Part shown: piece by piece, positions 1 to 64,000 of the stretch
Layout: each line of letters begins with the position of its first letter
How positions within the stretch are numbered: position 1 is the stretch's first letter
Assembly (NCBI GenBank): GCA_050486405.1
Contig: JBJHDF010000004.1
Location: 118,316 to 182,315, forward strand
Reading direction: 5' to 3'
Origin: Marinimicrobium sp.
Lineage (GTDB): Bacteria; Pseudomonadota; Gammaproteobacteria; Pseudomonadales; Cellvibrionaceae
Length of the DNA stretch: 64,000 nt
Notes under the pieces: generated by a model
Databases searched by the model: none
What the model saw: only the letters and a program-made list of their open reading frames with translations
Told to the model about the DNA's origin: nothing
Program-made: the position numbers and the translations under genes

Positions 1-2
1 TC

Positions 3-638
3 ACCGAGACGAATATTGCCTACTGGGCGCATATCGGCGGTCTGTTGTCAGGCGCTGGCCTGATGTTGCTGGCACAAAACAGCCAGCGGGAGTTTTCCGG
101 CCAACTGGAACAGCGCGACCGGGTGGATCAGGTGGAACAGGCCCGCAAGCGCATCCAGACGGCGGTTGCCGCGCTGGATATTCCCAGAGCCAGAACCCTG
201 GCGCGCAATCTCTGTGAAACCCACCCTGCGGACCCTCGCCCCTGGCGCCTGCTGTTCGATCTGTATAAGGCACAGCCGATGCACAAGAGGTTTCATGAGG
301 TCACTTTTGCACTACTACGCCAGTTTACTGGAAATGACAGCCTCTTTGAGGAGTGGCGCATGCCGGTGGAGGCAGTGCTGAACGAATACCGGCAGCTGCA
401 TCCTGGAATGCCAGCACTCAATGGTCCACTGAGTCTGGCGCTGGCACGCAAATACTGGCAGCACGGCGATCCGGAACGGAGCGAAATTCACCTGCAGCGC
501 GCTTTGGACAAGGGTATCAACAATCCCGCAGCACAACAGTTGATTGAAAATATGGCGGAGCATTTTCGCAAACGGGGCGCCCAGCACAAGGCAACGCAGT
601 ACACCAACGCTCTCAGGCAGTTGCGTTCCCCTGGATAA
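3..638 (+). CDS. Rhomboid-family intramembrane serine protease, C-terminal part (5' end outside window) with soluble helical tail
   Basis: Frame 3 is open from the window edge and reads TETNIAYWAHIGGLLSG (rhomboid catalytic-His AHxGG motif in the last TM) followed by a 190-aa helical tail; stop at 636-638. Confidence 0.6.
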   Translation, partial: TETNIAYWAHIGGLLSGAGLMLLAQNSQREFSGQLEQRDRVDQVEQARKRIQTAVAALDIPRARTLARNLCETHPADPRPWRLLFDLYKAQPMHKRFHEVTFALLRQFTGNDSLFEEWRMPVEAVLNEYRQLHPGMPALNGPLSLALARKYWQHGDPERSEIHLQRALDKGINNPAAQQLIENMAEHFRKRGAQHKATQYTNALRQLRSPG

Positions 639-2034
639 CGGCCTTGAGACGCAGCCATTCCTCGCGCTCGGGGCAGTCCGGATACTGCTTCAGGACAAAC
701 TCCGCCAGCGCCAGCGCCTTGGTCTCGTCGTTGAGATTTTCATGGAAAATGGTGGCCACCATCAGGTAGGCGGCAGGCACCAGCGGATCCCGGGATCTGC
801 GTTTGTGCAGGTTGTGGAACATGCGCACCACGGACTTGTTGCGGCCCTGCAGGCGCAACAGACGGGCAATTTCCAGCGCCGCCCGGGTATCCTGAAGCTG
901 GAACCCCGGCACCCGGCCCTGCACATCCTGAAACACCTGCATCGCTTTGTTCCACTGGTTGTCCTGCTTCAGCAAGTCAATAAAATAAACCCCGTGGTTG
1001 ACCAGCGCCTGATCGTCGTCCATCAACATCAACAGCTTGTGGTAGTGCTGGTGCAGTTCGATATCATTGCGCGCCAGATCCAGGGAACGACGCAGCACTT
1101 CCCTCGCCTCCTTGTACTTGCCGTCAGTGATCAGCACCGTGGACTCGCCCAGCGCCCGTGCTTTCTCAAACTCGGCGCGATCCATTTCGTCGTCATCTTC
1201 GTGGATTTCCAGACCCAGTTCGTGCTGATATTGATACAGCACGTAGCCCAGCATTGTGAACAGGACCAATGTAAAGTAAACCGAACTGGCCACCAGCACC
1301 GGCGCTATCAGGCTGCGCGGAAAAACCGAAACCAGAATGTTTTCCAGAAACAGTTCCCCGGCGCTGATCGCCAGCGTACATAACCAAAGCAGCAGATACG
1401 GCCAACCAACCGCCTGCATCAGTGAAATCAACACCGCCGGATTGACCGCCCGCCGCGCTGACTTCTCCACCGCCAGGACCATGATACCGGCCGGTAACGC
1501 CAAGGCAAAAAACAACGCCGCCAACATTCCCAACCAGGGGGATACCCGCATCAGGGCATAGACAATCACACCCATCAACAGGAAAAACCCGATAAAGCGC
1601 CAGAACAGGCTGTGCTGATCCCGGCTCAACACCTCGCCCAAAAAGGGGGCCTCAGGTTCTCCCAGGCTGCGATGCTCAAGGATGGCAAAACCGTATTTGA
1701 TCACCACCGCATAACCGATCAGCCACATCAACAATCCCCAAAAATTCTGTGGCGCCAGGAGACTGCCCACCGCCATGGCGACAATCACAATCAGGCAGTT
1801 GGTGTGCAGGGAATACTGAAGAAAGTGCGGCAGCATCTGCCAGAAAGGTTTGGCGTCGGTAGCGCGACCGAGAAACTCCAGTTTACCGTTGCAGCGCAGG
1901 CAGGTGGGGCGCACGCTGCCCCAGTGCCGGCTGTGCCCGGCGGGAATGCATCGATCGCTGTACAGGGTATCGCACCCGGTGCAACTCCAGGTGGCCGGGG
2001 CCCCCGGGAAAAACTGACACTCTTGCCTGGCCAT
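613..2034 (-). CDS. Polytopic membrane protein with N-terminal zinc-ribbon (CxxC...CxxC) and C-terminal TPR-like domain
   Basis: ORF 613..2160. Start placed at ATG 2034 (MARQECQFF) because the longer version would run through the tRNA-Pro terminator. N-terminus has CTGC...CLRC cysteine pairs, then several hydrophobic helices and a helical-repeat tail. Confidence 0.6.
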   Translation of the reverse strand: MARQECQFFPGAPATWSCTGCDTLYSDRCIPAGHSRHWGSVRPTCLRCNGKLEFLGRATDAKPFWQMLPHFLQYSLHTNCLIVIVAMAVGSLLAPQNFWGLLMWLIGYAVVIKYGFAILEHRSLGEPEAPFLGEVLSRDQHSLFWRFIGFFLLMGVIVYALMRVSPWLGMLAALFFALALPAGIMVLAVEKSARRAVNPAVLISLMQAVGWPYLLLWLCTLAISAGELFLENILVSVFPRSLIAPVLVASSVYFTLVLFTMLGYVLYQYQHELGLEIHEDDDEMDRAEFEKARALGESTVLITDGKYKEAREVLRRSLDLARNDIELHQHYHKLLMLMDDDQALVNHGVYFIDLLKQDNQWNKAMQVFQDVQGRVPGFQLQDTRAALEIARLLRLQGRNKSVVRMFHNLHKRRSRDPLVPAAYLMVATIFHENLNDETKALALAEFVLKQYPDCPEREEWLRLKAVIQGNATA

Positions 2035-2134
2035 CTTTCGGCTCCTTCTTATGGGATCGCGCGCTATCGTCCGGTCCCGCCATTGTGCACCAAGGTCGGA
2101 AACTGCGCCACTACCGACGTTCAGGCCCCACAAA

Positions 2135-2170
2135 TGAAAAGCCCCTGATTTTGGCAACAAAATCAGGGGC
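2135..2170 (-). terminator. Rho-independent terminator downstream of tRNA-Pro
   Basis: Perfect 12-bp stem gcccctgatttt / aaaatcaggggc (2141-2152 / 2159-2170) with a 6-nt loop, followed on the minus strand by a T-run. Confidence 0.75.
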
Positions 2171-2186
2171 TTATACGTCAGGAAAT

Positions 2187-2263
2187 TGGTCGGAGCGAGA
2201 GGATTTGAACCTCCGACCCCCTCGTCCCGAACGAGGTGCGCTACCAGACTGCGCTACGCTCCG
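2187..2263 (-). tRNA. tRNA-Pro (anticodon CGG)
   Basis: 77-nt cloverleaf on the minus strand: CGGAGCG acceptor stem, anticodon loop TTCGGGA, T-arm GGAGGTTCAAATCCTCT, 3' CCA. Closely resembles E. coli proK from memory. Confidence 0.93.
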
Positions 2264-2298
2264 CTGTCGGCGCCGGGACCCCGGCGCGAGCAGGGCGG

Positions 2299-2326
2299 AT
2301 TATAACAGCTGCGCCGGTGGTGTAAA
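2299..2326 (-). promoter_or_regulatory. Near-consensus sigma70 promoter for tRNA-Pro
   Basis: On the minus strand TTTACA (2321-2326), 16-nt spacer, TATAAT (2299-2304), followed by a GC-rich discriminator. It lies about 30 nt upstream of the tRNA 5' end. Confidence 0.65.
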
Positions 2327-2353
2327 CGCCTGCGGTGTAAACAGAGACCACAT

Positions 2354-2380
2354 AAAAAAGCCGACACCAATGGTGTCGGC
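2354..2380 (-). terminator. Rho-independent terminator (minus strand)
   Basis: 9-bp stem gccgacacc / ggtgtcggc with a 3-nt loop, followed on the minus strand by TTTTTT. It lies about 210 nt downstream of the stop of CDS 2593..3018. Confidence 0.65.
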
Positions 2381-2592
2381 AAGATAATCACAGGAGTACA
2401 CAATCAGAGGAAATCTCCATAACCCGGCACGGGTCAGGACCCACACTGGCGCTTTTCAACAGGAGCGAGAGAATCACACCAGTACTTCAAGTATTGTCGC
2501 TAGCCGCCAATTTGCCAGTAAAAACAGCCACTTGTTTAAACTGTTTGGCAATAGCCAGCGTCCCGAACATAAACATCTGCTATTAGAAGCGC

Positions 2593-3018
2593 CTAGAATC
2601 TCACCAGACCGGCCTCCTCGGCCAGGGCCTGGCGCAGGGCGACCAGGAGCCGGGCCAGGTCGGACCCCTCGGGCGCATAGCGCTGTCCCTGGGCTGCGAA
2701 CTGGTCCGCCTCGCGCAGCCGGGAGAGCTGCCAGTAACTCTGGGCGATCAGCAGGTACAGTTCCCCGGCCCGGCGGTCTATGCCCAGCCCCCGCTCGGCG
2801 GTGGCGATGGCGCCTGCATAGTCTCCCTGCAAGTACTGGCCGTAGGCCTGTTCCGCTAGGCTCTGCACCACGCGGCTGGACGGCGACGGGTCGGGCGACG
2901 GGACAGGTGTTGCCACCGGCTCCGGCCCTCGCTCCTCCGGCGCACGCACCGGATCCGTGGTGGTACAACCCACCAGTATCAACAGCAGCAGTGCGCCACC
3001 CCAAACCTTTTGCTTCAT
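2593..3018 (-). CDS. Lipoprotein with TPR-like repeat
   Basis: 141-aa ORF. Signal peptide plus lipobox LLILVGC, Pro-rich linker, TPR-like helices (AEQAYGQYLQGDYAGAIATAERGL). Confidence 0.7.
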   Translation of the reverse strand: MKQKVWGGALLLLILVGCTTTDPVRAPEERGPEPVATPVPSPDPSPSSRVVQSLAEQAYGQYLQGDYAGAIATAERGLGIDRRAGELYLLIAQSYWQLSRLREADQFAAQGQRYAPEGSDLARLLVALRQALAEEAGLVRF

Positions 3019-3121
3019 CTTGCCTCCACAGAAAAAATCTTATTGTCGAAGCCATCTCATAAACGTAGCGAACGTGCGGCTGGCGGTGGCCGCCGGAGCG
3101 CAGTAGTTTACGAGATGGCCT

Positions 3122-5458
3122 CTAACGCCTCAGGCGGCGCCACCAGTTATCCCGCCGGTTTTCCGCGTCCAGTCGACAGGGCGCCGAGCCCACCGGCTGG
3201 CGCTCGTCGCGCAGGGGCAGCCAGACGGCGCCCTCGCAGTGCTCGGCACTGAGCAAGCCGGTGGCACTATCCAGCCAGTCGAAGCTGATACCCGGCGGCG
3301 GGTCTATGACCAGCCCCTGGGTGGGAATCCGCTGCATCAGATCGCCCCAGACCTGCAGGGCGCCGCTGGCGCCGGTGAGGGGGGTGACGCTGTTGTCATC
3401 CCGCCCCAGCCAGACCACCGCCAGATGCTCACCGCTGAAGCCGGCAAACCAGCTGTCGCGGCGGTCGTTGGTGGTGCCGGTCTTGCCCGCCAGGGGCAGT
3501 TCCGCCGGTAACTGGCTGTAGACGCTGCGGCCGGTGCCCTCGCGCAACACCATCTGCAGGGCGTAGTGCAACTGGTAGCTGGCCTCGGCGGAGAAGCGTC
3601 GCTCCAGTTGCAGCGGGTAGCGGCGCAGTGGTTCGCCCTCGGCGGTGAGCACCTCGCGGATGGCTCTCAGGGGGGTGTATACCCCCTCGGCGGCCAGGGT
3701 GTGGTAGATACCCGCCACTTCCAGCGGCGACATTTCCACCGAACCCAGCAGTATGGAAGGCACCGCCGGCACCCGGCCCTCGTAACCGGCCGCGCGCAGG
3801 GAGCGGTAAACCTGCTCCAGCCCCAGTTCCATTCCCAGGCGGGTACTGGCCTGATTGTAGGACTGCACCAGCCCCTGATACAGGGGAATATCGCCGTGGT
3901 CGCGCAGATTGGCATTGCGGGGCTGCCAGAGGCGGCCGTCGTCCGAGGTCACGGTTACCGGATCGTCACTGATGGTGCTGGCCAGATGGTAGTCGCCTTC
4001 CAGCGCCGTCAGGTAGATGAAGGGCTTCATCAGGGAACCGATGGGTCGCCGGGCGTGCAGCGCCCGGTTGAAACCGGCGTAGCGGGGGTTGGTGTCGCCC
4101 ACCATGGCCAGCACCTCGCCACTGCCCACGGCGGTGACCACCAGAGCGCCCTGCAGATTGTCCATTTGGTGCTGCCGGTTCAGACGCTCGAGCCGCTGGC
4201 TGAGGGACTCTTCCGCCTGGCGCTGCACCACCGGCGAGAGGCTGGTGAAGATGCGCAGCCCTTCGCTGCGCAGGTCCTGCTCACGGTAGTCCCGGCGCAG
4301 TTGAGCCTTTACCATATCCAGGTAGGCGGGATAGGCGGCCAGCGCCCGGCCACTGCCGGATACCACCCCCAGGGGAGCGGCCTGGGCGCGACGCATCTCC
4401 TCTTCGCTGATCAGCCCCTCCCGGGCCATGATCTCCAGTACCAGATTGCGCCGATCCGTGACCCGCTGCGGATGGCGCCAGGGGTTATAGAACGAAGCGC
4501 CCTTGACCACCGCCACCAGCAGGGCTATCTGCTCGGTGCCCAGCTCCGCCAGGGGCTGGCGAAAATAGTGCTGGGCGCCCAGGGCAAAACCGTGTACCGC
4601 CCGGGGGCCGCTCTGGCCCAGGAAGACCTCGTTGACGTAGGTCTCGAGTATTTCCGCCTTGTCATAGTGCCACTCCAGCAGCACCGCCATGATCGCCTCC
4701 TGGGCCTTGCGGCGGAAGCTGCGCTCATGGGTGAGGTAGAAGTTTTTCACCAGTTGCTGGGTAAGGGTGCTGCCGCCCTGGACCACGCCGCCGGAGCTGA
4801 AGTTGGCCCGGGCGGCCCGGGCTATGGCCCGCAGGGAGACGCCGTGGTGATCCAGAAAGTGGCGGTCTTCCACCGCCAACAGTGTCTCACCCAGTAGCGG
4901 CGGCAGATCGGCCAGGCGCACCAGTAATCGGTCTTCCATATGGGCCGGAAATATGCCGCCGATCTCCTGGGGTTCCAGACGCATCAGGGTGAGGCTGGTG
5001 CCGTTGGCACCGGACAGGGACGACACCCGCCGGCCCTCGAACGCCACCTCGAACGCTCTGGCGCCTTCGCGTCTGTCCCAGAAGTCAAAGCCCCGGCTGT
5101 GCACCCGGTAGCGAGCCTGCTCGCCCCCGGAGAGCCGCACCACCTGGCCAGGGGCGCCTATCTGGCTGACAAAGCGGTAGCCCAGCGCCTCCAGTTCGGA
5201 CTCGAACAGGGCCGGCGTCAGGGACAGGCCTTCGTAGAGCTCCAGCGGACGGGCGTAGACCCGGGCGGGCAGGGACCATTTCTTGCCGTCGAACTTCTCC
5301 CGTACCTGAAAATCCAGATATACCACCCAGAGCCCAAACGCCAGCAGCAGCGCACCACAGGCACCCAGCAGCCAGGGCCAGAAGCGGCGGGCGGCGGGGG
5401 CGGACTTCTTGCGGGGCCGGCTTTTTTTTCCGGTGCGGCTGGAACGGCGTTGGGTCAT
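3122..5458 (-). CDS. mrcB: Penicillin-binding protein 1B (bifunctional transglycosylase/transpeptidase)
   Basis: 778 aa from ATG 5458 (MTQRRSSRTGKK). Basic N-terminus plus TM, GT51 motifs (EDRHF, GGSTLTQQL) and transpeptidase motifs (SLMKP, KTGTT). Confidence 0.9.
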   Translation of the reverse strand: MTQRRSSRTGKKSRPRKKSAPAARRFWPWLLGACGALLLAFGLWVVYLDFQVREKFDGKKWSLPARVYARPLELYEGLSLTPALFESELEALGYRFVSQIGAPGQVVRLSGGEQARYRVHSRGFDFWDRREGARAFEVAFEGRRVSSLSGANGTSLTLMRLEPQEIGGIFPAHMEDRLLVRLADLPPLLGETLLAVEDRHFLDHHGVSLRAIARAARANFSSGGVVQGGSTLTQQLVKNFYLTHERSFRRKAQEAIMAVLLEWHYDKAEILETYVNEVFLGQSGPRAVHGFALGAQHYFRQPLAELGTEQIALLVAVVKGASFYNPWRHPQRVTDRRNLVLEIMAREGLISEEEMRRAQAAPLGVVSGSGRALAAYPAYLDMVKAQLRRDYREQDLRSEGLRIFTSLSPVVQRQAEESLSQRLERLNRQHQMDNLQGALVVTAVGSGEVLAMVGDTNPRYAGFNRALHARRPIGSLMKPFIYLTALEGDYHLASTISDDPVTVTSDDGRLWQPRNANLRDHGDIPLYQGLVQSYNQASTRLGMELGLEQVYRSLRAAGYEGRVPAVPSILLGSVEMSPLEVAGIYHTLAAEGVYTPLRAIREVLTAEGEPLRRYPLQLERRFSAEASYQLHYALQMVLREGTGRSVYSQLPAELPLAGKTGTTNDRRDSWFAGFSGEHLAVVWLGRDDNSVTPLTGASGALQVWGDLMQRIPTQGLVIDPPPGISFDWLDSATGLLSAEHCEGAVWLPLRDERQPVGSAPCRLDAENRRDNWWRRLRR

Positions 5459-5604
5459 AAAAATTGGGTCATGAAATCTGCGATGGCTGTGGGTGCTTTG
5501 ACGCGGCGCGCTTATTTTGCATAATGTGCGGCCCATTACAATGCGGCAGTTCCGGATTCACGCAATCCGGCCCGCTTTTCTCAATACCACTGGCGAGGCG
5601 CACA

Positions 5605-6609
5605 ATGCACGGACATTATCATCTCTACGGCGTGGGCGCCGCTCTGGTGGATACCGAAATCACCGTCAGCGACGACGACCTGCAGACGCTGGAAGTCACC
5701 AAGGGCATGATGACCCTGGTGGACGAGGAGCGCCAGCAGCAACTGGTCGCGCATCTGAGTGACCATCTGGTGGCCTCCCAGCGGGCCAGCGGCGGCTCCG
5801 CCGCCAATACCGTGATTGCCGCCAGCTATTTCGGCTGTCGCAGCTTTTACTCCTGCAAGGTGGCCGACGATGAGAACGGCCGCTTCTATCTGGCCGACAT
5901 TGACGCTGCCGGGGTGGACTATCCGCGCTACCTGACGCCGCCCGAGGGCATCACCGGCCGCTGCCTGGTGATGATCACCCCCGACGCCGAGCGCACCATG
6001 ACCACCTTTCTCGGCATCAGTGAAACCGTGTCCAGCAGCGAGTTGCATCCGCCTGCCATCGCCATGTCGGACTATGTCTACGCCGAGGGGTATCTGGCCA
6101 GCTCCAGCACCGGTCGCACCGCCGCCATGACCATGTTCCAGCAGGCGCGGGTGGGCAATACCCGCACGGCCCTGAGCCTGTCGGACCCGGCCATGGTGAC
6201 CTATTTCCGCGAAACCCTGCTGGAGATGATAGGGCCGGGCGTGGACCTGCTGTTCTGCAACCGGGAGGAGGCGCTGGCCTTTACCGGCAACTCCGATCTG
6301 GAAAGAGCCGCCGAGGGTCTGCGCACCTACGCCCGCACCTTCGCCATCACCTGTGGCGCCGATGGGGCGCTGGTCTGGGACGGCGACAACTATCACCGCA
6401 TCGCCGCCCACCCGGTGAGGGCCATAGACACCAACGGCGCCGGGGATATGTTTGCCGGCGCCTTTCTCTATGCCATCACCCACGACTGCGATTACCGTCA
6501 GGCCGGCGCCTTCGCCAGTCTGGCGGCGGCCCAGGTGGTTTCCCAGTACGGCCCCCGCCTGCGCCCGGAGCAGCATCAGGCACTCAAACAGCAGTTTTTT
6601 GAGCGCTAA
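5605..6609 (+). CDS. PfkB-family kinase (adenosine kinase-like)
   Basis: 334 aa from ATG 5605 (MHGHYHLYGVG). Has GGSAANT and the C-terminal DTNGAGDMFAGAF PfkB signature. Confidence 0.8.
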   Translation: MHGHYHLYGVGAALVDTEITVSDDDLQTLEVTKGMMTLVDEERQQQLVAHLSDHLVASQRASGGSAANTVIAASYFGCRSFYSCKVADDENGRFYLADIDAAGVDYPRYLTPPEGITGRCLVMITPDAERTMTTFLGISETVSSSELHPPAIAMSDYVYAEGYLASSSTGRTAAMTMFQQARVGNTRTALSLSDPAMVTYFRETLLEMIGPGVDLLFCNREEALAFTGNSDLERAAEGLRTYARTFAITCGADGALVWDGDNYHRIAAHPVRAIDTNGAGDMFAGAFLYAITHDCDYRQAGAFASLAAAQVVSQYGPRLRPEQHQALKQQFFER

Positions 6610-6619
6610 GCTGAGGCTT

Positions 6620-7366
6620 CTAACCCCCGGCGCACACCGGGCAGTGAGGATCGCGCGGCAGCTGTAACTCCCGCCACTGGCTGTGACGCGCGTCGAACAG
6701 CATCAACTTGCCCGTCAGTCCGGTGCCGAAACCCACCAGCAGCCGGATGGCCTCCAGCGCCTGCATGGAGCCGATGACTCCCACCAGGGGCGCCAGCACA
6801 CCGTTGGCGGCGCAACTGAGGTCTTCCGCGCTCTGGTCGTCATACAGGCAGCGATAGCAGGGGCTGCTGTCACTGCGGCTGTCAAACACCGCCACCTGGC
6901 CTTCCATGCGGATGGCGGCGCCGGAGACCAGTGGCACGCGCCGGGCGACGCAGGCGGCGTTGATGGCAAAGCGGGCGGCAAAATTGTCGGTGCAATCCAC
7001 CACCAGATCGACGTTTTTCAACTGCAACAGCAGGGTTTTCTCGTCCAGCCGCTGATCGAAACAGGTGAGCTGGATATCGGGATTGAGCTGGCGCAGCGTC
7101 GCTGCCGCCGATTCAACCTTGCGCTGCTCCAGTCGCTCGGTAGTGTGAATGATCTGGCGCTGCAGGTTGGACAGATCGACGCAGTCGCAGTCGGCCAGCA
7201 ACAGGTGCCCCACCCCGGCGGCGGCCAGATACATGGCCACGGGCGCACCCAGCCCGCCCAGACCCACCACCAGCACCCGGGCGGCCAGCAGTTTTTCCTG
7301 CCCTTCGATGTCCACATCCGGCAACATGATCTGCCGGCTGTAACGCAACAATTGTTGGTCGTTCAT
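6620..7366 (-). CDS. moeB: Molybdopterin-synthase adenylyltransferase MoeB (ThiF/MoeB/HesA family)
   Basis: 248 aa. RYSRQI, GLGGLG nucleotide loop, CYRC...CPVC zinc pairs; position after prmC as in pseudomonads. Confidence 0.85.
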   Translation of the reverse strand: MNDQQLLRYSRQIMLPDVDIEGQEKLLAARVLVVGLGGLGAPVAMYLAAAGVGHLLLADCDCVDLSNLQRQIIHTTERLEQRKVESAAATLRQLNPDIQLTCFDQRLDEKTLLLQLKNVDLVVDCTDNFAARFAINAACVARRVPLVSGAAIRMEGQVAVFDSRSDSSPCYRCLYDDQSAEDLSCAANGVLAPLVGVIGSMQALEAIRLLVGFGTGLTGKLMLFDARHSQWRELQLPRDPHCPVCAGG

Positions 7367-7374
7367 ACCGATAC

Positions 7375-8244
7375 CTAAGAAGCCATCTCACAAACGTAGC
7401 GAGCGCGGGTCACCCGCTCCAGGCCGGCCAGATCCCGCAGGGTCGCCACCCCGACAAAACCCGCCGCTGCACACAGATCCCGCACTGCCGGCCCCTGGTC
7501 GCAGCCGTGTTCCAGCAACAGCCAACCCTGATCGTGCAGATGAGCGGGCGCCTGGGCAATAATGGTTTTCAGATCCGCCAGCCCGCCGTCATCCGCCACC
7601 AGCGCCGAGCGTGGCTCAAAGCGCAGATCGCCCTGCTGCAGATACGCGTCCGCCGGATCTATGTAGGGCGGATTGCTGACAATAATGTCAAAGCGGCGCC
7701 CCGCCACGGCGGAAAACCAGTGACTGGATGTTACCACGACCTGATCCAGGCTCAGGCGCCGGGCGTTGCGCTGGGCCAATGCCACTGCCTCGGGCCGGTT
7801 GTCCAGGGCCAGCACCTGCCAACGGGGTTTTTCGCTGGCCAGAGCCAGGGCTATGGCGCCGGTGCCTGTGCCAAGATCCAGCAGATGCCGCACCTGATCC
7901 GGGGCATCCCCGGCGGCGATTTCCAGCACCGCTTCCACCAGCCGTTCGGTATCCGGCCGGGGAATCAGGGTGCTGGCATCCACCGCCAGCGGCAGCGACC
8001 AGAACTCGCGCACCCCGGTGATATGCGCCACCGGTTCGCCGGCCTCGCGCCGGGCCATGGCCGCGGCAAAATCCTGTTGTTGCCGGTCACTGAGCATCTG
8101 TTCCGGCCAGGCGTACAAATGAGTGCGCGAGCACGCCAGCACATGGGTGAGCAACACTTCCACATCCAACCGCGGTGTATCACTGACACCCTGCAGGCGC
8201 TGTGCCTGTCGCAGACAATCGGCGATGCGCGGGAAAGCCGTCAT
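7375..8244 (-). CDS. prmC: Release-factor glutamine N5-methyltransferase PrmC/HemK
   Basis: 289 aa. SAM motif LDLGTGTGAI and NPPY catalytic motif. Its ATG shares one nt with the prfA stop. Confidence 0.9.
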   Translation of the reverse strand: MTAFPRIADCLRQAQRLQGVSDTPRLDVEVLLTHVLACSRTHLYAWPEQMLSDRQQQDFAAAMARREAGEPVAHITGVREFWSLPLAVDASTLIPRPDTERLVEAVLEIAAGDAPDQVRHLLDLGTGTGAIALALASEKPRWQVLALDNRPEAVALAQRNARRLSLDQVVVTSSHWFSAVAGRRFDIIVSNPPYIDPADAYLQQGDLRFEPRSALVADDGGLADLKTIIAQAPAHLHDQGWLLLEHGCDQGPAVRDLCAAAGFVGVATLRDLAGLERVTRARYVCEMAS

Positions 8245-9326
8245 TACCGGGCCAGTGCGGCCAACTGGTCCGCCTGGTATTCCTGCATCAGGGCATCGCA
8301 GACATCGTCCAGATACCCTTCCATCACTTCACCCAGTTTATACAGCGTAAGATTGATGCGGTGATCGGTGAGGCGCCCCTGGGGAAAGTTGTAGGTGCGA
8401 ATCCGTTCGGAGCGATCGCCGCTGCCCACCAGTTGCCGCCGCTCGTCGCTGATGGACTGCGCCGCCGTTTCCTCGCGAATGTTCTTCAGCTTTGCCGCCA
8501 GCAGTGACAGGGCGCGGGCGCGGTTCTTGTGCTGGGAGCGCTCGTCCTGACACTCCACCACAATACCCGTGGGTAAGTGGGTGATGCGAATGGCGGAGTC
8601 GGTTTTGTTGACGTGCTGACCGCCGGCGCCGGAGGCACGGAAGGTGTCGATGCGCAGATCCGCCTTGTTGATCTGCACCTCTTCCATTTCGTCCGCTTCA
8701 GCCATCACCGCCACGGTGCAGGCGGAGGTGTGAATGCGCCCCTGGGATTCGGTTTCCGGCACCCGCTGCACCCGGTGCGCGCCGGATTCGAATTTCAGCC
8801 TGGCGTAGACGCCCTGGCCGCTGACCCGGGTGATGATTTCCTTGTAGCCGCCGTGCTCGCCCTCGCTTGCACTGAGCACTTCCACCTGCCAACCCTGGCG
8901 CTCGGCAAACCTGCTGTACATGCGAAACAGGTCGCCGGCAAAAATGGCCGCCTCGTCGCCGCCGGTGCCGGCGCGAATTTCCAGAAACACGTTCTTGTCG
9001 TCATCCGGATCTCTGGGCAGCAACAGTTTCTGCAGTTCCTGTTCCAGCGCGGGCAACTGCGCCTCGCAGGTTTCGATTTCTTCCCGCGCCATATCACGCA
9101 GGTCCGCATCGCTTTCCTGCAACATGGCGCGCGCATCGGTCAGCGTGTCCTGCAGGCGGGCATAGCGCTGGTGACACTGAATCACCGGCTCCAGTTCGGC
9201 GTACTCCCGGGACAGATCGCGGAAGCGATTCTGGTTGCTGATCACTTCCGCTTCCGACAACAGGGCGCTGACTTCCTGGTAGCGCTCATTCAGACGTTCG
9301 AGTTTTTCCAGAATCGATGCTTTCAT
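8244..9326 (-). CDS. prfA: Peptide chain release factor 1
   Basis: 360 aa. PET-type tripeptide region ([10 protein letters not shown]) and GGQ motif ([10 protein letters not shown]). Confidence 0.95.
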
Positions 9327-10593
9327 TCAGTTGGTCTATATCACTTTGGCTGATGTCAAACAGTTCCCGGGCGAACTGCAGTGTATCCACGCGGCCGTTG
9401 GCACCGGCGTCCTTGAGTGTGGAAGTGGGTGTGTGCAACAGCTTGTTGGTCAGGTTGCGCGCCAGTTGTGCGAGCACTTCCCGGCTGTCGGTGCCGGATT
9501 CCAACGCCCGCAGCGCCCGCTCCAGTTCGGCGTCGCGCAACTGTTCCGCCTTGTTGCGGTAGGCGCGAATGGTGGCCACGGCATTCAGTGCGCGCAACTC
9601 CCGCTGGTACTGCACCACACCCTCGGCGATGATCTGCTCCGCCAGACCCGCCGCTTCCACCCGGGACTGGCGGTTTTTGTCGATCACCGCGTGCAGGTCA
9701 TCCACCGTGTACAGGTAGACGTCGTCCAGATCGCCCACCTCTTCCTCGATATCCCGGGGCACCGCAATGTCCAGCATGAACATGGGTTTGTGCCGGCGCT
9801 TCTTCAGGGCCGACTCCACCGCGCCCTTGCCCAGCAGGGGCAACTGGCTGGCGGTGGAGGAAATGACGATGTCCGCCCGGGCCAGGTGCTCGGGAATATC
9901 GGCCAGCAATATGGCCTCGGCGCCCACATCCTCGGCCAGGCGCCGCGCCCGCTCCAGGGTGCGGTTGGCGACGATCATTTTTTTGATGCCCTGCTCCTTC
10001 AGGTGCCGGGCCACCAGGTCGATGGTTTCACCGGCACCGATCAGCAGGGCCGTATCCTCCTTGAGATCGGAGAAAATCTGTTGCGCCAGGCTCACCGCCG
10101 CGTAGGCGACGGACACCGGATGCTCGCCGATGGCGGTCTCCGAGCGCACCCGCTTGGCCACCGCCAGCACCTGCTGAAAGGTGCTGTGCAACAGGCTGCC
10201 CACCGTGCCCTCCTCCCGGGCCAGGGCGTAAGCGGATTTCATCTGCCCCAGTATCTGCGGCTCGCCCAGTACCAATGAATCCAGCCCGCCGGCGACTTTC
10301 ATCATGTGCCGCACCGCTTCTTCACCGGCATGGCAGTAGTAGCAGCGGTCCAACTCCTCTCTCTGAATGGTGCTGTGGCTCACCAGCCAGTCCAACAACG
10401 CCTCCTGCGCCACCTGGCTGCTGACGTAGATCTCGGTGCGGTTACAGGTGGACAGTATGGCGATCTCGTCCACCCCGGCTTTTTCCCGGGCGTCGCGCAG
10501 CGCCAGAGGCAGGGCCTCCGGCGCAAAGGCCACCCGTTCGCGCAGCGCCAGCGGTGCCGTATTGTGGTTGATGCCGAAGGCAAGCAGGGTCAT
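9286..10593 (-). CDS. hemA: Glutamyl-tRNA reductase
   Basis: 435 aa. [14 protein letters not shown] start, TCNRTEIY active-site Cys motif, GAGE NADPH loop. The 3' end overlaps the prfA start by 41 nt. Confidence 0.92.
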
Positions 10594-10779
10594 GGAGTCT
10601 TTGCGCGGCCGGTCTTGTCCAATAAAGGGTTGTCATTGTAACCCACGCCAGTCGGAGCTACGAGGGCCAGCGCTGGCGGTGGCCATCCGGGACGGCTAAG
10701 TTTATGATGGTGTCCCGGACCACAGCCACCCGCAGTACAGCGGCCACAGGCCGCCGCAACCAAACAGTAGGAACGACGA

Positions 10780-12507
10780 GTGACCGCAAGATCCATCCAG
10801 ATCCTCGCCCTGAGCCTGATTCTGGCGCTGGCGGGCTGTGCCCGGCAGCCGGTGGCGCCCCAGGAAGAGCAACTGCGGCCGACGGACCAGGTCCGCGTGC
10901 CCGCCGCCGAGTTGGCACCTGCTCGGCCCTTCACCAGTGACACACTCTACGCCCTGCTGGCCGCCGAAATCGCCGGTTCCCGGGAAATGTACGACATAGC
11001 CCTGGCCAACTATGTCCAGCAGGCGCACCTGACCCGCGACCCCCAGGTGGCGGCCCGGGCCACTTTGATCGCACGCTTTATGAACGCCGATGAGCTGGCG
11101 CTGGAGACGGCCCTGCTCTGGGCGGAAGTGGCACCAGAGGACAGCGAGGCACAACTCACGGCAACGCTGGGACTCATCGAAGCCGGGCGCCTGCAGGAAG
11201 CTTTTGACAAGGCCCGGCACATGCACGCCCGGGGCGATGAAATGCTGTTCCAGAACATCGCCGCCCGCAGCGACGGCATCACCCGGGCGCAGCGCGAACA
11301 GCTGCTGGAGGGCTACCTGGGCCTGCTGCAGCAACACCCCGACAATCTACAGTTGCTGATCGGCGCCGGACTGTTGCTGCAACAGCAGGAGCAGCAGCCG
11401 GAAGCGCTGACGTATGCGCGCCGCGCCCTGGCGCTGGACCCCGGCAGCGTGCACGCCAGCCTGCTGTTCTCCAGCCTGCTCTACGAAACCGGCGAGCCCG
11501 ACAAGGCCGTGCGGCACCTGGAGCGACAACTGGCGAGAAACCCCGACAGTTTGCGCCTGCGGCTGCACTTGGCGCGCATTCTGTCCCAGGTGGACCTGGA
11601 ACGAGCCCAGCGGGAGTTCTCACAACTGGTTGACCAATCCCCCCACGACCCGGATCTGCTGCTGTCCCTGGGATTGGTGGCACTGGAGCGGGAGGACTTC
11701 ACCGTGGCCCAGGACGCCTTCGAAGGTCTGCTCGAGGACGGCCATTACACCTCCAGCGCCCACTATTACCTGGGTAATATTGCCGAGCAGCGAGACAATG
11801 CCTCCCTGGCTCTGATTCACTACCTGCAGGTCAGAGACGGTGCCGAATTCTACTCGGCGGCCATGAATGCTCTGACAATACTGGCCCGGCAGGGTGATCT
11901 GGCCAGCGCCCGGCAACACATGGATCGTCTGCGGCAGCGCTTCCCGGACCACGCCGAACGCCTGTATCTGGCCCAGGTACAGATACTCACTGAAACGGAC
12001 CAGGCCGACGAGGCCGACGCCATCCTGGACGAAGGGCTGAAAGCCCACCCCGCGAGCATCATGTTGCTCTACGCCCGGGCCATGATGCGCCACCAGCGGG
12101 ACAACCTGAACGGTGCCGAGGCGGACCTGCGCGCCATCATCGACCTGGACCCCGACAACGCCATGGCGCTGAACGCCCTGGGCTATATCCTCACGGACCG
12201 CACCGATCGCCACGAAGAAGCCTTCGAATTGATCACCAAGGCCCTGAGCATCGAGCCTGAAGACCCCGCCATCATCGACAGCATGGGCTGGGTGCACTAC
12301 CGCCTGGGCAATCTGGACAAGGCCGTGTCCTACCTGCAGCGGGCCATGGAACTCTATCCCGACCACGAAATCGCCTCGCATCTGGGCGAGGTACTCTGGG
12401 TGCTGGGAGAGAAGGAGCAGGCCCGGGAAGTCTGGCAGCAGGGGCTGGAGCTCAAGCCGGACAGCCCCATCATCCGCGAAGCCATGGAGCGCCTGACGGG
12501 TGAATAG
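10780..12507 (+). CDS. TPR-repeat lipoprotein (conserved partner upstream of lolB)
   Basis: 575 aa with a GTG start. Lipobox LALAGC followed by many TPR units. Overlaps the lolB start by 8 nt, as in pseudomonad hemA-divergent clusters. Confidence 0.8.
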   Translation: MTARSIQILALSLILALAGCARQPVAPQEEQLRPTDQVRVPAAELAPARPFTSDTLYALLAAEIAGSREMYDIALANYVQQAHLTRDPQVAARATLIARFMNADELALETALLWAEVAPEDSEAQLTATLGLIEAGRLQEAFDKARHMHARGDEMLFQNIAARSDGITRAQREQLLEGYLGLLQQHPDNLQLLIGAGLLLQQQEQQPEALTYARRALALDPGSVHASLLFSSLLYETGEPDKAVRHLERQLARNPDSLRLRLHLARILSQVDLERAQREFSQLVDQSPHDPDLLLSLGLVALEREDFTVAQDAFEGLLEDGHYTSSAHYYLGNIAEQRDNASLALIHYLQVRDGAEFYSAAMNALTILARQGDLASARQHMDRLRQRFPDHAERLYLAQVQILTETDQADEADAILDEGLKAHPASIMLLYARAMMRHQRDNLNGAEADLRAIIDLDPDNAMALNALGYILTDRTDRHEEAFELITKALSIEPEDPAIIDSMGWVHYRLGNLDKAVSYLQRAMELYPDHEIASHLGEVLWVLGEKEQAREVWQQGLELKPDSPIIREAMERLTGE

Positions 12508-13105
12508 CCGTGTTCTCGCGGTTGCCCTGCTGTGCCTGTTGGTCACCGGCTGCACCCTGCCCCGGGTGGAACCACTGGATGACTGGAATGAACACCGCGC
12601 CCTGCTGGAGCAACTGGACCAATGGCAACTCACCGGCAGACTGGGCGTGCGCGTGCCCGGTGACAGCGGCAGCGCCAATCTGCGCTGGGAACACAGCGGC
12701 GACCACTACCGCCTGGATCTCAGCGGCCCGCTGGGGCAGGGCAGATTCCGCATCACCGGCCGACCTGGCGAAATCACCCTGGAACAGGCCGGCCGGGAGC
12801 CCATCACCTCCGCCAGTGCCGAAGACCTGATCTGGGAGGCCACCGGCTGGATACTGCCGGTGGATCATCTGGTGTATTGGGTCAAGGGCATCCCCAGCCC
12901 GGACAGCGCCGTACAATCCCGCCGCTACAACGAACAGGGACTGCTGGAAGAACTGCAACAGGCCCACTGGCAACTGAGCTACGACCGCTACAGCGACAGC
13001 GCCGGCATACCCCTGCCCGGCCGCATCATCGCCCAGCGCAACGATCGCAGCGGCGACATCCGGTTGACGCTGTTGATACGGCAGTGGGAGATCGACAATC
13101 AGTGA
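12500..13105 (+). CDS. lolB: Outer-membrane lipoprotein LolB
   Basis: 201 aa with a GTG start. Lipobox LLVTGC. Assigned from size and its position between the TPR gene and ispE. Confidence 0.8.
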   Translation: MNSRVLAVALLCLLVTGCTLPRVEPLDDWNEHRALLEQLDQWQLTGRLGVRVPGDSGSANLRWEHSGDHYRLDLSGPLGQGRFRITGRPGEITLEQAGREPITSASAEDLIWEATGWILPVDHLVYWVKGIPSPDSAVQSRRYNEQGLLEELQQAHWQLSYDRYSDSAGIPLPGRIIAQRNDRSGDIRLTLLIRQWEIDNQ

Positions 13106-14274
13106 CCTGCTTCGGCCGGTTTCTGGTCCCGCTCCGCCTCGGCCATAACCCTGCGCCGATACTGCGATGGCGGCTCGCCCACCACCCGTTTAAAAAACCG
13201 CTGAAACGCCGACTGACTGTTGAAACCCGCCGCCTGGGCGATATCCAATATGGTCATTCTCTGGTCGCTGCGCAACAGCCGCTTTACCTCTTCCACTCTG
13301 AGCTGATTGATAAACTCAAAAAAGTTTTTGCCGTAATGCCGATTGAGGATAAAGGACACATCCCGCGCCTTCAAGCCACAGATTTCCGCAAAGCGCTCCA
13401 GGTTGACCTGGCTGTTCAGGTAAACGGATTTGTCGGCGATGGCGGCTTCTATTTGCGCCAGCTTTTGCTCCATATTGCCGATCGAGTCCGAACCCGATGT
13501 GCCGGACCACAAGCCAGACTTCAACAATAACTTCCGACCACTGAACAGTGCGACAAGAAAAAGGCCATTGATCAGTAACACCGTGAAATAATTATTGGCC
13601 ACACCCAACAGGTGGTTTGCCTGACCGCTGACATAATCGGACAGCTGAAAGGCGGTAAAGGACCAAAACGAATGGATGAAGAATCCCGCAACAATGATGT
13701 CAGCCCACCGCAGCTGCCAGGATGATATATCAGAGTGCGCCTGTCCTATCTGCCTGCGCAACTGGCGCTCAGCCCAAATACACGCCAGCACATACACGAT
13801 CGGCCAGGCCTTAAAAAATCTCCATATCCAAAATATAACAGTATGCTTGCTCTCCGGTATATGCGGCCAATTCCACGGCAACCAGTCGTAAACGCGCACA
13901 TTCAACGCGAGCATGATACTCGCGACGGCAACCGCCGGGATCAAATGCATGGCGCTGCGCCAGTGCCAAAGCACAAGATCTTCCGAAAGCGAACGCAGAT
14001 AAGCATATAGCGCCGGACCCTGCATTAACAGGCAGAACATCAACAACGCCGGCACCAGTGAAGACTGGGCGACAGGTCCTGCTTGCAGGTACTCGTTCCA
14101 AATAACCAAGGTGGCAATCAGAGTGCCCGCCACCAGCAGAAAAAACACCGCCAACAAGTAATTGGGCTGCTTTCTCTTTCTCGGCCACAAGAGCAGAATC
14201 AAGCAAAGGAACAGTATTTCCAGAACGGTAAACAGAATAATTATTTCATGAGCATTGAGAAAGGTACTTCTCAT
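13099..14274 (-). CDS. AraC-family transcriptional regulator with N-terminal multi-TM domain
   Basis: About 391 aa from ATG 14274. Six to eight hydrophobic helices, then a C-terminal AraC HTH (ILDIAQAAGFNSQSAFQRFFKR). Visibly AT-richer than its flanks. The 3' end overlaps the lolB stop by 7 nt (convergent). Confidence 0.8.
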   Translation of the reverse strand: MRSTFLNAHEIIILFTVLEILFLCLILLLWPRKRKQPNYLLAVFFLLVAGTLIATLVIWNEYLQAGPVAQSSLVPALLMFCLLMQGPALYAYLRSLSEDLVLWHWRSAMHLIPAVAVASIMLALNVRVYDWLPWNWPHIPESKHTVIFWIWRFFKAWPIVYVLACIWAERQLRRQIGQAHSDISSWQLRWADIIVAGFFIHSFWSFTAFQLSDYVSGQANHLLGVANNYFTVLLINGLFLVALFSGRKLLLKSGLWSGTSGSDSIGNMEQKLAQIEAAIADKSVYLNSQVNLERFAEICGLKARDVSFILNRHYGKNFFEFINQLRVEEVKRLLRSDQRMTILDIAQAAGFNSQSAFQRFFKRVVGEPPSQYRRRVMAEAERDQKPAEAGH

Positions 14275-14373
14275 CTTATTATTGGCACCCAAACAAATAA
14301 CGCCGCATGCTAACACAGGCGGTCCCTGACAATAAAGTCAGAGACCGCCTGTGTAAATTAGAGCCTTGCCGGG

Positions 14374-16200
14374 TTAATCGTCGATATGGGTGATACGGAA
14401 CCAGTTGATATTCCAGCCGCCACTGGTCGCGGCTATGCCAAAGCCATGACTACCCGCAGACAACTGCACCTGGTGGGTCACCGTCACCCACTGCTGCCAA
14501 CCGCCAGTGGCCGGAAAGCTGACCGAGCCGTGGACCACGGCGCCACCAGCTTCCTCAAGACGCAGGCTGCCACCGCTGGACAGACTCGCCACCCGATAGG
14601 CGATTTCATAGGTACCGCTGACCGGAATCTCAACCGGGGTGTCAACATAGGACAACCAATCGCCAGCGTCGATCCAGCCGACGTTGTAACCGCCGCCCAC
14701 ATCACTGGTAGGCTCTGTCTGGATACCACTCATGTAGCTGTAATTTTCCGCCTGTATCGTGGCAATCTCGCCAAGACCAGGACCGGGGCCGGGCCCCGCA
14801 CCAGCCGGCTCAATGCCGATCCAGTTGAGATTCCAGCCACCGTTAACAGCGGCGATGGCAATGTCCTGTTCGCCGGCGGGCAACGCAACCTCATGGAATA
14901 CCGTTGTCCAGGTTTGCCATCCCCCGGTTACCGGCAGTGAAAGGCTGCCATACTGCGGAAAGCCCCCGGCGGCTTCAAGCTGCAACAACCCGGTGTCCTG
15001 GAGAGCCGCCACCCGGTAGCTGACCCGGTAGTTGCCGCCGGCGGGCACATTGATGCGGTAGGTCAGCCAGTCGCCGGCGTCGATCCAGCCCACGTTTAAG
15101 CCGCCACCCGTATCGCTGGTGGGTTCGGTTTGAATGCCGCTCATGGCGCAATAATTCTCGGCCACCAGGACGCCGGGGATCTGCACCAGGTCGCATGCCG
15201 GTGGCGGCTCTGTGCCCCCGCCCAGCGGCGGCCAGTCCCGCACCAAATCCCTGACAAAGGCGCCGGAAGCGGTATAGTCGCCACTGCTCCAGCCACCATT
15301 GGGGTTGGCGCCCGGCACCAGCGCCGAGGCACCTTCGAGCTTGTCGTTCAGGGCCCAGTTGGCATGGCTGATATTGTTGTTGCGCAGAAAGTCCATCCAG
15401 GCGTAGGTTTCACTGTAGTCCACACCGCCGTCGCCGTCGGCATTGACCGTGCCCCACTCGGTGACAAACAACGCCAGCCCCTGGTTCAGGGCATACTGCG
15501 CCTTGTCCCTGAGAAACTGACCGTGGGTACCGGCATAGAAATGCAGGCTGTAGGCGATATTGTTGTAGCCGGTGATGGGGTCATTGGCAGCGGCATCCAC
15601 ATCCTGGGACCAGTTGGGCGTACCGACGACAATCAGGTTGGCGGGGTCGATGGCGCGAATGGCCGCGATAACCGTTTCCGAATAGGGTTTGAGGGTGTGA
15701 CTCCAAGATACATTCAAGGGCTCATTGTAAATCTCGTAGATCACGTTGTTGTGATGCCCATACTCCTGGGCCATGAGTTGAAAGAACTGCACCGCCTGCT
15801 GGGTGTGGTGCTCGGCGTGATGGCTGTGCCAGTCGATAATGACATACATGTCGTTGGCGATGGCCGCATCGACCACGGTTCTTACCTTGGCCAGATTGCC
15901 GGCCGGATCATCGAGGTAGCCACCCGGGTCTTCGACGCCCATGGCGGCGCGGATCAGATTGGCGTTCCAATCGTTTCTTGCCGTGGCAACGGCACCCGGG
16001 GTATAGAATTTCTCGCCACCCCAGTTGTTGTTGCTCCAGAACAGGCTGGGGCCGGCGATACTGCCCGGCTGGCCACCAAACAGCACCTGATTGCCCTGAA
16101 CGGTGATCGGGGCAACCTGCGACATGGCGTGACCGGCCAAAAACAACAGCAGCGCGCCTGCTAAATGGACCAGAAATCTGGTCAATGGAGAGTTTTTCAT
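14374..16200 (-). CDS. Secreted GH5 endo-beta-1,4-glucanase with two C-terminal CBM6 modules
   Basis: 608 aa from ATG 16200 ([15 protein letters not shown], signal peptide). GH5 acid/base YEIYNEP and nucleophile FVTEWGT. Two repeats of [26 protein letters not shown] (CBM6-like) separated by a Gly/Pro linker. Confidence 0.88.
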
Positions 16201-16362
16201 AGCGTTGGTCTCTATTCTAATAATTGCCTTGATAACTGCCCCCTGGGGAGGCAGCAACGCCCTATTAGAACGAACGCCACCCACCGCAAACCACCTACTT
16301 TGCGCGAGCGCCGAAAGTGGGCACCCTGGAGTCAGCCGCCGATAGAAAGCTATAATCCCCCC

Positions 16363-17223
16363 ATGAACCGCACCCCTCTCACGCTGCTGTCTCCGGCCAA
16401 GCTCAATCTGTTCCTGCACATCACCGGCCGGCGAGCGGACGGTTACCACAACCTGCAAACCCTGTTTCAGTTGCTGGATTACGGCGACACCCTGCACTTT
16501 ACCCCCCGCCCGGACAACACCATCACCCTGGAGCCGTCGCTGCCTGGCGTCGCCGCGGAGCACAACCTGATACTGCGCGCGGCGCGCCAACTCCAGCCGC
16601 TGGCGACCGGCGCTCCCGGGGTGGACATTCGCCTGGAAAAACGGCTGCCCCTGGGCGGCGGTCTCGGCGGTGGCAGCAGCAATGCGGCCACCGCCCTGGT
16701 GGCCCTGAATCACCTCTGGCAATGTGGGCAGTCGACCCGTCAACTCCAGGCACTGGGACTGTCCCTGGGCGCCGATGTACCGGTGTTTGTCCAGGGCCGC
16801 AGCGCCTGGGCCGAAGGGGTGGGCGAACAGCTCAGCCCCCTGTCCCTGCCGGATCGCTGGTACCTGGTTTTGACCCCGGATTGTCGGGTCTCAACGGCGG
16901 AAATTTTCGCCCACAAGGATTTGACAAGAGGCACCCCTGACATTACAGTAGCGGCCTTCCTGGAACAGGGTGGTCGAAATGACTGCCAAAACCTGGTGAG
17001 GCGGCTCTACCCCGCGGTTGACGAGGCCCTTGACTGGCTGTGTAAAACGGCCGGCAACGCCCGACTGACAGGCACCGGAGCCAGCGTCTTTGCCAGCTTC
17101 GACAGCGCCGAAGCCGCCCATCGGATACTGGCAAAAGCCCCGTCTCATCTGCCCGGTTTTACCGCCCGGGGGATAGACAGCTCACCGGTACACCGGTTGC
17201 TCGAGCAACCACCAGGACACTGA
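16363..17223 (+). CDS. ispE: 4-diphosphocytidyl-2-C-methyl-D-erythritol kinase
   Basis: 286 aa from ATG 16363. [19 protein letters not shown] and the GHMP motif [14 protein letters not shown]. Confidence 0.93.
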
Positions 17224-17228
17224 ACCAC

Positions 17229-17303
17229 TGGGGCGTAGCCAAGCGGTAAGGCAGCGGGTTTTGATCCCGTCATGCGAAGGTTCGAATCCTTCCGCCCCAG
17301 CCA
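17229..17303 (+). tRNA. tRNA-Gln (anticodon TTG)
   Basis: 75-nt cloverleaf. TGGGGCG acceptor stem, anticodon loop TTTTGAT, T-arm GAAGGTTCGAATCCTTC, CCA end. ispE-tRNAGln-prs position is conserved in pseudomonads. Confidence 0.93.
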
Positions 17304-17409
17304 TATTCCGATCTGTTGGCCCACGGGCCGGCTTCGCGCGCAGCCAGCGCTGTCGCAGCACCCGCCTGAAGCCCCAGACCAGAATTGCAGCCCAGAAAAG
17401 GTACCCGAC

Positions 17410-18351
17410 GTGACAGAGCTGATGGTCTTTACCGGCAACGCCAATCCGGCGCTGGCGCAGGCAATCGTCGATCACTTGGGCCTCACCCTGGGTGAAGCCT
17501 CGGTGGAAAAATTCTCCGACGGTGAGATCTGCGTCGAGCTGCTGTGCAATGTCCGCGGTCGCGACGTTTTTGTGGTCCAGCCCACCTGCGCCCCCACCAA
17601 CGACAATCTGATGGAACTGATGGTGATGGTGGACGCCCTGCGCCGGGCCTCCGCCGGGCGTATTACCGCGGTGGTGCCCTACTTCGGCTACGCCCGCCAG
17701 GATCGCCGGGTGCGCTCTGCCCGGGTGCCCATCACTGCCAAGGTGGTGGCCGATATGATGGTGGGCGCCGGCGTCGATCGGGTGCTGACGGTGGACCTGC
17801 ACGCCGAACAGATCCAGGGCTTTTTCGACGTGCCGGTGGACAACGTCTACGGCTCGCCGGTGCTGCTGGAAGACATTGAGAAACAGCGCTTCAAGAATCT
17901 CGTGGTGGTGTCGCCGGATATCGGCGGCGTGGTGCGCGCCCGGGCTGTGGCCAAACAGCTGGGCATCGACCTGGCCATTATCGACAAGCGGCGCCCCACC
18001 AACAACGTGGCGGAAATCATGAACATCATCGGCGAGGTGGAAGGTCGCACCTGTTTGCTGGTGGACGATATGGTGGACACCGCCGGCACCCTGTGTAACG
18101 CCGCCAAGGCCCTGAAAGCCGAAGGTGCGGTCAAGGTAGTGGCCTACTGTACCCACCCAGTCCTCTCGGGCAACGCCATCGAGAACCTGAACAAATCGCA
18201 ACTGGACGAGTTGGTGGTCACCGATTCGATTCCATTGAACGGCGCCGCCACCGAATGCCCGCGCATTCGCCAGTTGACACTGTCAAAAATGCTCGCCGAG
18301 GCCATGCGCCGGCTGAGCAACGAAGAATCCCTGAGCGCCATGTTTCGCTGA
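17410..18351 (+). CDS. prs: Ribose-phosphate pyrophosphokinase
   Basis: GTG 17410 gives 313 aa ([13 protein letters not shown]); the alternative ATG 17422 gives 309 aa. PRPP-binding loop [12 protein letters not shown]. Confidence 0.92.
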
Positions 18352-18380
18352 TTGGCAAAACCTGGCGCTCGGACAAGTGG

Positions 18381-18407
18381 CCGCTTCATGGGAAGTGGCT
18401 TTTTTTA
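18381..18407 (+). terminator. Rho-independent terminator after prs
   Basis: 7-bp stem ccgcttc / gaagtgg (one G-U pair), 4-nt loop, then cTTTTTTT. Confidence 0.6.
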
Positions 18408-18504
18408 TCTGTATCCGCAGCCTGATGAAAGCACGGAACAGAGACAACACCCAAGGGTAATTCTGGTCGCGGATTCCCGAGGGTATAGCATTGAGGACCC
18501 AACC

Positions 18505-19152
18505 ATGTCTGAAGATTTTGTATTGCATGCCGAGGCCCGTGACGACAAGGGGAAAGGTGCGAGCCGCCGCCTGCGTCGTCTGGCCGGATTGGTGCCGGGT
18601 ATTGTTTACGGCGGCACCAAAAAGCCCACCAGCATCAGCGTCAACCACAAGGACCTGCTGAAGCACCTGGAGAACGAAGCGTTCTTTTCGCACATTATCA
18701 GCCTGAACATCGGCGATAAGGCGGAAGACGTGATTCTCAAGGATCTGCAGCGCCACCCGGCCAAGCCGGTTGTGCTGCACGTGGACTTTCTGCGGGTTTC
18801 CAAAACCAAGAAACTGCAGACCAGCGTACCGCTGCACTTCATCAACGAAGACACCTGTATCGGCGTCAAGCAGCAGGGCGGCAATATCGTGCACAGTATG
18901 GTGCAACTGGAAATCAGCTGTCTGCCCGGCGATCTGCCCGAGTACATCGAAGTGGATCTGGCCAACGCCAAAATCGGTGACATCCTGCACATCTCCGATC
19001 TGACCCTGCCCAAGGGCGTCACCTCGGTTGCCCTGAGCCACGGCGCGGACCACGACCTGCCGGTAGTGTCCGTGAACAAGCCCAAGGGTGCTTCCGCCGA
19101 CGATGCAGACGGTGCCGAGGGCGAAGCCAAGGACGACAATCAGGAAAGCTGA
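18505..19152 (+). CDS. rplY: 50S ribosomal protein L25 / general stress protein Ctc
   Basis: 215 aa from ATG 18505. [15 protein letters not shown]-terminus, acidic C-terminal tail; lies between prs and pth. Confidence 0.9.
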
Positions 19153-19163
19153 TTGTCTTCCTG

Positions 19164-19760
19164 ATGGCGGCAAGCAACGATACGCCTCTGCAACTGATCG
19201 TGGGCCTGGGCAATCCGGGCCCCGAGTATCACCGGACCCGTCACAATGCCGGGGCCGACTTTGTGGCAGAACTGGCGCGCCGCGAGGGCGCCAGTCTCAC
19301 CCCGGAAAACAAATTCTTCGGCCTCACCGGCCGCATTCACCTGCATGGCCAGGACCTGCGCCTGCTGATCCCCACCACCTTCATGAATCGCAGCGGTCAG
19401 GCCGTCGGCGCCGTGGCGCTGTTCTACAAGGTTCCCCCGGAGGCCATTCTGGTGGCCCACGACGAACTGGACCTGCCCCCCGGCGCGGCACGCCTGAAGC
19501 ACGGCGGCGGCCACGGCGGTCACAACGGCCTGCGCGACACCATCCGCGCGCTGGGCAACAATGCCAACTTCAACCGCCTGCGCCTGGGCATAGGCCACCC
19601 CGGCTCCGCCGCCCAGGTGGTGGGCTATGTACTGAAAAAGGCACCTGCCGATGAACAACAACTTATCGACGACGCCATCGACCGCGCCGCCGACATACTT
19701 CCCATCGCCGCCAAAGGCGACTGGGCCGGCGCCATGAATCGGTTGCATACCAAGAGCTGA
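19164..19760 (+). CDS. pth: Peptidyl-tRNA hydrolase
   Basis: 198 aa. LIVGLGNPG...YHRTRHNAG signature. Confidence 0.93.
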
Positions 19761-19763
19761 TTG

Positions 19764-20564
19764 TCAGCCCTCGCCACTCAAGTCAAAAGTCCGCACAATC
19801 TCTTCAAACTCATCGTATTCCCGACCAGTATCAAAACGGCCATCGCCCGTGGTATCCAGACGATCGGACACCAGCAGTATGCCATCGAAGGTCTGCTCCT
19901 TGACCGGCCGCCGGGTTTGCGGGTGTAAAAAGGTGACGCGATGCAAGGTGCCGTATCGATAGTCGATCAACCGGTTGAAGTGCCCGTCGCCGTTGGTGTC
20001 CACCTCTTCGCTGGCGATGGAACCGCGATGATAGCGCCAGCGACTTTCAAAATAGCCGTCAAAGCGCATATCCTCCTCGCCCCGACTCACCAGGCCCTGG
20101 TGATCAAAGTACAGAATCAAGTCAACCTTGCCATCAAAGTTCCGGTCCTGCTCCATGCGCAGGGGACGACCGTTGACAAAAGTCCAGCGCTCATCCAGGC
20201 GACCGTCAAAGTTGTAATCCACCCCTTCATGGGTCACCGGTGTCTGGTAGTACCACAACATCAGCAGCGCTCCCACCGCAAAACCGCCCAGCGCCGACGT
20301 AAAGCTCGCCAATCCCCTGGCAGGCTTCTCTGATCCCGACTGCTGCGACTCGACCTGACGGGCATCCCAGTCGTCCATCAGTGCCTTGGCGGCCGGGTAG
20401 TCCCCCTCAGCCACCTTGATCCTCACCACCCCCATGGCCTGCAACTCCCCCGCGCCGCCCTGCAGGAATTCCCCCTCTATCTCCGCGTCTATGCCCTCCT
20501 GTCGCAGCATACCCACGATCATATGGGCTTCAAGGGTATTGGCGGCCTGGTAAAGTTCTCGCAT
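19764..20564 (-). CDS. Membrane-anchored protein: N-terminal DUF2007-like domain, one TM, five DxNxDG-type Ca-binding-like repeats
   Basis: 266 aa from ATG 20564 ([28 protein letters not shown]2007-like). TM helix [14 protein letters not shown]. Repeats [40 protein letters not shown]. Confidence 0.6.
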
Positions 20565-20684
20565 GGCGATGCTCCTTTTTTTGTAAACCGCAAGGATAAA
20601 GGGCCAGGCGGCGGAGTTCCAGACAGAGACCCGCCCCTGTATAATCCCCGGCCTGTTATCCACCCACACCAAACGGACCAGATC

Positions 20685-21776
20685 ATGGGCTTCAACTGCG
20701 GCATCGTCGGCCTGCCCAACGTCGGCAAATCCACCCTGTTCAACGCCCTGACCAAGGCGGGCATTGGCGCGGAGAACTTTCCCTTCTGCACCATTGAGCC
20801 CAACGCCGGCGTGGTGGCCCTGCCCGACCCACGGCTGGACGCCCTGTCCGCCATCGTCAAACCGCAGAAGGTGATTCCCACCACCATGGAGTTTGTCGAT
20901 ATCGCCGGACTGGTGGCCGGCGCCTCCAAGGGCGAGGGCCTGGGCAACAAGTTTCTGGCCAATATCCGCGAAACCGACGCCATCGCCCATGTGGTGCGCT
21001 GCTTTGAAGACGACAATGTGATTCACGTGGCCAACACCGTGGACCCGGCGGCGGATATCGAGGTGATCAACACCGAACTGGCCCTGGCGGATCTGGAAAC
21101 CGTGGACAAGGCGCTGTTGCGCTACAGCAAAGCGGCCAAGGGCCAGGACAAGCACGCCATCGTCATGAAGGCTCTGCTGGAAAAAATCCAGCCGCATCTG
21201 GATCAGGCCAAGCCGTTACGCTCCTTCGGTCTGGACAGCGATCAGATGCTGCAGTTGCGCGAACTGAACCTGCTCACGGTCAAGCCCACCATGTACATCG
21301 CCAACGTCAACGAAGACGGCTTTGACAAGAACCCGCACCTGGACCGGGTGCGCGCCATCGCCACCGAGGAAAACGCCGTGGTGGTGCCCATCTGCAACAA
21401 GCTGGAAGCGGAAATCGCCGAACTGGACGACGAAGAGAAGCTGGAGTTTCTGCAGGAAATGGGCATGGACGAACCGGGCCTGGACCGGGTGATCCGTGCC
21501 GGCTATGAGTTATTGGGCCTGCACACCTACTTCACCGCCGGCGTCAAAGAAGTGCGCGCCTGGACCATCCCGGTGGGCGCCACCGCCCCCCAGGCAGCGG
21601 GCAAGATCCACACTGACTTTGAGAAAGGTTTTATCCGCGCCGAAGTGGTGGCCTACGACGACTTTATCGCCCACAAGGGCGAGCAGGGCGCCAAAGATGC
21701 CGGCAAATGGCGCCTGGAAGGCAAGGACTATGTGGTCCAGGACGGCGACGTGGTGCACTTTCGGTTTAACGTCTAG
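20685..21776 (+). CDS. ychF: Ribosome-binding ATPase YchF
   Basis: 363 aa from ATG 20685. [19 protein letters not shown]-loop and a C-terminal TGS-like domain. Confidence 0.94.
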
Positions 21777-21809
21777 CGCCCCGGACCACTCGGCTAACGC
21801 TGACTCGGG

Positions 21810-23189
21810 CTAAGGCAGTTCCCTCCAAGGTTCCGCCGCCTGATACGCTGCCAGCCGGCTTTGCAATACATCGGTGGACAAATCCAGCGCTTTCGCATCC
21901 GCCACGGCCTTATTCTGCCAGTTCACAGCGCCTTCAAAGTCACCATTCTCCGCAGCCACAGCGGCTGCGACCTGATAGTAACGCTGTCGGTCATACACTG
22001 ATTCATCGACCCTCTGCCACAACTGGTCAGCCTCGGAGCCATTGCGAATATCCGGATCCGGGTGAGTGGACAGCAACCAGGCCAGACGCAACTGCGCCGC
22101 TGCAAGCTTGTCACTGGCCCGCTCCAGCCAGTAGAGTGCCTTGCGCTCGTCCTTTTCAAAACGCGCCCCACTCAACAACTCCATGGCCAGCATGTACTGG
22201 GACTCCTCAACACCGTTGATGGCTGAACGGAGCAACCACTGGTGGCTGAGTTGAGAGTCCGCCCGGCACTCGTTGCCATACAGTAAGTTTCTGCCCAGGA
22301 AAAATCCAGCCGGGTGAAAGTCCTGTTTGGCGGCGGCGAGATACCACTGGTTGACGTTATCGTCCGGTTCAAACCTGGGATCGTAAGATCGCGCCGCGCT
22401 GAGCATGTAAGCGTAGACATACTGGTCTTGCCCCGCTCCGTCTTCGGCCTTGGCTCTGAGGCGACGCATGTACCTGCGGACCATCAGGTTTCTGTCACCG
22501 TCCTGGGCGTTGTCCATACGAAATATGAAGCGGGTCACTACCCCATAGACTGGAACGGATTGCCCGTCAACCTGTTCGGGCTCGAACTGAAATTGGCGCA
22601 GTGCCTCCAGTGAAACTTCCTTCATGGCATCGTTGCTGCTGTAAAGCGGGCGGTGATCAGCCGTGGTGCCATCCTTTTCAATGGTAAAGAGAATGTCCAC
22701 CCAACCCTCGCGACCCTGCCTGGCCGAACGCCGAGGATACTCCGGTGCAACCGTCCTGATAACTTTAGGCCTGACCAAACCGACATCCGAACCGACAAAC
22801 TCTGGCGTCATATGTTCAAGTAGAGCCTGGTCGCCATAGCGTTGCAACAGCGCCTGGAACGCGGCTTCGGCTTCCGGGTGTTGCTCCTCGGGTATGGCCT
22901 CCAACACCCTCTGATCCAGGCCCTGCTCGGCATAGCCTTCGTCCTGGGCCGCCAGCGCCAGCCAGGCGTAGGCCTGCACCAAATCGCGCGAGACGTGATC
23001 GCCCTGAATATACATGGCGCCAAGGTTGTGCTGGGCCAGATGGTCTCCCACCCGAGCCGCCTGGAGAAACTCCCTGTAGGCCTGCTCCATGGCGCCTTCG
23101 CTATGGTACTGCAAGCCCAACTGGGTATCCGCACTGACACTGCAACAGGCACAGAGGCCAATCAGCAGTATTCCAAATTTTCTCAGCAT
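21810..23189 (-). CDS. Secreted Sel1-repeat protein with an embedded TonB C-terminal-like domain
   Basis: ATG 23189 lies 8 nt after AGGGAG (GTG 23198 is possible). Signal peptide, then Sel1 units (AQHNLGAMYIQG), a central PEYPRRSARQGREGWVDILFTIEKDG segment (TonB_C-like), then more Sel1-like repeats. Confidence 0.65.
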   Translation of the reverse strand: MLRKFGILLIGLCACCSVSADTQLGLQYHSEGAMEQAYREFLQAARVGDHLAQHNLGAMYIQGDHVSRDLVQAYAWLALAAQDEGYAEQGLDQRVLEAIPEEQHPEAEAAFQALLQRYGDQALLEHMTPEFVGSDVGLVRPKVIRTVAPEYPRRSARQGREGWVDILFTIEKDGTTADHRPLYSSNDAMKEVSLEALRQFQFEPEQVDGQSVPVYGVVTRFIFRMDNAQDGDRNLMVRRYMRRLRAKAEDGAGQDQYVYAYMLSAARSYDPRFEPDDNVNQWYLAAAKQDFHPAGFFLGRNLLYGNECRADSQLSHQWLLRSAINGVEESQYMLAMELLSGARFEKDERKALYWLERASDKLAAAQLRLAWLLSTHPDPDIRNGSEADQLWQRVDESVYDRQRYYQVAAAVAAENGDFEGAVNWQNKAVADAKALDLSTDVLQSRLAAYQAAEPWRELP

Positions 23190-23231
23190 AATGCTCACTC
23201 CCTGTCGTTGTTGATGGCGGCCATACGCGCC

Positions 23232-23594
23232 CTATGCGCGAAGGCCTCTAGTGCCCGTAAGCCAGATACCACTGTCGCCGCCCGGGAACTGAACACGGGC
23301 CTCATGACCAAAAGCGCAGTCGTCATCATAGAGGAGGACATCGGCCAGGACGTCGACCCGCCGATCCAGCAGACGCACAAGGACTCGGTCGTTTTCGCTC
23401 AGCGCAAAAGTCAGGCTCAAGTGCCCGGCATCCCCAGCGGGCATCAGCTTCCAGGGGGAATCCCCGGGGTTCAGATGCGCAGCATAGGTGCCGTAGGAAG
23501 TAGGGTGCGAAACACAGCCAAGCAGCGCTGGTGTTAGGGCCACCAACATCAGAAGAATCAACAGAGGTTTCGGAGCGAAGTCTTGCTGTGACAT
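23232..23594 (-). CDS. Small lipoprotein of unknown function
   Basis: 120 aa from ATG 23594. Lipobox PALLGC. Its stop is 42 nt upstream of the Sel1/TonB_C gene start, so the two may form an operon. Confidence 0.55.
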   Translation of the reverse strand: MSQQDFAPKPLLILLMLVALTPALLGCVSHPTSYGTYAAHLNPGDSPWKLMPAGDAGHLSLTFALSENDRVLVRLLDRRVDVLADVLLYDDDCAFGHEARVQFPGGDSGIWLTGTRGLRA

Positions 23595-23688
23595 TTGCAA
23601 ATCCCTGCGGCCTTGCTTTTGCGGCAATAGTGCAAGCTTTTCCGGCTCGCGTCAACCCGTTACGACCGCAGGCACTGGCGGGCTGCTA

Positions 23689-23717
23689 TTGACAATTACC
23701 GCCGCCCTGACCAAAAT
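23689..23717 (+). promoter_or_regulatory. Candidate sigma70 promoter of tRNA-Met
   Basis: TTGACA (23689-23694), 17-nt spacer, CAAAAT (23712-23717), GC-rich discriminator. The tRNA starts at 23732. Confidence 0.4.
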
Positions 23718-23731
23718 ACGCGCCCCATCAT

Positions 23732-23808
23732 GGCAAGGTAGCTCAGCCGGTTAGAGCACAGCACTCATAATGCTGGGGTCGGCGGTTCAAGTCCGCCCCT
23801 TGCTACCA
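23732..23808 (+). tRNA. tRNA-Met, elongator type (anticodon CAT)
   Basis: 77-nt cloverleaf. D-arm AGCTCAGCCGGTTAGAGCA, anticodon loop CTCATAA, T-arm GGCGGTTCAAGTCCGCC, ACCA end. Position 1-72 would be a G-U pair. A CAT anticodon could formally also be Ile2. Confidence 0.85.
23760..23808 (+). repeat. attL (3' 49 nt of the intact tRNA-Met)
   Basis: agcactcataatgctggggtcggcggttcaagtccgccccttgctacca, identical to 29694-29742. Confidence 0.9.
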
Positions 23809-23854
23809 CTATCCAAGGGATTAGCGGGTTAATACTCGCTAACCTCTTCCCTCC

Positions 23855-23897
23855 AGGTAAGCATATGGTAAGCATGGCGCACCGAAAAAGGTAAGCA
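23855..23897 (+). repeat. Arm-type repeat cluster (GGTAAGCA x3) at the left end of the island
   Basis: The 23-mer aggtaagcatatggtaagcatgg (23855-23877) is identical to 29547-29569. One extra aggtaagca copy at 23889-23897. Confidence 0.7.
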
Positions 23898-23919
23898 GTG
23901 CTGCCTGATTGCCAGGCAC

Positions 23920-23942
23920 AAAAAACCCGGCACATGGCCGGG
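23920..23942 (-). terminator. Rho-independent terminator ending the island's leftward operon
   Basis: On the minus strand cccggc-catgt-gccggg followed by TTTTTT, 25 nt after the stop of CDS 23967..24539. Confidence 0.7.
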
Positions 23943-23966
23943 CATTGTCGAGCGGTAAAATCCGGG

Positions 23967-24539
23967 TTATTCGGGCCGGTCAATGCTCGCGGTCGCAATG
24001 TTTGAGTAGCAGCCTGACACCAAAGTCGCCCGGGCAGTCGCCTTCCGCAAATCTGCCAGCAGGGTTGCTGTTTGAGGCGAATGGAGTTGGCCAAAGCCAT
24101 CGGGCCGGTCAGCACCTTTCCCCAGCGTCTGAAATGCCCGATAGGTGACAGCTTCTGACTCGGTGACGGCTGCCGCCAGTATCTCGGCTTCCGCCAGCAC
24201 CTTTGGAACTAGCTTTTCCAACTCAGCCGCTGCGGCCACCGCTTGCTTTCTGGAGGCTTCCCACTCAGGGCGCAGCAGCTCTACAGCCGCCTGTGCTTCC
24301 CTCTGCCGGGCTTCCGGCAACAACCGGCTCAGGGCTTGGCGTTCAGCCTCCAGACGGCGGTGGTGGCGTTCAGCGTCCAACTGGGCAGCCTCCAGGCCAT
24401 CAACGTCGGCACCGCCGGCCATTGCCCCAGCCATCTCGCCAACAAGGTCGCGGCTTTTGAATGCCCGTAGCTCGCCGTCCAGTTCGCTCAGTCGGGCCTG
24501 AATCTGTGCTGCGGATCGTTCTTGAATAGCTGCGTTCAT
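23967..24539 (-). CDS. Island protein, unknown function (Ala/Glu-rich, predicted coiled coil)
   Basis: 190-aa ORF, last gene of the leftward operon. Heptad-like charged sequence (ERHHRRLEAERQALSRLLPEARQREAQAAVELL). No recognisable catalytic motif. Confidence 0.55.
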   Translation of the reverse strand: MNAAIQERSAAQIQARLSELDGELRAFKSRDLVGEMAGAMAGGADVDGLEAAQLDAERHHRRLEAERQALSRLLPEARQREAQAAVELLRPEWEASRKQAVAAAAELEKLVPKVLAEAEILAAAVTESEAVTYRAFQTLGKGADRPDGFGQLHSPQTATLLADLRKATARATLVSGCYSNIATASIDRPE

Positions 24540-24550
24540 GTGTTGCCCCC

Positions 24551-24829
24551 TTAGTCAAAGTCCGGCAGTTCGTCGGACAGCTCGCCATCCGTCATGGTGC
24601 GGGCATTGGCCGCCATTCCGGCCAGGTTGAGTTGCTCACGCTGCTGGTCGTGCTCTGCGGCCCGCTGCTTTTCGCGCTGGGCTTCGGCTTCGGTGCGCTT
24701 CTTTTCGGCGGTTTCCAGTGCGTCCAGGCGCTCGACGAAAGGCGCTAGAGACGCAGAAACTACGCGAACAACGTCATCAGCGTTTAACGCAAGCGTGGAG
24801 CTTGCGACGGAAAAGGTTTGTTTGGTCAT
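24551..24829 (-). CDS. Island protein, unknown function (charged helix, acidic C-terminus)
   Basis: 92-aa ORF, 11 nt upstream of the next gene. KKRTEAEAQREKQRAAEHDQQREQ helix and DGELSDELPDFD tail. Confidence 0.5.
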   Translation of the reverse strand: MTKQTFSVASSTLALNADDVVRVVSASLAPFVERLDALETAEKKRTEAEAQREKQRAAEHDQQREQLNLAGMAANARTMTDGELSDELPDFD

Positions 24830-24862
24830 GGGGATATTTCCTGTTTGAAAAGTGTGGGCCTG

Positions 24863-25069
24863 TCAGGGGTTCTTTATCGGCAAGGTGACTTTGGCGCTTG
24901 CCAAGGATTCGATGGTGGCCGGGATATATTGGCCGGTGGGGGTGCGCTCCAACAATTCACCCGGGGTGCCGTCAGCCTCGACCACTTGCCGGAAGAGTAT
25001 TAGGGGCGCTTCGGGCAGCTTGCGGGCCTCAAGGTCTGCAATACGGCGGCGCAGGGCTTCAGTGTTCAT
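24863..25069 (-). CDS. Island protein, unknown function
   Basis: 68-aa ORF in the operon array, preceded by an SD-like GGAG. No motif recognised. Confidence 0.45.
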   Translation of the reverse strand: MNTEALRRRIADLEARKLPEAPLILFRQVVEADGTPGELLERTPTGQYIPATIESLASAKVTLPIKNP

Positions 25070-25084
25070 ACGGTAAGCTCCGGG

Positions 25085-25390
25085 TCATTCTCTGAGTAAT
25101 CGCTCGTAGTCGGCTGCCGCCTGCTCAACGGTCAAGCCCGGCGGAACTTCAACTTCTTCCGACAGGAGTTGGACGTACTGCTGGACGCGATAGTCAGTAA
25201 GCGCCTTCAATGCCGGTGTTTCGATGCGCGCAATGTAGGACGGGCCAAGCTCTCCGGGCACCAGGTCGGGCGCGGGCTGGCCCAGTTCAATCAGTGCCGC
25301 CCGAATGCGGGCCGGTGATTCGGGGTCAGTAGTTTGCTTTTTCTGCTCAGCCTCAAGAGACGACAGGCGACGACGTAGTGAGTCAATCAT
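25085..25390 (-). CDS. Island protein, unknown function
   Basis: 101-aa ORF. Its ATG overlaps the stop of the DUF5681-like gene (ATGA-type 4-nt overlap at 25387-25390). Confidence 0.5.
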   Translation of the reverse strand: MIDSLRRRLSSLEAEQKKQTTDPESPARIRAALIELGQPAPDLVPGELGPSYIARIETPALKALTDYRVQQYVQLLSEEVEVPPGLTVEQAAADYERLLRE

Positions 25391-25818
25391 GCGGCGGCCC
25401 TCGTGCCCGATGATTGTTCGAGCGCTTCAATGCGGCGGGTCAGTTCGTCAACCTCGGATATGCGCGCAACCTGCCCTAACGCGCCAACAAGTTGTGCCAC
25501 GGAATCAGAAGGTGCTTTTCCCTCAGCGGCTGCGTCAATCAGACGGCGGGATACGCAAGCCAAACCTTCCGCGCCGGTCAAGTCAATATCCAGTGCCACC
25601 GGTTGCGGTTTTAACGGTGGTGCAATGCGGTCAAGACAAATCCGCAGCGCTGCCACGTCGCCAGCCAAGGCCAACTCGACGGCTTTTTCCACAAGCTCGG
25701 CTCCGTGGCGGGAAAGCTGTTTGCGAAGCTCGGCGGACGCACTGCGGGGCCTGCCGTTTGGGTTGCCGCTCACACCTTGCGGGAAGCGGCCTTTTGCGTC
25801 TCGGGTTTTGTCGGTCAT
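25387..25818 (-). CDS. DUF5681-like phage-associated protein (GNPNGRP motif)
   Basis: 143 aa from ATG 25818. N-terminal GRFPQGVSGNPNGRPRSA motif, as I recall it for DUF5681 proteins of phages and satellites. Helical C-terminus. Confidence 0.6.
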   Translation of the reverse strand: MTDKTRDAKGRFPQGVSGNPNGRPRSASAELRKQLSRHGAELVEKAVELALAGDVAALRICLDRIAPPLKPQPVALDIDLTGAEGLACVSRRLIDAAAEGKAPSDSVAQLVGALGQVARISEVDELTRRIEALEQSSGTRAAA

Positions 25819-25860
25819 GCTCCTGTTCCTCACCTGCCTAACAGGTATGTATGCACGTCC

Positions 25861-25889
25861 AGTATAGCACCTGTTTTGCGTACTCTCAA
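25861..25889 (-). promoter_or_regulatory. Strong sigma70-type promoter for the DUF5681-to-190aa module, bracketed by an inverted repeat
   Basis: On the minus strand TTGAGA (25884-25889), 17-nt spacer, TATACT (25861-25866). A 7-bp inverted repeat aacaggt (25840-25846) / acctgtt (25869-25875) spans the -10 and the predicted start site. Confidence 0.55.
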
Positions 25890-25908
25890 CTTTGCCAAAG
25901 TGTGGCCG

Positions 25909-27021
25909 CTATCTGTTTGCACTGTGGTCTGTTCGTGCGTCAGGCAAAGTCCACCAGTAGCGGCTAGCCACCTTGCCGGAACCTTTGCGCTCCAGTTTCA
26001 AAACATCGTCTAGCACCAGCGCGGAGAGTATCTTAGCGGCATCGGTGAAATGCACGTTCACCAGCTCGCCAGCTTGCCGCGCACTAATGAAAAACGGATC
26101 ATCACCATGGTGCTCTGCCAGCCTGCGGCAAACTTTCGCCAATAGAATCGATTGGGGGCCGTACCCCAGGCCATCCACCCCTTGCGGAATGGGGTCGCCC
26201 TCCACCCCGTCAAGAACCCTCGCCATTGTTTCGCCGTGCGGAAACTTAACCTTGTCCCAGCCGCGCAAAAAGTCCCCCCAAGTGACACCGAAGTCTTTTG
26301 TCCCAATAACCGGAAATGCGAGGCTGTGCCATTCCTGAACGATGCTCCGAAGCTCTGCCTTCGTCGCGTTGGGTCTGGTACCCTTTAGGTAACGGGCCAG
26401 CTCGAATAAGCACTTGTTCCGTTGCCCTTCGGATTCAGGCAGAAACTCACCTACAGAAGAGCACGGAAGATTACTGAAGATGACCTCTGTCATCCTCTGT
26501 CCTCCTCTGTTCTCTTCTGTTCTCTTCTGTAGGTCTCGGGACAGGGCCGCAACTCCACACAATGGGGCGAGCGGGCCATTGTCTATCACGTCACCCGTGT
26601 ATGTTATGTACCTCTGGGCGCGGTAAATCTCAATATTCAGTCCCAGATAGCGGCCCTTTTTCCGGGCCAGTTCGTCATTACAGTATCCCCACCCGTGAAG
26701 ACCGCATCCCGAAGGGCTGCGCTCAATGAATCGACAGTTCAGTTCGCGCAGCATGGCCACCGCCTCAGTGCTGGTGCTGTAGTCAATGTCGATGCAGGCC
26801 AGCCCATCCTCGGCAACCAGAACAAAGCCTACTCCGTGGTCGCGAGGCGAGGTAAAGCTATTTCGCGCCTCCTCAAAGCTGCTCCACGTTTTCGGGTTTG
26901 TGCTGGAGGCCGTTATTCGGGGGCTGCTTGCTTGGTAGGGAACCTTTTTCCCTCGCCACAATACCCACCTATGGAGACGCGCTAGTTCCTCGGGGGCGCG
27001 GTCAAAGTCCGGTTTTACCAT
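25909..27021 (-). CDS. Prim-pol type DNA primase/polymerase (replication initiator) with C-terminal wHTH-like domain
   Basis: 370 aa. GVGFVL..DGLACIDIDY (DxD) and SPSGCGLHGWGY motifs typical of bifunctional prim-pol N-terminal domains. No helicase P-loop seen. Confidence 0.75.
   Translation of the reverse strand: MVKPDFDRAPEELARLHRWVLWRGKKVPYQASSPRITASSTNPKTWSSFEEARNSFTSPRDHGVGFVLVAEDGLACIDIDYSTSTEAVAMLRELNCRFIERSPSGCGLHGWGYCNDELARKKGRYLGLNIEIYRAQRYITYTGDVIDNGPLAPLCGVAALSRDLQKRTEENRGGQRMTEVIFSNLPCSSVGEFLPESEGQRNKCLFELARYLKGTRPNATKAELRSIVQEWHSLAFPVIGTKDFGVTWGDFLRGWDKVKFPHGETMARVLDGVEGDPIPQGVDGLGYGPQSILLAKVCRRLAEHHGDDPFFISARQAGELVNVHFTDAAKILSALVLDDVLKLERKGSGKVASRYWWTLPDARTDHSANR
26481..26530. 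repeat. Five tandem 10-bp units (iteron-like) inside the prim-pol gene
   Basis: tgacctctgt / catcctctgt / cctcctctgt / tctcttctgt / tctcttctgt. Exact 10-bp phasing, located in the linker between the two prim-pol domains. Confidence 0.6.
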
Positions 27022-27024
27022 CGG

Positions 27025-27351
27025 TCACACCCCCAATGCGCGTTCCAGCTTGCGGCGGTCACGGGCGCTGGCGTGATATTTTCCGTACCAGCTTGGCCTG
27101 CCGTCTATCGTGACAAACGGAACACGCTCGCAGTACAGCACAACGTTCAACTTGCGGCGCAGGCCCATGACCACATCCGGGGCATTGCTGGCCGGCGCTA
27201 TCCGGTCGGCGCGTTCTCGGGTAACCGGGCCACGCAACAACGCACGGGCAAGGCGGATCTGTCGCTTGCTCAGTACCGGCGTGTTAGAATTCGGGGATCG
27301 AGTTTTTCTTTCTTGGGCCGTCCGTGCGGGGCGGCTTTTTTTTGTTTTCAT
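27025..27351 (-). CDS. Small basic DNA-binding (winged-helix-like) protein
   Basis: 108 aa. Lys/Arg-rich N-terminus, then SKRQIRLARALLRGPVTRERADRIAPASNAPDVVMGLRRK (helix-turn-helix pattern). Overlaps the alpA-like stop by 4 nt. Confidence 0.55.
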   Translation of the reverse strand: MKTKKSRPARTAQERKTRSPNSNTPVLSKRQIRLARALLRGPVTRERADRIAPASNAPDVVMGLRRKLNVVLYCERVPFVTIDGRPSWYGKYHASARDRRKLERALGV

Positions 27352-27575
27352 GCGGCAGTCCCCCGTTCACTTGCGCTGGCCATCGGCTCAGAAAGCCGAC
27401 TCTCTGCCCATGACAGCAAGTCGCCGGGAGTGTAGAGCGACCGGCTTCCAAACTTTCGATAGGTGGGGCCGCCGCCGATGCAGGCCAGCTTCGCCAAAGT
27501 GCCATTGGTGGCCGGGTAGCCGTGCTCGGCTAGGTATGCTGCCGCCTCTCGGCGACTTAGGTAGGTCTCGGTCAT
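27348..27575 (-). CDS. AlpA/excisionase-family (MerR-like HTH_17) DNA-binding protein
   Basis: 75 aa. YLSRREAAAYLAEHGYPATNGTLAKLACIGGGPTYRKFG matches the AlpA/Xis HTH pattern found next to P4-type integrases. Confidence 0.7.
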   Translation of the reverse strand: MTETYLSRREAAAYLAEHGYPATNGTLAKLACIGGGPTYRKFGSRSLYTPGDLLSWAESRLSEPMASASERGTAA

Positions 27576-27647
27576 GCGATTTTCTCCGAAGAAAAGGGAA
27601 ATTAACCAACGGAGAAAATGGTAAATAGGGTTTGACTCCTAGCCGGG

Positions 27648-28238
27648 CTAGCGCCCTTTTTTCCTCGCCTCTCTCAATCTTGTACGGAACCGACTTAATG
27701 TTATATGCCCTTCCTTTCCAGTCTCGTCCTCCGTGTAATGGACCTGCGACTCTCCGGCTTTGGTCTGGCACTCCCTCGGTTCCATCATTGCGGCGTCCAG
27801 CGCACCCCAAAACAGCTCCCAAAGCTCGCCCGGTTTGTGCTCAGTCATCGCTAGGCGGTTGATAATGTCCTCAACATTCTGAATACCGCGCGGCTTCTGC
27901 GCCTTTATGCGCTGCTCAGTGGAATAGTTAAATGCACCCATCTGGTTTGTCGCTATGGCGGCAGCCTCAAGGTCTTGGTAAATTTGCAGCATCAAAATCT
28001 TGAGTTTCTGTGTCAGGCCCTTATTGCAAAAATATCGCGCATCGCCAATGCGGCGGTACGTCTCCTTGAACTCCTCCTGCAAATCCTCGGGCAGCTCACG
28101 GTTAAGCGACTCCTCCCATTCGTCCAGCTTTGCCATGGGGTCGGGCGGCAGCACCGTTTGCTTTGCTTCGGCCTTACGCACAGCGGCCTTTTTTGCCTCA
28201 AGGTATAGAAATTCGGCCATTGCTTTGGGGTCATCCAC
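27648..28238 (-). CDS. Island protein, unknown function, translationally coupled to the integrase
   Basis: 196 aa. Its start overlaps the integrase stop by 8 nt. Locally lower GC than the rest of the island. No recognisable motif. Confidence 0.55.
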   Translation of the reverse strand: MDDPKAMAEFLYLEAKKAAVRKAEAKQTVLPPDPMAKLDEWEESLNRELPEDLQEEFKETYRRIGDARYFCNKGLTQKLKILMLQIYQDLEAAAIATNQMGAFNYSTEQRIKAQKPRGIQNVEDIINRLAMTEHKPGELWELFWGALDAAMMEPRECQTKAGESQVHYTEDETGKEGHITLSRFRTRLREARKKGR

Positions 28239-29529
28239 GGTTCACGCCCTCCTTGCGAAGGTCCACGACCTCGCCAGCCTCCCGTCCTTCAAGTGCCGCA
28301 GCAATGCCGGATGTGTGGCGCTCGATGACCGCCGCCCGGTCTTGGTCGCCGAAGTGCAGATAACGCTTTGTAGTGCTCAATTGGGTATGGCCCAACGTCT
28401 CGGCAATCTGTGCCGCCTGAGCACCCTGCACCGCCATCAGTGAGCCTATGCTGTGGCGTAAACCATGAAGACCTATGCCCTCCGGTAAACCAGCTTCCTG
28501 CCGCACAAGCCGCCACGGCTTCGACAATGCCAGCGGCACCCCGTTGCCCTTGGCCGACTCGAAGACCAGGCTGTCAGGGCTTCCCTGGGGCTGTCTGGCA
28601 ACGACTGCCTGAGCCGCGCTGGGGAGGTTGATTGTCTTTGCCTTGCCGCTCTTGTGACCGGTCTTGTGCGCCTTCGCTGGCAGCTCAATCAAGCCGCGCC
28701 TGAGGTCTACCCACCGCCAGCGCAAACCCGTAATCTCGCCACGGCGGCAGCCGGTGAGCGCCAGAACCCGGATGGCATCGGCCACGGGTCGCCGAATCCG
28801 GCGCTGTTCTTCGAGCGCTTCCAGGGTGCGAAACAGCCGGGGGTAATCTTCCGGCCTTAGAATCTGCTCGCGCTCGCCGTCACTGCCAAAGCTCAGCCCC
28901 GCCGCCGGGTTATTTGGAATCAGCTTTTCCGATTCTCCCCAAGCGAATATCGCCCGCAGTACCCGGCAGGCCATCCGTGCTGCACCTTCACCGCCGCGAA
29001 CAATGGCCCGACCACGCGGCCCGGTACGCTCGTCGGTCGCCGTCTTTCCAGTGGCGATTGCCTTGCGAGCGCGTAGCACATCTTCCGCCGTCAGGCTTTC
29101 GACAATCTGGTGACCAAGCAGCGGGCGTATGTGCCGGTCAAGGCGGCCCCGGTCTGTCTTGCGTGTGGTTTCAGCCTTGGCCGCGAATTTCTCCGAGGCC
29201 AGATACTCGTCCAGCAAGTCGTTGACGGTCAGCGCTTCGCGGCGCTTCCGGCGCTCGGCCTGAGGGTCTTTGCCCGCCCTCACCTCAGCGGCCAAATTCT
29301 TGGCCAGTTGCCGGGCCTCGTCTAAGGTAAGCATTTTTGCCGATTTTCCGAGTGTGTAGCGGCGGGTTTTGTTGTGCTGATTCCGGTACTGGAAAACGAA
29401 GGTTTTTGTTCCCGCTGGATAGACGGCTACGCCAAGACCAGCAACGGCGCGGCTTCCCTCGTCCCATATGAAATACTTGGCGGCTTTTGGCTCCAGATTT
29501 CTGATAAGGTTCTTTGTCAGTTTTGGCAT
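28231..29529 (-). CDS. int: Tyrosine recombinase, P4-type integrase (DUF4102 N-terminal arm-binding domain)
   Basis: 432 aa from ATG 29529 (MPKLTKNLIRNLEPKAAKYFIWDE...FVFQYR). Catalytic region has TGCRRGE, HGLRHS and a C-terminal LGHTQLSTTKRYLH (R..HxxR..Y). Confidence 0.9.
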   Translation of the reverse strand: MPKLTKNLIRNLEPKAAKYFIWDEGSRAVAGLGVAVYPAGTKTFVFQYRNQHNKTRRYTLGKSAKMLTLDEARQLAKNLAAEVRAGKDPQAERRKRREALTVNDLLDEYLASEKFAAKAETTRKTDRGRLDRHIRPLLGHQIVESLTAEDVLRARKAIATGKTATDERTGPRGRAIVRGGEGAARMACRVLRAIFAWGESEKLIPNNPAAGLSFGSDGEREQILRPEDYPRLFRTLEALEEQRRIRRPVADAIRVLALTGCRRGEITGLRWRWVDLRRGLIELPAKAHKTGHKSGKAKTINLPSAAQAVVARQPQGSPDSLVFESAKGNGVPLALSKPWRLVRQEAGLPEGIGLHGLRHSIGSLMAVQGAQAAQIAETLGHTQLSTTKRYLHFGDQDRAAVIERHTSGIAAALEGREAGEVVDLRKEGVNRG

Positions 29530-29546
29530 TGCAAACACCTGATTTT

Positions 29547-29677
29547 AGGTAAGCATATGGTAAGCATGGAAGCGCCAAAACCGGGTAATTTCCGGTTTGA
29601 CCTCAGCACTGATAGTAAACCTTATCTATATGAAAATAAAGGGAAAAGTATAGAATAGTCGATTTAGGTAAGCATGG
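29547..29677 (+). repeat. Arm-type repeat cluster (GGTAAGCA x3) at the right end of the island, with an AT-rich spacer
   Basis: The 23-mer at 29547-29569 is identical to 23855-23877. Further aggtaagcatgg copy at 29666-29677. An AT-rich tract at 29610-29660 lies between them (possible bending-protein site). Confidence 0.7.
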
Positions 29678-29693
29678 GAAAAGGGGTTGTTCA

Positions 29694-29742
29694 AGCACTC
29701 ATAATGCTGGGGTCGGCGGTTCAAGTCCGCCCCTTGCTACCA
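29694..29742 (+). repeat. attR (duplicated 3' 49 nt of tRNA-Met)
   Basis: Identical to 23760-23808. It lacks the 5' half of the tRNA, so it is not a gene. Confidence 0.9.
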
Positions 29743-30380
29743 TACTCTGCGGGGTTGTCGGGTCCAGGCCCGGCGACCCCGATCTCCAGCCAACGCAGAT
29801 CCTCCGGGCGGTCGATATCCCGCAGTGGTTCTCCCTGATACAGCCGCCAGCCCAGGGCCGCGATGCGTGCCAGGGTGATCCGCGCCACTTGGGGGCCGCC
29901 CCAGGGAATGTCGCGGAAGAGACGCTCATCCGTGCGGGTCAGGCCCAGCAGGGCGTAGCCGCCGTCGACGGCCGGGTAGAGCGCCACCTCGACGCCCTCC
30001 AGCGCCCGGGCAGCCCGGCGCAGCAGGTCGGCGGACATCTCCACGCAATCCGTGCCCACCAGCAGCACCCGGGGCGACTCCACCAACGCCCGGCGGGCGG
30101 CGCGGGCCATGCGCTGGCCCAGATCCCCCGGACCCTGGTCGCTCACGATCAGACTTGGCGGCAGGGACACCCCTCCCCAGGCTTCGCTGCCCGGCGCGGG
30201 GGTGGCGCAGAGTTCCACCGGCCCCAGATCGGCCTGCAGCGCCGCATCCAGGGTGCGCTGCAACAGGCGGGCGGCCAGAGCCGCTGCACCTGTTTCGCCC
30301 AGGGCCGGCACCAGGCGGGTTTTGGCCAGGCCCGGCAGTGGCGCCTTGGCAAAGACAATAACCCGCGTCGACTCTGTCAC
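29721..30380 (-). CDS. DUF2064 / TIGR04282-like nucleotidyltransferase-fold protein
   Basis: 219 aa if GTG 30380 is used (GTGA overlap with the upstream GT2 stop): VTESTRVIVFAKAPLPGLAKTRL.... The last 22 nt run into attR. Confidence 0.7.
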   Translation of the reverse strand: MTESTRVIVFAKAPLPGLAKTRLVPALGETGAAALAARLLQRTLDAALQADLGPVELCATPAPGSEAWGGVSLPPSLIVSDQGPGDLGQRMARAARRALVESPRVLLVGTDCVEMSADLLRRAARALEGVEVALYPAVDGGYALLGLTRTDERLFRDIPWGGPQVARITLARIAALGWRLYQGEPLRDIDRPEDLRWLEIGVAGPGPDNPAEYGSKGRT

Positions 30381-31078
30381 TGTTCGTACCTGCGCGCCAG
30401 CGCCGCCGGATCGGTCCCGCGCCAGTAGGCCAGACGCAGACGCCACATCAGCAGTATGGTGCGCCAGGTGCCGCGCCGGTCCCACCGGCGACCAGAGGTG
30501 GTAATGCGCTGACGCAGGCACAGGGGGCGGGACAGACGCTTCAGGCGCCTGCTGATTTCGATATCCTCCATCAATGGCTGGTCGGGAAAGCCACCCACCT
30601 GCCGGAAGGCCTCGCAGGTCATAAACAAGCCCTGATCGCCGGTGGCGATTCCGGTCAGGCAGGAGCGCCGGTTCATCAGCCAGGCGGTGGGCTTGAGCCA
30701 GAAGGAACGGCCGTCGATGCGCACATCAAAGCGCCCCCAGACCCGCTTGCCCCCGGCCAGGCCGTCCCCGATCGCCGCCGGGGCCGCTTCCGGCAGCCGG
30801 CTGTCGGCGTGCAGAAACAGCAAAACCTCACCCCGGGCACGGCTGGCGCCGGCATTCATCTGCCGCGCCCGTCCCACCGGTGCGTCTATCACGGTATAGC
30901 CGGCCTCGCGTGCCAGCTCGGCGCTGCGGTCGTCACTGCCGCCGTCCACCAGTATCACCTCCACAGTGGGACTGCTTTGCAGAGGCGACAGGTGTGCCAA
31001 CAGCCCCGGCAGTTGTGCTGCCTCGTTGCGCATGGGCACAACGATGGAGAGGCGGATTTGGCTCGGGGCCTCCGGCAT
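30377..31078 (-). CDS. Family-2 glycosyltransferase, TIGR04283-like
   Basis: 233 aa. LSIVVPMRNE, ILVDGGSDD and FLHADSRL motifs of GT2. Confidence 0.75.
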   Translation of the reverse strand: MPEAPSQIRLSIVVPMRNEAAQLPGLLAHLSPLQSSPTVEVILVDGGSDDRSAELAREAGYTVIDAPVGRARQMNAGASRARGEVLLFLHADSRLPEAAPAAIGDGLAGGKRVWGRFDVRIDGRSFWLKPTAWLMNRRSCLTGIATGDQGLFMTCEAFRQVGGFPDQPLMEDIEISRRLKRLSRPLCLRQRITTSGRRWDRRGTWRTILLMWRLRLAYWRGTDPAALARRYEQ

Positions 31079-31082
31079 GGGC

Positions 31083-33275
31083 TTACTCCTGCCCGCGACC
31101 GGACCCGCCCCGGCGCCAGCGATGGTAGCGCTCTACCCAGCGCAGCAGCGCTTGCGGAGCCTGGGCTTTTTTCCATTCCCCGGCGGCGTACTTGTTGGCC
31201 TCCGCCATTGTCGGGTAGGCGTGGATGGTGCCGAGTATCTTGTTCAGCCCCAGACCGTAACGCATGGCGAGCACAAATTCCGCCAGCAGATCGCCGGCCC
31301 CGACGCCAACGATGGTCACCCCCAGAATCCGGTCCTTACCCGGCGGGGTGAGCACTTTGACAAAGCCCTCGGTGGTGCTGTCGGCGATGGCGCGGTCCAG
31401 ATCGCGCAGTTCGAAGCGCGTCACTTCAAAGGCGACACCCTGTTCCCGGGCCTCGCTTTCGTTGAGGCCCACCCGGGCGATCTCCGGGTCGATAAAGGTG
31501 GTGCGCGGAATCACCGAGCAGTCCACCCGAAAACGTTTGAACTGGCCAAACAGCGCGTTTACCGATGCGTACCAGGCCATATGGGCGGCGGTGTGAGTGA
31601 ACTGGTAGGGGCCGGCCACATCACCCACGGCGTAAATATTGGGGTAGAGAGTTTCCAGATAGTCGTTGGTGACGATCGTGCGCTCGGTGGCAATGCCCAG
31701 TTCCTCCAACCCGTAGCCGCTCAGGCGCGGCTGCCGGCCGACGGCGCACAGCAGCGCATCAAACCCGACCCGGGCTTCGGCACCGCTGCCGTCCTGTCCG
31801 GGCGCTTCCAGCACCAGTTGTTTACTCTGCCCCTGCTGCTCACAGCGCAGGGGCCGGTGACCCAGCAGCAATTCGACACCGTCCGCCGCCAGGCTGCGCG
31901 CCGCCAGTTCCGACACCTCGTCGTCTTCCCGGGCGAGCAATCGATCAGCCATCTCCACCAGCGTGACGCGGGAACCGAGCCGGGCAAAACACTGGGCCAG
32001 TTCGCAGCCGATGGGGCCGCCGCCGAGCACCAGCAGCCGCTCCGGTGGCGCGTCCAGTTTGGCGAACTCATCCCAGAGGGTATCACTGGTCACGTAACCC
32101 ACCTGTTCCAATCCTGGCAGCGGCGGCACCACCGGTTGAGCACCGGTAGCAATCACAATACTGCGTGCAGTCAGGCGCCGACTGTCGCCATCGTTCAGCG
32201 CCACCTCCACCGTCCAGGGATCAACCAGGCGAGCGTACCCCTGCAGTACTTCCACCCCCAGCCCCGTATAGCGCTCAACACTATCGTGGGGCTCAACCTC
32301 GGCGATCACGCGTTTTACCCGGGCCATCACCTCCCGGAAGCTGAACCGGGGTGGTTGCGCGCGCAGACCGTAGCGCTCGGCGTAAGCCATCTGATGCGCC
32401 ACCCTGGCACTTTTGATCAGTGCCTTGCTGGGCACGCAGCCATAGTTGAGACAGTCGCCGCCCATTTTGTGGCTTTCGATCAGCGTGACCCGGGCTTTTA
32501 CCGTGGCGGCAATATAGGCCGACACCAGTCCCCCGGCACCGGCGCCAATGACGATCATATTGCGGTCGAACGTTTTCGGGCGCCGCCATTTTTTATAAAC
32601 CCGACGACGCTGCACCAGACGCACAAGACCCCGGGCCACCCAGGGGAAAATGCCGAGCAGGACAAACGAAAGAATCAGCGTCGGTGACAGTATGCCGGAC
32701 ACGCTTTCCAGCGAGGCCAGTTGAGTACCGGCATTGATGTACACCGCCGTACCGGCCAGCATGCCCACCTGGCTGACCCAATAGAAGGTCCAGGTTTTGA
32801 TGGGTGTCAAACCCATCACCAGATTGATGACAAAAAACGGAAAGGCCGGCACCAGGCGCAGGGTGAACAGGTAGAAAGCGCCGTCGCGCTCAATACCGGC
32901 GTTGATCGCTTTCAGCCGGTCGGCAAAGCGGCCTTGCACCGTATCGCGCAACAGAAAGCGCGCCACCAGAAACGCCAGGGTGGCGCCGATACTGGACGCA
33001 AAAGACACCAGCAGCACGCCCTGCCAGAAACCGAACAGCGCGCCCGCCGCCAGGGTCATGATGGTGGCGCCCGGCAGCGACAGGGCGGTAACGGCGATGT
33101 AAAAGGCAAGAAACGCCAGTGGAATCAGTAAGGGGTAGGCCGCCAACCACTGGGAAAACCTATGTTGACTCGCCTGCAGACTTTCCAGCGTCAGATACTG
33201 ATTCAGATCAAGCGCGAAAAAGAGCAACACAGCAGCAGCGAGCGCGACCAGCAGTAACCATTTTTTCATTGTCAT
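31083..33275 (-). CDS. Fusion protein: DedA/TVP38-type membrane domain plus FAD-dependent pyridine-nucleotide-disulfide oxidoreductase (mercuric/dihydrolipoamide reductase-like)
   Basis: 730 aa. N-terminal about 230 aa with SNARE-associated/DedA-type helices. Then GAGAGG FAD loop, redox-active GGDCLNYGCVPSK, NAD loop GGGPIGCE and a C-terminal dimerisation HAYPT motif. Confidence 0.8.
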   Translation of the reverse strand: MTMKKWLLLVALAAAVLLFFALDLNQYLTLESLQASQHRFSQWLAAYPLLIPLAFLAFYIAVTALSLPGATIMTLAAGALFGFWQGVLLVSFASSIGATLAFLVARFLLRDTVQGRFADRLKAINAGIERDGAFYLFTLRLVPAFPFFVINLVMGLTPIKTWTFYWVSQVGMLAGTAVYINAGTQLASLESVSGILSPTLILSFVLLGIFPWVARGLVRLVQRRRVYKKWRRPKTFDRNMIVIGAGAGGLVSAYIAATVKARVTLIESHKMGGDCLNYGCVPSKALIKSARVAHQMAYAERYGLRAQPPRFSFREVMARVKRVIAEVEPHDSVERYTGLGVEVLQGYARLVDPWTVEVALNDGDSRRLTARSIVIATGAQPVVPPLPGLEQVGYVTSDTLWDEFAKLDAPPERLLVLGGGPIGCELAQCFARLGSRVTLVEMADRLLAREDDEVSELAARSLAADGVELLLGHRPLRCEQQGQSKQLVLEAPGQDGSGAEARVGFDALLCAVGRQPRLSGYGLEELGIATERTIVTNDYLETLYPNIYAVGDVAGPYQFTHTAAHMAWYASVNALFGQFKRFRVDCSVIPRTTFIDPEIARVGLNESEAREQGVAFEVTRFELRDLDRAIADSTTEGFVKVLTPPGKDRILGVTIVGVGAGDLLAEFVLAMRYGLGLNKILGTIHAYPTMAEANKYAAGEWKKAQAPQALLRWVERYHRWRRGGSGRGQE

Positions 33276-33399
33276 GACCCTGTCAGCTCGGCTACAACCA
33301 GTCGTTTGAGGTTCGCAATCATTACACGGGAGTCGGTGGCAGGCCGATATCGTCTCGCGTATAGTAAGTTAATATCGGGTTCTCGTCACCAACCCACAC

Positions 33400-33429
33400 T
33401 CGGTTCCGAGCTAGTCGGTTCCGGACTAG
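33400..33429 (+). repeat. Tandem 15-bp direct repeat upstream of the ATP-grasp gene (candidate operator)
   Basis: tcggttccgagctag / tcggttccggactag (13/15 identical), 53-82 nt upstream of ATG 33482, in the divergent intergenic region. Confidence 0.5.
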
Positions 33430-33481
33430 CGCCGGGTTGATACTCGAGAGTCCACCCATAGGTTCCATCCAGGAGGTATTT

Positions 33482-34726
33482 ATGAACCAGCGCGAAGCCA
33501 AACACAACGTCAACCCCGACAAAGGCTACATCGCCCTGTTGGGCTGGTCCCTGAACGCCGTGGAGGCCGCCGACCGTTTTGATCGGCGCTATATCGTGGT
33601 GGCCCCGGACTGGGCTGAGGAATACTGCCAGAAGCACGACATCCCCTACCTGCCGTGGAACTTCGAGCGCCTCAATGATCGCTCCATGGAGATTGCCGAG
33701 ACGCTGAAGGACATGGGCGTAGATGTGGCCATTCCCCTGTTCGAGGAAACCGTGGAGTGGGCCGGCGCCATCAACTCCGTGCTGCTCGACAACCCACGCC
33801 TGTTTGGTCAGGCGCTGTTGCTGCGCGATAAATCCCTGATGAAACGCCGCGCGCAACTGGGCGGCATTCGCGTGGGCATTTTCGAAGAGGCGCACGACAA
33901 GGAAGACGTGGTGCGTTTTCTCAAGCGCGTCAACCAGACGCTGCTGAAACTCGACGGTGACCCCAATGACCCCATTCATCTCAAGGCCTTTGACAAAGCC
34001 GGCTGTCTGGGCCACCGGGTGATCCGCACACCCGACGAAGTGGATACCATTCCCGACGAGGAATTTCCGGTGTTGATGGAATCTCACCTGGACGGCTGGG
34101 AGTTTGCCGTCGAGGCCTGGATTCACAACGGCAAGATCTGTTTTCTCAACATATCCGAATATGTCACTCTCGGCTACTCGGTGTTTGTCCCCGCCTCACC
34201 GGAGCTGGAAAAATACCGGCCAAAAATCCGCGAACAGATCGAAAAGCTGATCAAGACTTTCGATATTGATTTCGGCTTTGTGCACCCCGAGTATTTCGTC
34301 ACCAGTGACGGCGAAATGTACTTTGGCGAAGTCGCCTATCGGCCGCCGGGCTTCAAGGTGTTTGAACTGCTGGAGCGCGCCTACGGCTTCAACGCCTATC
34401 AGGCGTTGATACTGTCCTTTGACCCCAAAACCACAGAAGAGGAAATCAATAACTTCTTCCCCCGGGAAGTGGTCGACGCCAGAGGACACGCCGGCTGCTT
34501 CGGTGTCTACCCACGCCGCCGCGTGGTCAGCCGACTGGAAATTCCGGAGGAAACGGAAAGCCACGAGTACTTTGAATCCCACGAGCTGACACCGCCCGTG
34601 GAGGAAACCGTCACCAAGCGCACCGCCTTTGGCACCCACTGGGGCCTGGTGTATTTCTTCGGCGACGACCCGCACGAGATTCGCGATCTGCTCAAGCGTC
34701 AGGAAGAGCTGGATTTCTATGTATAA
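33482..34726 (+). CDS. ATP-grasp fold ligase, substrate unknown
   Basis: 414 aa from ATG 33482 (AGGAGG 7 nt upstream). ATP-grasp-like strands VLMESHLDGWEFAVEAWIHNGKI and HPEYFVTSDGEMYFGEVAYRPPG. Confidence 0.7.
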   Translation: MNQREAKHNVNPDKGYIALLGWSLNAVEAADRFDRRYIVVAPDWAEEYCQKHDIPYLPWNFERLNDRSMEIAETLKDMGVDVAIPLFEETVEWAGAINSVLLDNPRLFGQALLLRDKSLMKRRAQLGGIRVGIFEEAHDKEDVVRFLKRVNQTLLKLDGDPNDPIHLKAFDKAGCLGHRVIRTPDEVDTIPDEEFPVLMESHLDGWEFAVEAWIHNGKICFLNISEYVTLGYSVFVPASPELEKYRPKIREQIEKLIKTFDIDFGFVHPEYFVTSDGEMYFGEVAYRPPGFKVFELLERAYGFNAYQALILSFDPKTTEEEINNFFPREVVDARGHAGCFGVYPRRRVVSRLEIPEETESHEYFESHELTPPVEETVTKRTAFGTHWGLVYFFGDDPHEIRDLLKRQEELDFYV

Positions 34727-34786
34727 TGGAACAGAGTTCCATTGATTCGGGCCACAGGCCCCGCAACCGCCTGACAGGGGGAGCGC

Positions 34787-36811
34787 TTGCAATCCGATCC
34801 GGATAACGGCACAGAGCAGCAGCGGACACTGGACAACCTGGCCCACCGACTCGACGATGCCGTGGCCGCGCTGGCACAGACCCGCGACTTCGCCAAGGTC
34901 ACCAAAATACGACGGGTGTTTGACAGTGCGCGGCGCCTGCTGCTGCACGAAGGTGGCTGCGCCGCGCTCGAAACGCGGGCCCAGGCGCTTGAGGAGGCCG
35001 GCGTCTTTTACGGCACCGATTGGGCGCAGCCGCAAATCCTGCTGCCGCGCCTGAGCAAGGGCGCGCTGACCAGCGCCGATGCGGACACCGTAGTAATTGA
35101 AGCCATCAGTCAGCTGCGCCTGTTGGCCGTGGCGCTGGGCAACTACCGCCATCCATCAGTGTCCAGTGAGCAGGCCCACCATTTTCTCACCCAGGTCCTT
35201 GCCATCAATCTCAGCCTGCTGTTCAACCCGCCCGGCGAAGCCGAGCGCCAGCGTCAGGGCCGGCTGGCCCTGGTGCCACAACAACTGTTGCGGCATCTGG
35301 CCGAACGCATCGGCTACGAATATGTGATCGATCAGTTGATTGGGGAGATCTGGCGCATTCTGCAGCAGCGCCCCATACAGGTGGACAGCGTCAAGCAGAT
35401 GATCACCCAGATCGCCGTCTGCCAACTCAACCCGGATATCGATCTGGGCGCCAGTGGCAAGGGCGCCGACCGCCTGATCAGCAGCCTCTACGGCACCACC
35501 CGGGCCTGTCGCGAAGACCCGGGCATAGACGTGTATCAGGAGCGTCTGAACGCCATGGACAGCGGCGCCCTGCAATACGAGGCCACCGGTTTTGCCCGGG
35601 CCATGCACGACACCGGGCTGGTATCGCCCTACCACGCGGTATTGCTGCGCCACCTGCTCGACCGGGGCGAACACCTGCTGTCCGAGGCGCTGGGGCTATC
35701 CAGCACCGGGCGCGATTGCCTGCTGTGCTACGGTGGACTGGTGCAGGCGCTAATCCGCGAAGCGGTGCACCCGGCCACCGCCCAGGCCGTATACGGCCTG
35801 GCGCTGCTGCTGGAAAGGGGCATCCTCTACCATCCAGCCGTGGCGCCGGCACTGTGGCGGCAACTGGCGCTGCCGCTGTCGGAACAGTCGCAGCAGCGCA
35901 TTCGCCTGTCCTTCGGCGACAGCCTGCCGGCCAGCGTCTGGCTGTTGCAGGGCGTGCTGTGCATGCTCGGCCAACCACTGGGTGTCGGCCAGGGCAACAA
36001 CCCCACCTGCCAGTCCGCCCGGGCCCTGTCCATGTGGGCCTACAACGACCCGGATTACCTGTTGCAGATGGTGGTCTGGGCCGCCCGGGACAACGAGATC
36101 ATTATTCATTTCGAAGGCCAGGCCCTGTCGTCCCGGGACAGCATCGGCGGCGTGGCCGCCGAACTGCCCATGGATCTGGACCCGGTATCTCTGCTGGTAG
36201 TGCCGCATCTGGATCGCATCTATGCGGAAATGGGCCGGCGCTGCGCCGGTCGCGAGGGCGACCCCCATCGCTGGATCAACCCCGAATTCCACGGCTGGTG
36301 GTCCGGTCGCGGCTTTCGCATCAACGTTGACGTCAGCAGCGGCCAACTGACCGAACTGGATGATTTTCTGCGCCACTTCTACGCCAGTTACCACCCCTAT
36401 TACAACGGCAACCAGCCGCTGATCCACCCCCAGCCGGCCGGCATCGCCATCACCGACAGCGCCGCGCGCTTTGTCGGCTGGCACGCCATTACCATACTGC
36501 GCGTGATGCTCGATCCAAAGGAGCAGATGCGGGTGTATTTCTACAACCCCAATAACGACAGTGGCCAGAACTGGGGCGATGGCGTGGAAGTCAGCACCGC
36601 CGGCAGCGGCGAGCGTTTTGGCGAAGCGTCACTGCCGTTCGAGCAGTTTGCCTCGCGCCTGTACATCTTTCATTACGACCCGCTGGAGCGCGGCGAACTG
36701 GCCAACATCAGCGACGATGAACTGCAGCGGGTCAAGGGGTTGATCTATCGCAGTTGGGGCGCCGACCGCGTACCGGCCAGCGAACTGCAGGCCACTGTGG
36801 GTCCGCAATAG
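34787..36811 (+). CDS. Large uncharacterised protein: about 390-aa helical N-terminal region plus C-terminal papain-like (clan CA-type) cysteine peptidase/amidase-like domain
   Basis: 674 aa, TTG start after GGGGGAG. Has Q402-x5-C408 (GQGNNPTCQS, tgc at 36008-36010), H566 (GWHAITILRV) and N587-P (YFYNPNND), spaced like Gln/Cys/His/Asn(Asp) of papain/C39-type folds. Confidence 0.6.
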   Translation: MQSDPDNGTEQQRTLDNLAHRLDDAVAALAQTRDFAKVTKIRRVFDSARRLLLHEGGCAALETRAQALEEAGVFYGTDWAQPQILLPRLSKGALTSADADTVVIEAISQLRLLAVALGNYRHPSVSSEQAHHFLTQVLAINLSLLFNPPGEAERQRQGRLALVPQQLLRHLAERIGYEYVIDQLIGEIWRILQQRPIQVDSVKQMITQIAVCQLNPDIDLGASGKGADRLISSLYGTTRACREDPGIDVYQERLNAMDSGALQYEATGFARAMHDTGLVSPYHAVLLRHLLDRGEHLLSEALGLSSTGRDCLLCYGGLVQALIREAVHPATAQAVYGLALLLERGILYHPAVAPALWRQLALPLSEQSQQRIRLSFGDSLPASVWLLQGVLCMLGQPLGVGQGNNPTCQSARALSMWAYNDPDYLLQMVVWAARDNEIIIHFEGQALSSRDSIGGVAAELPMDLDPVSLLVVPHLDRIYAEMGRRCAGREGDPHRWINPEFHGWWSGRGFRINVDVSSGQLTELDDFLRHFYASYHPYYNGNQPLIHPQPAGIAITDSAARFVGWHAITILRVMLDPKEQMRVYFYNPNNDSGQNWGDGVEVSTAGSGERFGEASLPFEQFASRLYIFHYDPLERGELANISDDELQRVKGLIYRSWGADRVPASELQATVGPQ

Positions 36812-36814
36812 GCG

Positions 36815-37771
36815 TCAATCGTTCAAGGCCCCGCCACAACTGCTGCCCTGACCGGCAGTGCAACCGTAGCAGTGATCCGCCACACAGATTTCCTCACCGT
36901 TCATATCCTGCTGCAACAGGTTTCGCAAATGGCGTCTTTTCCCGCCGGCGGGCAGCTGCAGCATCTGATTGAAATCGCAGTCGTAGAGGTAGCCCTGCCA
37001 GTCGACACTCACCAGAGTGCGGCACATGACGCCGTCGAGATTGTGCGGGGAATAATTGTCCTTGAGCAGTTGCATATAGTCGGCAAACTGGTTTTTGGAG
37101 ATCAACATACTGCCAAAGCGCTGGATCGGCATATTGGCGAGGGTAAACAATTCGTTGAACACAATACCGAAGTGGCTGTGCAGCTCGCGCTTGTAGTCGG
37201 ACTCCAGCGCTTTCTGTTCCGGTGGCAGTGTGGGGCCCAGTGGATTGTAAACCAGATTCAGCACCAGGCCGCTGCCGGGCCGGCCATAACCCAGGGCGTT
37301 GAGTTTTTGCAGCGCAGCGATGCTTTTGTCGAACACGCCGTTGCCGCGCTGTTTGTCGACGTTGGCCGGGGAATAGCAGGGCATGGAAGCCACCACTTCC
37401 ACCCGGTGCCGCGCCAGAAACTCCGCCGTGCCCTCGTAGCCCGGCTCCAGCAGAATGGTCAGGTTGCAGCGATCCATGACCCTGACCCCCATAGCGCTGC
37501 AGGTTTCCACCAGCTCGCGGAACTGGCCGTGCATTTCCGGCGCGCCGCCGGTGAGATCCAGGGTGGCGATGTTGCGCGCCTCCAGCACCCGGGGAATCAG
37601 CGCCACATTGTCCGGGGTCATCATTTCCTTGCGCGTGGGACCGGCGTTGACATGACAGTGGACGCAGGTCTGGTTGCAGAGGTAGCCGAGATTGACCTGC
37701 AACGTATCCAGGGGCTTGCGGCGCAACACGGGAAAGTCCGTGGCTTCCAGCAATGGCAGGGTAGCGTGCAT
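36815..37771 (-). CDS. Radical SAM / Cys-rich-domain protein, ArsS-like (TIGR04167-type)
   Basis: 318 aa from ATG 37771. CNQTCVHC radical-SAM cluster motif and C-terminal HCYGCTAGQGSSCGG. Confidence 0.8.
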   Translation of the reverse strand: MHATLPLLEATDFPVLRRKPLDTLQVNLGYLCNQTCVHCHVNAGPTRKEMMTPDNVALIPRVLEARNIATLDLTGGAPEMHGQFRELVETCSAMGVRVMDRCNLTILLEPGYEGTAEFLARHRVEVVASMPCYSPANVDKQRGNGVFDKSIAALQKLNALGYGRPGSGLVLNLVYNPLGPTLPPEQKALESDYKRELHSHFGIVFNELFTLANMPIQRFGSMLISKNQFADYMQLLKDNYSPHNLDGVMCRTLVSVDWQGYLYDCDFNQMLQLPAGGKRRHLRNLLQQDMNGEEICVADHCYGCTAGQGSSCGGALND

Positions 37772-37904
37772 GAGGCGGCTCCTGTTTTTCAGTTTACGAG
37801 CAGGGGTTACAGGCAGAGGCTGTAGACAGGGGATTCTGCTACAATATCTGTCGCAACTCACACCGCATTCTTGCACCCCGAAACAAAACTGTCGAGGCCA
37901 TCTC

Positions 37905-37958
37905 CCTGAAACCTAAAGTCCTGAAACCTAAAGTCCTGAAACCTGAAGTCCTGAAACC
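37905..37958 (+). repeat. 15-bp tandem repeat, 3.6 copies, in the 5' end of the glutaredoxin reading frame
   Basis: cctgaaacctaaagt x2, cctgaaacctgaagt, cctgaaacc. In frame it encodes LKPKV-LKPKV-LKPEV-LKP. Confidence 0.9.
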
Positions 37959-38211
37959 CGTTACCCTGTACAGCTCCCAAAACTGTTCCTATTGTGTCGC
38001 CGCCAAGACTCTATTGCACCGCAAGGGCGTAACCGCGCTGCAGGAAATCGCCGTGGACCGGGAGCCGTCCCGGCGCGAGGAGATGGTGCGCCGCAGCGGG
38101 CGACGCACCGTGCCGCAGATTTTTATCGGCGAACACCATGTGGGCGGCTTCACCGACCTGCTGGCGCTGGAGCGGCAGGGCCAACTGGATGCCCTGCTCG
38201 CGCAATCGTAA
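37906..38211 (+). CDS. Glutaredoxin (Grx3-like, CSYC active site); start codon unresolved
   Basis: VTLYSSQNCSYCVAAKTLL...RRTVPQIFIGEHHVGGFTDL is a clear Grx fold. There is no in-frame ATG/GTG/TTG between the upstream stop (37771-37773) and the CSYC codons. CTG 37906 sits 8 nt after GAGG, and I use it only provisionally. Confidence 0.55.
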   Translation: MKPKVLKPKVLKPEVLKPVTLYSSQNCSYCVAAKTLLHRKGVTALQEIAVDREPSRREEMVRRSGRRTVPQIFIGEHHVGGFTDLLALERQGQLDALLAQS

Positions 38212-38213
38212 AT

Positions 38214-38735
38214 TTATCTCATCCTCACCGGGTGATACTCATACTCACAGTAAGCCCCGTTGAGACGACAGACCCGCAGAATGGAATAGAGGGTCTGTGG
38301 CACCTGGTAGATCAGATGGCCGACGTCAGTCACAAAGTCATCAAAACCGCAGGCCATGGTGAAATCGGGATAGTACTGACACAGGCGCAGACCGCTCTGG
38401 TCGCACTGGCGTCCGGCACCGCAGCGTTCGCTGTACACCAGGGTGCTGCCGGTCAATGAAGGAATATCATTGACCCGGTATTCCACGCGGTAGTCGGCAT
38501 GGCTGCGCACATTCCAGTAGATTTCAAACAGACCGTCGTCAACGTAGGGGTCGACAATCAGCAATGGGTCGTACTCGTCTTCGGTACTCACCCCGTAGCT
38601 GTCGATAAAGTGGAAGGCGCGCAGCTCCGGTTCCGCGAAGGAACCGGGAGGAGGATCCAGTTGCCGCGCTTCGCCGCCACAGGCGGTGACCAAAGCCAGT
38701 GCAGAGACAATCAGCAGACATTTGACGGGATTCAT
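38214..38735 (-). CDS. Cys-rich lipoprotein, unknown function
   Basis: 173 aa. Lipobox LVTACGG and seven further cysteines. Lies 77 nt downstream of the ABC-2 permease gene. Confidence 0.6.
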   Translation of the reverse strand: MNPVKCLLIVSALALVTACGGEARQLDPPPGSFAEPELRAFHFIDSYGVSTEDEYDPLLIVDPYVDDGLFEIYWNVRSHADYRVEYRVNDIPSLTGSTLVYSERCGAGRQCDQSGLRLCQYYPDFTMACGFDDFVTDVGHLIYQVPQTLYSILRVCRLNGAYCEYEYHPVRMR

Positions 38736-38812
38736 GGCAATACTCCTTCAGTCCTGGGCACTTGTCTTTAGACTAATGCCCCCAGACTGAATCCAGCCTG
38801 AACAAAAGTTGT

Positions 38813-39997
38813 CTATCCGTAGACAATCTTCCCGCGCCGCAGTTGCGCTGCGGCCAGCAGCCAGGCCAGTACTGCCAGTGGCGCGGCAGTGAGCCAGACT
38901 TGCAGCAGGGCCAGCGACGGCAGCTCGCCGCCCAGCAGCAGCTCGCGGATGCCCACCTGCTGGGCCAGCACCGGCACCCAGTAGAACCAGTCGGCCGGCA
39001 CGCCCGGGCTGAACATGGTGAAGAAAAAGGGAACCAGCGGCAGCAGGGTCATCAGGCCGATATAGGTCTGGGCGTCCTTGAAGGAGCGGGCGAAAATCGC
39101 CACCAGCAGTTGCAGGCTCACCGCCATCAGCACGATGGGCAGGGTTATGGCGACTATGCCCAGATGCTGGCCCCAGCCCACGTCCACGCGCAGGCCCAGT
39201 TGATTGAAGGGAATAAGCGCCATACACAGGCCCAATCCCACCAGTAACAGCCCCACCACCAGTAAGGTCAGCAACACACAGGTGAGCCACTTGCCCAGCA
39301 TCAGCGCCGGGGACGAGGCCGGGGTGATCAGCAGCGATTCCAGGGAACGGCGCTCGCGCTCGCCGGCGGTCATGTCGGCGGAAAAACCGACGCTGCCGAT
39401 AAACGCGCTCATCAGGATAAACATGGGCACGGCGCCGAGCAGAAAGCCGGCCATGCGGCGGTCGCTGGCGACATTGCTCTCGCGCAGCACCACCGGCTGC
39501 ACCAGTTCCGGGCTGACGCCTCGCGCCAGGATGCGCAGGCTCGCCTCCTGGCGGCTCCAGGCGTTGATCTGCTGGCGGACAAAATGCAGGCTGCCGTGCA
39601 CCGAGGGATTGGCGGCGTCGTACACCAGCCAGAGAGTGGCGGAACGGAACCCGGCGTACTCGGCGGCGGCGGCCTCGGGCACGATCAGGCCGTATTCGAT
39701 CTCGCGATTTTCCACGGCGGCGTAGATATCCTCGCGGCTCTCGTCCAACTCCACCCCCTGCTCGCGCAGCCAGTTCATCAGTTGCGGCAGATGTTCGGCG
39801 CCGGCCACCGCCAGCCGGGTGTCGCCGCCGGTGCCGCTCTGCCCCATATGGATGGCAAACAGGGAACTGCCGGCAAAGGCGAGAATGAAATACACCGGCA
39901 TCAGAAACGCCAGACGCAGGGAGCGCTTGTCGCGCAGGGCGTCCAGCACCTCCTTGCGCCAGACGGTGAGCACGGTGTGCCAGCGGGAATCAGCCAC
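38813..39997 (-). CDS. ABC-2 type transporter permease (NatB-like)
   Basis: 394 aa, GTG start overlapping the ATPase stop by 8 nt. N-terminal TM, large periplasmic loop, then 5-6 C-terminal TMs. Confidence 0.75.
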   Translation of the reverse strand: MADSRWHTVLTVWRKEVLDALRDKRSLRLAFLMPVYFILAFAGSSLFAIHMGQSGTGGDTRLAVAGAEHLPQLMNWLREQGVELDESREDIYAAVENREIEYGLIVPEAAAAEYAGFRSATLWLVYDAANPSVHGSLHFVRQQINAWSRQEASLRILARGVSPELVQPVVLRESNVASDRRMAGFLLGAVPMFILMSAFIGSVGFSADMTAGERERRSLESLLITPASSPALMLGKWLTCVLLTLLVVGLLLVGLGLCMALIPFNQLGLRVDVGWGQHLGIVAITLPIVLMAVSLQLLVAIFARSFKDAQTYIGLMTLLPLVPFFFTMFSPGVPADWFYWVPVLAQQVGIRELLLGGELPSLALLQVWLTAAPLAVLAWLLAAAQLRRGKIVYG

Positions 39998-40739
39998 GGG
40001 CCACCTCCTCCGCTCCGGTCAGTTTCACGAAAGCGTCCTCCAGATTACTTTCGCCGGCCCGCTCGACAACCTCGGCCACGGTGCCGTCGGCGACAATGCG
40101 CCCCCGGGCGATCAGGATCACCCGATCGCACAGGTTGTTGACTTCGTGCATCAGGTGACTGGAAAAGAGCACGCAGCGACCCCGGTCACGCAGGGTGAGC
40201 AACAGCTTGCGCACCGCCCGGGTGGTGATCACATCCAGGCCATTGGTGGGCTCATCCAGCAGGATATGGGACGGCTGGTGGACTATGGCCCGGGCCAGGG
40301 CGGTTTTCATGCGCTCGCCCAGGGAAAAGCCCTCGGCCCGGCGTTCGGCGATGCCGGCCATGCCCAGCAGATCGATCAGCTCGTCGCTGTGCCGCTGCAG
40401 GTCGGCCTCGGCCATACCGTGCAGGCGGCCGAAATAGGCGATGTTCTCGCGGGCGGTGAGACGCCGGTAGAGACCGGTGTCGTCCGGCAGCACCCCCAGG
40501 CGGCGGCGCGCGGCGTTGGCCCGGGTCCGCACGTCCAGACCGTCCACCCGGATACTGCCGGCACTGGGCTCCAACAGGCCGTAGATCAGGCGCATCAGGG
40601 TGGTCTTGCCGGCGCCGTTGAGTCCCAGCAGGCCGACGATCTGGCCGTTGGGCAGTTCCAGATTCACGTCCTGCAGGGCCTGGACCAGGCCGCTGCGGGC
40701 GGTGCCGAAGTGCTTGCTGAGGTTCTGTATTTCAATCAC
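39990..40739 (-). CDS. ABC transporter ATP-binding protein
   Basis: 249 aa. Walker A GLNGAGKTT, signature FSLGERMK (LSGG-like), Walker B ILLDEPTNGLD. GTGA overlap with the upstream hydrolase gene. Confidence 0.88.
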   Translation of the reverse strand: MIEIQNLSKHFGTARSGLVQALQDVNLELPNGQIVGLLGLNGAGKTTLMRLIYGLLEPSAGSIRVDGLDVRTRANAARRRLGVLPDDTGLYRRLTARENIAYFGRLHGMAEADLQRHSDELIDLLGMAGIAERRAEGFSLGERMKTALARAIVHQPSHILLDEPTNGLDVITTRAVRKLLLTLRDRGRCVLFSSHLMHEVNNLCDRVILIARGRIVADGTVAEVVERAGESNLEDAFVKLTGAEEVARG

Positions 40740-42250
40740 GGTGCCGCGTCCTCCGGCTCGGTGCCCATATCCCGCAAGGGGGGCAGCGGGGCTATGGCCT
40801 GGATGCAGGTGGTATCCAGGTCGCGGTGATGTCCGGCGTCGACAAAGCGCTCAATCAGGCGCCGGGCGCAGCCGTGGTAGGTGACGCCGTGGTGGGCGCC
40901 CGGCGCCACCAGGTGCAGGCCGTTGTCCAGGCCGGCGGCCATCTGCTCACCCCAGCGCGGCGGCGTCACCGGGTCCAGATCGCCGGACAGCAACAGCGCC
41001 GGCACCGGGCTGGTCACCGGCCGGTAGTACTCCTCCGCCATGGGCACCACCGGCCAGAAATCACAGATTTGTGTAAAGACGTCGGTCAGCTCCAGCCCCA
41101 GTAGAGGTTGCGACTGTTCCAACCCCAACTGCCGGACCAGGGAAAAATCCTCGGCGCAGACCACGCTGTAGTGCAGGGCCAGGTTGATGCCCAGTTGGGC
41201 CTGCTGACCTTCTGCCAGCAGCCATAGCACCGCCAGGGTGCTGTAGTCCCCCTCGTAGGCGCGGGCCACGGCCACCGGCAACATCCGGGACAGTTCGCGG
41301 CTGTAGAGCACCATGCGCAGCAGGCCGACAAACGCCTGATCGCTGAGTTGCACCTGGGTTTCCCGGCCACTGCGCGGGTGCGCCAGGGTGACGGACACCG
41401 GCTCCCCGGCCAGGCGCCGGACCACCGCCTCGGCCCGGGGCAGCAGCGGCCCCTGGGTCCCGGCGCACCAGGCATCGGCGGTGCAGTGCTCGTGCAACAG
41501 TTCCAGGGCACGGCCGGCGTCCTCGCCGCTGTGCCAGGGCAGTGCCAGGGCTACCGGCGCGGCGCCGTCGAGCACCACACTGCGTACGCTGTCGCCGTGG
41601 CGGCGCAGCATCTCCGTGGCCAGGCGGGTGCCGTAAGAGATACCCCAGAGATTGATCTTGTCGTAACCCAATGCCCGGCGCACCCAGTCCAGATCGTCCG
41701 CCGCCTGCACCGTGGTAAACAGCGTCGCCGGGTGCTCCAGAGCTGCAGCGCAGTCAGCCAACGCTTCCAGCCAAGGGGCCAGATCCAGTAACAAGTCCAA
41801 CCCTGGGCTACGCAACTCATCCAGATCACACGCCAGGGGCGCGGATTGACCGGTGCCGCGCTGGTCCACAAACACCAGATCCCGGGAGCGGCGGATATCG
41901 CCGAAAAAGTGCAGCAGCGTCTCTGCCTGCTCCACCGCCGCCTGTCCGGGGCCACCCACCAGCACGAACAAAGGGTCCGGTTCCGGCGCCGGGGCAATGG
42001 CCGGCAGCAACAATACATTCAGGGAGATCTGCTCGCCGTCGGGGTCATTCGGGTCAAGCGGCACCGGCAGGGTACCGCAGCGGGCACCGCTGACCAGCGG
42101 TGGCTTGCCCGTTTCGGCAAAGCCGGGGCACAGGTCCAGCACCTGCTCCACAGCGTTACCCCGGGCGCTGCCGCCCCCGGGGTCGCAACCGACAATCAGG
42201 GCCAGGGCCAGGGAGAGAACCAGTCTCTGCAACGGAATGCTCACAGTCAT
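40736..42250 (-). CDS. Lipoprotein alpha/beta hydrolase (tripeptidyl-aminopeptidase/TAP-like)
   Basis: 504 aa. Lipobox LIVGC, nucleophile elbow WGISYGT, C-terminal LLLSGDLDPVTP...GAHHG as in TAP-like C-terminal domains. Confidence 0.75.
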   Translation of the reverse strand: MTVSIPLQRLVLSLALALIVGCDPGGGSARGNAVEQVLDLCPGFAETGKPPLVSGARCGTLPVPLDPNDPDGEQISLNVLLLPAIAPAPEPDPLFVLVGGPGQAAVEQAETLLHFFGDIRRSRDLVFVDQRGTGQSAPLACDLDELRSPGLDLLLDLAPWLEALADCAAALEHPATLFTTVQAADDLDWVRRALGYDKINLWGISYGTRLATEMLRRHGDSVRSVVLDGAAPVALALPWHSGEDAGRALELLHEHCTADAWCAGTQGPLLPRAEAVVRRLAGEPVSVTLAHPRSGRETQVQLSDQAFVGLLRMVLYSRELSRMLPVAVARAYEGDYSTLAVLWLLAEGQQAQLGINLALHYSVVCAEDFSLVRQLGLEQSQPLLGLELTDVFTQICDFWPVVPMAEEYYRPVTSPVPALLLSGDLDPVTPPRWGEQMAAGLDNGLHLVAPGAHHGVTYHGCARRLIERFVDAGHHRDLDTTCIQAIAPLPPLRDMGTEPEDAAP

Positions 42251-42258
42251 GATCCCGC

Positions 42259-43740
42259 TCAGGCCGGCACGGTGCGCTCGGCGGCCCAGTGGCGCAACTG
42301 CTGGATCTGCTCGGCCATCACCACCGACAGGGGGCTGGTGTCGTTGATCTCGCGCAGCAACTGCTCGGTGTTCATGGCGCCACCCTGGGCGGCGGCGCTG
42401 TAACAGGCGGCGACCACCGCCTGTTCGATCTCAGCGCCGGAGAAACCCTCGCTGGCGGCGCTGAGCTGTTCCAGGTCGAACTCCGCCGGGTCCAGACCCC
42501 GCTTTTTCAGGTGGATATCGAAAATGATGCGGCGCACCGGCTCGTCGGGGAAGTCGACAAAGAAGATTTCATCCAGGCGGCCCTTGCGGATCAGCTCCGG
42601 CGGCAGGCGGCTGATGTCGTTGCTGGTGGCGGTGAGGAACACCCGGTTCTTGCGCTCGGCCATCCAGGTCAGCAGAGTGCCCAGCACCCGCTGGGAGGTG
42701 CCACCGTCGTTGTCGCTGCGCGACATGGCCTTTTCGATCTCGTCCATCCAGAGCACGCAGGGCGCCATGGCATCGGCCATTTTCAGGGCCTCGCGCAGGT
42801 TGCGTTCGGTTTCGCCGTGGTACTTGTTGTACAGGGCGCCCATGTCCAAGCGCAGCAGGGGCAGCCCCCAGGTGCCGGCCACCGCCTTGGCGGCCAGGCT
42901 CTTGCCGCCACCCTGCACCCCCAGCAGCATGATGCCCCGGGGCGGGTCCAGATTGCCGTTGCCCTCGGCGATAAAGGCCGCCTTGCGGGCATTGAGCCAG
43001 CGCTTGAGGTTGGCCAGACCGCCCACCTGGGAAAAGTCGGCGGTTTCGTATTCGAAGCTCATCACCCCTTCCATGTCCAGCAACTCGAACTTGGCCTTGT
43101 TCACCGCCGGGATGTCCGCCTCGGTGATGGCGCCGTCCTGCCAGATGGCAATGCGCACCAGCCGGCGCACGTCGCTGACGCTCAGGCCCTGGAGGTTGGC
43201 CACCAGCTTGCGCAGGGTGACGTTGTCGGTCTTCACCCGGACATTGCTGTTGCGGTCGGACCAGTTTTTCGCCTCCTCGCGGATGATGGCCATGATGCGC
43301 TCGTCGCTGGGCAGCGACAGGCTGAAGGTAGCGCTGTAGCGCAGCAGTTCCGGCGGCAATTTCAGCTTGTGGCTGAGAAACACCAGGGTATGGGGCACCG
43401 CCAGGTGATTGAGGGCGATGTCCTTGATCAGCCGCACCAGTTGCGGCTGATCGAGAAAGGGGTGCATGTCGCACAGGGCGAACAGGCCCGCCTCGGCCCG
43501 GGCCTTGATGTGCATGAGCACCTCCCCGGGTTCGCTGTGGGTCGTGCCCTGCGGCACCAGTTGGGGGCCGAAGCCAATACGGGCCAGGCCGTCGGTGACG
43601 GACCAGCGCTGCAGGTCCTTGCCCTGCTGCCGGGCGGTACGCAGCAGCATATCCAGGGCCTTTTTCTCCTCGTGGGTCTCGATGACCACCAGAGGGATGC
43701 GCGAATCCAGTATCAGCTTCAGATCGTTGGCATTGTCCAT
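42259..43740 (-). CDS. AAA+ ATPase with about 250-aa N-terminal domain (Ycf46-like architecture)
   Basis: 493 aa. Walker A GVQGGGKS, Walker B VLWMDEIEK, sensor/arginine region SNDISRLPPELIRKGRLDEIFFV. Its stop is 8 nt from the hydrolase ATG. Confidence 0.8.
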   Translation of the reverse strand: MDNANDLKLILDSRIPLVVIETHEEKKALDMLLRTARQQGKDLQRWSVTDGLARIGFGPQLVPQGTTHSEPGEVLMHIKARAEAGLFALCDMHPFLDQPQLVRLIKDIALNHLAVPHTLVFLSHKLKLPPELLRYSATFSLSLPSDERIMAIIREEAKNWSDRNSNVRVKTDNVTLRKLVANLQGLSVSDVRRLVRIAIWQDGAITEADIPAVNKAKFELLDMEGVMSFEYETADFSQVGGLANLKRWLNARKAAFIAEGNGNLDPPRGIMLLGVQGGGKSLAAKAVAGTWGLPLLRLDMGALYNKYHGETERNLREALKMADAMAPCVLWMDEIEKAMSRSDNDGGTSQRVLGTLLTWMAERKNRVFLTATSNDISRLPPELIRKGRLDEIFFVDFPDEPVRRIIFDIHLKKRGLDPAEFDLEQLSAASEGFSGAEIEQAVVAACYSAAAQGGAMNTEQLLREINDTSPLSVVMAEQIQQLRHWAAERTVPA

Positions 43741-43824
43741 GCTTGCATTTTCTCCGTTCTTGCCTTAGAAGGTAGGAACGCGCCATGATAGCAGACTCGA
43801 TTCGCGCCCTGTCAGGAGGACTTG

Positions 43825-44589
43825 ATGCAAGGCTGCGCCGCCACCCGGCAAACCAGCAGAAACCCCCGATTCGGTGCAAAGCTCAGGAGGGGGATTCTGC
43901 TCGTATACCTATTGGCCTGGGGCGCCACCGCTGAGACGCGCCCGCTAATTGTCTTCTCCTGCTGGGTTCCCCCGCAGTTCACCGCCTACGGCGAAATGGA
44001 AGTCCTCTATCGGGACGCCTTCGACGCCCTGGGCTATGACTTCCAGATGCAGCACAGACCCAGCCAACGCTCCCTGCAGGAAGCCGTGCACGGTGTTACC
44101 GACGGCGAGTGCATTCGCACCGGCAATGTGCTGACGCGCAGTGAAGACTTCGAACTGATTCGGGTGGACGCTCTGCTGGTGACTGCGGACCTGGAAGCCT
44201 GGGGCACCGAAAAGCCTGAGGAGTCAACCCGGTTCAGTTCCATGGCTGACCTGGCCCAGGGCGATTATCGCATCGGCTACCCCAGGGGCGCCGAAGCCGT
44301 GCCGGAACTGATCGCCCGATTTCAAGTGGAGAACACTCACCCGGTGGCTAACCCCGAGGTGGGACTGCGCATGCTGGCCGCCGGGCGGCTGGACTTTTAC
44401 GTGGACACCGGCCCTGTTATTCGTATGACACTGCGAGAGATGGATTTGCCCGTGCCGCTTTACGCCGTTGGCAAACTGATGCCGCTGGAAGGTTATCCCT
44501 ACCTGAACCGCCGTCACCAGCATCTGCTGCCGGATCTGGCCAGGGAACTGCGCGCGCGCCTGTCACCGGAGGGGCTCAGTCAGCACTGA
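43825..44589 (+). CDS. Periplasmic solute-binding-protein-like protein (type 2 PBP fold)
   Basis: 254 aa from ATG 43825 (AGGAGGA upstream). Signal-like LLVYLLAWGATAE. Assigned from general similarity to family-3 SBPs; weak call. Confidence 0.45.
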   Translation: MQGCAATRQTSRNPRFGAKLRRGILLVYLLAWGATAETRPLIVFSCWVPPQFTAYGEMEVLYRDAFDALGYDFQMQHRPSQRSLQEAVHGVTDGECIRTGNVLTRSEDFELIRVDALLVTADLEAWGTEKPEESTRFSSMADLAQGDYRIGYPRGAEAVPELIARFQVENTHPVANPEVGLRMLAAGRLDFYVDTGPVIRMTLREMDLPVPLYAVGKLMPLEGYPYLNRRHQHLLPDLARELRARLSPEGLSQH

Positions 44590-44616
44590 GGCACCCTTTT
44601 CTGCTAGACTGGGGCC

Positions 44617-45264
44617 ATGACCCGCACCCGACTCTCCCCGCTTGACCAACTCGTTGCGCAGTTTGATCGCGCCCTGCGCACCTGTACCGGCGTCGATCGC
44701 GCCGAAGCCCGGCGCCCCTCGCCAGCCCAGGGCATGCCAGAGGCTGAACTCAGCGCCCGGGAGACGCGACACGCCGCTGGCCTGATGCGCGTCAACCACT
44801 CGGGGGAGGTATGCGCCCAAGCCCTTTATCAGGGTCAGGCGCTCACCGCCAGACTGCCCACCGTGCGCCGGGAAATGGAGGAGGCCGCCGCTGAGGAGGT
44901 CGATCATCTGGTCTGGTGCGAGCAGCGGCTGGAAGCGTTGGGCAGCCACACCAGCTATCTCAACCCCTTGTGGTATGGCCTGTCGTTTGCTCTGGGCGCC
45001 GGCGCGGGATTGATCGGCGACCGGGTGAGCCTGGGCTTTGTGGCCGCCACCGAGCAGCAGGTGTGCAGGCACCTGGAGGGTCATCTGGCCAGCCTGCCGG
45101 AGCAGGACTTGCCCAGCCGCGCCGTGGTAGGTCAGATGCTGGAGGATGAGGCCAAACACGCCGACACGGCCCTGGCGGCCGGTGGTCTGGATTTTCCGGC
45201 GCCGGTAAAAGCCGCCATGACGCTGGTGTCAAGGGCCATGACCGCCACCAGCTATCGTCTATAA
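44617..45264 (+). CDS. coq7: Demethoxyubiquinone hydroxylase Coq7 (di-iron carboxylate)
   Basis: 215 aa. [23 protein letters not shown] and EDEAKH di-iron motifs. Proximity to vfr as in P. aeruginosa. Confidence 0.88.
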
Positions 45265-45268
45265 CTAA

Positions 45269-45302
45269 CCGCCCAATATTTCATCCCTGAAATATTGGGC
45301 GG
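45269..45302. terminator. 15-bp perfect hairpin after coq7 (terminator or REP-type structure)
   Basis: ccgcccaatatttca-tccc-tgaaatattgggcgg. No clear T-run. Followed by a second 10-bp inverted repeat, cctatgaaat (45306-45315) / atttcatagg (45345-45354). Confidence 0.5.
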
Positions 45303-45382
45303 TCGCCTATGAAATCCTGGCGCAACTGCGCGGAGTTGCTTGAATTTCATAGGCTCGCGCCCGGGCTTCGCCCGGCGGGCAG

Positions 45383-45419
45383 CAGAGCCCGCCCCGCGAG
45401 CGAAGCGAGTGCTTTGGGC
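45383..45419 (+). repeat. GC-rich REP/MITE-family repeat copy A
   Basis: cagagcccgccccgcgagcgaagcgagtgctttgggc, 35/37 identical to 47709-47745. Confidence 0.8.
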
Positions 45420-45457
45420 GCATCCATGTGCTGCGGGTTACCGCTCTGCTGGCGCGA

Positions 45458-45877
45458 TCAGGTGTTCTCGATTTGATAATCGTGGGTGATCTCCACTCCC
45501 GCGGCCTCCAGCATGATGGAGGCTGAACAGTATTTGGTGGCGGACAGTTCCACTGCGCGCTTCACCTGACTTTCCTTGAGTTCCCGGCCCGATACCACAA
45601 AATGCAGGTGTATCCGGGTAAATGGCGATGGCACGCCCTCGGCCCGCTCGGCGCTCAATTCCACGCGGCAATCGGCCACCTGCTGGCGGGCCTTGCCGAG
45701 AATACTCATGACGTCAAAGGCGGAGCAGCCACCCAGGCCCAGCAGCAGCATCTCCATGGGCCGCACCCCGGTGTTGCGCCCGCCGTGATCTGGCGGGCCG
45801 TCCATCACCACCGAGTGCCCACTGCCGGATTCACCGAGAAACTGGGCGCCATCCACCCACTTGACTGTTGCCTTCAT
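45458..45877 (-). CDS. OsmC-family peroxiredoxin-like protein
   Basis: 139 aa from ATG 45877. LLGLGGCSAFDV and ATKYCSAS contain the two conserved Cys of OsmC/Ohr folds. Divergent from crp/vfr. Confidence 0.8.
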   Translation of the reverse strand: MKATVKWVDGAQFLGESGSGHSVVMDGPPDHGGRNTGVRPMEMLLLGLGGCSAFDVMSILGKARQQVADCRVELSAERAEGVPSPFTRIHLHFVVSGRELKESQVKRAVELSATKYCSASIMLEAAGVEITHDYQIENT

Positions 45878-46145
45878 GCTGACCTCTTGTACCAATAACC
45901 AATTCCGGAGAATCCGGACAACTTTTTCGCCGTGGCGCTGTCCCACAAAACGGCCGCCAGCTTATCACAGGGCGTCGCAAAGTGGACATTGTCGCAATTT
46001 CCCGCTGCAAATGCGGCCATTTACCAACTTTTAGTAGACAACAGAATTCTCCGGGCTTATAACTGCAACATCACAGCAGCGCCTCAACCCCGCGACACTC
46101 CGGGGCTTTCTTGTTGAGACAAATAATACGGAAAGGAGTTGAACC

Positions 46146-46781
46146 TTGGTCGCCGTCTCATTGACACCACAATTGAAAAACGTGGATGAGTTTCTCAGCC
46201 ACTGCCACCGCCGCCGCTATCCGGCCAAAAGCACCATCATCTACGCCGGAGACAAAAGTGACTCGCTCTACTACATAGTACGTGGCTCGGTCACCGTGTT
46301 GATCGAGGACGACGAAGGCCGCGAGATGATCGTCGCCTACCTGAACGACGGCGACTTTTTCGGTGAAATGGGTCTGTTTGATGCCCAGGACTCCCGCAGC
46401 GCCTGGGTGCGGGCCAAGTCCGAGTGCGAGGTGGCGGAAATCAGCTATGGCAAGTTCCAGGAGCTGTCCACCAGCCACCCGGAATTCCTCTTCGCCCTGA
46501 GCACCCAGATGGCCCAGCGCCTGCGCAACACCACCCGCAAGGTGGGCGACCTGGCGTTCCTCGATGTCACCGGACGCGTGGCCCGTACCCTGCTGGACCT
46601 GAGCAAGGAGCCGGACGCCATGACCCATCCGGACGGCATGCAGATCAAGATCACCCGCCAGGAGATCGGTCGCATCGTCGGCTGCTCCCGGGAGATGGTG
46701 GGACGGGTACTGAAAACCCTGGAAGAACAGGGGTTGGTGGCAGTCAAGGGCAAGACAATGGTAGTCTACGGCACCCGTTGA
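46146..46781 (+). CDS. crp: cAMP receptor protein (CRP/Vfr)
   Basis: 211 aa with a TTG start. [36 protein letters not shown] is near-colinear with Vfr. C-terminal [23 protein letters not shown]. Confidence 0.92.
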
Positions 46782-46799
46782 AACGCACTGTAGCCGCCC

Positions 46800-47669
46800 T
46801 TGTCCGCAAAACTGTTACTCACCACCAACCGCAACGCCCCAGGCAGTGCCCTGGAACACGAGCTGGAACGTGAATCCTTCAATCTCTGCCTGCCGGAGCC
46901 AGATACCGACTGGGCGAATCCGGCCAGCGTGGCCCAGTGCCTCGCCCGGCACAAACCCGATGTGGTGATCAACTGCCTGGGCTGGGCCAATCGTCCGGAT
47001 GAAGCCCAGCGCTCGCTGCTTACCCAGGCGGCGGAAAATCTCGCCCACCACTGTGGCGGCACCCCTCTGATTCACCTCTCCAGCTATCGGGTCTTTGGCG
47101 GCGACAATAAGAGCAGCCACAGCGAGCGGGATCCCACCGGCCCCAACAGTGAGGCCGGTGTGGCCTTTCTGGCGGCGGAGCAGGCCCTGGCGTCCTCCCT
47201 GGACAAGTGGCTGGCGCTGCGCCTGAGCTGGGTGGTGAGCAGCTACGAAGACAATCTGCTGACCCGGCTGCTCTCGGATCTGGCGGAAAGCCGGCCGCTG
47301 CGACTCAACAAGCGCCTGCGGGGCGCCCCCACCCCGCTATCGGATGTGGCCCGGGTGGTAGTGGCCATTGTCAAGCAAGTGACCTGCGGCGCGGAAAACT
47401 GGGGCGTGCTGCAGTACTGCAGTAGCGACGCCTGCAACCAGGCGGAGTTTGGCCGCCAACTGCTGGCCACGCTACAGCAGCAGGACCTGCTCTCCTCGGA
47501 GCCGGAGGTGGACGAGGTGGACGAGATGGATGAGGGAGAGCCGGTCAGCGCGGTGCTGAGCATTAGGCGCTGCCGGGACTGTTTCGGCGTCCAGCCCCGG
47601 AGCTGGCGGCCCAGCCTGCTGCCCATGATCAAGCAGTGGCTGCACAACAACCCCGGAGCCAGGTTTTAG
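46800..47669 (+). CDS. RmlD-like (sugar-nucleotide reductase fold) protein with degenerate N-terminal nucleotide loop
   Basis: 289 aa with a TTG start (uncertain). Overall RmlD substrate-binding-domain pattern, but the GxxGxxG position reads TTNRNAPGS. Confidence 0.45.
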   Translation: MSAKLLLTTNRNAPGSALEHELERESFNLCLPEPDTDWANPASVAQCLARHKPDVVINCLGWANRPDEAQRSLLTQAAENLAHHCGGTPLIHLSSYRVFGGDNKSSHSERDPTGPNSEAGVAFLAAEQALASSLDKWLALRLSWVVSSYEDNLLTRLLSDLAESRPLRLNKRLRGAPTPLSDVARVVVAIVKQVTCGAENWGVLQYCSSDACNQAEFGRQLLATLQQQDLLSSEPEVDEVDEMDEGEPVSAVLSIRRCRDCFGVQPRSWRPSLLPMIKQWLHNNPGARF

Positions 47670-47783
47670 TAACCCGGCAATAACAGGCAATTGCTCCTGC
47701 ATTGCCTGCAGAGCCTGCCCCGCGAGCGAAGCGAGTGCATTGGGCATACATGCCATCCTTGGCAATAAACATTGCCGGGTTAC
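47669..47783. repeat. 115-bp MITE-like element with perfect 13-bp terminal inverted repeats
   Basis: gtaacccggcaat (47669-47681) / attgccgggttac (47771-47783). Contains repeat copy B (47709-47745). Followed by more GC-rich hairpins up to about 47880. Confidence 0.7.
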
Positions 47784-47917
47784 TGCGGCGCACGGATGCG
47801 CCGCCGCCGGGCGAAGCCCGGTCGCAAGCCCTCGAAATGTCAGGAATTCCGCGTAATTCCGCCAGCATTTCAAGGGCGCCAATTAAATAGATCAGGACGA
47901 TATATTTAATTGTTAGG

Positions 47918-49132
47918 TTAAGAGACGCGCTGGAACACCAAACAGGCGTTGGTGCCGCCAAAGCCGAAGCTGTTGGACATGACCCGATTCAGAGTCACTC
48001 CGTCGCGCCGCTCCAGCACAATGGGTACGCTGGCCGCTTCCGGGTCCAGCTCTTCGATATTGGCCGAGGCACAGATAAAGTCGTTTGCCATCATCAGCAG
48101 GCAGTAGATGGCCTCCTGGACCCCCGTGGCACCCAGGGAGTGGCCGGCCAGGGACTTGGTGGAGCTGATGGCGGGAATCTTGTCGCCGAAGGTGGCACGC
48201 ACCGCCTTGAGCTCGGCCAGATCACCCACAGGCGTGCTGGTGCCGTGGGAGTTGATGTAGTCGACATCGCCTTCCACCGTGGCCAGCGCCTGCCGCATGC
48301 AGCGAATGGCGCCTTCGCCGGAGGGAGCCACCATGTCGTAACCGTCGGAGTTGGCGCCGTAACCCACCACTTCACCGTAGATTTTTGCACCACGTGCCTT
48401 GGCGTGCTCCAGTTCCTCTAGCACCAGACAACCACCGCCACCGGCGATGACAAAGCCGTCGCGGGCCGCGTCATAGGCCCGGGATGCCTTGTCCGGCGTC
48501 TCGTTGTACTTGGTGGAAAGGGCGCCCATGGCGTCGAACAGGCAGGTCTGGGTCCAGTGTTCCTCTTCACCGCCACCGGCGAAGACGATGTCCTGCTTGC
48601 CCAGTTGGATCTGCTCCACCGCATTGCCGATACAGTGGGCACTGGTGGCGCAGGCGGAGGAAATGGAATAGTTGATGCCCTTGATCTTGAAGGGAGTGGC
48701 CAGACAGGCGGAAGTGGTGCTGCCCATGGTTTGGGTCACCCGGTAAGGCCCGATGCGCTTGAGACCGCGCTCGCGCAGTATATCGGCCGCCTCTACCAGA
48801 TTATGGGAGGAGGCGCCGCCGGAGCCCATGATGATACCGGTGCGCTCGTTGGAGATCTCCGCCTCGCCCAGCCCGGCGTCCTCAATGGCGCGGGCCATGG
48901 AAACATAGGCAAAGGCCGCCGCATCGCCCATAAAGCGCAACACCTTGCGGTCGATGACCTCCTGCAGATCCAGATCGATGGAACCTGCCACATGGCTGCG
49001 AAAGCCCAGCTCCTTGTAGACTTCCTGGTACTTGATACCGGAACGCCCGGTACGCAGTGCGTCCAGCACAGTGGCAATATCATTACCCAGGCAGGAAACG
49101 ATCCCCATCCCGGTAACTACAACGCGCTTCAT
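47918..49132 (-). CDS. fabB: 3-oxoacyl-ACP synthase I
   Basis: 404 aa. Active-site SSACATS, HGTSTP and GHSLGA motifs. Downstream of fabA. Confidence 0.92.
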
Positions 49133-49265
49133 AGGCTACCTCTTGTCTATTGCTCTGAGCCTGTCTGTTGGATCAAGAAAACGGCAGTCATTATGCCACA
49201 GCACTGCCACCCCAGGCGCAGATCGCGTGCTTTCGACAGATGGCTGTCGCATAAGTGCCGCAGTT

Positions 49266-49790
49266 TCAGAAGTTGTCGGTGTTCTTGAACAGGCCGACCC
49301 GCAAGTCCTTAGCGAAATAGATATCCTTGCCATCGACCGACACCCGGCCATCGGCAATACCCATAATCAGCTTGCGCTCGATGACCCGTTTCAGGTTGAT
49401 ATGGTAGGTTATCTGCCGGGCCGTAGGCAGTATCTGGCCGGTGAATTTTACCTCGCCACAGCCAAGGGCACGGCCGCGACCGGGGTTGCCTTTCCAGGCG
49501 AGAAAGAAGCCCACCAACTGCCACATGGCGTCCAGACCCAGACAGCCGGGCATCACCGGGTCGCCGGGAAAGTGGCAGTCGAAGAACCACAGGTCCGGGG
49601 AGATATCCAGCTCGGCGACAATTTCGCCCTTGTTGAACTCACCGCCCTGCTCGCTGATATGGGCCACCCGGTCCAGCATCAACATATTGGGCACCGGCAA
49701 CTGGGCGTTGCCCGGGCCAAACAGGCGGCCGTGGCCACATTCCAGCAGTTCATCGCGGCTGTAAGTGCTTTTCTTGTCAAAGGCGGTCAT
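49266..49790 (-). CDS. fabA: 3-hydroxydecanoyl-ACP dehydratase/isomerase
   Basis: 174 aa from ATG 49790. Near-colinear with E. coli FabA ([39 protein letters not shown]). Confidence 0.94.
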
Positions 49791-49894
49791 CAATTCGTCT
49801 CGGTAGTCTGTCCTTGGTGGCCCCGGTTCCGGGCGCCGGCAAAGGTGGCCATTCTACCCTCTGGCCGGCGCATGTCCAGCACCTATGCGCGCTG

Positions 49895-50854
49895 TCAGAA
49901 GTCGCGGTTGAGGGAAAACTCGGCCATCTGAGCCATGGCGCGGGTGTATATGTTGTCCGGCAGCGCCTCCAGGGCCTTGAGCGCCAGATCCACCTGCTCC
50001 CGGGCGGCGGCCAGGGTGTAGTCCAGAGCGCCGGTACTGCCGACTATCTCCAGCACCGGCCGCAGCGCCCCCACATCACCGTTGGTCAGGGCTCCGGCAA
50101 TCAATGCCCGCTGCTTCTCAGAACCCACCGCCATGGCCCGAATCAGGGGCAGCGTGGGCCGCCCCTCGGCCAGATCATCGCCGGGATTCTTGCCCAGCTC
50201 CGCCGCCTCGCCCGAGTAGTCCAGGGCGTCGTCCACCAGCTGGAACGCCATGCCCAGATGCCGCCCAAACCGCCTGAGCGCCTCGCGCTGCCCGGCCGCG
50301 CCCGCCAACAGGCCGGCCACCTCGCAGGCGGCAGCGAACAGCACGGCGGTTTTCTTGTCGATCACCGCATAGTAGTCGTCTTCTGTGACATTGGGATTTT
50401 TGGCGTTGACCAGTTGCTGCACCTCGCCTTCGGCAATGAGATTGGTGGTGTCGGACAGCACCGCCATGATCTCCATGTCGCCGATCTCCACCATCATCTG
50501 GAAGGCCCGGGAGTAGAGAAAGTCACCCACCAGCACACTGGGCGCGTTGCCCCAGCGGGCGTTGGCCGTGGCCCGGCCCCGGCGCAGGCTGGAGGCATCC
50601 ACCACATCGTCGTGCAACAGGGTGGCGGTATGGATAAATTCGATAATAGCCGCCAAACTCAGGTGATCCCGCCCGGTGTAATCCAGCCCCCGGGCGGTAA
50701 GCAGCACCATCAAAGGGCGCAACCGCTTGCCACCGGCTTCCACCAGATACTGGCCAATGTTTTCCACCAGTTCCACATCGGACGACAGCCGCTGAACAAT
50801 CAACTGATTGACGGCGACAAAATCATCGGCGACGATCTGGTGGAAGGGCAACAT
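49895..50854 (-). CDS. ispB: Octaprenyl-diphosphate synthase
   Basis: 319 aa. DDVVD and DDALD aspartate-rich motifs. Confidence 0.9.
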   Translation of the reverse strand: MLPFHQIVADDFVAVNQLIVQRLSSDVELVENIGQYLVEAGGKRLRPLMVLLTARGLDYTGRDHLSLAAIIEFIHTATLLHDDVVDASSLRRGRATANARWGNAPSVLVGDFLYSRAFQMMVEIGDMEIMAVLSDTTNLIAEGEVQQLVNAKNPNVTEDDYYAVIDKKTAVLFAAACEVAGLLAGAAGQREALRRFGRHLGMAFQLVDDALDYSGEAAELGKNPGDDLAEGRPTLPLIRAMAVGSEKQRALIAGALTNGDVGALRPVLEIVGSTGALDYTLAAAREQVDLALKALEALPDNIYTRAMAQMAEFSLNRDF

Positions 50855-50998
50855 GGCAGGGGTATCCGCGACCGCTAAAAAGGCAGGCCATCCTAGGCAG
50901 CCCGGTGGGGGCTGTCAAGAACCCCGGGGCCTCAGACCGCTCGCCACAGCCGACCAGCCCGCACTTGGCACAACACCAACAATAAACAGGGCTCCACT

Positions 50999-51351
50999 AT
51001 GACCGACCCCAAAATCCTATTCTGGGCCATCACCGTGGCCCTGGGCGGCTTTCTGTTCGGCTTCGACACTGCCTCATCTCCGGGGCCGAACAGGCCATAC
51101 AGCGCCAATGGGGGCTATCCAACGCCCTGGTGGGGCAAATGGTGGCCATGGCCCTCTACGGCACATCGCCGGCAGCCTTTCCCTACTTTGCCGGACTGCT
51201 CGGCGGCGCCCCTATCTTTGCCTTCTTTGTGCTGATGATGGTGCTGCAACTGCTGTTTGTGCGCTACCTGATGCCGGAGACCAAAGGGGTATTGCCGGAA
51301 GAACTGGAAGAGAAACTCACCGGCCGGTCCCGCCCCGGCGGGCTCCAATGA
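50999..51351 (+). pseudogene. Relic of an MFS sugar-porter gene (frameshift plus large internal deletion)
   Basis: Frame 1 gives MTDPKILFWAITVALGGFLFGFDTA. After a 1-nt shift the text continues ISGAEQAIQRQWGLSNALVGQMVAMALYGT and then jumps directly to a last-TM/C-terminal PETKG..LEE motif. About 117 codons remain versus about 470 expected. Confidence 0.7.
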
Positions 51352-51400
51352 AGAGGTCGAGAAAATCGACCAGTTGCTGGTCTTTGCCCTAGGTTTCTAT

Positions 51401-51428
51401 AAAAAACCCGGCCGGAGCCGGGTTTTTT
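51401..51428. terminator. Bidirectional rho-independent terminator
   Basis: AAAAAA-cccggc-cgga-gccggg-TTTTTT, between the convergent MFS relic and the MFS transporter gene. Confidence 0.8.
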
Positions 51429-51453
51429 CTGGTCTATCAATGCTTCAGACGGA

Positions 51454-53016
51454 TCACGCCGAACCGGGACCGGACTCGGTGGAACCCAGCCGCACGGCAC
51501 GATAGCCGCCGCGCTTGCTGTCGTAGAAGAACATCAGGGCAAAGAACAGGGCCACGATCAGAGCCACCGGCGCCACCCAGCGGAAGGCCATGCGGCCGCC
51601 GTAGTTGTCAGCGGGTCGCAGCACACTGGTGGCTTCGTCGACCAGTGTCTGCTCCTGCGCCACGCCAGCGGTCTGCAGGGCGCGCAGGGCGTTGCCCGTG
51701 AGGCTGCCGTCCAGTTCACCTCGGGTACGATAATGCTCCAGAGCAGCCGCCGTATGATTGATGGCATTGGCAACATCGGGGCCACGGAAACCCAGCTCCG
51801 CCAAGGCGTCCAGGTCGCCTGCCACAGCCTCAGCCCGACTTACATAGTGGGGGAAGCGCGCCTCCACCTGCTCCAGAATGGCCACAGTGCGCTGCTCGTC
51901 CAGGGCATCGGGCATATAGCCGTCAGCCACCCTGCCCATCTGGCCCATTAGGGTACCAGAAGCGGCCATACCAGCGCCGATCATCAGCACTATGCCCACG
52001 GAACCGGCCTTGGGGAAGCGCTCACTCATCAGACCCACCATGGTGGGGAAAAAGAAAGCCACGCCAAAGGCAAAGACGGTGGCGGCAAAGAGCAGTTTGA
52101 CCATGCCGGTTTCAAACACGGAGAACAGAATCAGTCCCAGGCCAGTCAACACCGCCGCGCAGAACAGCATGCCGGTAGGCGCCAGACGCTCCACAAAGGG
52201 CCCGGCGAACAAGCGCAGCACCACCATCCAGCCACTCAACCAGGCGAACACCAGCAGACCGTGCATGCCGGCATTCTGCAGCACGTCCGGAATCCAGCGC
52301 ATGGGACCCAACTCCAGAGACAGCGTAACCATCTTGATCAGGATCAGCAGAATCACGATGGGGTGAGTCAGTGTGTAGCGCAGGATTTCCGCGACCGGCA
52401 CACCCGCCTCGGCGGTTTCCGTCTTGGGAAATTTCAACGGCAGGATCATGGCCCCGTAAATCACAATGGGGATGTACATGATGGCGATATGCGTCGTCCA
52501 GTGCACTTGCGCAATGGCCGCCCCGAGCAGGGCCCCCACCACCATGCCGCCTGGGAAAAAGGCGTGAAAGTGATTGAGCTTGACGGTTTTGCGATCCGGG
52601 TAGAGAGCCGCAGTCAATGGGTTGCCCGCCGCCTCGATCAGGCCGTTGCCGATACCCAGGAAGATGGCGCCGGCGGCCAGCACCATGGGGCCGGTGGGTG
52701 TGCCGGCAAAGGGATAGGCTGCCAGCAACAGGGTCACCCCCACCAGGTGGCCGACAAAAGCGCCGGCCGCAGCCGCACGCAGGCCGATCTTTTCCAGAAA
52801 GGGAGCGACGGCGATCAGCGACAGCGCCATACCCCAGAGGACGGCGCCACCGATAAAGCCGATATGCGCGTTGGTCAAAACAAACTCGGTTTTCAACTGC
52901 CCCAATACCCCACCGAGCACGGCGAAGGAAAAGGCTGTGGGAAAAAGCGCCAGGCAAATCCCGGCAAATAATCTGAATCGATGAACGCCGTTGACGTCCG
53001 CAGCTGCAATAGTCAT
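51454..53016 (-). CDS. MFS transporter with about 110-aa C-terminal extension
   Basis: 520 aa from ATG 53016. Twelve hydrophobic segments, then a soluble helical segment and a final TM. Last gene of the sugar-type operon. Confidence 0.75.
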   Translation of the reverse strand: MTIAAADVNGVHRFRLFAGICLALFPTAFSFAVLGGVLGQLKTEFVLTNAHIGFIGGAVLWGMALSLIAVAPFLEKIGLRAAAAGAFVGHLVGVTLLLAAYPFAGTPTGPMVLAAGAIFLGIGNGLIEAAGNPLTAALYPDRKTVKLNHFHAFFPGGMVVGALLGAAIAQVHWTTHIAIMYIPIVIYGAMILPLKFPKTETAEAGVPVAEILRYTLTHPIVILLILIKMVTLSLELGPMRWIPDVLQNAGMHGLLVFAWLSGWMVVLRLFAGPFVERLAPTGMLFCAAVLTGLGLILFSVFETGMVKLLFAATVFAFGVAFFFPTMVGLMSERFPKAGSVGIVLMIGAGMAASGTLMGQMGRVADGYMPDALDEQRTVAILEQVEARFPHYVSRAEAVAGDLDALAELGFRGPDVANAINHTAAALEHYRTRGELDGSLTGNALRALQTAGVAQEQTLVDEATSVLRPADNYGGRMAFRWVAPVALIVALFFALMFFYDSKRGGYRAVRLGSTESGPGSA

Positions 53017-53071
53017 AAGGTGGTCCTCAGTTTTATTGTTAACCCCCGCCCGAGGTGGGCGGGAGGTATTG

Positions 53072-54217
53072 TTACAAGGGTGTCCAGCGGCCGTCGGCTT
53101 CCGACGAACGCAACACCGCATCGATAAAACGCATGCCCGTAACACCGGTTTCTATACCGGGAATCCAGGGCTCAATGGAGTGTTTCTCTCCCTTGCGCCT
53201 GGCCACCAGTACATCGGCGACATCGGTGTACAAGTTGGCAAAGGCTTCCAGATAACCCTCGGGGTGGCCGAAGGGGATGCGGATGCCCCGCGCGGTCACC
53301 TCGCTGTCGATGATGTCATCGCGGCGGGTAATGCGCTGGTGATGCCCGGCCAGGGGCGTCAGCCACATTTCGTTGGGCTTCTCCTGCGCCCATTCCAGAC
53401 CGGCCTTGTCACCGAAAATACGAATACGCAGGCCGTTCTCGCAACCCGGCGCCACCTGGCTGCTCCAGAGCATGCCCTTGGCGCCGCCTTCGAAACGCAG
53501 CATGGCGTGGACATTGTCGTCCACCTGACGGCCCTCGACAAAGGCGGTCAGATCGGCGCTGACCGACTGCAACTGCAAGCCGCTCATAAAGCTGGCCAGT
53601 TGGAAGGCGTGGGTGCCGATATCACCCAGACAGCCGGCCTTGCCGGAGCGGTTGGGATCGGTGCGCCAGGCCGCCTGTTTGTTGTCGGCATCGGCCGGCT
53701 GGGTCAGCCACTCCTGGGGGTATTCCACCTGCACCAGACGCACCCGGCCCAGTTCGCCGCGCTCGATCAGCTCGCGGCCATAACGCACCAGTGGGTAACC
53801 GCTGTAGTTGTGCGTCAGGGCAAAAAAGGCATCACTGCGGGCGGCAACCTCCCGCAACTCCAGCGCCTCTTCCAGCGTGCGGGTCACCGGCTTGTCGCAG
53901 ATAACGTTGATGCCCGCCTCCAGCGCCGCCTTGGCCACGGGGAAGTGCATATGGTTCGGCGTGACGATGGACACCGCCTCTATACCGTCGTCCCGCTGGG
54001 ATTCAGCCTTGAACATCTCTTCATAGGAGCCGTAGGAGCGCTCCGGCGCTATGTGCAAATCATCGGCCGAAGCCTTGGCGTTTTCCGGGTTGGAGGACAG
54101 GGCCCCGGCCACCAGTTGGTAGCGATCGTCGATGCGGGCAGCAATGCGGTGCACGGCGCCGATAAAGGCGCCACGACCGCCACCCACCATACCCAGGCGA
54201 ATGCGCGGCTCAGCCAT
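53072..54217 (-). CDS. Gfo/Idh/MocA-family NAD(P)-dependent oxidoreductase
   Basis: 381 aa. N-terminal Rossmann RLGMVGGGRGAFIG, EKP-like CDKP motif. Confidence 0.8.
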   Translation of the reverse strand: MAEPRIRLGMVGGGRGAFIGAVHRIAARIDDRYQLVAGALSSNPENAKASADDLHIAPERSYGSYEEMFKAESQRDDGIEAVSIVTPNHMHFPVAKAALEAGINVICDKPVTRTLEEALELREVAARSDAFFALTHNYSGYPLVRYGRELIERGELGRVRLVQVEYPQEWLTQPADADNKQAAWRTDPNRSGKAGCLGDIGTHAFQLASFMSGLQLQSVSADLTAFVEGRQVDDNVHAMLRFEGGAKGMLWSSQVAPGCENGLRIRIFGDKAGLEWAQEKPNEMWLTPLAGHHQRITRRDDIIDSEVTARGIRIPFGHPEGYLEAFANLYTDVADVLVARRKGEKHSIEPWIPGIETGVTGMRFIDAVLRSSEADGRWTPL

Positions 54218-55281
54218 CAGGCACCTCCTTTCAGGCCGAGAATACGGCGGTTGGCTTCGTGGTCGGTTCCACCCGAGGCGAAGTCGTCAAAGGCCTTCTC
54301 GGTAACCCGAATGATGTGTTCGTTGACGAATTTGACGCCCTCCTCGGCACCGGCCTCGGGGTGCTTGAGGCAGCATTCCCATTCGATCACCGCCCAACCG
54401 TCAAAGTCGTAGGCGGTGAGCTTGGAGAAAATCGCCTTGAAGTCCACCTGACCATCGCCGAGGGAACGGAAGCGACCGGCGCGCTCCACCCAGCCCTCGT
54501 AGCCGCCGTAGACGCCCTGGGCCGCCGTGGGATTGAACTCGGCGTCCTTGACGTGGAACATCTTGATGCGCTCGTGGTAGCGGTCGATAAACGCCAGATA
54601 GTCCAACTGCTGCAACACAAAGTGGCTGGGGTCGTAGAGGATGTGGCAGCGCGGGTGGTTGTCCACCTCCTTCAGGAAACGCTCGAAGGTGGCGCCGTCG
54701 TGCAGATCCTCGCCGGGGTGGATCTCGTAGCAGACGTCCACGCCGACCTTGTCGAAGGCGTCCAGGATGGGCCGCCAGCGCTTGGCCAGTTCCTTGAAGC
54801 CGGCATCCACCAGGCCTGCGGGCCGCTGGGGCCAAGGGTAGACAAAGGGCCAGAGCAGGGCGCCGGAGAAGGTCACATGGGCAGTCAGGCCCAGGTTTTT
54901 GCTGGCCTTGGCCGCCAGCATCAGTTGGTTCACCGCCCACTTCTGCCTGGCGTCGGGGTTCTTGTGCACCTCCGGCGGCGCAAAACCGTCGAACATCTCG
55001 TCGTAGGCCGGGTGCACGGCCACCAGTTGGCCCTGCAGGTGGGTGGACAGTTCGGTGACCACTAGGCCGTTTTTGGCCAGGGTCGCCTTCACTTCATCGC
55101 AATAGGCCTGGCTCTCGGCGGCCTTTTCCAGGTCAAAGATGCGCTTGTCCCAGGAAGGGATCTGTACGCCCTTGAAACCCAGACCACCGGCCCAGGCGGC
55201 AATATTCTCCAGGGTGTTAAAAGGGGGATCATCGCTGCAGAACTGCGCCAAAAAGAGCGCAGGGCCTTTCATCGTCTTCAT
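54217..55281 (-). CDS. Xylose-isomerase-like TIM-barrel protein (sugar phosphate isomerase/epimerase family)
   Basis: 354 aa. Family pattern around YEIHPGEDLHDG. Its stop shares 1 nt with the downstream oxidoreductase ATG. Confidence 0.75.
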   Translation of the reverse strand: MKTMKGPALFLAQFCSDDPPFNTLENIAAWAGGLGFKGVQIPSWDKRIFDLEKAAESQAYCDEVKATLAKNGLVVTELSTHLQGQLVAVHPAYDEMFDGFAPPEVHKNPDARQKWAVNQLMLAAKASKNLGLTAHVTFSGALLWPFVYPWPQRPAGLVDAGFKELAKRWRPILDAFDKVGVDVCYEIHPGEDLHDGATFERFLKEVDNHPRCHILYDPSHFVLQQLDYLAFIDRYHERIKMFHVKDAEFNPTAAQGVYGGYEGWVERAGRFRSLGDGQVDFKAIFSKLTAYDFDGWAVIEWECCLKHPEAGAEEGVKFVNEHIIRVTEKAFDDFASGGTDHEANRRILGLKGGA

Positions 55282-55482
55282 TTTGTTCTCCTGTCAGTAC
55301 TTGGTTTCTGGAAGCGGTCGGACCGTTCCGCCATCAGTACCCGATGGGGTTGGCCGGATTATGGCATTATTCAGCGCAATTCTCTAACGCCCGGGCGGGA
55401 GCGCCGACCAAATTTTTGTAAAGTTATATATAAAAACACTTTTATATAAGGACTGCAAGAAAGGGTAGTCAGAGTAGCGCCA

Positions 55483-56274
55483 TCAGGGCGGGTCCGGGAC
55501 ATAGCCATACCAGGCACTGCCCGGGGGATCGCCGTACAGACGCTGGCGGATCTTGAAGTGCAGCTGGTTACCCCAGTCGTAGTGCCAGTAGACAAAGGGA
55601 TCATTGGTAAAGCCCTGGCTCTGCATGCCGTAGTGCAGCAGCCGACGGTTCTGCAGGCGCGGGTCTTCCGGGGACAACTCCCCGGCGTCCAACTGCCGCT
55701 CGAAATAGTCGTTGGCACTCTCGGGTACCAGGCTTTCAAACTGCGCGCCCATATCCACCTGGCGCCCGGTGACGGTGTCGCGCAGAGTGATGTCCACGGC
55801 ACCGCCGTTGCTGTGGGAGGGCCAGGTGCGCGAATCCCGGGGGTCAAAGTGCGTGGGGTCCACCAGGTACTTCAGCGCGTGGCAGCGCTGCGCCTCCGGA
55901 CTGGCGCCCGGATACAGGCGACGGGCCTGGGCTCGGTAAAAGGTCCAGAGGCCCCGCTGGCAGTCGATGGAACGATAGCCATCCAACACCAGCAATTCCC
56001 GCCCATGGGGTGCCAGCAGCCGGTTGACCTGCACCAGCTTCTCCGCCACAGAGCGCCGGATCCAGACGTCCGGCCGGCTGCCCGCCACCGGGCCGTGGTA
56101 GGGCGGGTTGGCGCCATCACGTCGGGCATGGTAGCAGCGACAGGCGACGCCGTAGTCGTCCAGGCGCACCAGAGGCTCCGGATGCAGCGGGTGGTCCGAA
56201 GCCACCGGAATGCCGTGGTAACTGCCGGCGTACTGCGCCCGCTCCACTATGGGAATACGGTAGTTCTTGAGCAT
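55483..56274 (-). CDS. M15-family D-Ala-D-Ala dipeptidase-like zinc peptidase (VanX/DdpX-like)
   Basis: 263 aa from ATG 56274. DGYRSIDCQ, SHSNGGAVDITL and WHYDWG resemble the VanX SxHxxGxAxD and His motifs. Confidence 0.65.
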   Translation of the reverse strand: MLKNYRIPIVERAQYAGSYHGIPVASDHPLHPEPLVRLDDYGVACRCYHARRDGANPPYHGPVAGSRPDVWIRRSVAEKLVQVNRLLAPHGRELLVLDGYRSIDCQRGLWTFYRAQARRLYPGASPEAQRCHALKYLVDPTHFDPRDSRTWPSHSNGGAVDITLRDTVTGRQVDMGAQFESLVPESANDYFERQLDAGELSPEDPRLQNRRLLHYGMQSQGFTNDPFVYWHYDWGNQLHFKIRQRLYGDPPGSAWYGYVPDPP

Positions 56275-56333
56275 ACTTGCAGGGTTGCCCGCCGCCGGTG
56301 AAATACCGGCGCCGGGAAACACCCCTGGCCCGG

Positions 56334-57899
56334 TCAATCGACCTTGCCGGCGCGGTTCTGGATCACACGCTCCTGGTGGGCCTGGACCGCTGCGGCGGGA
56401 AGATCACTCGGTGGCACCGCGTCCACTTTCTCACCGGTGCCGGCAGCCGCCGACACCAGGAAGCTGAAGTCCCCGCCCAGCGAATACTGCGCCACACCGT
56501 GACACCCCTGGCAACCACCCATATTGTTGGTCGTGGGCGGCACCGGTTGTCCTTCGACCAATGGCTTGGTGGTCAGGTTGTTGGTGCTGCGGGTATTGGT
56601 AAAGGTGGCTTTGCCAGTGCCACCGATATTGCCGCGAAACAGCTGAATGCCGGGTTGACTGCTCTCCACCACTATATTGGCCAGATAGAAATTCGGATCC
56701 TCCTGGTTGCTGCTGGGAATGGCCTGCACTCCCTTGAGCCGGTAGTTGGCCCAAACCGAATTCTCATCCAGGGAGGTAATGAGTTGGTGCACCTGATTGT
56801 TGACATCGTTGACTTGGCTGATGATGGTCTTGGGCTGTACCACCACTACCGCATCCTGGGGCAGCTTGCCGGCGGGCGGCAAATTGTAGGTGGCCACCGC
56901 GTTGCTCGCGCCGCTCAGGCCGGGTTCGTTCTTGGTGTAGGCACCGTAGGGCGTGGCTGTGGGGTTGGTGGGCTCACCTTCGCCGTAAGCGAGATTCTGG
57001 GATGTCCAGACAAAGGCCGGGTCAATAATGTTGCCGGAATCATCCCGGGTCACGGCGTCCACATGCTCGAAGGTGGTGAAGATAAACTGCGGATAGTTAT
57101 CCGTCTTTTGAATAATGTGCAGGGCAATCAGCGCGAAGGTATCGGTTCTGACCTCGGGCACCTGGCCTTCCTCACCCACATAGTAAGTGGCTGTTGCCTG
57201 GTGATAGCGGCTGGGGTCGCTGTGCTTGATATCCTGCACCCGGCGCCAGGCGGCCTTGACTTCCATCACGCCGCTGGGAAAGTTCCAGCTCTTGTCCTTG
57301 CTGGGCTTGAAGCGGCCGTGGGCGTAGTTGGCCGCCACACTGTTGACCTTGGCCATGTAAAGCACGGGAAAGTTCGGCGCGTTGGAGAGCTTGTAGTAGA
57401 GGAAGTTTTGCCCGATCTGATTGGTTTCGTCGAGGTTGACGTACTGACCATTGCTCACGGTAAAACCTTCACCGCCGTCCGTTGCTGGCGCAAAGCGATA
57501 CACCGGCGTTTTACCCACGGGTGACGGCGCCGGATCGCCCTTATAGAAGGGATAGGCTTCGGTGCGGTGATAAAAGCTTTCAAACACCACCGGGTTGCCC
57601 AGCAGTGGCTTAGACCCGCTGGCGATAAAACTCTTGCTGGGCTGCTCGCGCTTGGAGCCATCCTGCAAGGTGGCATCGGTCAGGTTGTTGGCGGCAATAA
57701 ACAAACGCCAGGCGTAGTTGGCCAACTGCGTGGGGTCGGCCTTGGCAACCAGGTCGGAGGGAAAGGTGTAGCCATCCTGTTGCAACTCCGAGGCCTGAAT
57801 GGGTTTTCCGCTGTCGGTCCCGCCGGCCACTACCGGCCAGGCGATCAGAGACAAGACAACAACGGCCAGCAGCGACCCTGCTCTGTCAATCGATTTCAT
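56334..57899 (-). CDS. Secreted protein of unknown function with a single C-terminal CxxCH haem-c motif
   Basis: 521 aa from ATG 57899. Signal peptide LAVVVLSLIAWPVVAGG. GGCQGCHGVAQYSLGGDFSF near the C-terminus. Confidence 0.6.
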   Translation of the reverse strand: MKSIDRAGSLLAVVVLSLIAWPVVAGGTDSGKPIQASELQQDGYTFPSDLVAKADPTQLANYAWRLFIAANNLTDATLQDGSKREQPSKSFIASGSKPLLGNPVVFESFYHRTEAYPFYKGDPAPSPVGKTPVYRFAPATDGGEGFTVSNGQYVNLDETNQIGQNFLYYKLSNAPNFPVLYMAKVNSVAANYAHGRFKPSKDKSWNFPSGVMEVKAAWRRVQDIKHSDPSRYHQATATYYVGEEGQVPEVRTDTFALIALHIIQKTDNYPQFIFTTFEHVDAVTRDDSGNIIDPAFVWTSQNLAYGEGEPTNPTATPYGAYTKNEPGLSGASNAVATYNLPPAGKLPQDAVVVVQPKTIISQVNDVNNQVHQLITSLDENSVWANYRLKGVQAIPSSNQEDPNFYLANIVVESSQPGIQLFRGNIGGTGKATFTNTRSTNNLTTKPLVEGQPVPPTTNNMGGCQGCHGVAQYSLGGDFSFLVSAAAGTGEKVDAVPPSDLPAAAVQAHQERVIQNRAGKVD

Positions 57900-57975
57900 A
57901 TCGCTATCCTCATTGGTAATAGTAAAAAAGTGTGGACAGTCTGCCAGCGCGCCTTGTGGCGCCACCTGCACACTG

Positions 57976-58605
57976 TCAGGCAGAGGCTTCTGTCAAACCT
58001 GCCTCCGGATGCCAATCCGTGGTTTTGGGAATATCCCCCGGCGCAACAGCCTCCTCCATGGTCACCGAGAAGTTGTCGCTCAATGCGCCGTTCCATATAC
58101 GGGCGGAGAGTGTCACCTTGAACAGTTCGAACAGACGTTTGTCTTCGTCGCTAACCTGGCCAAACAGGCGCTCCGTCAACTGGTAAAAGGACGGCGGTAC
58201 AAAATCGTCCCGCAGCTTTACCGCAGCGGTTCTGCTGCCATCGCAGACCCACCACTCGAATTTCATTTCCGCGTTGCACATGCCGCTACAGCGGGGATTT
58301 TCCAGCACCTTGAGCCGCTCCCGGCGGCGACAACCGGTGACATAATCCAAGGCGTCGAGCACACCCGGACCGGGGTGGCCGCTGACCAAATACAAATCCT
58401 CCCGGCACCAGAGCCCGTCGTCGGACAGCGCCAGAGCCGCCGCCTGCATGGCGCGGTAGCCCACCGCCGCTCCCCACCACAGGGTACCGGCATGGGCGCT
58501 AACAGCGCCGTCGTAATCCAGGGTCAATACACTGTCGCCCTCGGCAATGCGCACCCGGGTGCCCTCGGCGGGCGGAAAATCCCGAACAGAAAAACGTGTT
58601 GGCAT
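57976..58605 (-). CDS. Hypothetical Cys-containing protein immediately downstream of hypE
   Basis: 209 aa from ATG 58605 (GAGGAG upstream). Six Cys residues in total, including a CxxxC pair (CSGMC). 22 nt after the hypE stop. Confidence 0.5.
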   Translation of the reverse strand: MPTRFSVRDFPPAEGTRVRIAEGDSVLTLDYDGAVSAHAGTLWWGAAVGYRAMQAAALALSDDGLWCREDLYLVSGHPGPGVLDALDYVTGCRRRERLKVLENPRCSGMCNAEMKFEWWVCDGSRTAAVKLRDDFVPPSFYQLTERLFGQVSDEDKRLFELFKVTLSARIWNGALSDNFSVTMEEAVAPGDIPKTTDWHPEAGLTEASA

Positions 58606-58627
58606 GACATTCTCCTCAATGGTTTCT

Positions 58628-59695
58628 TCAGCAAATGCGCGGCAGTTGTTCGCCCACCAGCATGTCGACAATCCGGCGACCGCCCAGCACCGTGTTCATG
58701 GTCACCCGCCCCGCCCGACCGCCATCGATGACTGCACCGATCCGAGTCGCGTCCCGGCCCAGAGGATGCGAGCGCAGGGCCGCCAGCGCGGCCTCCGCCT
58801 CGGCGGCGGGCACCACGCATACCAGCTTGCCCTCGTTGGCCAGGTACAGGGGATCCAGACCGAGAATTTCGCAGAAGCCTTTGACCTCCGGCCGGATGGG
58901 CGTCTGTGCTTCCACTATGTCAATGGCCACACCCGATGCCTCGGCCACCTCGTTCAGTACCGACGCCAGACCACCGCGGGTGGCATCGCGAATAAAGCGG
59001 GTGGCGGGGGCAGCGGCCAAAATGGCGTCCACCAATTGGTGCAGCGGTGCGCAGTCACTCTGAATATCGGCGTTCAACGCCATATCGCCGCGCGCCTTGA
59101 GAATGGTGGCACCGTGATCGCCCAGCAGGCCATTGACCAGCACAACGTCACCCGGTCTGGCACTGGCGGCGGACAGGTTGATGCCCGCGGGGATAACACC
59201 CACGCCTGCGGTGTTGATAAACAGCTTGTCGCAACTGCCACGATTAACCACTTTGGTATCGCCGGTTACCACCTGCACGCCCGCCTCCCGGGCGGTGGCG
59301 GCCATGGAGCCGACAATATCCCGCAGCGTGGCCACCGCAAGACCTTCTTCGATGATGACACTGCAAGTGAGATACAGGGGGCGGGCGCCACCCACAGCGA
59401 GATCATTGACCGTGCCGCAAATGGCCAGTTTGCCGATATCGCCGCCGGGAAAAAACAGGGGGTCCACTACGTAGGAATCCGTGGTCAGGGCCAGGCGGTC
59501 ACCGCCCCGCTGCAACTGCGCCAGGTAAACCCGCGCCTGATCCTCCAGGCCGTTCAGCTCGGGATTGTCGAACGCCTCGACAAACACATCGTCGATCAGG
59601 TCGCGCATGGCTTTGCCGCCACCGCCGTGGGCGAGGGTGATAACCGAACTCGACAATTTTCCCCGGCGCCTGGGCGCTGTCATTTCTGCACTCAT
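58628..59695 (-). CDS. hypE: Hydrogenase maturation protein HypE (carbamoyl dehydratase)
   Basis: 355 aa. PurM-like fold motifs and the diagnostic C-terminal PRIC. ATGA overlap with the hypD stop. Confidence 0.92.
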   Translation of the reverse strand: MSAEMTAPRRRGKLSSSVITLAHGGGGKAMRDLIDDVFVEAFDNPELNGLEDQARVYLAQLQRGGDRLALTTDSYVVDPLFFPGGDIGKLAICGTVNDLAVGGARPLYLTCSVIIEEGLAVATLRDIVGSMAATAREAGVQVVTGDTKVVNRGSCDKLFINTAGVGVIPAGINLSAASARPGDVVLVNGLLGDHGATILKARGDMALNADIQSDCAPLHQLVDAILAAAPATRFIRDATRGGLASVLNEVAEASGVAIDIVEAQTPIRPEVKGFCEILGLDPLYLANEGKLVCVVPAAEAEAALAALRSHPLGRDATRIGAVIDGGRAGRVTMNTVLGGRRIVDMLVGEQLPRIC

Positions 59696-60858
59696 CAGGA
59701 CACCTCCACAGCGGCAATGCGGTGCTCTTCCAGCTTGTCCATGTCGCCGTACTGGTAGTAGGCGGCGCAGGCGCCTTCGCTGGAAACCATCAGCGCGCCC
59801 ATGGGCGTTTCCGGCGTGCAGGCCTTGCCGAACACCTTGCAGTCCCAGGGCTTGATGGCGCCCTTGAGCACCTCGCCACACTGGCAGGATTTGGGGTCGG
59901 CGATGGTCACCGCGGGCAGCGCGAACTTTTGCTCGGCGTCGTAATCGGCCCAGTGCCCCCTGATGCGCACGCCGGAGTGATCGATGGAACCCAGACCGCG
60001 CCATTCGAAGAACTCGCGCAACTCAAACACCTCGGCGATGGCCTCCAGGGCGACCCGGTTGCCCGCCTCCGGCACTATGCGGTTGTACTGGTTTTCCACC
60101 AGGGCTTCACCGCGCTCCATCTGTTTTAGCACCATCCAGATGGACTGCAGAATATCCAAAGGTTCGAAACCGGACACCACTATGGGTTTGCCGTAGTGCT
60201 CGGCAATAAAATTGTAGGGGCGGTTGCCGATGACCATGCTGACGTGGCCCGGCCCGAGAAAGCCGTCCAGTTTCAAATCCGGCGAATCCAGTACCGCCTT
60301 GATGGTGGGCACTATGGTGATGTGATTGCAGAACAGCGAGAAATTTTTGATGCCCTCCCGGCGCGCCTGTAGCAACGTCAGCGCCGTGCTGGGCATGGTG
60401 GTTTCAAAACCCAGGCCAAAGAACACCACTTCGCGCTCGGGATTCTTGCGCGCCAGACCCAGTGCATCCATGGGCGAATAGACCATGCGCACATCCGCGC
60501 CCTCGGCCTTGGCTTCGAGCAGACTTTTCTTCGAACCCGGCACACGCATGGCGTCACCAAAGGTGGTGAAAATAACCCGGGGATCTTCGGCCATGGCCAC
60601 GCAGTCGTCCACCCGTCCCATGGGCAGCACACAGACCGGGCAACCGGGGCCGTGAATCAGTTCAATACAATCGGGCAGCATGTTTTCAATGCCGTAGCGA
60701 AAAATTGAATGAGTGTGTCCGCCGCACACCTCCATCAGATAGAGCGGGCGAACCTTGCCCGGCCCCCGGTTGCTCTGCACCCGTTTGGCCAGCTGACCGA
60801 TTTCCGCAATCAACACCCGGGCCTTGTCGGGATCGCGAAACTCATCCACGTATTTCAT
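59695..60858 (-). CDS. hypD: Hydrogenase maturation protein HypD
   Basis: 387 aa. MKYVDEFRD start, CGGHTHSI, GPGCPVCV and C-terminal Cys motifs. Confidence 0.93.
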   Translation of the reverse strand: MKYVDEFRDPDKARVLIAEIGQLAKRVQSNRGPGKVRPLYLMEVCGGHTHSIFRYGIENMLPDCIELIHGPGCPVCVLPMGRVDDCVAMAEDPRVIFTTFGDAMRVPGSKKSLLEAKAEGADVRMVYSPMDALGLARKNPEREVVFFGLGFETTMPSTALTLLQARREGIKNFSLFCNHITIVPTIKAVLDSPDLKLDGFLGPGHVSMVIGNRPYNFIAEHYGKPIVVSGFEPLDILQSIWMVLKQMERGEALVENQYNRIVPEAGNRVALEAIAEVFELREFFEWRGLGSIDHSGVRIRGHWADYDAEQKFALPAVTIADPKSCQCGEVLKGAIKPWDCKVFGKACTPETPMGALMVSSEGACAAYYQYGDMDKLEEHRIAAVEVS

Positions 60859-60873
60859 GGGTTTTCCCCCTGC

Positions 60874-61578
60874 TTATGGTTTTCCGCCTGTCTGCGCAGG
60901 CAGGCGGCCTCTTTGATCCGCCAGCAGCGTGTGCACCAGATCCCACAGAATGTGGTAGATGGCGACGTGACACTCCTGGATGCGATGAATACTGTGACTG
61001 GGTACCACCAGGCAGTGGTCCAGCCCGGCGCGCAGCATTTCGCCGCCGTCGCCCCCCGCCAGCCCGATGGTGGCGGCGCCCTTGATCCGGGCCTGTTCGA
61101 AGGCGTTGATCAGGTTGGCCGAGTTGCCGCTGGTGGACACACCGAGCAACACATCTTCCGGGCGCATAAAGGCGATAACCTGACGACTGAATACCTCGGC
61201 AAAACCCACATCGTTGGCAACCGCCGTCATCATGGTTTTGTCCATGGTCAGGTCGTAGGCCGGCAACGCTGGCCGCCCGGCGGTAACCGGGTGCTGAAAC
61301 TCCACCGCTATGTGCGACGCGTCGCTGCTGGAGCCGCCATTACCCATGGTGTACAGGCGCCCGCTGGCCTGGTAGCAGCGCGCCAGCGTGCGCGCCGCCG
61401 CTACCACCGCGGCCGCCTCGGCGGCAAAAAATTGCTCCACCAGTTGTCGGTGCTCGTCGGCTTTGCGCTGCACCGACGCCTCGAGCGCCCGATCCAGGGC
61501 TTCGGGGTCCTGGGGTCGCGCCGACAGAAACGGATAGAGAGACGCGAGATGTTCGTCGTTGGCGTGAGCATCGGTCAT
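60874..61578 (-). CDS. SIS-domain protein (GmhA/phosphoheptose-isomerase-like) embedded in the hyp cluster
   Basis: 234 aa from ATG 61578. GNGGSSSDASH and GVSTSGNSANL SIS motifs. Confidence 0.7.
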   Translation of the reverse strand: MTDAHANDEHLASLYPFLSARPQDPEALDRALEASVQRKADEHRQLVEQFFAAEAAAVVAAARTLARCYQASGRLYTMGNGGSSSDASHIAVEFQHPVTAGRPALPAYDLTMDKTMMTAVANDVGFAEVFSRQVIAFMRPEDVLLGVSTSGNSANLINAFEQARIKGAATIGLAGGDGGEMLRAGLDHCLVVPSHSIHRIQECHVAIYHILWDLVHTLLADQRGRLPAQTGGKP

Positions 61579-61591
61579 GGCGCTGATCCCG

Positions 61592-61870
61592 TTACTGCGC
61601 GCCCAGGCGCATGGAGTCGAGTTCTTCCTGCATTTCACCCAGCTCGTTCAGGATTTCCAGCGTGGCCCTGGCCTCGGCCTCGTCGATACGACTCATGGCA
61701 AAGCCCACATGCACCAGCACCCAACTGCCGACGCAACTTTCCAGCGGTTCCCCTTCCGGCGCCACGCAACTGAGATTGACCGCCCTTTGCACACCGCCCA
61801 CATCCACAATGCCCAGTTGCAATTGCTCGTCGCTGATATCAACTATTTTTCCCGGAATGCCCAGACACAT
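61592..61870 (-). CDS. hypC: Hydrogenase assembly chaperone HypC/HupF family
   Basis: 92 aa starting MCLGIPGKIV (essential N-terminal Cys2). Confidence 0.92.
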   Translation of the reverse strand: MCLGIPGKIVDISDEQLQLGIVDVGGVQRAVNLSCVAPEGEPLESCVGSWVLVHVGFAMSRIDEAEARATLEILNELGEMQEELDSMRLGAQ

Positions 61871-61929
61871 AATTTATTCTCCCCGTTGCTGGCCTGATCT
61901 GTTCTCAGGCCATGTAAATATCCTGGTTC

Positions 61930-62384
61930 AAAGAACCCGGTTTTTCCTGACGCCCCCTACGTAAGGGGGCTTGTCGTTTCTGTCGCCTTGGGTGCCACCG
62001 ACGTAGGTTGGCGCAGTGCTTCCGGGACTCGCCGTGAACCCCTCCCTGGGGGCTCGCACACCGCCGCCCCTAGGCGCTCCCGTCGCTTCGGGACACTTCC
62101 CACATCCATGTGGGTCGTCCATGCGGTGTACGGTCCGCATCTAACCGCTCCGCTCCGGCCCCGACCTCCTTTAACATCGTCACTTCGAACTGGGTAAAAA
62201 CAGAGCGCAGTACTTTCAGGCTTAAGGGATTGGGGCTCGAGCGGAGCGGTTAGATACAGACCTTCGCGCGCGGGAAGCGCGTGCAGAGCCCCCAGGGATG
62301 GGTTCTCGGCGTGTCTCACACCCCTGTACCGCAAGCCCGTACCCATCTCCCTTACGAAGCACCCTGCCAAAGGCGCTACCGACC
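61930..62384. repeat. Repeat-laden spacer between hypF and hypC with nested imperfect inverted repeats
   Basis: Perfect 17-bp inverted repeat atctaaccgctccgctc (62139-62155) / gagcggagcggttagat (62239-62255). A second inverted pair tccctgggggctc (62043-62055) / gagcccccaggga (62286-62298). GC hairpin gccccc-tacgtaa-gggggc at 61952-61970. Confidence 0.65.
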
Positions 62385-64000
62385 TCACTGGCCGACCAGC
62401 TTAGTGGCACCGTGCAGCCAACGAGCGGCAGCCACCGCTGCCTGCCCAAGGGACAGGCCGCCGTCGTTGGCCGGCACCCGCGCCTGGGTCAGGCAACGGT
62501 AGCCCCGCTGGGCCAGCAACTCGCTGCTGCTCTCCAGCAACCAGCGGTTCTGCAGGCAGCCGCCGGACAGTGCCACGGCGGAAAAACCCAAACCCTCTTC
62601 GGCCAACACCCGCTGCAAGCGCTCGACACCGGACACCAGCGCCATGGCCAGACCGCCGTGAAAACGACCCGCCACCCACTGCGGCGATACACCCTGCTCC
62701 AGATCCGCCAGCAGTTCCCGCCAGAGCGGCGCCGGGCTCAAGCCGAAGGGAACACCGGAACGCTCCGGTTCCAACCAGGCAAAGTGGTAGGCCGGCTCGC
62801 GGCCGGACAACACCGCTTCCAGGTGCGCCGGGTCCACCAGTGCCTCCAGCGCCATGGCGCCCTGCCCCTCGAACTCGGCAAAGTCCCGCGCCAGCCCCAA
62901 AGCCGCCGCCACCGCGTCGAACAAACGGCCGCAGGAACTGGCCGGCGGCACATTCAACCCCGCCGCCAGCATTTGCTCGATCAGCGTCAGGGGTTTTTGC
63001 CGCAAATAATGGGCGAGTTCGCTGTCCCCGTGCGCATCGAGAAACGCCGGCCAACCCAAGGCCGCGACGATATGGGCATAGGTGTTCCGCCAGGGCTGTT
63101 GAATCGCCTGGGCGCCGCCGATCATGGCCACCGGGCTGAAGCGCGCCAGGCGACGAAAGCCCCGGTAATCCGCCAGCAGAAATTCGCCGCCCCACAGGGT
63201 CTGGTCGGCGCCGTAACCCAACCCGTCCAGCGCTATACCCAGTACCGGGTCGGCCGCGATACCCACCCGGTTTTCCAGCAGACAACTGGCGATATGGGCG
63301 TGGTGATGCTGCACTTCGCAAACCGGCAGGCCCTGCTCGCCGGCATTGGTCCGGGCCAACTTGCCGGAGAGGTACTCCGGATGCATATCAACGGCCAACA
63401 AGGCGGGATTGAAATCGTAGAGTTCGCGGTAAAGCGCCAGATTGCGCTCAAAATCGTCCAGGGTTGCGGCGTTTTCCAGATCACCCTGGTGTTGCGACGG
63501 TATCGCCATGCCGTCCTTGAGCAGACAGAAAGTGGCTTTCAACTCACCGCCATAGGCGAGGATCTGCGGCGCTCCGGCAAAGTCTTCGGGCAGTTCCAGC
63601 GCCTGGGGTGCATAACCCCTGGCGCGCCGCAGCAAGCGGACTTCGCCGGCCATCACCCGCACCACCGAATCATCGATGCGGTTGGCGATATCCCGATCGT
63701 GCAGCAGCAACAGATCGGCAATGTCGGGCAGCAGCGCCCTGCCCTGCTCCAGGTCGATGGCCTGTGGTTCGCCGGAGCGATTGCCGCTGGTCATCACCAG
63801 GGGTCCACCCATGCGACGGCACAGCATCAGATGCAAGGGAGTGTAGGGCAGCATAAAACCCAGCAAGCGGGAACCGGGCGCCACAACATCGGGCAGTGGG
63901 CAATCACTTCTGACCGTCAACAGCACCACCGGGGCCGCCGCGCTTTGCAGTGCTTGCCGCTCCGGCGCGGACACCTGACAGTAGCGCTCAACCCCGGCCA
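62385..64000 (-). CDS. hypF: Carbamoyltransferase HypF, C-terminal about 537 aa (5' end outside window)
   Basis: The frame stays open to the window edge (...GVERYCQVSAPERQAL...). YrdC-like (PIVLLT-type, TSGN) and Kae1-like (HHHAH, GGC.QN) regions. Confidence 0.9.
   Translation of the reverse strand, partial: AGVERYCQVSAPERQALQSAAAPVVLLTVRSDCPLPDVVAPGSRLLGFMLPYTPLHLMLCRRMGGPLVMTSGNRSGEPQAIDLEQGRALLPDIADLLLLHDRDIANRIDDSVVRVMAGEVRLLRRARGYAPQALELPEDFAGAPQILAYGGELKATFCLLKDGMAIPSQHQGDLENAATLDDFERNLALYRELYDFNPALLAVDMHPEYLSGKLARTNAGEQGLPVCEVQHHHAHIASCLLENRVGIAADPVLGIALDGLGYGADQTLWGGEFLLADYRGFRRLARFSPVAMIGGAQAIQQPWRNTYAHIVAALGWPAFLDAHGDSELAHYLRQKPLTLIEQMLAAGLNVPPASSCGRLFDAVAAALGLARDFAEFEGQGAMALEALVDPAHLEAVLSGREPAYHFAWLEPERSGVPFGLSPAPLWRELLADLEQGVSPQWVAGRFHGGLAMALVSGVERLQRVLAEEGLGFSAVALSGGCLQNRWLLESSSELLAQRGYRCLTQARVPANDGGLSLGQAAVAAARWLHGATKLVGQ

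Follow-up and report, generated by a model that had tools for sequence, protein, structure and literature searches.

A tRNA-Met gene in the window (the whole stretch of DNA that was analysed, 64,000 nucleotides) has a discrete 5.9-kb element inserted at its 3′ end; the element has a P4-type integrase, and its attachment sequences comprise a 49-bp core plus seven arm-type sites. Its features, from left to right, are as follows.

23689-23717, just 5′ of the tRNA-Met: sigma70-like tRNA promoter, TTGACA-17-CAAAAT (consensus match)
23732-23808, plus: tRNA-Met(CAT), intact; target of the integration and attB side of attL (ARAGORN; Rfam tRNA, 70 bits)
23760-23808, plus: attL core, left 49-bp repeat copy and tRNA 3′ end (repeat search, D1; sequence read)
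23855-23897, plus: three arm-type repeats by attL (AGGTAAGCA, TGGTAAGCA, AGGTAAGCA), candidate binding sites of the integrase arm domain
23925-23943, minus: putative intrinsic terminator ending the distal operon, 7-bp stem with 6 GC pairs, then TTTTTGT, 24 nt past the g10 stop
23967-24539, minus: g10, 190 aa, all-helical, conserved family without known relative
24551-24829, minus: g9, 92 aa, charged (ORF)
24863-25069, minus: g8, 68 aa (ORF)
25085-25390, minus: g7, 101 aa (ORF; 4-nt overlap with the g6 stop)
25387-25818, minus: g6, 143 aa, DUF5681 (Pfam, 7e-12); proposed factor for packaging specificity, small-terminase-like
25861-25889, minus: putative distal-operon promoter, TTGAGA-17-TATACT with extended -10 TG (consensus match), between the g5 stop and g6 start
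25909-27021, minus: g5, replication initiator, 370 aa (PHROGs and PDB matches)
26449-26534, no strand: putative replication origin inside g5 (iteron array, repeat families I1 and I2)
27025-27351, minus: g4, 108 aa, conserved, between regulator and primase (homologues in equivalent position)
27348-27575, minus: g3, 75 aa, excisionase/RDF-type winged helix in the AlpA position (PDB sequence match)
27648-28238, minus: g2, 196 aa (ORF; 8-nt overlap of its GTG start with the int stop)
28231-29538, minus: g1, tyrosine integrase (int) of P4/CP4-57 type, 435 aa (Pfam, PHROGs)
29325-29674, plus: four arm-type repeats by attR, at 29325, 29547, 29560 and 29666 (repeat families D5 and D10; sequence read)
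29667-29742, plus: pseudo-tRNA (ARAGORN call), island DNA fused to the 49-bp core
29694-29742, plus: attR core, right 49-bp repeat copy (repeat search, D1; sequence read)

The ORF list bore out the ten co-oriented genes of the original prediction: all are intact, tightly packed or overlapping, and on the minus strand, which places the integrase at the island end opposite the intact tRNA. Virion and lysis genes were absent, as had been claimed: none of the ten proteins matched such a gene, or a PADLOC defence gene, in Pfam, PHROGs, NCBIfam and PADLOC. With Pfam, PHROGs and NCBIfam we found neither a relaxase nor a coupling protein in the island, and nothing resembling an oriT.

Borders and transcription signals

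The 49-bp direct repeat is perfect (23760-23808 = 29694-29742; repeat unit 5,934 bp), and ARAGORN and Rfam agree, as predicted, on an intact tRNA-Met whose 3′ end forms the left copy. We rejected a second ARAGORN tRNA-Met at 29667-29742 as an island/repeat chimera; it scores 28.1 bits against the 29-bit Rfam gathering cut-off, and the GGTAAGCAT repeat mimics its acceptor 5′ strand. The seven putative integrase arm-type repeats flank both junctions, those by attR lying inside and upstream of the int 5′ end. The motif AGGTAAGCA occurs five times in 64 kb, always on the plus strand and always at the island ends (0.18 expected; a count of five was reached in 0 of 100 shuffles), and a 23-nt stretch by attL recurs perfectly by attR (23855-23877 = 29547-29569, family D10). 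The tRNA, direct repeats and arm sites are far more than chance gives. An empty attB was not found in the host’s nearest relatives, because close relatives are lacking and locus synteny is lost in the nearest ones.

The strong internal promoter and terminal terminator that had been proposed held up as matches and in their positions. In number they did not exceed shuffled sequence (two promoter matches in the region versus 2.0; 11 terminators versus 8.9), and position is what supports both putative signals.

Integrase-proximal genes and replication module

The P4-type assignment of the integrase was confirmed by its Arm-DNA-bind_3 (2.7e-17), Phage_int_M (5.6e-7) and Phage_integrase (4.3e-18) domains and by a phrog_1 match (6e-59). 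The next gene, g2, matched nothing in Pfam, PHROGs, NCBIfam or PADLOC; genes overlapping int also occur in loci L003 (by 4 nt) and L022 (by 1 nt). In PICMI, the int-overlapping gene (iolg) is required for excision (PMC10085698), and g2 is by position its analogue. The 75-aa product of g3, originally called AlpA-like, did not match the AlpA profile (Pfam PF05930); its best PDB sequence match is instead the recombination directionality factor RdfS (8dgl, E = 1.2e-4). At the equivalent position, L001 and L022 carry a PF05930/HTH_17 gene. A winged helix had also been claimed for the 108-aa g4 and found support in no library searched: the protein has no family match (Pfam, PHROGs, NCBIfam, PADLOC) and no PDB match. 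Homologues do stand at the equivalent position in a Halomonas island (L022, 54%) and in the cf-PICI-like elements L001, L002 and L005 (38%), and by position g4 would correspond to PICMI up1.

The predicted prim-pol was confirmed. An N-terminal AEP prim-pol domain and a conserved C-terminal domain make up g5, which has no helicase domain; PHROGs primase families match at 1e-22 to 1e-28 (phrog_8643, 6e-28; phrog_1829, 2e-25), and residues 9-149 match PDB 7ola and the NrS-1 prim-pol at ~1e-14. We collected 147 homologues; the full-length architecture was not found in phage or plasmid collections, nor did the island DNA match anything in them. The linker between the two domains contains an iteron array: on the gene strand, four 10-bp iterons (ACRGARGAnn) stand in direct orientation, and two inverted ones come after them. 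The paired-iteron pattern has four matches in 64 kb, all in this array, with 0 expected. Moreover, the same array occupies the same prim-pol site in nine other elements (L001, L003, L005, L006, L007, L009, L010, L011 and L012) with only 41-67% prim-pol protein identity. The array is likely the replication origin. In phage lambda, ori-lambda sits inside the gene of its initiator, the O protein. The island’s iterons likewise fall within initiator coding sequence, at the interdomain linker, although its initiator belongs to an unrelated family (AEP prim-pol).

The nearest prim-pol relatives (67%) come from capsid-forming PICIs of Pseudomonas and Betaproteobacteria. In L001, L002 and L005 the genes run int, AlpA, g4-like, prim-pol, HK97 capsid, S78 protease, portal, HNH, TerS, TerL and connectors, which is the cf-PICI architecture. 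Direct repeats of tRNA origin, 16-60 bp long, border the relatives, which occupy five different tRNAs, and the family is therefore mobile; at 9.5-12 kb these relatives are about twice the size of the island. A search for circular-assembly overlaps found none in the ~5-9 kb contigs checked (mostly viral or metagenomic).

The DUF5681 gene and the distal operon

The DUF5681 match of g6, the first gene of the distal operon, agrees with the original prediction. We set aside a GTG start at 25833; the ATG at 25818 is most likely, and the AF2 model of the resulting protein is all-helical (pLDDT 81). Close, full-length relatives from genomes and metagenomes lie downstream of integrases and primases/helicases and are followed by small ORFs and then tRNA or housekeeping genes, in tRNA-integrated islands of the order int, replicase, DUF5681, small ORFs. 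In viral contigs, most matches to g6 span the N-terminal 60 residues only. There, most of the 73 IMG/VR loci with a DUF5681 ORF have an ORF of 400-480 aa directly after it, matching Terminase_6N in 35, Terminase_3 in 15 and TerL_ATPase in 3 of 48 such ORFs; a large terminase gene directly follows DUF5681 in at least 35 of the 48 viral contigs examined. In a minority of viral loci a further small ORF stands between the two. From this gene position, which is what the assignment rests on, we propose that g6 is TerS-like. PHROGs labels the families that match g6 “unknown function”; Foldseek returned no solved TerS, only DUF5681 proteins and a very weak TerS match among viral models, and hhalign was negative for the one TerS sequence compared, which comes from a relative of the island. 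The earlier view that the distal module does not match TerS sets is probably wrong, as DUF5681 holds the phage TerS position. On that reading the island fits the PICI scheme, in place of the wholly new satellite family that had been suggested.

The four genes after g6 are small. The N terminus of g7 resembles the C-terminal helix of g6 (by eye and in relatives), and g8 shares with g7 an N-terminal motif, E-x-R-[IL]-x-x-L-E; an HMM of the DUF5681 C-terminal helix matches g8 weakly at residues 6-15. No family match was obtained for g7 in Pfam, PHROGs, NCBIfam or PADLOC, and the only PHROGs matches of g9 (E 0.0016-0.05) are weak and not significant, falling in coiled regions of a scaffolding protein and of a head maturation protease. 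For g10, 76 cluster representatives of ~190 aa were found among 1.84 billion proteins; the AF2 model (pLDDT 93.8, pTM 0.74) has no significant PDB match by fold, nor has the protein by sequence. Its homologues include one adjoining DUF5681 (L023) and a single one on a viral contig, between the large terminase and tape measure genes (L100).

Tape measure and tail-chaperone genes also occur in relatives’ DUF5681 modules. DUF5681 and the small ORFs are found together again, as one module, in compact islands of independent origin: in L108 the stretch from int, whose ORF may be truncated by the contig edge, to a tRNA-Arg fits on a contig of 6.5 kb, and L111 holds int, prim-pol and DUF5681 within 3.2 kb. 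Three different replicases accompany the distal module (the 370-aa prim-pol, a VapE-type protein and a primase of 933 aa), the pattern that a self-contained hijacking module should give.

Probable placement among phage satellites

PICIs follow the scheme int, regulator, primase-replicase, terS; their left half, int to primase, is common to PICI and cf-PICI, and their median size is 9.5 kb (PMC10085698). The island shares with them a site-specific tyrosine integrase, an AlpA-position regulator/excisionase, a primase-replicase of its own with a putative origin, a TerS-like gene without large terminase or other virion or lysis genes, and the order int, regulator, replicase, packaging module. It differs in its 5.9 kb, in a TerS candidate (DUF5681) outside the recognised terminase families, in a regulator unmatched by the AlpA profile, in having no recognisable capsid-morphogenesis gene, and in its host, a marine Cellvibrionales-like gammaproteobacterium. 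With L001, L002 and L005 it shares the nearest prim-pol and g4 relatives and the same iterons; where they carry the cf-PICI capsid set, it lacks capsid, portal, TerL and connector genes and has a five-gene DUF5681 module instead. The island is unusually small and is uncatalogued as a phage satellite; the arm-type repeats, the prim-pol iteron array, the cf-PICI kinship of the prim-pol and DUF5681 in the small-terminase position are new here. Foremost, we think it probable that the island is a minimal satellite of PICI/SaPI type whose own TerS-like protein redirects the packaging motor of a helper phage. With its own integrase, primase, putative origin and TerS-like gene and no virion genes, helper-phage hijacking is the most likely way for it to spread.

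On helper infection or induction, the early genes would be switched on (int, g2 and the excisionase-like g3, then g4 and the primase), and the island would then be excised as a circle. Like lambda O at ori-lambda, the prim-pol initiator would bind the iterons that lie in its own gene, and host helicase and polymerase would replicate the element; the array and its conservation across relatives are observed, and binding is what they suggest. As a small terminase, g6 would recognise a pac site on the island and recruit the helper’s large terminase, a step to which the gene neighbourhoods point, and helper capsids would be filled with island DNA in place of phage DNA. An island of 5.9 kb would be packaged as multimers by a headful mechanism, unless g9 or g10 remodel the capsid. 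More speculatively, the small helical proteins g7-g10 might modulate packaging and possibly interfere with helper packaging or capsid assembly. After transduction, the integrase would presumably return the island to tRNA-Met.

An integrative, self-replicating island that is no satellite (a cryptic replicon, or mobilised by conjugation, or immobile), whose distal operon holds regulators or cargo with DUF5681 as a DNA-binding regulator, is in our view unlikely. Int, excisionase and primase do occur in non-satellite islands, which is why SatelliteFinder treats three-component (Type C) matches as ambiguous (PMC10085698). The AEP domain is present on plasmids as well, DUF5681 has no experimentally known function in the literature searched, where a single paper mentions it, and one DUF5681 module (L024) adjoins a Mob_Pre relaxase. 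However, Pfam, PHROGs and NCBIfam show neither a relaxase nor a coupling protein nor an oriT-like feature in this island, and capsid-forming PICIs use the same replication module. DUF5681 is tied to TerL in phages, in relatives its modules hold tape measure and tail-chaperone genes, and a g10 homologue stands between TerL and tape measure; these links speak for virion assembly, not regulation or cargo.

We consider it distinctly improbable that the island is an immobile, decayed remnant of a larger PICI, cf-PICI or prophage that lost its morphogenesis genes. Its size, about half that of its relatives and of the median PICI, would suit such decay, as would the full capsid module that its nearest prim-pol relatives carry where it has g6-g10. 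Yet the 49-bp repeats are perfect, the ten abutting or overlapping, operon-like ORFs, the arm sites and the iterons are intact, the distal operon retains a promoter and terminator, and the DUF5681 plus small-ORF unit recurs in L108 and L111. Moreover, the distal module shows no homology to the capsid genes of cf-PICIs and is therefore a replacement, not a deletion product. There is equally little to recommend a phage-defence island in which g2 and g7-g10 serve mainly abortive infection or phage interference and mobility is secondary: satellites often carry defence genes, PICMI115 among them (PMC10085698), and to five of the ten genes no function can be assigned, but PADLOC matches none of the ten proteins, g2 and g7-g10 count as small helical proteins without enzymatic domains, and a defence role is compatible with the satellite reading and no substitute for it.

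Within the preferred reading, a PICI/SaPI-type satellite, two other satellite types were compared. P4-like elements share with the island an arm-binding P4-type integrase, a tRNA target, an AEP-type primase, a regulator in the AlpA position and small size. We rejected P4-like identity on the absence of Psu, Delta and Sid; no homologue of these or of Epsilon was found with Pfam, PHROGs and NCBIfam, the sole link to Psu being a non-significant Foldseek match (E = 3.5, TM 0.33), and the helicase part of P4 alpha is missing from the primase. PICMI are integrated next to fis, their hallmark, have been found complete only in Vibrionaceae, and encode no terS (PMC10085698; sister paper PMC10803314); the “Fis/TerS set” originally ascribed to them was mistaken. 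Named originally among the closest comparisons, they do resemble the island in gene order (int, int-overlapping gene, alpA-position regulator, small gene, primase; PMC10085698). Membership fails, because the island is integrated in tRNA-Met instead of fis, in a host of another bacterial order outside Vibrionaceae; it also has a TerS-like gene that, with four further genes, forms an operon under a putative promoter and terminator of its own. The claimed likeness of the int/alpA/primase core to small satellites stands, as int, excisionase-like regulator, small gene and primase, in a replication module common to cf-PICIs. With PICMI the island further shares a size of ~6 kb and no recognised capsid-remodelling genes, and for both packaging as concatemers would be expected.

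Boundaries and gene layout of the island

With a repeat finder and by reading the sequences, we found that 23760-23808 (attL) and 29694-29742 (attR) are identical over 49 bp; they form the sole outstanding repeat family and define a repeat unit of 5,934 bp. The left copy coincides with the 3′ end of a tRNA-Met, immediately 5′ of which lies a TTGACA-17-CAAAAT promoter (consensus match). The original prediction of perfect direct repeats, the left one closing an intact tRNA-Met, is borne out by the agreement of the repeat finder with ARAGORN and Rfam. The island is a real, well-delimited element, integrated at tRNA-Met by a P4-type integrase that is encoded by the first (g1) of its ten genes (g1 to g10). 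The target and the integrase gene are as follows.

23732-23808, + strand: tRNA-Met(CAT), integration target (ARAGORN; Rfam 70 bits)
28231-29538, - strand: g1, P4-type tyrosine integrase (Pfam Arm-DNA-bind_3, Phage_int_M, and Phage_integrase)

Within the 64-kb window, the arm-type 9-mer AGGTAAGCA has five occurrences (0.18 expected), always on the plus strand and no more than ~370 nt from the junctions. Two TGGTAAGCA variants raise the number of arm-type sites to seven, three on the attL side and four on the attR side. In an excised circle, these sites would flank the core, as an integrase with an arm-binding domain requires. In the predicted attP, the core would lie between GGTAAGCATGGGAAAAGGGGTTGTTCA and CTATCCAAGGG, and the predicted empty attB is the tRNA-Met joined to TACTCTGCGGGGTTGTC. 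An empty tRNA-Met attB, which the original prediction had proposed to look for in relatives, was not found in the two nearest loci (L098 and L099, with a flanking gene at ~72-75%), where both the tRNA and conserved synteny are lacking.

A second tRNA-Met called by ARAGORN at 29667-29742 could have meant that the island carries a tRNA, but we rejected this reading because the Rfam score of 28.1 bits is below the 29-bit cut-off. The 5′ half of the called gene is island DNA that runs into the 49-bp core, and within it the arm-type repeat GGTAAGCAT mimics the 5′ strand of the acceptor (GGCAAGG). The call at attR is a chimera, a by-product of the junction, and an automatic annotation could mistakenly list two tRNA-Met genes at this site. 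Likeness between the junctions runs ~21 nt beyond the perfect core (23809-23829 versus 29743-29763; 70 nt at 87%), which suggests that the island attP was modelled on a related tRNA-Met locus. Between 29250 and 30250, G+C rises from 0.50 at the int-proximal island end to 0.74 in the chromosomal genes right of attR; across the whole island it is 0.53-0.65, close to the left flank (about 0.59).

ORF calling confirmed ten co-oriented genes, all on the minus strand, that fill the interval between the repeats with spacings of 3-33 nt or overlaps of 4-8 nt, except for two wider gaps of 72 nt (g2/g3) and ~90 nt (before g6). The gap before g6 contains the region’s best sigma70-like match (TTGAGA-17-TATACT with an extended -10 TG), and the last gene, g10, is followed by a GC-rich hairpin and a T-run. 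These matches are well placed for the internal strong promoter and terminal terminator that had been predicted, but promoter and terminator matches are no more numerous than in shuffled sequences, and placement alone speaks for them. As predicted, virion and lysis genes are lacking: none of the ten proteins resembled a capsid, portal, tail, large terminase (TerL), holin, or endolysin protein in Pfam, PHROGs, or NCBIfam. The products of g2 (which overlaps int), g4, and g7-g10 had no match at meaningful E-values in Pfam, PHROGs, NCBIfam, or PADLOC.

The integration genes and the prim-pol replicon

In terms of the SatelliteFinder definition of PICI, a phage-satellite family (PMC10085698), g1 supplies the integrase, and g5 supplies the primase-replicase through its AEP domain and a conserved iteron array. 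The Arm-DNA-bind_3, Phage_int_M, and Phage_integrase matches uphold the P4-type assignment originally made for g1. The 75-aa g3, which had been called AlpA-like, does occupy the AlpA position, but it matched neither Phage_AlpA nor HTH_17 of Pfam and has no similarity to the AlpA proteins at the same position in relatives. We read g3 as a predicted excisionase-type winged-helix protein because, among proteins of known structure, it comes closest to the recombination directionality factor RdfS (E=1.2e-4).

The 370-aa g5 protein contains the expected AEP prim-pol domain (residues 9-149) and a conserved C-terminal domain, but no helicase domain. In the interdomain linker (26449-26534), the DNA carries four 10-bp iterons (ACRGARGAnn) in direct orientation and, after them, two inverted copies, a paired pattern that has no other occurrence in the 64-kb window. 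Nine other elements (L001, L003, L005-L007, and L009-L012) have the same array at the corresponding point of their prim-pol genes. Because the DNA motif is kept although protein identity is only 41-67%, the array is best explained as a putative replication origin. In phage lambda, ori-lambda is located within the O gene, and an array inside the initiator gene g5 recalls that layout. The ACRGARGA array, shared with elements resembling cf-PICI (capsid-forming PICI), also offers a simple DNA marker for finding the replicon family.

We collected 147 g5 homologues, mostly unnamed, the named ones being from Betaproteobacteria. The phage and plasmid collections did not contain the full-length 370-aa architecture, and the AEP domain alone recurs there within larger primase-helicases; the island DNA likewise had no match in these collections. 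The closest g5 relatives (67%), two Logan assemblies and one Pseudomonas metagenome-assembled genome (MAG), were recovered with their context. In their left half, they have int, small ORFs, AlpA (PF05930), a g4 homologue (38%), and the prim-pol gene, followed by genes for an HK97 capsid, S78 protease, portal, HNH protein, small terminase (TerS), TerL, head-tail connector, and head closure protein, an order that is the capsid-forming PICI architecture. A tRNA-Ser forms the boundary of this arrangement in L005, the Pseudomonas MAG. PICI and cf-PICI have the int-regulator-primase half in common (PMC10085698). Other relatives are 9.5-12 kb in size, and the 5.9-kb island is the smallest family member seen. 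These relatives lie between tRNA-derived direct repeats of 16-60 bp, the tRNA being tRNA-Arg, -Asn, -Thr, or -Ser, and the replicon family is thus mobile and easily retargeted. In the isolate assembly of Pollutimonas subterranea (L006; NZ_PDNW01000044), a prim-pol homologue is alone on a 5,226-bp contig without terminal overlap. Terminal overlap was found in 0 of 34 contigs below 9 kb, and contig sizes of ~6 kb are therefore no evidence of circles.

The DUF5681 protein and the distal module

The predicted DUF5681-like gene was recovered as g6 (DUF5681 match at 7e-12), most likely starting at the ATG at 25818, which has a good ribosome-binding site ahead of it. DUF5681 carries no annotation in PHROGs and is mentioned in a single paper of the literature that we searched. 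Scanning IMG/VR with a DUF5681 alignment gave 73 loci, in most of which a DUF5681 ORF of 100-140 aa abuts or overlaps an ORF of 400-480 aa. Among 48 such downstream ORFs, 35 matched Terminase_6N, 15 Terminase_3, and 3 TerL_ATPase. DUF5681 genes thus occupy the TerS position, adjacent to TerL and co-oriented with it, in at least 35 of the 48 viral loci, and in L064, a full-length relative is followed by a large terminase gene; the island itself has no TerL. This pairing appears to be the classical TerS-TerL arrangement.

Against the named TerS families of Pfam, PHROGs, and NCBIfam, g6 had no match, and an hhalign comparison with the TerS of L002, a cf-PICI-like element, was negative. The AlphaFold monomer model of g6 is all-helical (pLDDT 81); with Foldseek, it retrieved nothing from the PDB, and its sole matches among viral models were DUF5681 proteins, apart from one very weak TerS match. 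A PDB profile search gave nothing real, and by tblastn three different DUF5681 queries retrieved next to nothing from INPHARED. Arguing from gene position and not from homology, we read g6 as a TerS-like protein and lean slightly toward its acting as a TerS.

Close g6 relatives (63-71%) are in a Halomonas alkalisoli island (L022) and on a 6.8-kb metagenomic contig. The former has the order int, int-overlapping gene, AlpA/HTH_17, g4 homologue (54%), 933-aa primase, DUF5681, small ORFs, and tRNA-Arg; the latter has DUF5681, then small ORFs and a g10 homologue. The DUF5681 module thus pairs with different replicases. A metagenome scan with the close DUF5681 subfamily gave 80 loci, whose large upstream ORFs on the same strand encode integrases (6) and AAA_25, DUF3987, DnaB, VapE, PriCT_2, and Prim-Pol replication proteins; none of these ORFs is a capsid, portal, or terminase gene. 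Downstream are small ORFs and then tRNAs or housekeeping genes, and one locus is phage-like. In L105 (531-13996), a DUF5681 gene separates two similar same-strand integrase genes that are 12 kb from each other; these may represent tandem islands at one site.

The DUF5681 module is linked to virion assembly because relatives carry a tape measure gene (L022) or a tail chaperone together with a tape measure (L024). From L022, L024, and the viral contig L100, we considered that the island's own module might act in the tail or as a tape measure, and rejected this, as the island is without any such gene. In the H. alkalisoli island (11.4 kb; JAKCMJ010000006), a 496-aa tape measure homologue (phrog_8125, 8e-38) lies inside the DUF5681 module at 10661-12151, and no other tail or head genes were recognised. 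L024 (GenBank MT836812; 8,660 bp, human faecal virome) encodes DUF5681, small ORFs, a Phage_TAC_11 tail assembly chaperone, and an 825-aa TMP_2 tape measure, with a Mob_Pre relaxase on the opposite strand, making it a mosaic of packaging, tail, and plasmid-mobilisation genes.

The distal operon continues from g6 through g7-g10. The g10 family comprises 76 clusters, all of ~190 aa, and the AlphaFold model of g10 consists of long helices (pLDDT 93.8). There was no PHROG or Pfam match and no significant PDB fold or profile match, and a metagenome scan with the g10 alignment gave nothing. We rejected a relationship to Psu of P4, since the Foldseek match (E=3.5) is a chance likeness between long helices. 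The sole g10 homologue on a viral contig (L100) sits between the large terminase and tape measure genes. On this 59-kb contig (IMG/VR UViG 3300002461_000254), no portal or capsid gene was recognised between the two (8273-13919), and a serine recombinase and a primase/helicase are encoded upstream of the g10-family region.

The C-terminal helix of DUF5681 (R-I-x-E-v-D-E-L-x-R-R-L-x-A-L-E) recurs at the N termini of small proteins encoded beside DUF5681. The motif (E-x-R-L-x-x-L-E) is present in small neighbours at nine or more other loci, namely at L015, L022, L023, L025, L119, L121, L123, L140, and L177 and, in the island, in g8 (weak HMM match) and g7 (by eye). Individual HMM matches are weak (E 0.04-2 among 13,343 ORFs); almost all of those outside DUF5681 are small proteins beside DUF5681, and this consistent position is notable. 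New mechanisms of phage interference or capsid remodelling have concrete candidates in the helix-mimic proteins and the g10 family.

The island as a probable phage satellite

Taken as a whole, the island is probably a phage satellite, and most likely a functional one of the PICI kind, very small, that combines an unrecognised TerS candidate with an accessory module as yet unexplored. It has the integrase and primase-replicase of PICI, with g3 in the regulator slot and g6 as the TerS candidate. The PICI regulation module is defined as an alpA, merR, or stl homologue, and the capsid morphogenesis gene is optional, being absent in Type B PICI (PMC10085698); Pfam and PHROGs gave no such gene among the island proteins. 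The island would accordingly be a PICI of Type B if g6 is TerS and of the ambiguous Type C otherwise. It is not categorically new, and the new satellite family originally suggested gives way to a very small variant of the PICI kind.

No helper phage was identified within the window. An integrative replicon that is no satellite would also combine an integrase with a prim-pol gene; we regard this as unlikely. Less probable again is decay from a PICI. A mainly defensive island, itself compatible with the satellite reading, is just as improbable, with PADLOC giving no match for any island protein.

If the island is a satellite, a helper phage would trigger the early genes, int, g2, and g3 would excise the element, and g5 would fire the origin inside its own gene. 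The TerS of SaPI directs the helper large terminase onto SaPI DNA; similarly, the TerS-like protein of the distal operon would load the helper TerL onto island DNA. Multimers of the 5.9-kb unit could then fill helper capsids by a headful mechanism, as PICMI concatemers do (PMC10803314), or g9/g10 could alter capsid size. More speculatively, g7-g10 may tune or sabotage helper packaging. If so, the island would be among the smallest satellites with their own packaging-specificity gene, and its ten genes in 5.9 kb would help to define the minimum for hijacking a tailed phage. DUF5681, frequent in phage contigs and islands, would gain a function, and attention would be drawn to a class of islands for which current satellite finders probably return ambiguous three-component matches.

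A wider and distinctly more tentative proposal joins these threads. DUF5681 would be an unrecognised TerS family, and islands of the order int, replicase, DUF5681, and small ORFs would be widespread, uncatalogued minimal “TerS-only” satellites of Beta- and Gammaproteobacteria from soil, freshwater, and marine habitats, at many different tRNAs. Their small proteins would carry the TerS C-terminal helix at the N terminus to join or block terminase complexes. If true, this would be a new way to interfere with helper-phage packaging.

The original prediction had named P4-like elements and PICMI as the closest comparisons, and neither fits. P4-like satellites have seven core components (int, psu, delta, sid, alpA, epsilon, and alpha; PMC10085698), five of which the island fails, having only int and an AEP primase domain; Psu, Delta, Sid, and Epsilon had no match in Pfam, PHROGs, or NCBIfam. 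The distal module is indeed unlike the Psu/Delta/Sid set, as had been claimed, but the claimed contrast with a Fis/TerS set probably does not hold, since PICMI have no terS and g6 is itself a TerS candidate. Elements of the cf-PICI family carry their own capsid, portal, head-tail connectors, and large terminase (PMC10085698); the island shares the replicon, but the defining capsid genes, present in L001, L002, and L005, number zero here. PICMI have co-localised int, alpA, and prim, are packaged as concatemers, and integrate next to fis as their “hallmark characteristic” (PMC10803314). They match the island in size and in the order of the first five genes, including the int-overlapping gene; int and prim are present, whereas g3 at the alpA position has no AlpA-profile match. 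PICMI are fis-adjacent and reside in Vibrionaceae, whereas the island lies in tRNA-Met of a gammaproteobacterium near the Cellvibrionales that has no closely related sequenced genome, judging by a 730-aa oxidoreductase from the flank, for which Marinimicrobium and Gilvimarinus give the best named matches at ~72%.

Follow-up and report, generated by a model that had tools for sequence, protein, structure and literature searches.

A bacterial gene pair inherited together across phyla encodes a putative ATP-grasp ligase and a predicted calpain-like cysteine enzyme

What do two co-directional genes of a Marinimicrobium genome do together, when one recalls ATP-dependent ligases and the other cysteine peptidases? 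The genes lie on the forward strand of a 64,000-nucleotide stretch of DNA, henceforth the window. The first (33482..34726; ORF 33437/33482-34726) encodes 414 aa from an ATG at 33482 that is preceded by AGGAGG. The second (34787..36811) encodes 674 aa from a TTG start. The spacer between them (34727..34786, + strand) carries a Shine-Dalgarno-like GGGGGAG ahead of the TTG, and both the ORF coordinates and the stop-to-TTG distance agree with the 60 nt that an earlier note on this DNA had given. The sole terminator-like site in 33200-37000 falls within the ATP-grasp gene (34637-34651), and the two genes are probably read as a single transcript. Across 150 loci the spacing between the aligned parts of both proteins has a median of ~76 nt; since the large protein's variable N-terminus often drops out of the alignment, this figure is an upper bound on the real spacer. 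At some loci (L010, L173) the paired genes overlap by 4 nt, an arrangement of tight translational coupling.

We asked whether the surrounding genes inform on function. Profile scans agreed with the earlier note on the flanks: a fusion of DedA and a pyridine-nucleotide disulfide oxidoreductase (31083-33275, - strand), a TIGR04283 (GT2) glycosyltransferase (30377-31078, -), a TIGR04282/DUF2064 gene (29721-30521, -) and an ArsS radical SAM gene (TIGR04167; 36815-37876, -). A glutaredoxin-like ORF with a CSYC site is also present (about 37924-38211, +), but it lies past ArsS and not next to the pair as had been claimed. From this position between the reductase fusion and ArsS, with the glutaredoxin-like ORF near, and from the analogy with glutathionylspermidine synthetase/amidase (GspSA), the pair had tentatively been read as making and hydrolysing a low-molecular-weight thiol conjugate alongside its neighbours. 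Among 93 homologous loci, however, ArsS and TIGR04282 occur in none (0/93 each), and the TIGR04283 glycosyltransferase and the DedA-reductase in one each (1/93); the pair does not track ArsS-like clusters, and its neighbourhood is different in every genus examined. Because the ArsS/DedA/glycosyltransferase context is found in essentially none of the 93 loci, we regard the window neighbourhood as incidental, and the pair probably has no functional link to the flanking ArsS and DedA-reductase genes. Pfam and NCBIfam scans detected no CHAP or GSP_synth domain in the pair, so the likeness to GspSA stands as an analogy of activities and falls as family membership. Nothing indicates a low-molecular-weight thiol, the redox flavour is unsupported, and the thiol reading, largely refuted by the neighbourhood survey, now seems very improbable.

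The pair itself recurs. In isolate genomes and genome-resolved MAGs, 89 of 93 loci have the ATP-grasp gene immediately upstream in the same orientation; these genomes belong to Halomonadaceae, Marinobacter, Marinimicrobium, Ectothiorhodospiraceae, Methylotuvimicrobium, Nocardia, Mycobacterium, Streptomyces and others. In a divergent, mostly Bacteroidota clade sampled as metagenome loci, it lies directly upstream in 78 of 83, and three of the five exceptions are contig ends. Across phyla the two genes are passed on together, side by side. Species-representative genomes contain the module at 585 loci or more, and the protein clusters that carry it, built at 90% identity, number over 2,700 and span several phyla; current annotations of both proteins read only "hypothetical" or generic "ATP-grasp". 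Most host names and sample types are those of halophiles, marine settings or soda lakes, with Nocardia, Mycobacterium and Rhodococcus as non-halophilic hosts. The large protein is able to persist alone, since four genomes hold it intact with only remnants of the ATP-grasp gene. We found no third conserved gene around the pair in the window's clade and no consistently linked transporter or regulator. In the 420 nt upstream and the 350 nt downstream of the pair, no ORF of 15-90 aa proved conserved from lineage to lineage; the clusters of small ORFs there were frames of the neighbouring alr gene or lineage-specific. A graspetide or RiPP ATP-grasp system was rejected on the lack of an adjacent conserved precursor-peptide gene.

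The product of 33482-34726 is predicted to be a divergent ATP-grasp carboxylate-amine ligase of the small-molecule, L-amino-acid-ligase/PurK-like type. It matches Pfam ATP-grasp_4 (PF13535) at E 2e-5 with 24.7 bits (cut-off 27 bits) and the L-amino-acid ligase 4wd3 at E 2e-4 in a PDB sequence search; the signal is real though weak and bears out the earlier assignment. An NCBIfam scan gave no applicable family. PF13535 matches are precomputed for many homologues, both near and remote, and homologues also bear the name "carboxylate--amine ligase". The alignment to 4wd3 takes in H268-P-E270...G-E283-V-A-Y-R287, which corresponds to the ...EIAMR / ...EIAPR stretch of 4wd3 and PurK (3orq); its E270 and E283-V-A-Y-R287 are invariant in 16 ATP-grasp sequences. 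We take this stretch to contain the Mg/ATP-site motif found in the C-terminal half of ATP-grasp enzymes (Glu ... Glu-x-Asn/Ala-x-Arg). A C-terminal ...LDFYV is common to all seven copies compared. The best PDB relatives, all weak (E 2e-4 to 4e-2), are L-amino-acid ligases, PurK and a PurD-like enzyme.

The 674-aa protein, a cytoplasmic one, has no Pfam, NCBIfam, PADLOC or PDB-sequence family match. Neither protein of the pair matches a PADLOC defence model, and the literature searched yielded no paper on such an architecture, in keeping with the earlier note, whose author knew of no such system. The AlphaFold2 (AF2) model of the full-length large protein (mbabc3581ffa1) has a pLDDT of 91.5 and a pTM of 0.88, and its top Foldseek matches are papain-family enzymes. 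Residues 1-395 (34787..35971, +) are modelled as helices only, about 20 of them, for which Foldseek returned only ARM/HEAT-type noise; polar residues W79, E105, R111, E187, Q194-R195-P196, E265, T276-G277 and H283 of this domain are invariant or nearly so. The C-terminal domain (aa 396-674; 35972..36811, +) was modelled separately (m7f98db724ba3; pLDDT 86.8, pTM 0.85), and its top 26 Foldseek matches in the PDB are calpain protease cores (6bjd, 3df0, 7w7o, 6p3q, 1tl9). The best of these have probabilities of 0.94-0.99 and E-values of 1.7e-3 to 1e-2, with TM 0.36-0.43 across 270-310 columns and 9-14% sequence identity; papain, bromelain, staphopain and cathepsin B rank lower. On this structural evidence the domain is predicted to have a calpain-like clan CA papain fold with a conserved Gln/Cys/His/Asn set, as the earlier clan CA proposal had it. 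Membership of calpain family C2 by sequence profile was ruled out: Pfam, including Peptidase_C2 (PF00648), gave no match at E <= 5 for the window protein or any of 46 homologues, and a PDB sequence/profile search gave no calpain match.

Translation places Q402 at 35990-35992 and C408 at 36008-36010, in the motif GQGNNPTCQ (35990..36010, +), and H566 (36482-36484, in GWHAITILRV) and N587-P588 (N587 at 36545-36547, in RVYFYNPNN) within 36482..36547 (+). In 39-46 homologues, down to 29-35% identity, Q402, C408 and P588 are invariant and H566 and N587 are >= 90% conserved, so that the signature noted earlier goes beyond chance. In the AF2 model C408 opens helix 408-420, as the nucleophilic Cys does in papain and calpain, H566 lies within strand 562-575, and N587 directly follows strand 581-586; the last two motifs resemble calpain's GHAYS...RNPWG. 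Q402 is presumably the oxyanion-hole Gln and C408 the predicted nucleophile, with H566 predicted as general base and N587 as its orienting Asn.

What would a ligase and a cysteine enzyme do as a pair? Our preferred reading, which we consider about evenly poised between right and wrong, is a self-contained module of ligase and amidase that handles a small amino-acid conjugate, perhaps a dipeptide of the osmolyte type. The ligase would join an amino-acid carboxylate and an amine with ATP to give a dipeptide-like conjugate, and the cysteine enzyme would attack the same amide bond via an acyl-enzyme, leading to hydrolysis (turnover or recycling) or acyl transfer. The product may be a small peptide, compatible-solute-like or rich in nitrogen, because most hosts are marine, saline or soda-lake organisms. 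The closest, if weak, PDB relatives of the ligase speak for a small-molecule substrate; the non-halophilic actinomycetes, the genomes with ATP-grasp remnants only, and the lack of a consistently linked transporter or regulator speak against.

Substrate clues come from the divergent clade. There, 61 loci have a gene of the alanine-racemase family (TIGR00492, 285 bits) that overlaps the large gene or comes after it; in 3-4 high-GC loci the racemase gene lies divergently upstream instead, a second, independent arrangement. Arginine-pathway genes occur within 8 kb (argD at 21 loci, argB at 17, argC at 17, argJ at 12, argG at 6; GC 0.39 to 0.69), including tight operons of the order argC-argB-argD-GNAT-argJ-GNAT-ATPgrasp-large protein. 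The likely sources of the substrates are alanine (D-Ala) along with the ornithine/arginine branch, or some related diamino acid. These associations, which the earlier note did not contain, are confined to the divergent clade and may partly be shared synteny within Bacteroidota; their absence from the window's clade weighs against the small-molecule reading.

The ligase-peptidase-racemase order at the 61 Bacteroidota-type loci mirrors vanC-vanXY-vanT. It would fit VanC-type remodelling of cell-wall precursors, with the ligase producing a D-Ala-D-X dipeptide as the alternative, the peptidase breaking down the usual one and the racemase providing the D-amino acid, and the racemase does score on VanT serine-racemase models (231-245 bits). 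We think this improbable, as the ligase lies outside the Ddl family and the peptidase outside M15, a vanRS-like regulator is absent, the module of the window's clade has no racemase, and the Gram-negative halophiles and actinomycetes that carry the pair have no known glycopeptide link. Membership of a VanC-type cluster was itself rejected, the ligase and peptidase being of other families and the racemase passing the alr model but scoring below the VanT cut-offs (460 bits).

Homologues fall into two groups by identity to the window proteins: 82-91% (ATP-grasp) and 68-80% (large protein) in one, 43-55% and 32-40% in the other. This split accounts for most of the overall co-divergence of the partners (r = 0.99); per clade, r is 0.64 in the divergent clade and 0.25 in the window's clade. 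Within the latter, the ATP-grasp protein is 82-91% identical between Gammaproteobacteria and Actinobacteria with synonymous sites saturated, and 16 sequences from three phyla agree fully at ~270 of the 414 columns; such comparisons indicate extreme purifying selection on the ligase. Near-invariance of this kind, likewise absent from the earlier note, is unusual in bacterial enzymes and a puzzle by itself.

It lies far above what a simple metabolic enzyme usually needs and fits a macromolecular partner. The main rival to the small-molecule reading is reversible protein modification: the ATP-grasp enzyme would attach one amino acid or several to a conserved cellular protein, at a side chain or the C-terminus, and the calpain-like enzyme, gripping through its helical domain, would remove or trim them. 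RimK adds amino acids to S6 and tubulin-tyrosine ligase to tubulin. A calpain-like fold that comes with a 395-aa helical, solenoid-like domain is seen more typically in proteases acting on proteins than in amidases of small molecules, and the window's clade has no conserved metabolic neighbours. We nevertheless find protein modification rather unlikely: the ligase's size and weak best matches are those of small-molecule ATP-grasps (Lal, PurK, PurD-like) rather than those of RimK or TTL, neither a candidate target gene nor a conserved small ORF adjoins the pair, and the setting of racemase and arg operons speaks for free amino acids.

A more specific and still less likely version is a bacterial counterpart of the tubulin tyrosination cycle, in which an amino acid, possibly D-Ala, is ligated onto a highly conserved protein and removed by the calpain-like enzyme. 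The tubulin tyrosine ligase/vasohibin cycle, where an amino acid is added by an ATP-grasp ligase and taken off by a Cys peptidase, is a precedent here as for the broader protein-modification reading. The Gammaproteobacteria-Actinobacteria identity of the ligase would then reflect the need to fit a conserved macromolecule, and both proteins would found new families of protein-modifying enzymes.

In a third, similarly doubtful alternative the pair is purely biosynthetic. The Cys-protease-fold protein would be no hydrolase but a transacylase or transpeptidase (like CtaG, BtrH, AdmF or phytochelatin synthase), passing the ligase product via Cys408 to an amine and yielding an oligomer, polymer or conjugate. 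The conserved catalytic set, the tight coupling at L010 and L173 and an MFS transporter near the pair in one Firmicute locus are compatible with it, and the amide backbones of closthioamide and butirosin are built by pairs of ATP-grasp and papain-like transacylase enzymes (PMC7183216). Known examples require a carrier protein and other partners, however, none of which is conserved here; enzymes of the CtaG/BtrH type are small and have their Cys close to the N-terminus (PMC7183216), whereas the fold here is calpain-like, and no polymer-related or export genes are consistently linked.

The small-molecule module we prefer makes directly testable predictions: ATP-dependent amide formation, and thiol-dependent amide cleavage or transfer. 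It is widespread across several phyla with a large protein outside any Pfam or NCBIfam family, and the host range hints that amino-acid-derived osmolyte or nitrogen metabolism has a missing piece here. Among the hosts are the biotechnological chassis Halomonas and Methylotuvimicrobium and the actinomycetes Nocardia and Mycobacterium. The 674-aa family would give calpain-like peptidases another, well-conserved bacterial branch.

How does the pair compare with known systems? In structure, the C-terminal domain is closest to the calpain protease core (MEROPS C2, clan CA; Foldseek probability up to 0.99), with which it shares the Gln six residues ahead of a nucleophilic Cys at a helix N-terminus, the His on a beta-strand and the Asn-Pro after the next strand. 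Unlike calpain, the 674-aa protein has no Peptidase_C2 match at E <= 5, only 9-14% identity and a TM of about 0.4; it has Gln and not Trp after the Cys, a 395-aa helical domain in place of C2-like or penta-EF-hand domains, and a gene that adjoins a ligase gene. The ligase resembles L-amino-acid ligases (4wd3, BL00235 3vot) and PurK/PurT-type enzymes in its length of about 410 aa and its alignable central and C-terminal ATP-grasp parts, including the E-x-A-x-R stretch, but matches at only E 2e-4 to 4e-2, under the Pfam gathering score and with no NCBIfam family. The tubulin tyrosine ligase/vasohibin system is eukaryotic, and vasohibin has a transglutaminase-like fold, in contrast to the calpain-like one of the bacterial pair. 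GspSA likewise combines an ATP-dependent amide synthetase with a papain-like-superfamily Cys amidase, and its halves act on the same bond; it is, however, one fused protein with CHAP and GSP_synth, neither of which the pair has, and the thiol context of the pair is not conserved. In closthioamide and butirosin biosynthesis (CtaD/CtaG, BtrH), the same two superfamilies cooperate in amide-bond chemistry (PMC7183216), though those pathways are thiotemplated on carrier proteins in larger clusters, whereas here there are two genes only, no carrier protein and a calpain-like, not BtrH-like, domain. The NAGGN osmolyte operon (asnO-ngg-PA3461) differs in its AsnO-type amidotransferase, absent here, in its GNAT-family PA3460/Ngg, annotated as an acetyltransferase, which N-acetylates one glutamine and forms the peptide bond (PMC8070244) and has no separate or fused GNAT counterpart in the window's pair, and in its peptidase, annotated as a glutamyl aminopeptidase and not a Cys enzyme. 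It is nonetheless the precedent that favours a small-molecule role: a non-ribosomal dipeptide-forming enzyme encoded with a peptidase, needed at high osmolarity and present also in seawater and saline-soil strains (PMC8070244).

The pair comprises two genes on the forward strand of the window, arranged as the earlier note had described them. The first (33482-34726, 414 aa) starts with an ATG after AGGAGG, inside a mechanical ORF that opens at TTG 33437, and encodes a predicted ATP-grasp ligase. The second (34787-36811) starts with a TTG after GGGGGAG, 60 nt past the first stop, and encodes a protein of 674 aa, henceforth the large protein. We detected no riboswitch or other RNA element upstream of the pair with Rfam.

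Translation of the second gene placed Q402 and C408 in GQGNNPTCQ, H566 in GWHAITILRV and N587-P588 in RVYFYNPNN, confirming the positions of the Gln/Cys/His/Asn signature reported earlier. Q402 and C408 show no variation among homologues down to ~30% identity, and conservation of H566 and N587 is ≥ 90%, which bears out a point on which the proposal depended. Many further residues are conserved, including polar positions of the helical domain such as E105, R111, E187, Q194-R195, E265 and H283, which are invariant or nearly so. The earlier note had held open a match to a well-characterised family; none was found in Pfam, NCBIfam, PADLOC or PDB-sequence searches. The large protein had no significant match in the first three, Pfam scans of 46 family members returned nothing significant, and comparison with PDB sequences (phmmer and profile) produced no match other than one to designed PPR proteins, which was repeat-like and spurious. 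No informative domain fusion was found among family members of odd length, and relatives outside the family were undetectable.

We modelled the full-length large protein with AlphaFold2 from an alignment of 46 diverse homologues (pLDDT 91.5, pTM 0.88). Residues 1-395 of the model are purely helical, with ~20 helices, and residues 396-674 form an alpha+beta domain in which C408 lies at the N-terminus of helix 408-420, H566 within strand 562-575 and N587 right after strand 581-586. Foldseek matches of the full-length model were weak (E ≥ 0.19), the top ones being papain-family peptidases. For the C-terminal domain modelled alone (pLDDT 86.8), the first 26 PDB matches were calpain protease cores, the best with probability 0.94-0.99, E from 1.7e-3 to 1e-2 and TM 0.36-0.43 over 270-310 columns; papain, bromelain, staphopain and cathepsin B ranked after them. 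The clan-CA-type C-terminal domain that had been proposed is supported because of this modelled calpain-like fold and the conserved motif. Pfam scans did not place the protein in calpain family C2 by sequence. The models indicate a bacterial protein of calpain fold whose conserved helical domain is novel.

The first product appears to be a divergent ATP-grasp ligase, in line with its original assignment: Pfam ATP-grasp_4 matched it with E 2e-5, but under the gathering score, and its best relatives among solved structures are L-amino-acid ligases (4wd3, E 2e-4; 3vot), the N5-CAIR synthetase PurK and a PurD-like enzyme. The only NCBIfam match was a weak one to a 'hypothetical' subfamily. H268-P-E270 and G-E283-V-A-Y-R287 fall within the ligase's alignment to 4wd3 and PurK; their residues are invariant, and we take this stretch to be the position of the Mg/ATP-site motif of ATP-grasp enzymes. 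Judging by its length and nearest, weak relatives, the ligase resembles small-molecule ATP-grasp enzymes. Its C-terminus reads LDFYV in seven of seven copies compared, LDFY[VI] in 16 sequences from three phyla and VDFYL in one divergent homologue. The GC content of the ligase gene is lower than that of its partner in every genome compared (0.57 vs 0.64 in the window).

At 90% identity the large-protein family forms more than 2,700 clusters, and at 50% it is reduced to 277 representatives, the full-length ones all of ~610-745 aa. Species-representative genomes contain at least 585 loci. At 89 of 93 loci the large gene is immediately preceded by a same-strand ATP-grasp gene, and at 78 of 83 loci of the divergent clade, the remoter homologues, such a gene lies upstream (three of the five exceptions there are contig ends). 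The two genes thus do co-occur, as the proposal had required. At four loci (L054, L064, L085 and L091, from two Vreelandella, a Guyparkeria MAG and Marinobacter lacisalsi), no full-length ATP-grasp match was found upstream of the large-protein match (position 8001). Short ATP-grasp remnants were present in three of these genomes and none in L091, and the large-protein ORF is uninterrupted in L064 (676 aa) and L085 (684 aa). Such genomes may therefore retain the large protein alone or encode the ligase at another site.

Hosts of the window's clade, the closer homologues, include Halomonadaceae, Marinobacter, Marinimicrobium, Ectothiorhodospiraceae, Haliea, Guyparkeria, Methylophaga and Methylotuvimicrobium, as well as Nocardia, Mycobacterium, Rhodococcus and Streptomyces. 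Most of the divergent clade comes from Cytophagales of marine or saline origin, with further members on high-GC soda-lake contigs and in one Firmicute. Plasmid carriage was rejected, the single match being on a 1.8-Mb Halomonas replicon. On Ureibacillus-type contigs (L012 and L013, 3709-7827), a second, shorter large-protein paralogue (608 aa, lacking the C-terminal tail) comes after the pair, with an MFS transporter downstream and a divergent GNAT gene upstream. One member of the short-paralogue group (P0307) has lost the catalytic His.

The ligase and the large protein diverge together. Measured against the window proteins, homologues split into two groups, with ligase and large-protein identities of 82-91% and 68-80%, or 43-55% and 32-40%, respectively. 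The two identities correlate with r = 0.99 overall, a value driven mostly by this split, and with r = 0.64 inside the divergent clade and r = 0.25 inside the window's clade. We compared the window, four gammaproteobacterial genera, Streptomyces and Mycobacterium within the window's clade. In every pair the ligase is 83-91% identical and the large protein 65-84%, with four-fold degenerate sites only 32-61% identical; GC3 tracks each host (0.56-0.86 in the ligase gene, 0.62-0.93 in the large gene). Across 16 sequences from three phyla, ~270 of the 414 ligase columns are invariant. Because of the four-fold site divergence and the host-like GC3, we rejected the idea that the high identity stems from recent horizontal transfer; the sequences point instead to long-standing purifying selection. 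Such extreme conservation, together with the calpain-like and helical architecture, would suit reversible protein tagging by the pair, but the ligase type and the amino-acid gene context described below argue against it, and we consider it unlikely. None of the proposed explanations wholly accounts for the conservation.

The genes said to flank the pair in the window are present, all on the reverse strand: TIGR04282/DUF2064 (29721-30521), a TIGR04283 glycosyltransferase (30377-31078), a DedA/VTT and pyridine-nucleotide disulfide oxidoreductase fusion (31083-33275) and the ArsS radical-SAM gene (36815-37876). From this setting the earlier note had inferred a thiol/redox role and asked whether the pair tracks ArsS-like clusters. 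Neither ArsS nor TIGR04282 occurs within 8 kb at any of 93 other loci, the fusion and the glycosyltransferase occur at one of 93 each, and the neighbourhoods vary from genus to genus. The thiol/redox role is therefore without support; we rejected a functional link to ArsS, the cluster around the pair is incidental, and a thiol conjugate as the product is highly improbable. The glutaredoxin placed next to the pair exists as a glutaredoxin-like ORF with a CSYC site, and lies beyond ArsS at ~37924-38211. This ORF (37907-38211, forward strand) has TVPQIFI...GG and no ATG, GTG or TTG upstream of the active site, its first canonical start (38014) being downstream of the CxxC. In front of it, the 15-nt unit cctgaaacctaaagt is repeated in tandem ~3.5 times and, if translated, would give KPKVL repeats. 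Possible explanations for this arrangement are a non-standard start codon, a repeat-variable N-terminus and an error in the sequence.

On the other side of the cluster, roughly 5.9 kb are bounded by the gene for tRNA-Met (23732-23808) and by a 49-nt sequence at ~29694-29742 that repeats the 3' half of this gene exactly and that ARAGORN, but not Rfam, calls a tRNA. Between them lie a P4-type tyrosine integrase (28231-29538) and ORFs for which Pfam gave no match. The arrangement resembles that of an integrated island flanked by att repeats. This stretch adjoins the TIGR04282 gene, ending short of it at ~29.7 kb; the pair is outside, and we rejected a functional link. In the window's clade we found no third conserved gene beyond presumed shared Halomonadaceae synteny, to which we also attributed a TlyA-like methyltransferase and an MscK-like channel (at most 32 of 89 loci). 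No conserved small ORF or precursor peptide was found near the pair.

Clues to the substrate came from the divergent clade. At 61 loci the large gene is overlapped or immediately followed by an alanine-racemase-family gene (PF01168 and PF00842; TIGR00492 285 bits vs a cut-off of 168), and three or four high-GC loci have this racemase gene divergently upstream instead, a second, independent arrangement. Within 8 kb we found argD at 21 loci, argB and argC at 17 each, argJ at 12 and argG at six; contigs with ornithine-branch genes near the pair span GC 0.39-0.69, and tightly packed operons of the order argC-argB-argD-GNAT-argJ-GNAT-ATPgrasp-large protein were seen. Neither association is seen in the window's clade, and shared synteny may account for some of the signal. 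At one arg-operon-linked locus (L010, 8205-11683), two large ORFs (590 and 568 aa) without NCBIfam match lie downstream of the pair, and after them a reverse-transcriptase gene.

A ligase-type ATP-grasp protein and a Cys/His/Asn papain-fold protein are thus co-inherited. The ligase would form an amide between amino-acid-type substrates, our best guesses being D-Ala and ornithine or a related diamino acid, and the Cys enzyme would cleave or transfer the resulting acyl group via Cys408. We hold this reading with moderate confidence, the product being perhaps a compatible-solute-like or nitrogen-rich small peptide. Such a product is suggested by the halophile, marine and soda-lake host bias and by the precedent of the NAGGN operon, in which a peptide-forming enzyme is encoded together with a peptidase (PMC8070244). 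VanC-like cell-wall remodelling by the pair is improbable. By analogy with the closthioamide and butirosin pathways (PMC7183216), the large protein might act as a transacylase, but no carrier protein is conserved at the pair loci and the role seems doubtful.

The pair is widespread, unannotated and extremely conserved, and the function that we infer for it is directly testable. We found no description of it in the literature searched, although an earlier computational mention may exist. Both proteins represent new families within known superfamilies. Pfam and NCBIfam searches of the pair did not find the defining domains of the glutathionylspermidine synthetase/amidase (GspSA), NAGGN or TTL/vasohibin systems, so that its likeness to GspSA, raised in the earlier note, is one of activity and not of membership. 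The pair would work like the ligase/amidase pairs of GspSA, the NAGGN operon and TTL/vasohibin, while belonging to none of them.
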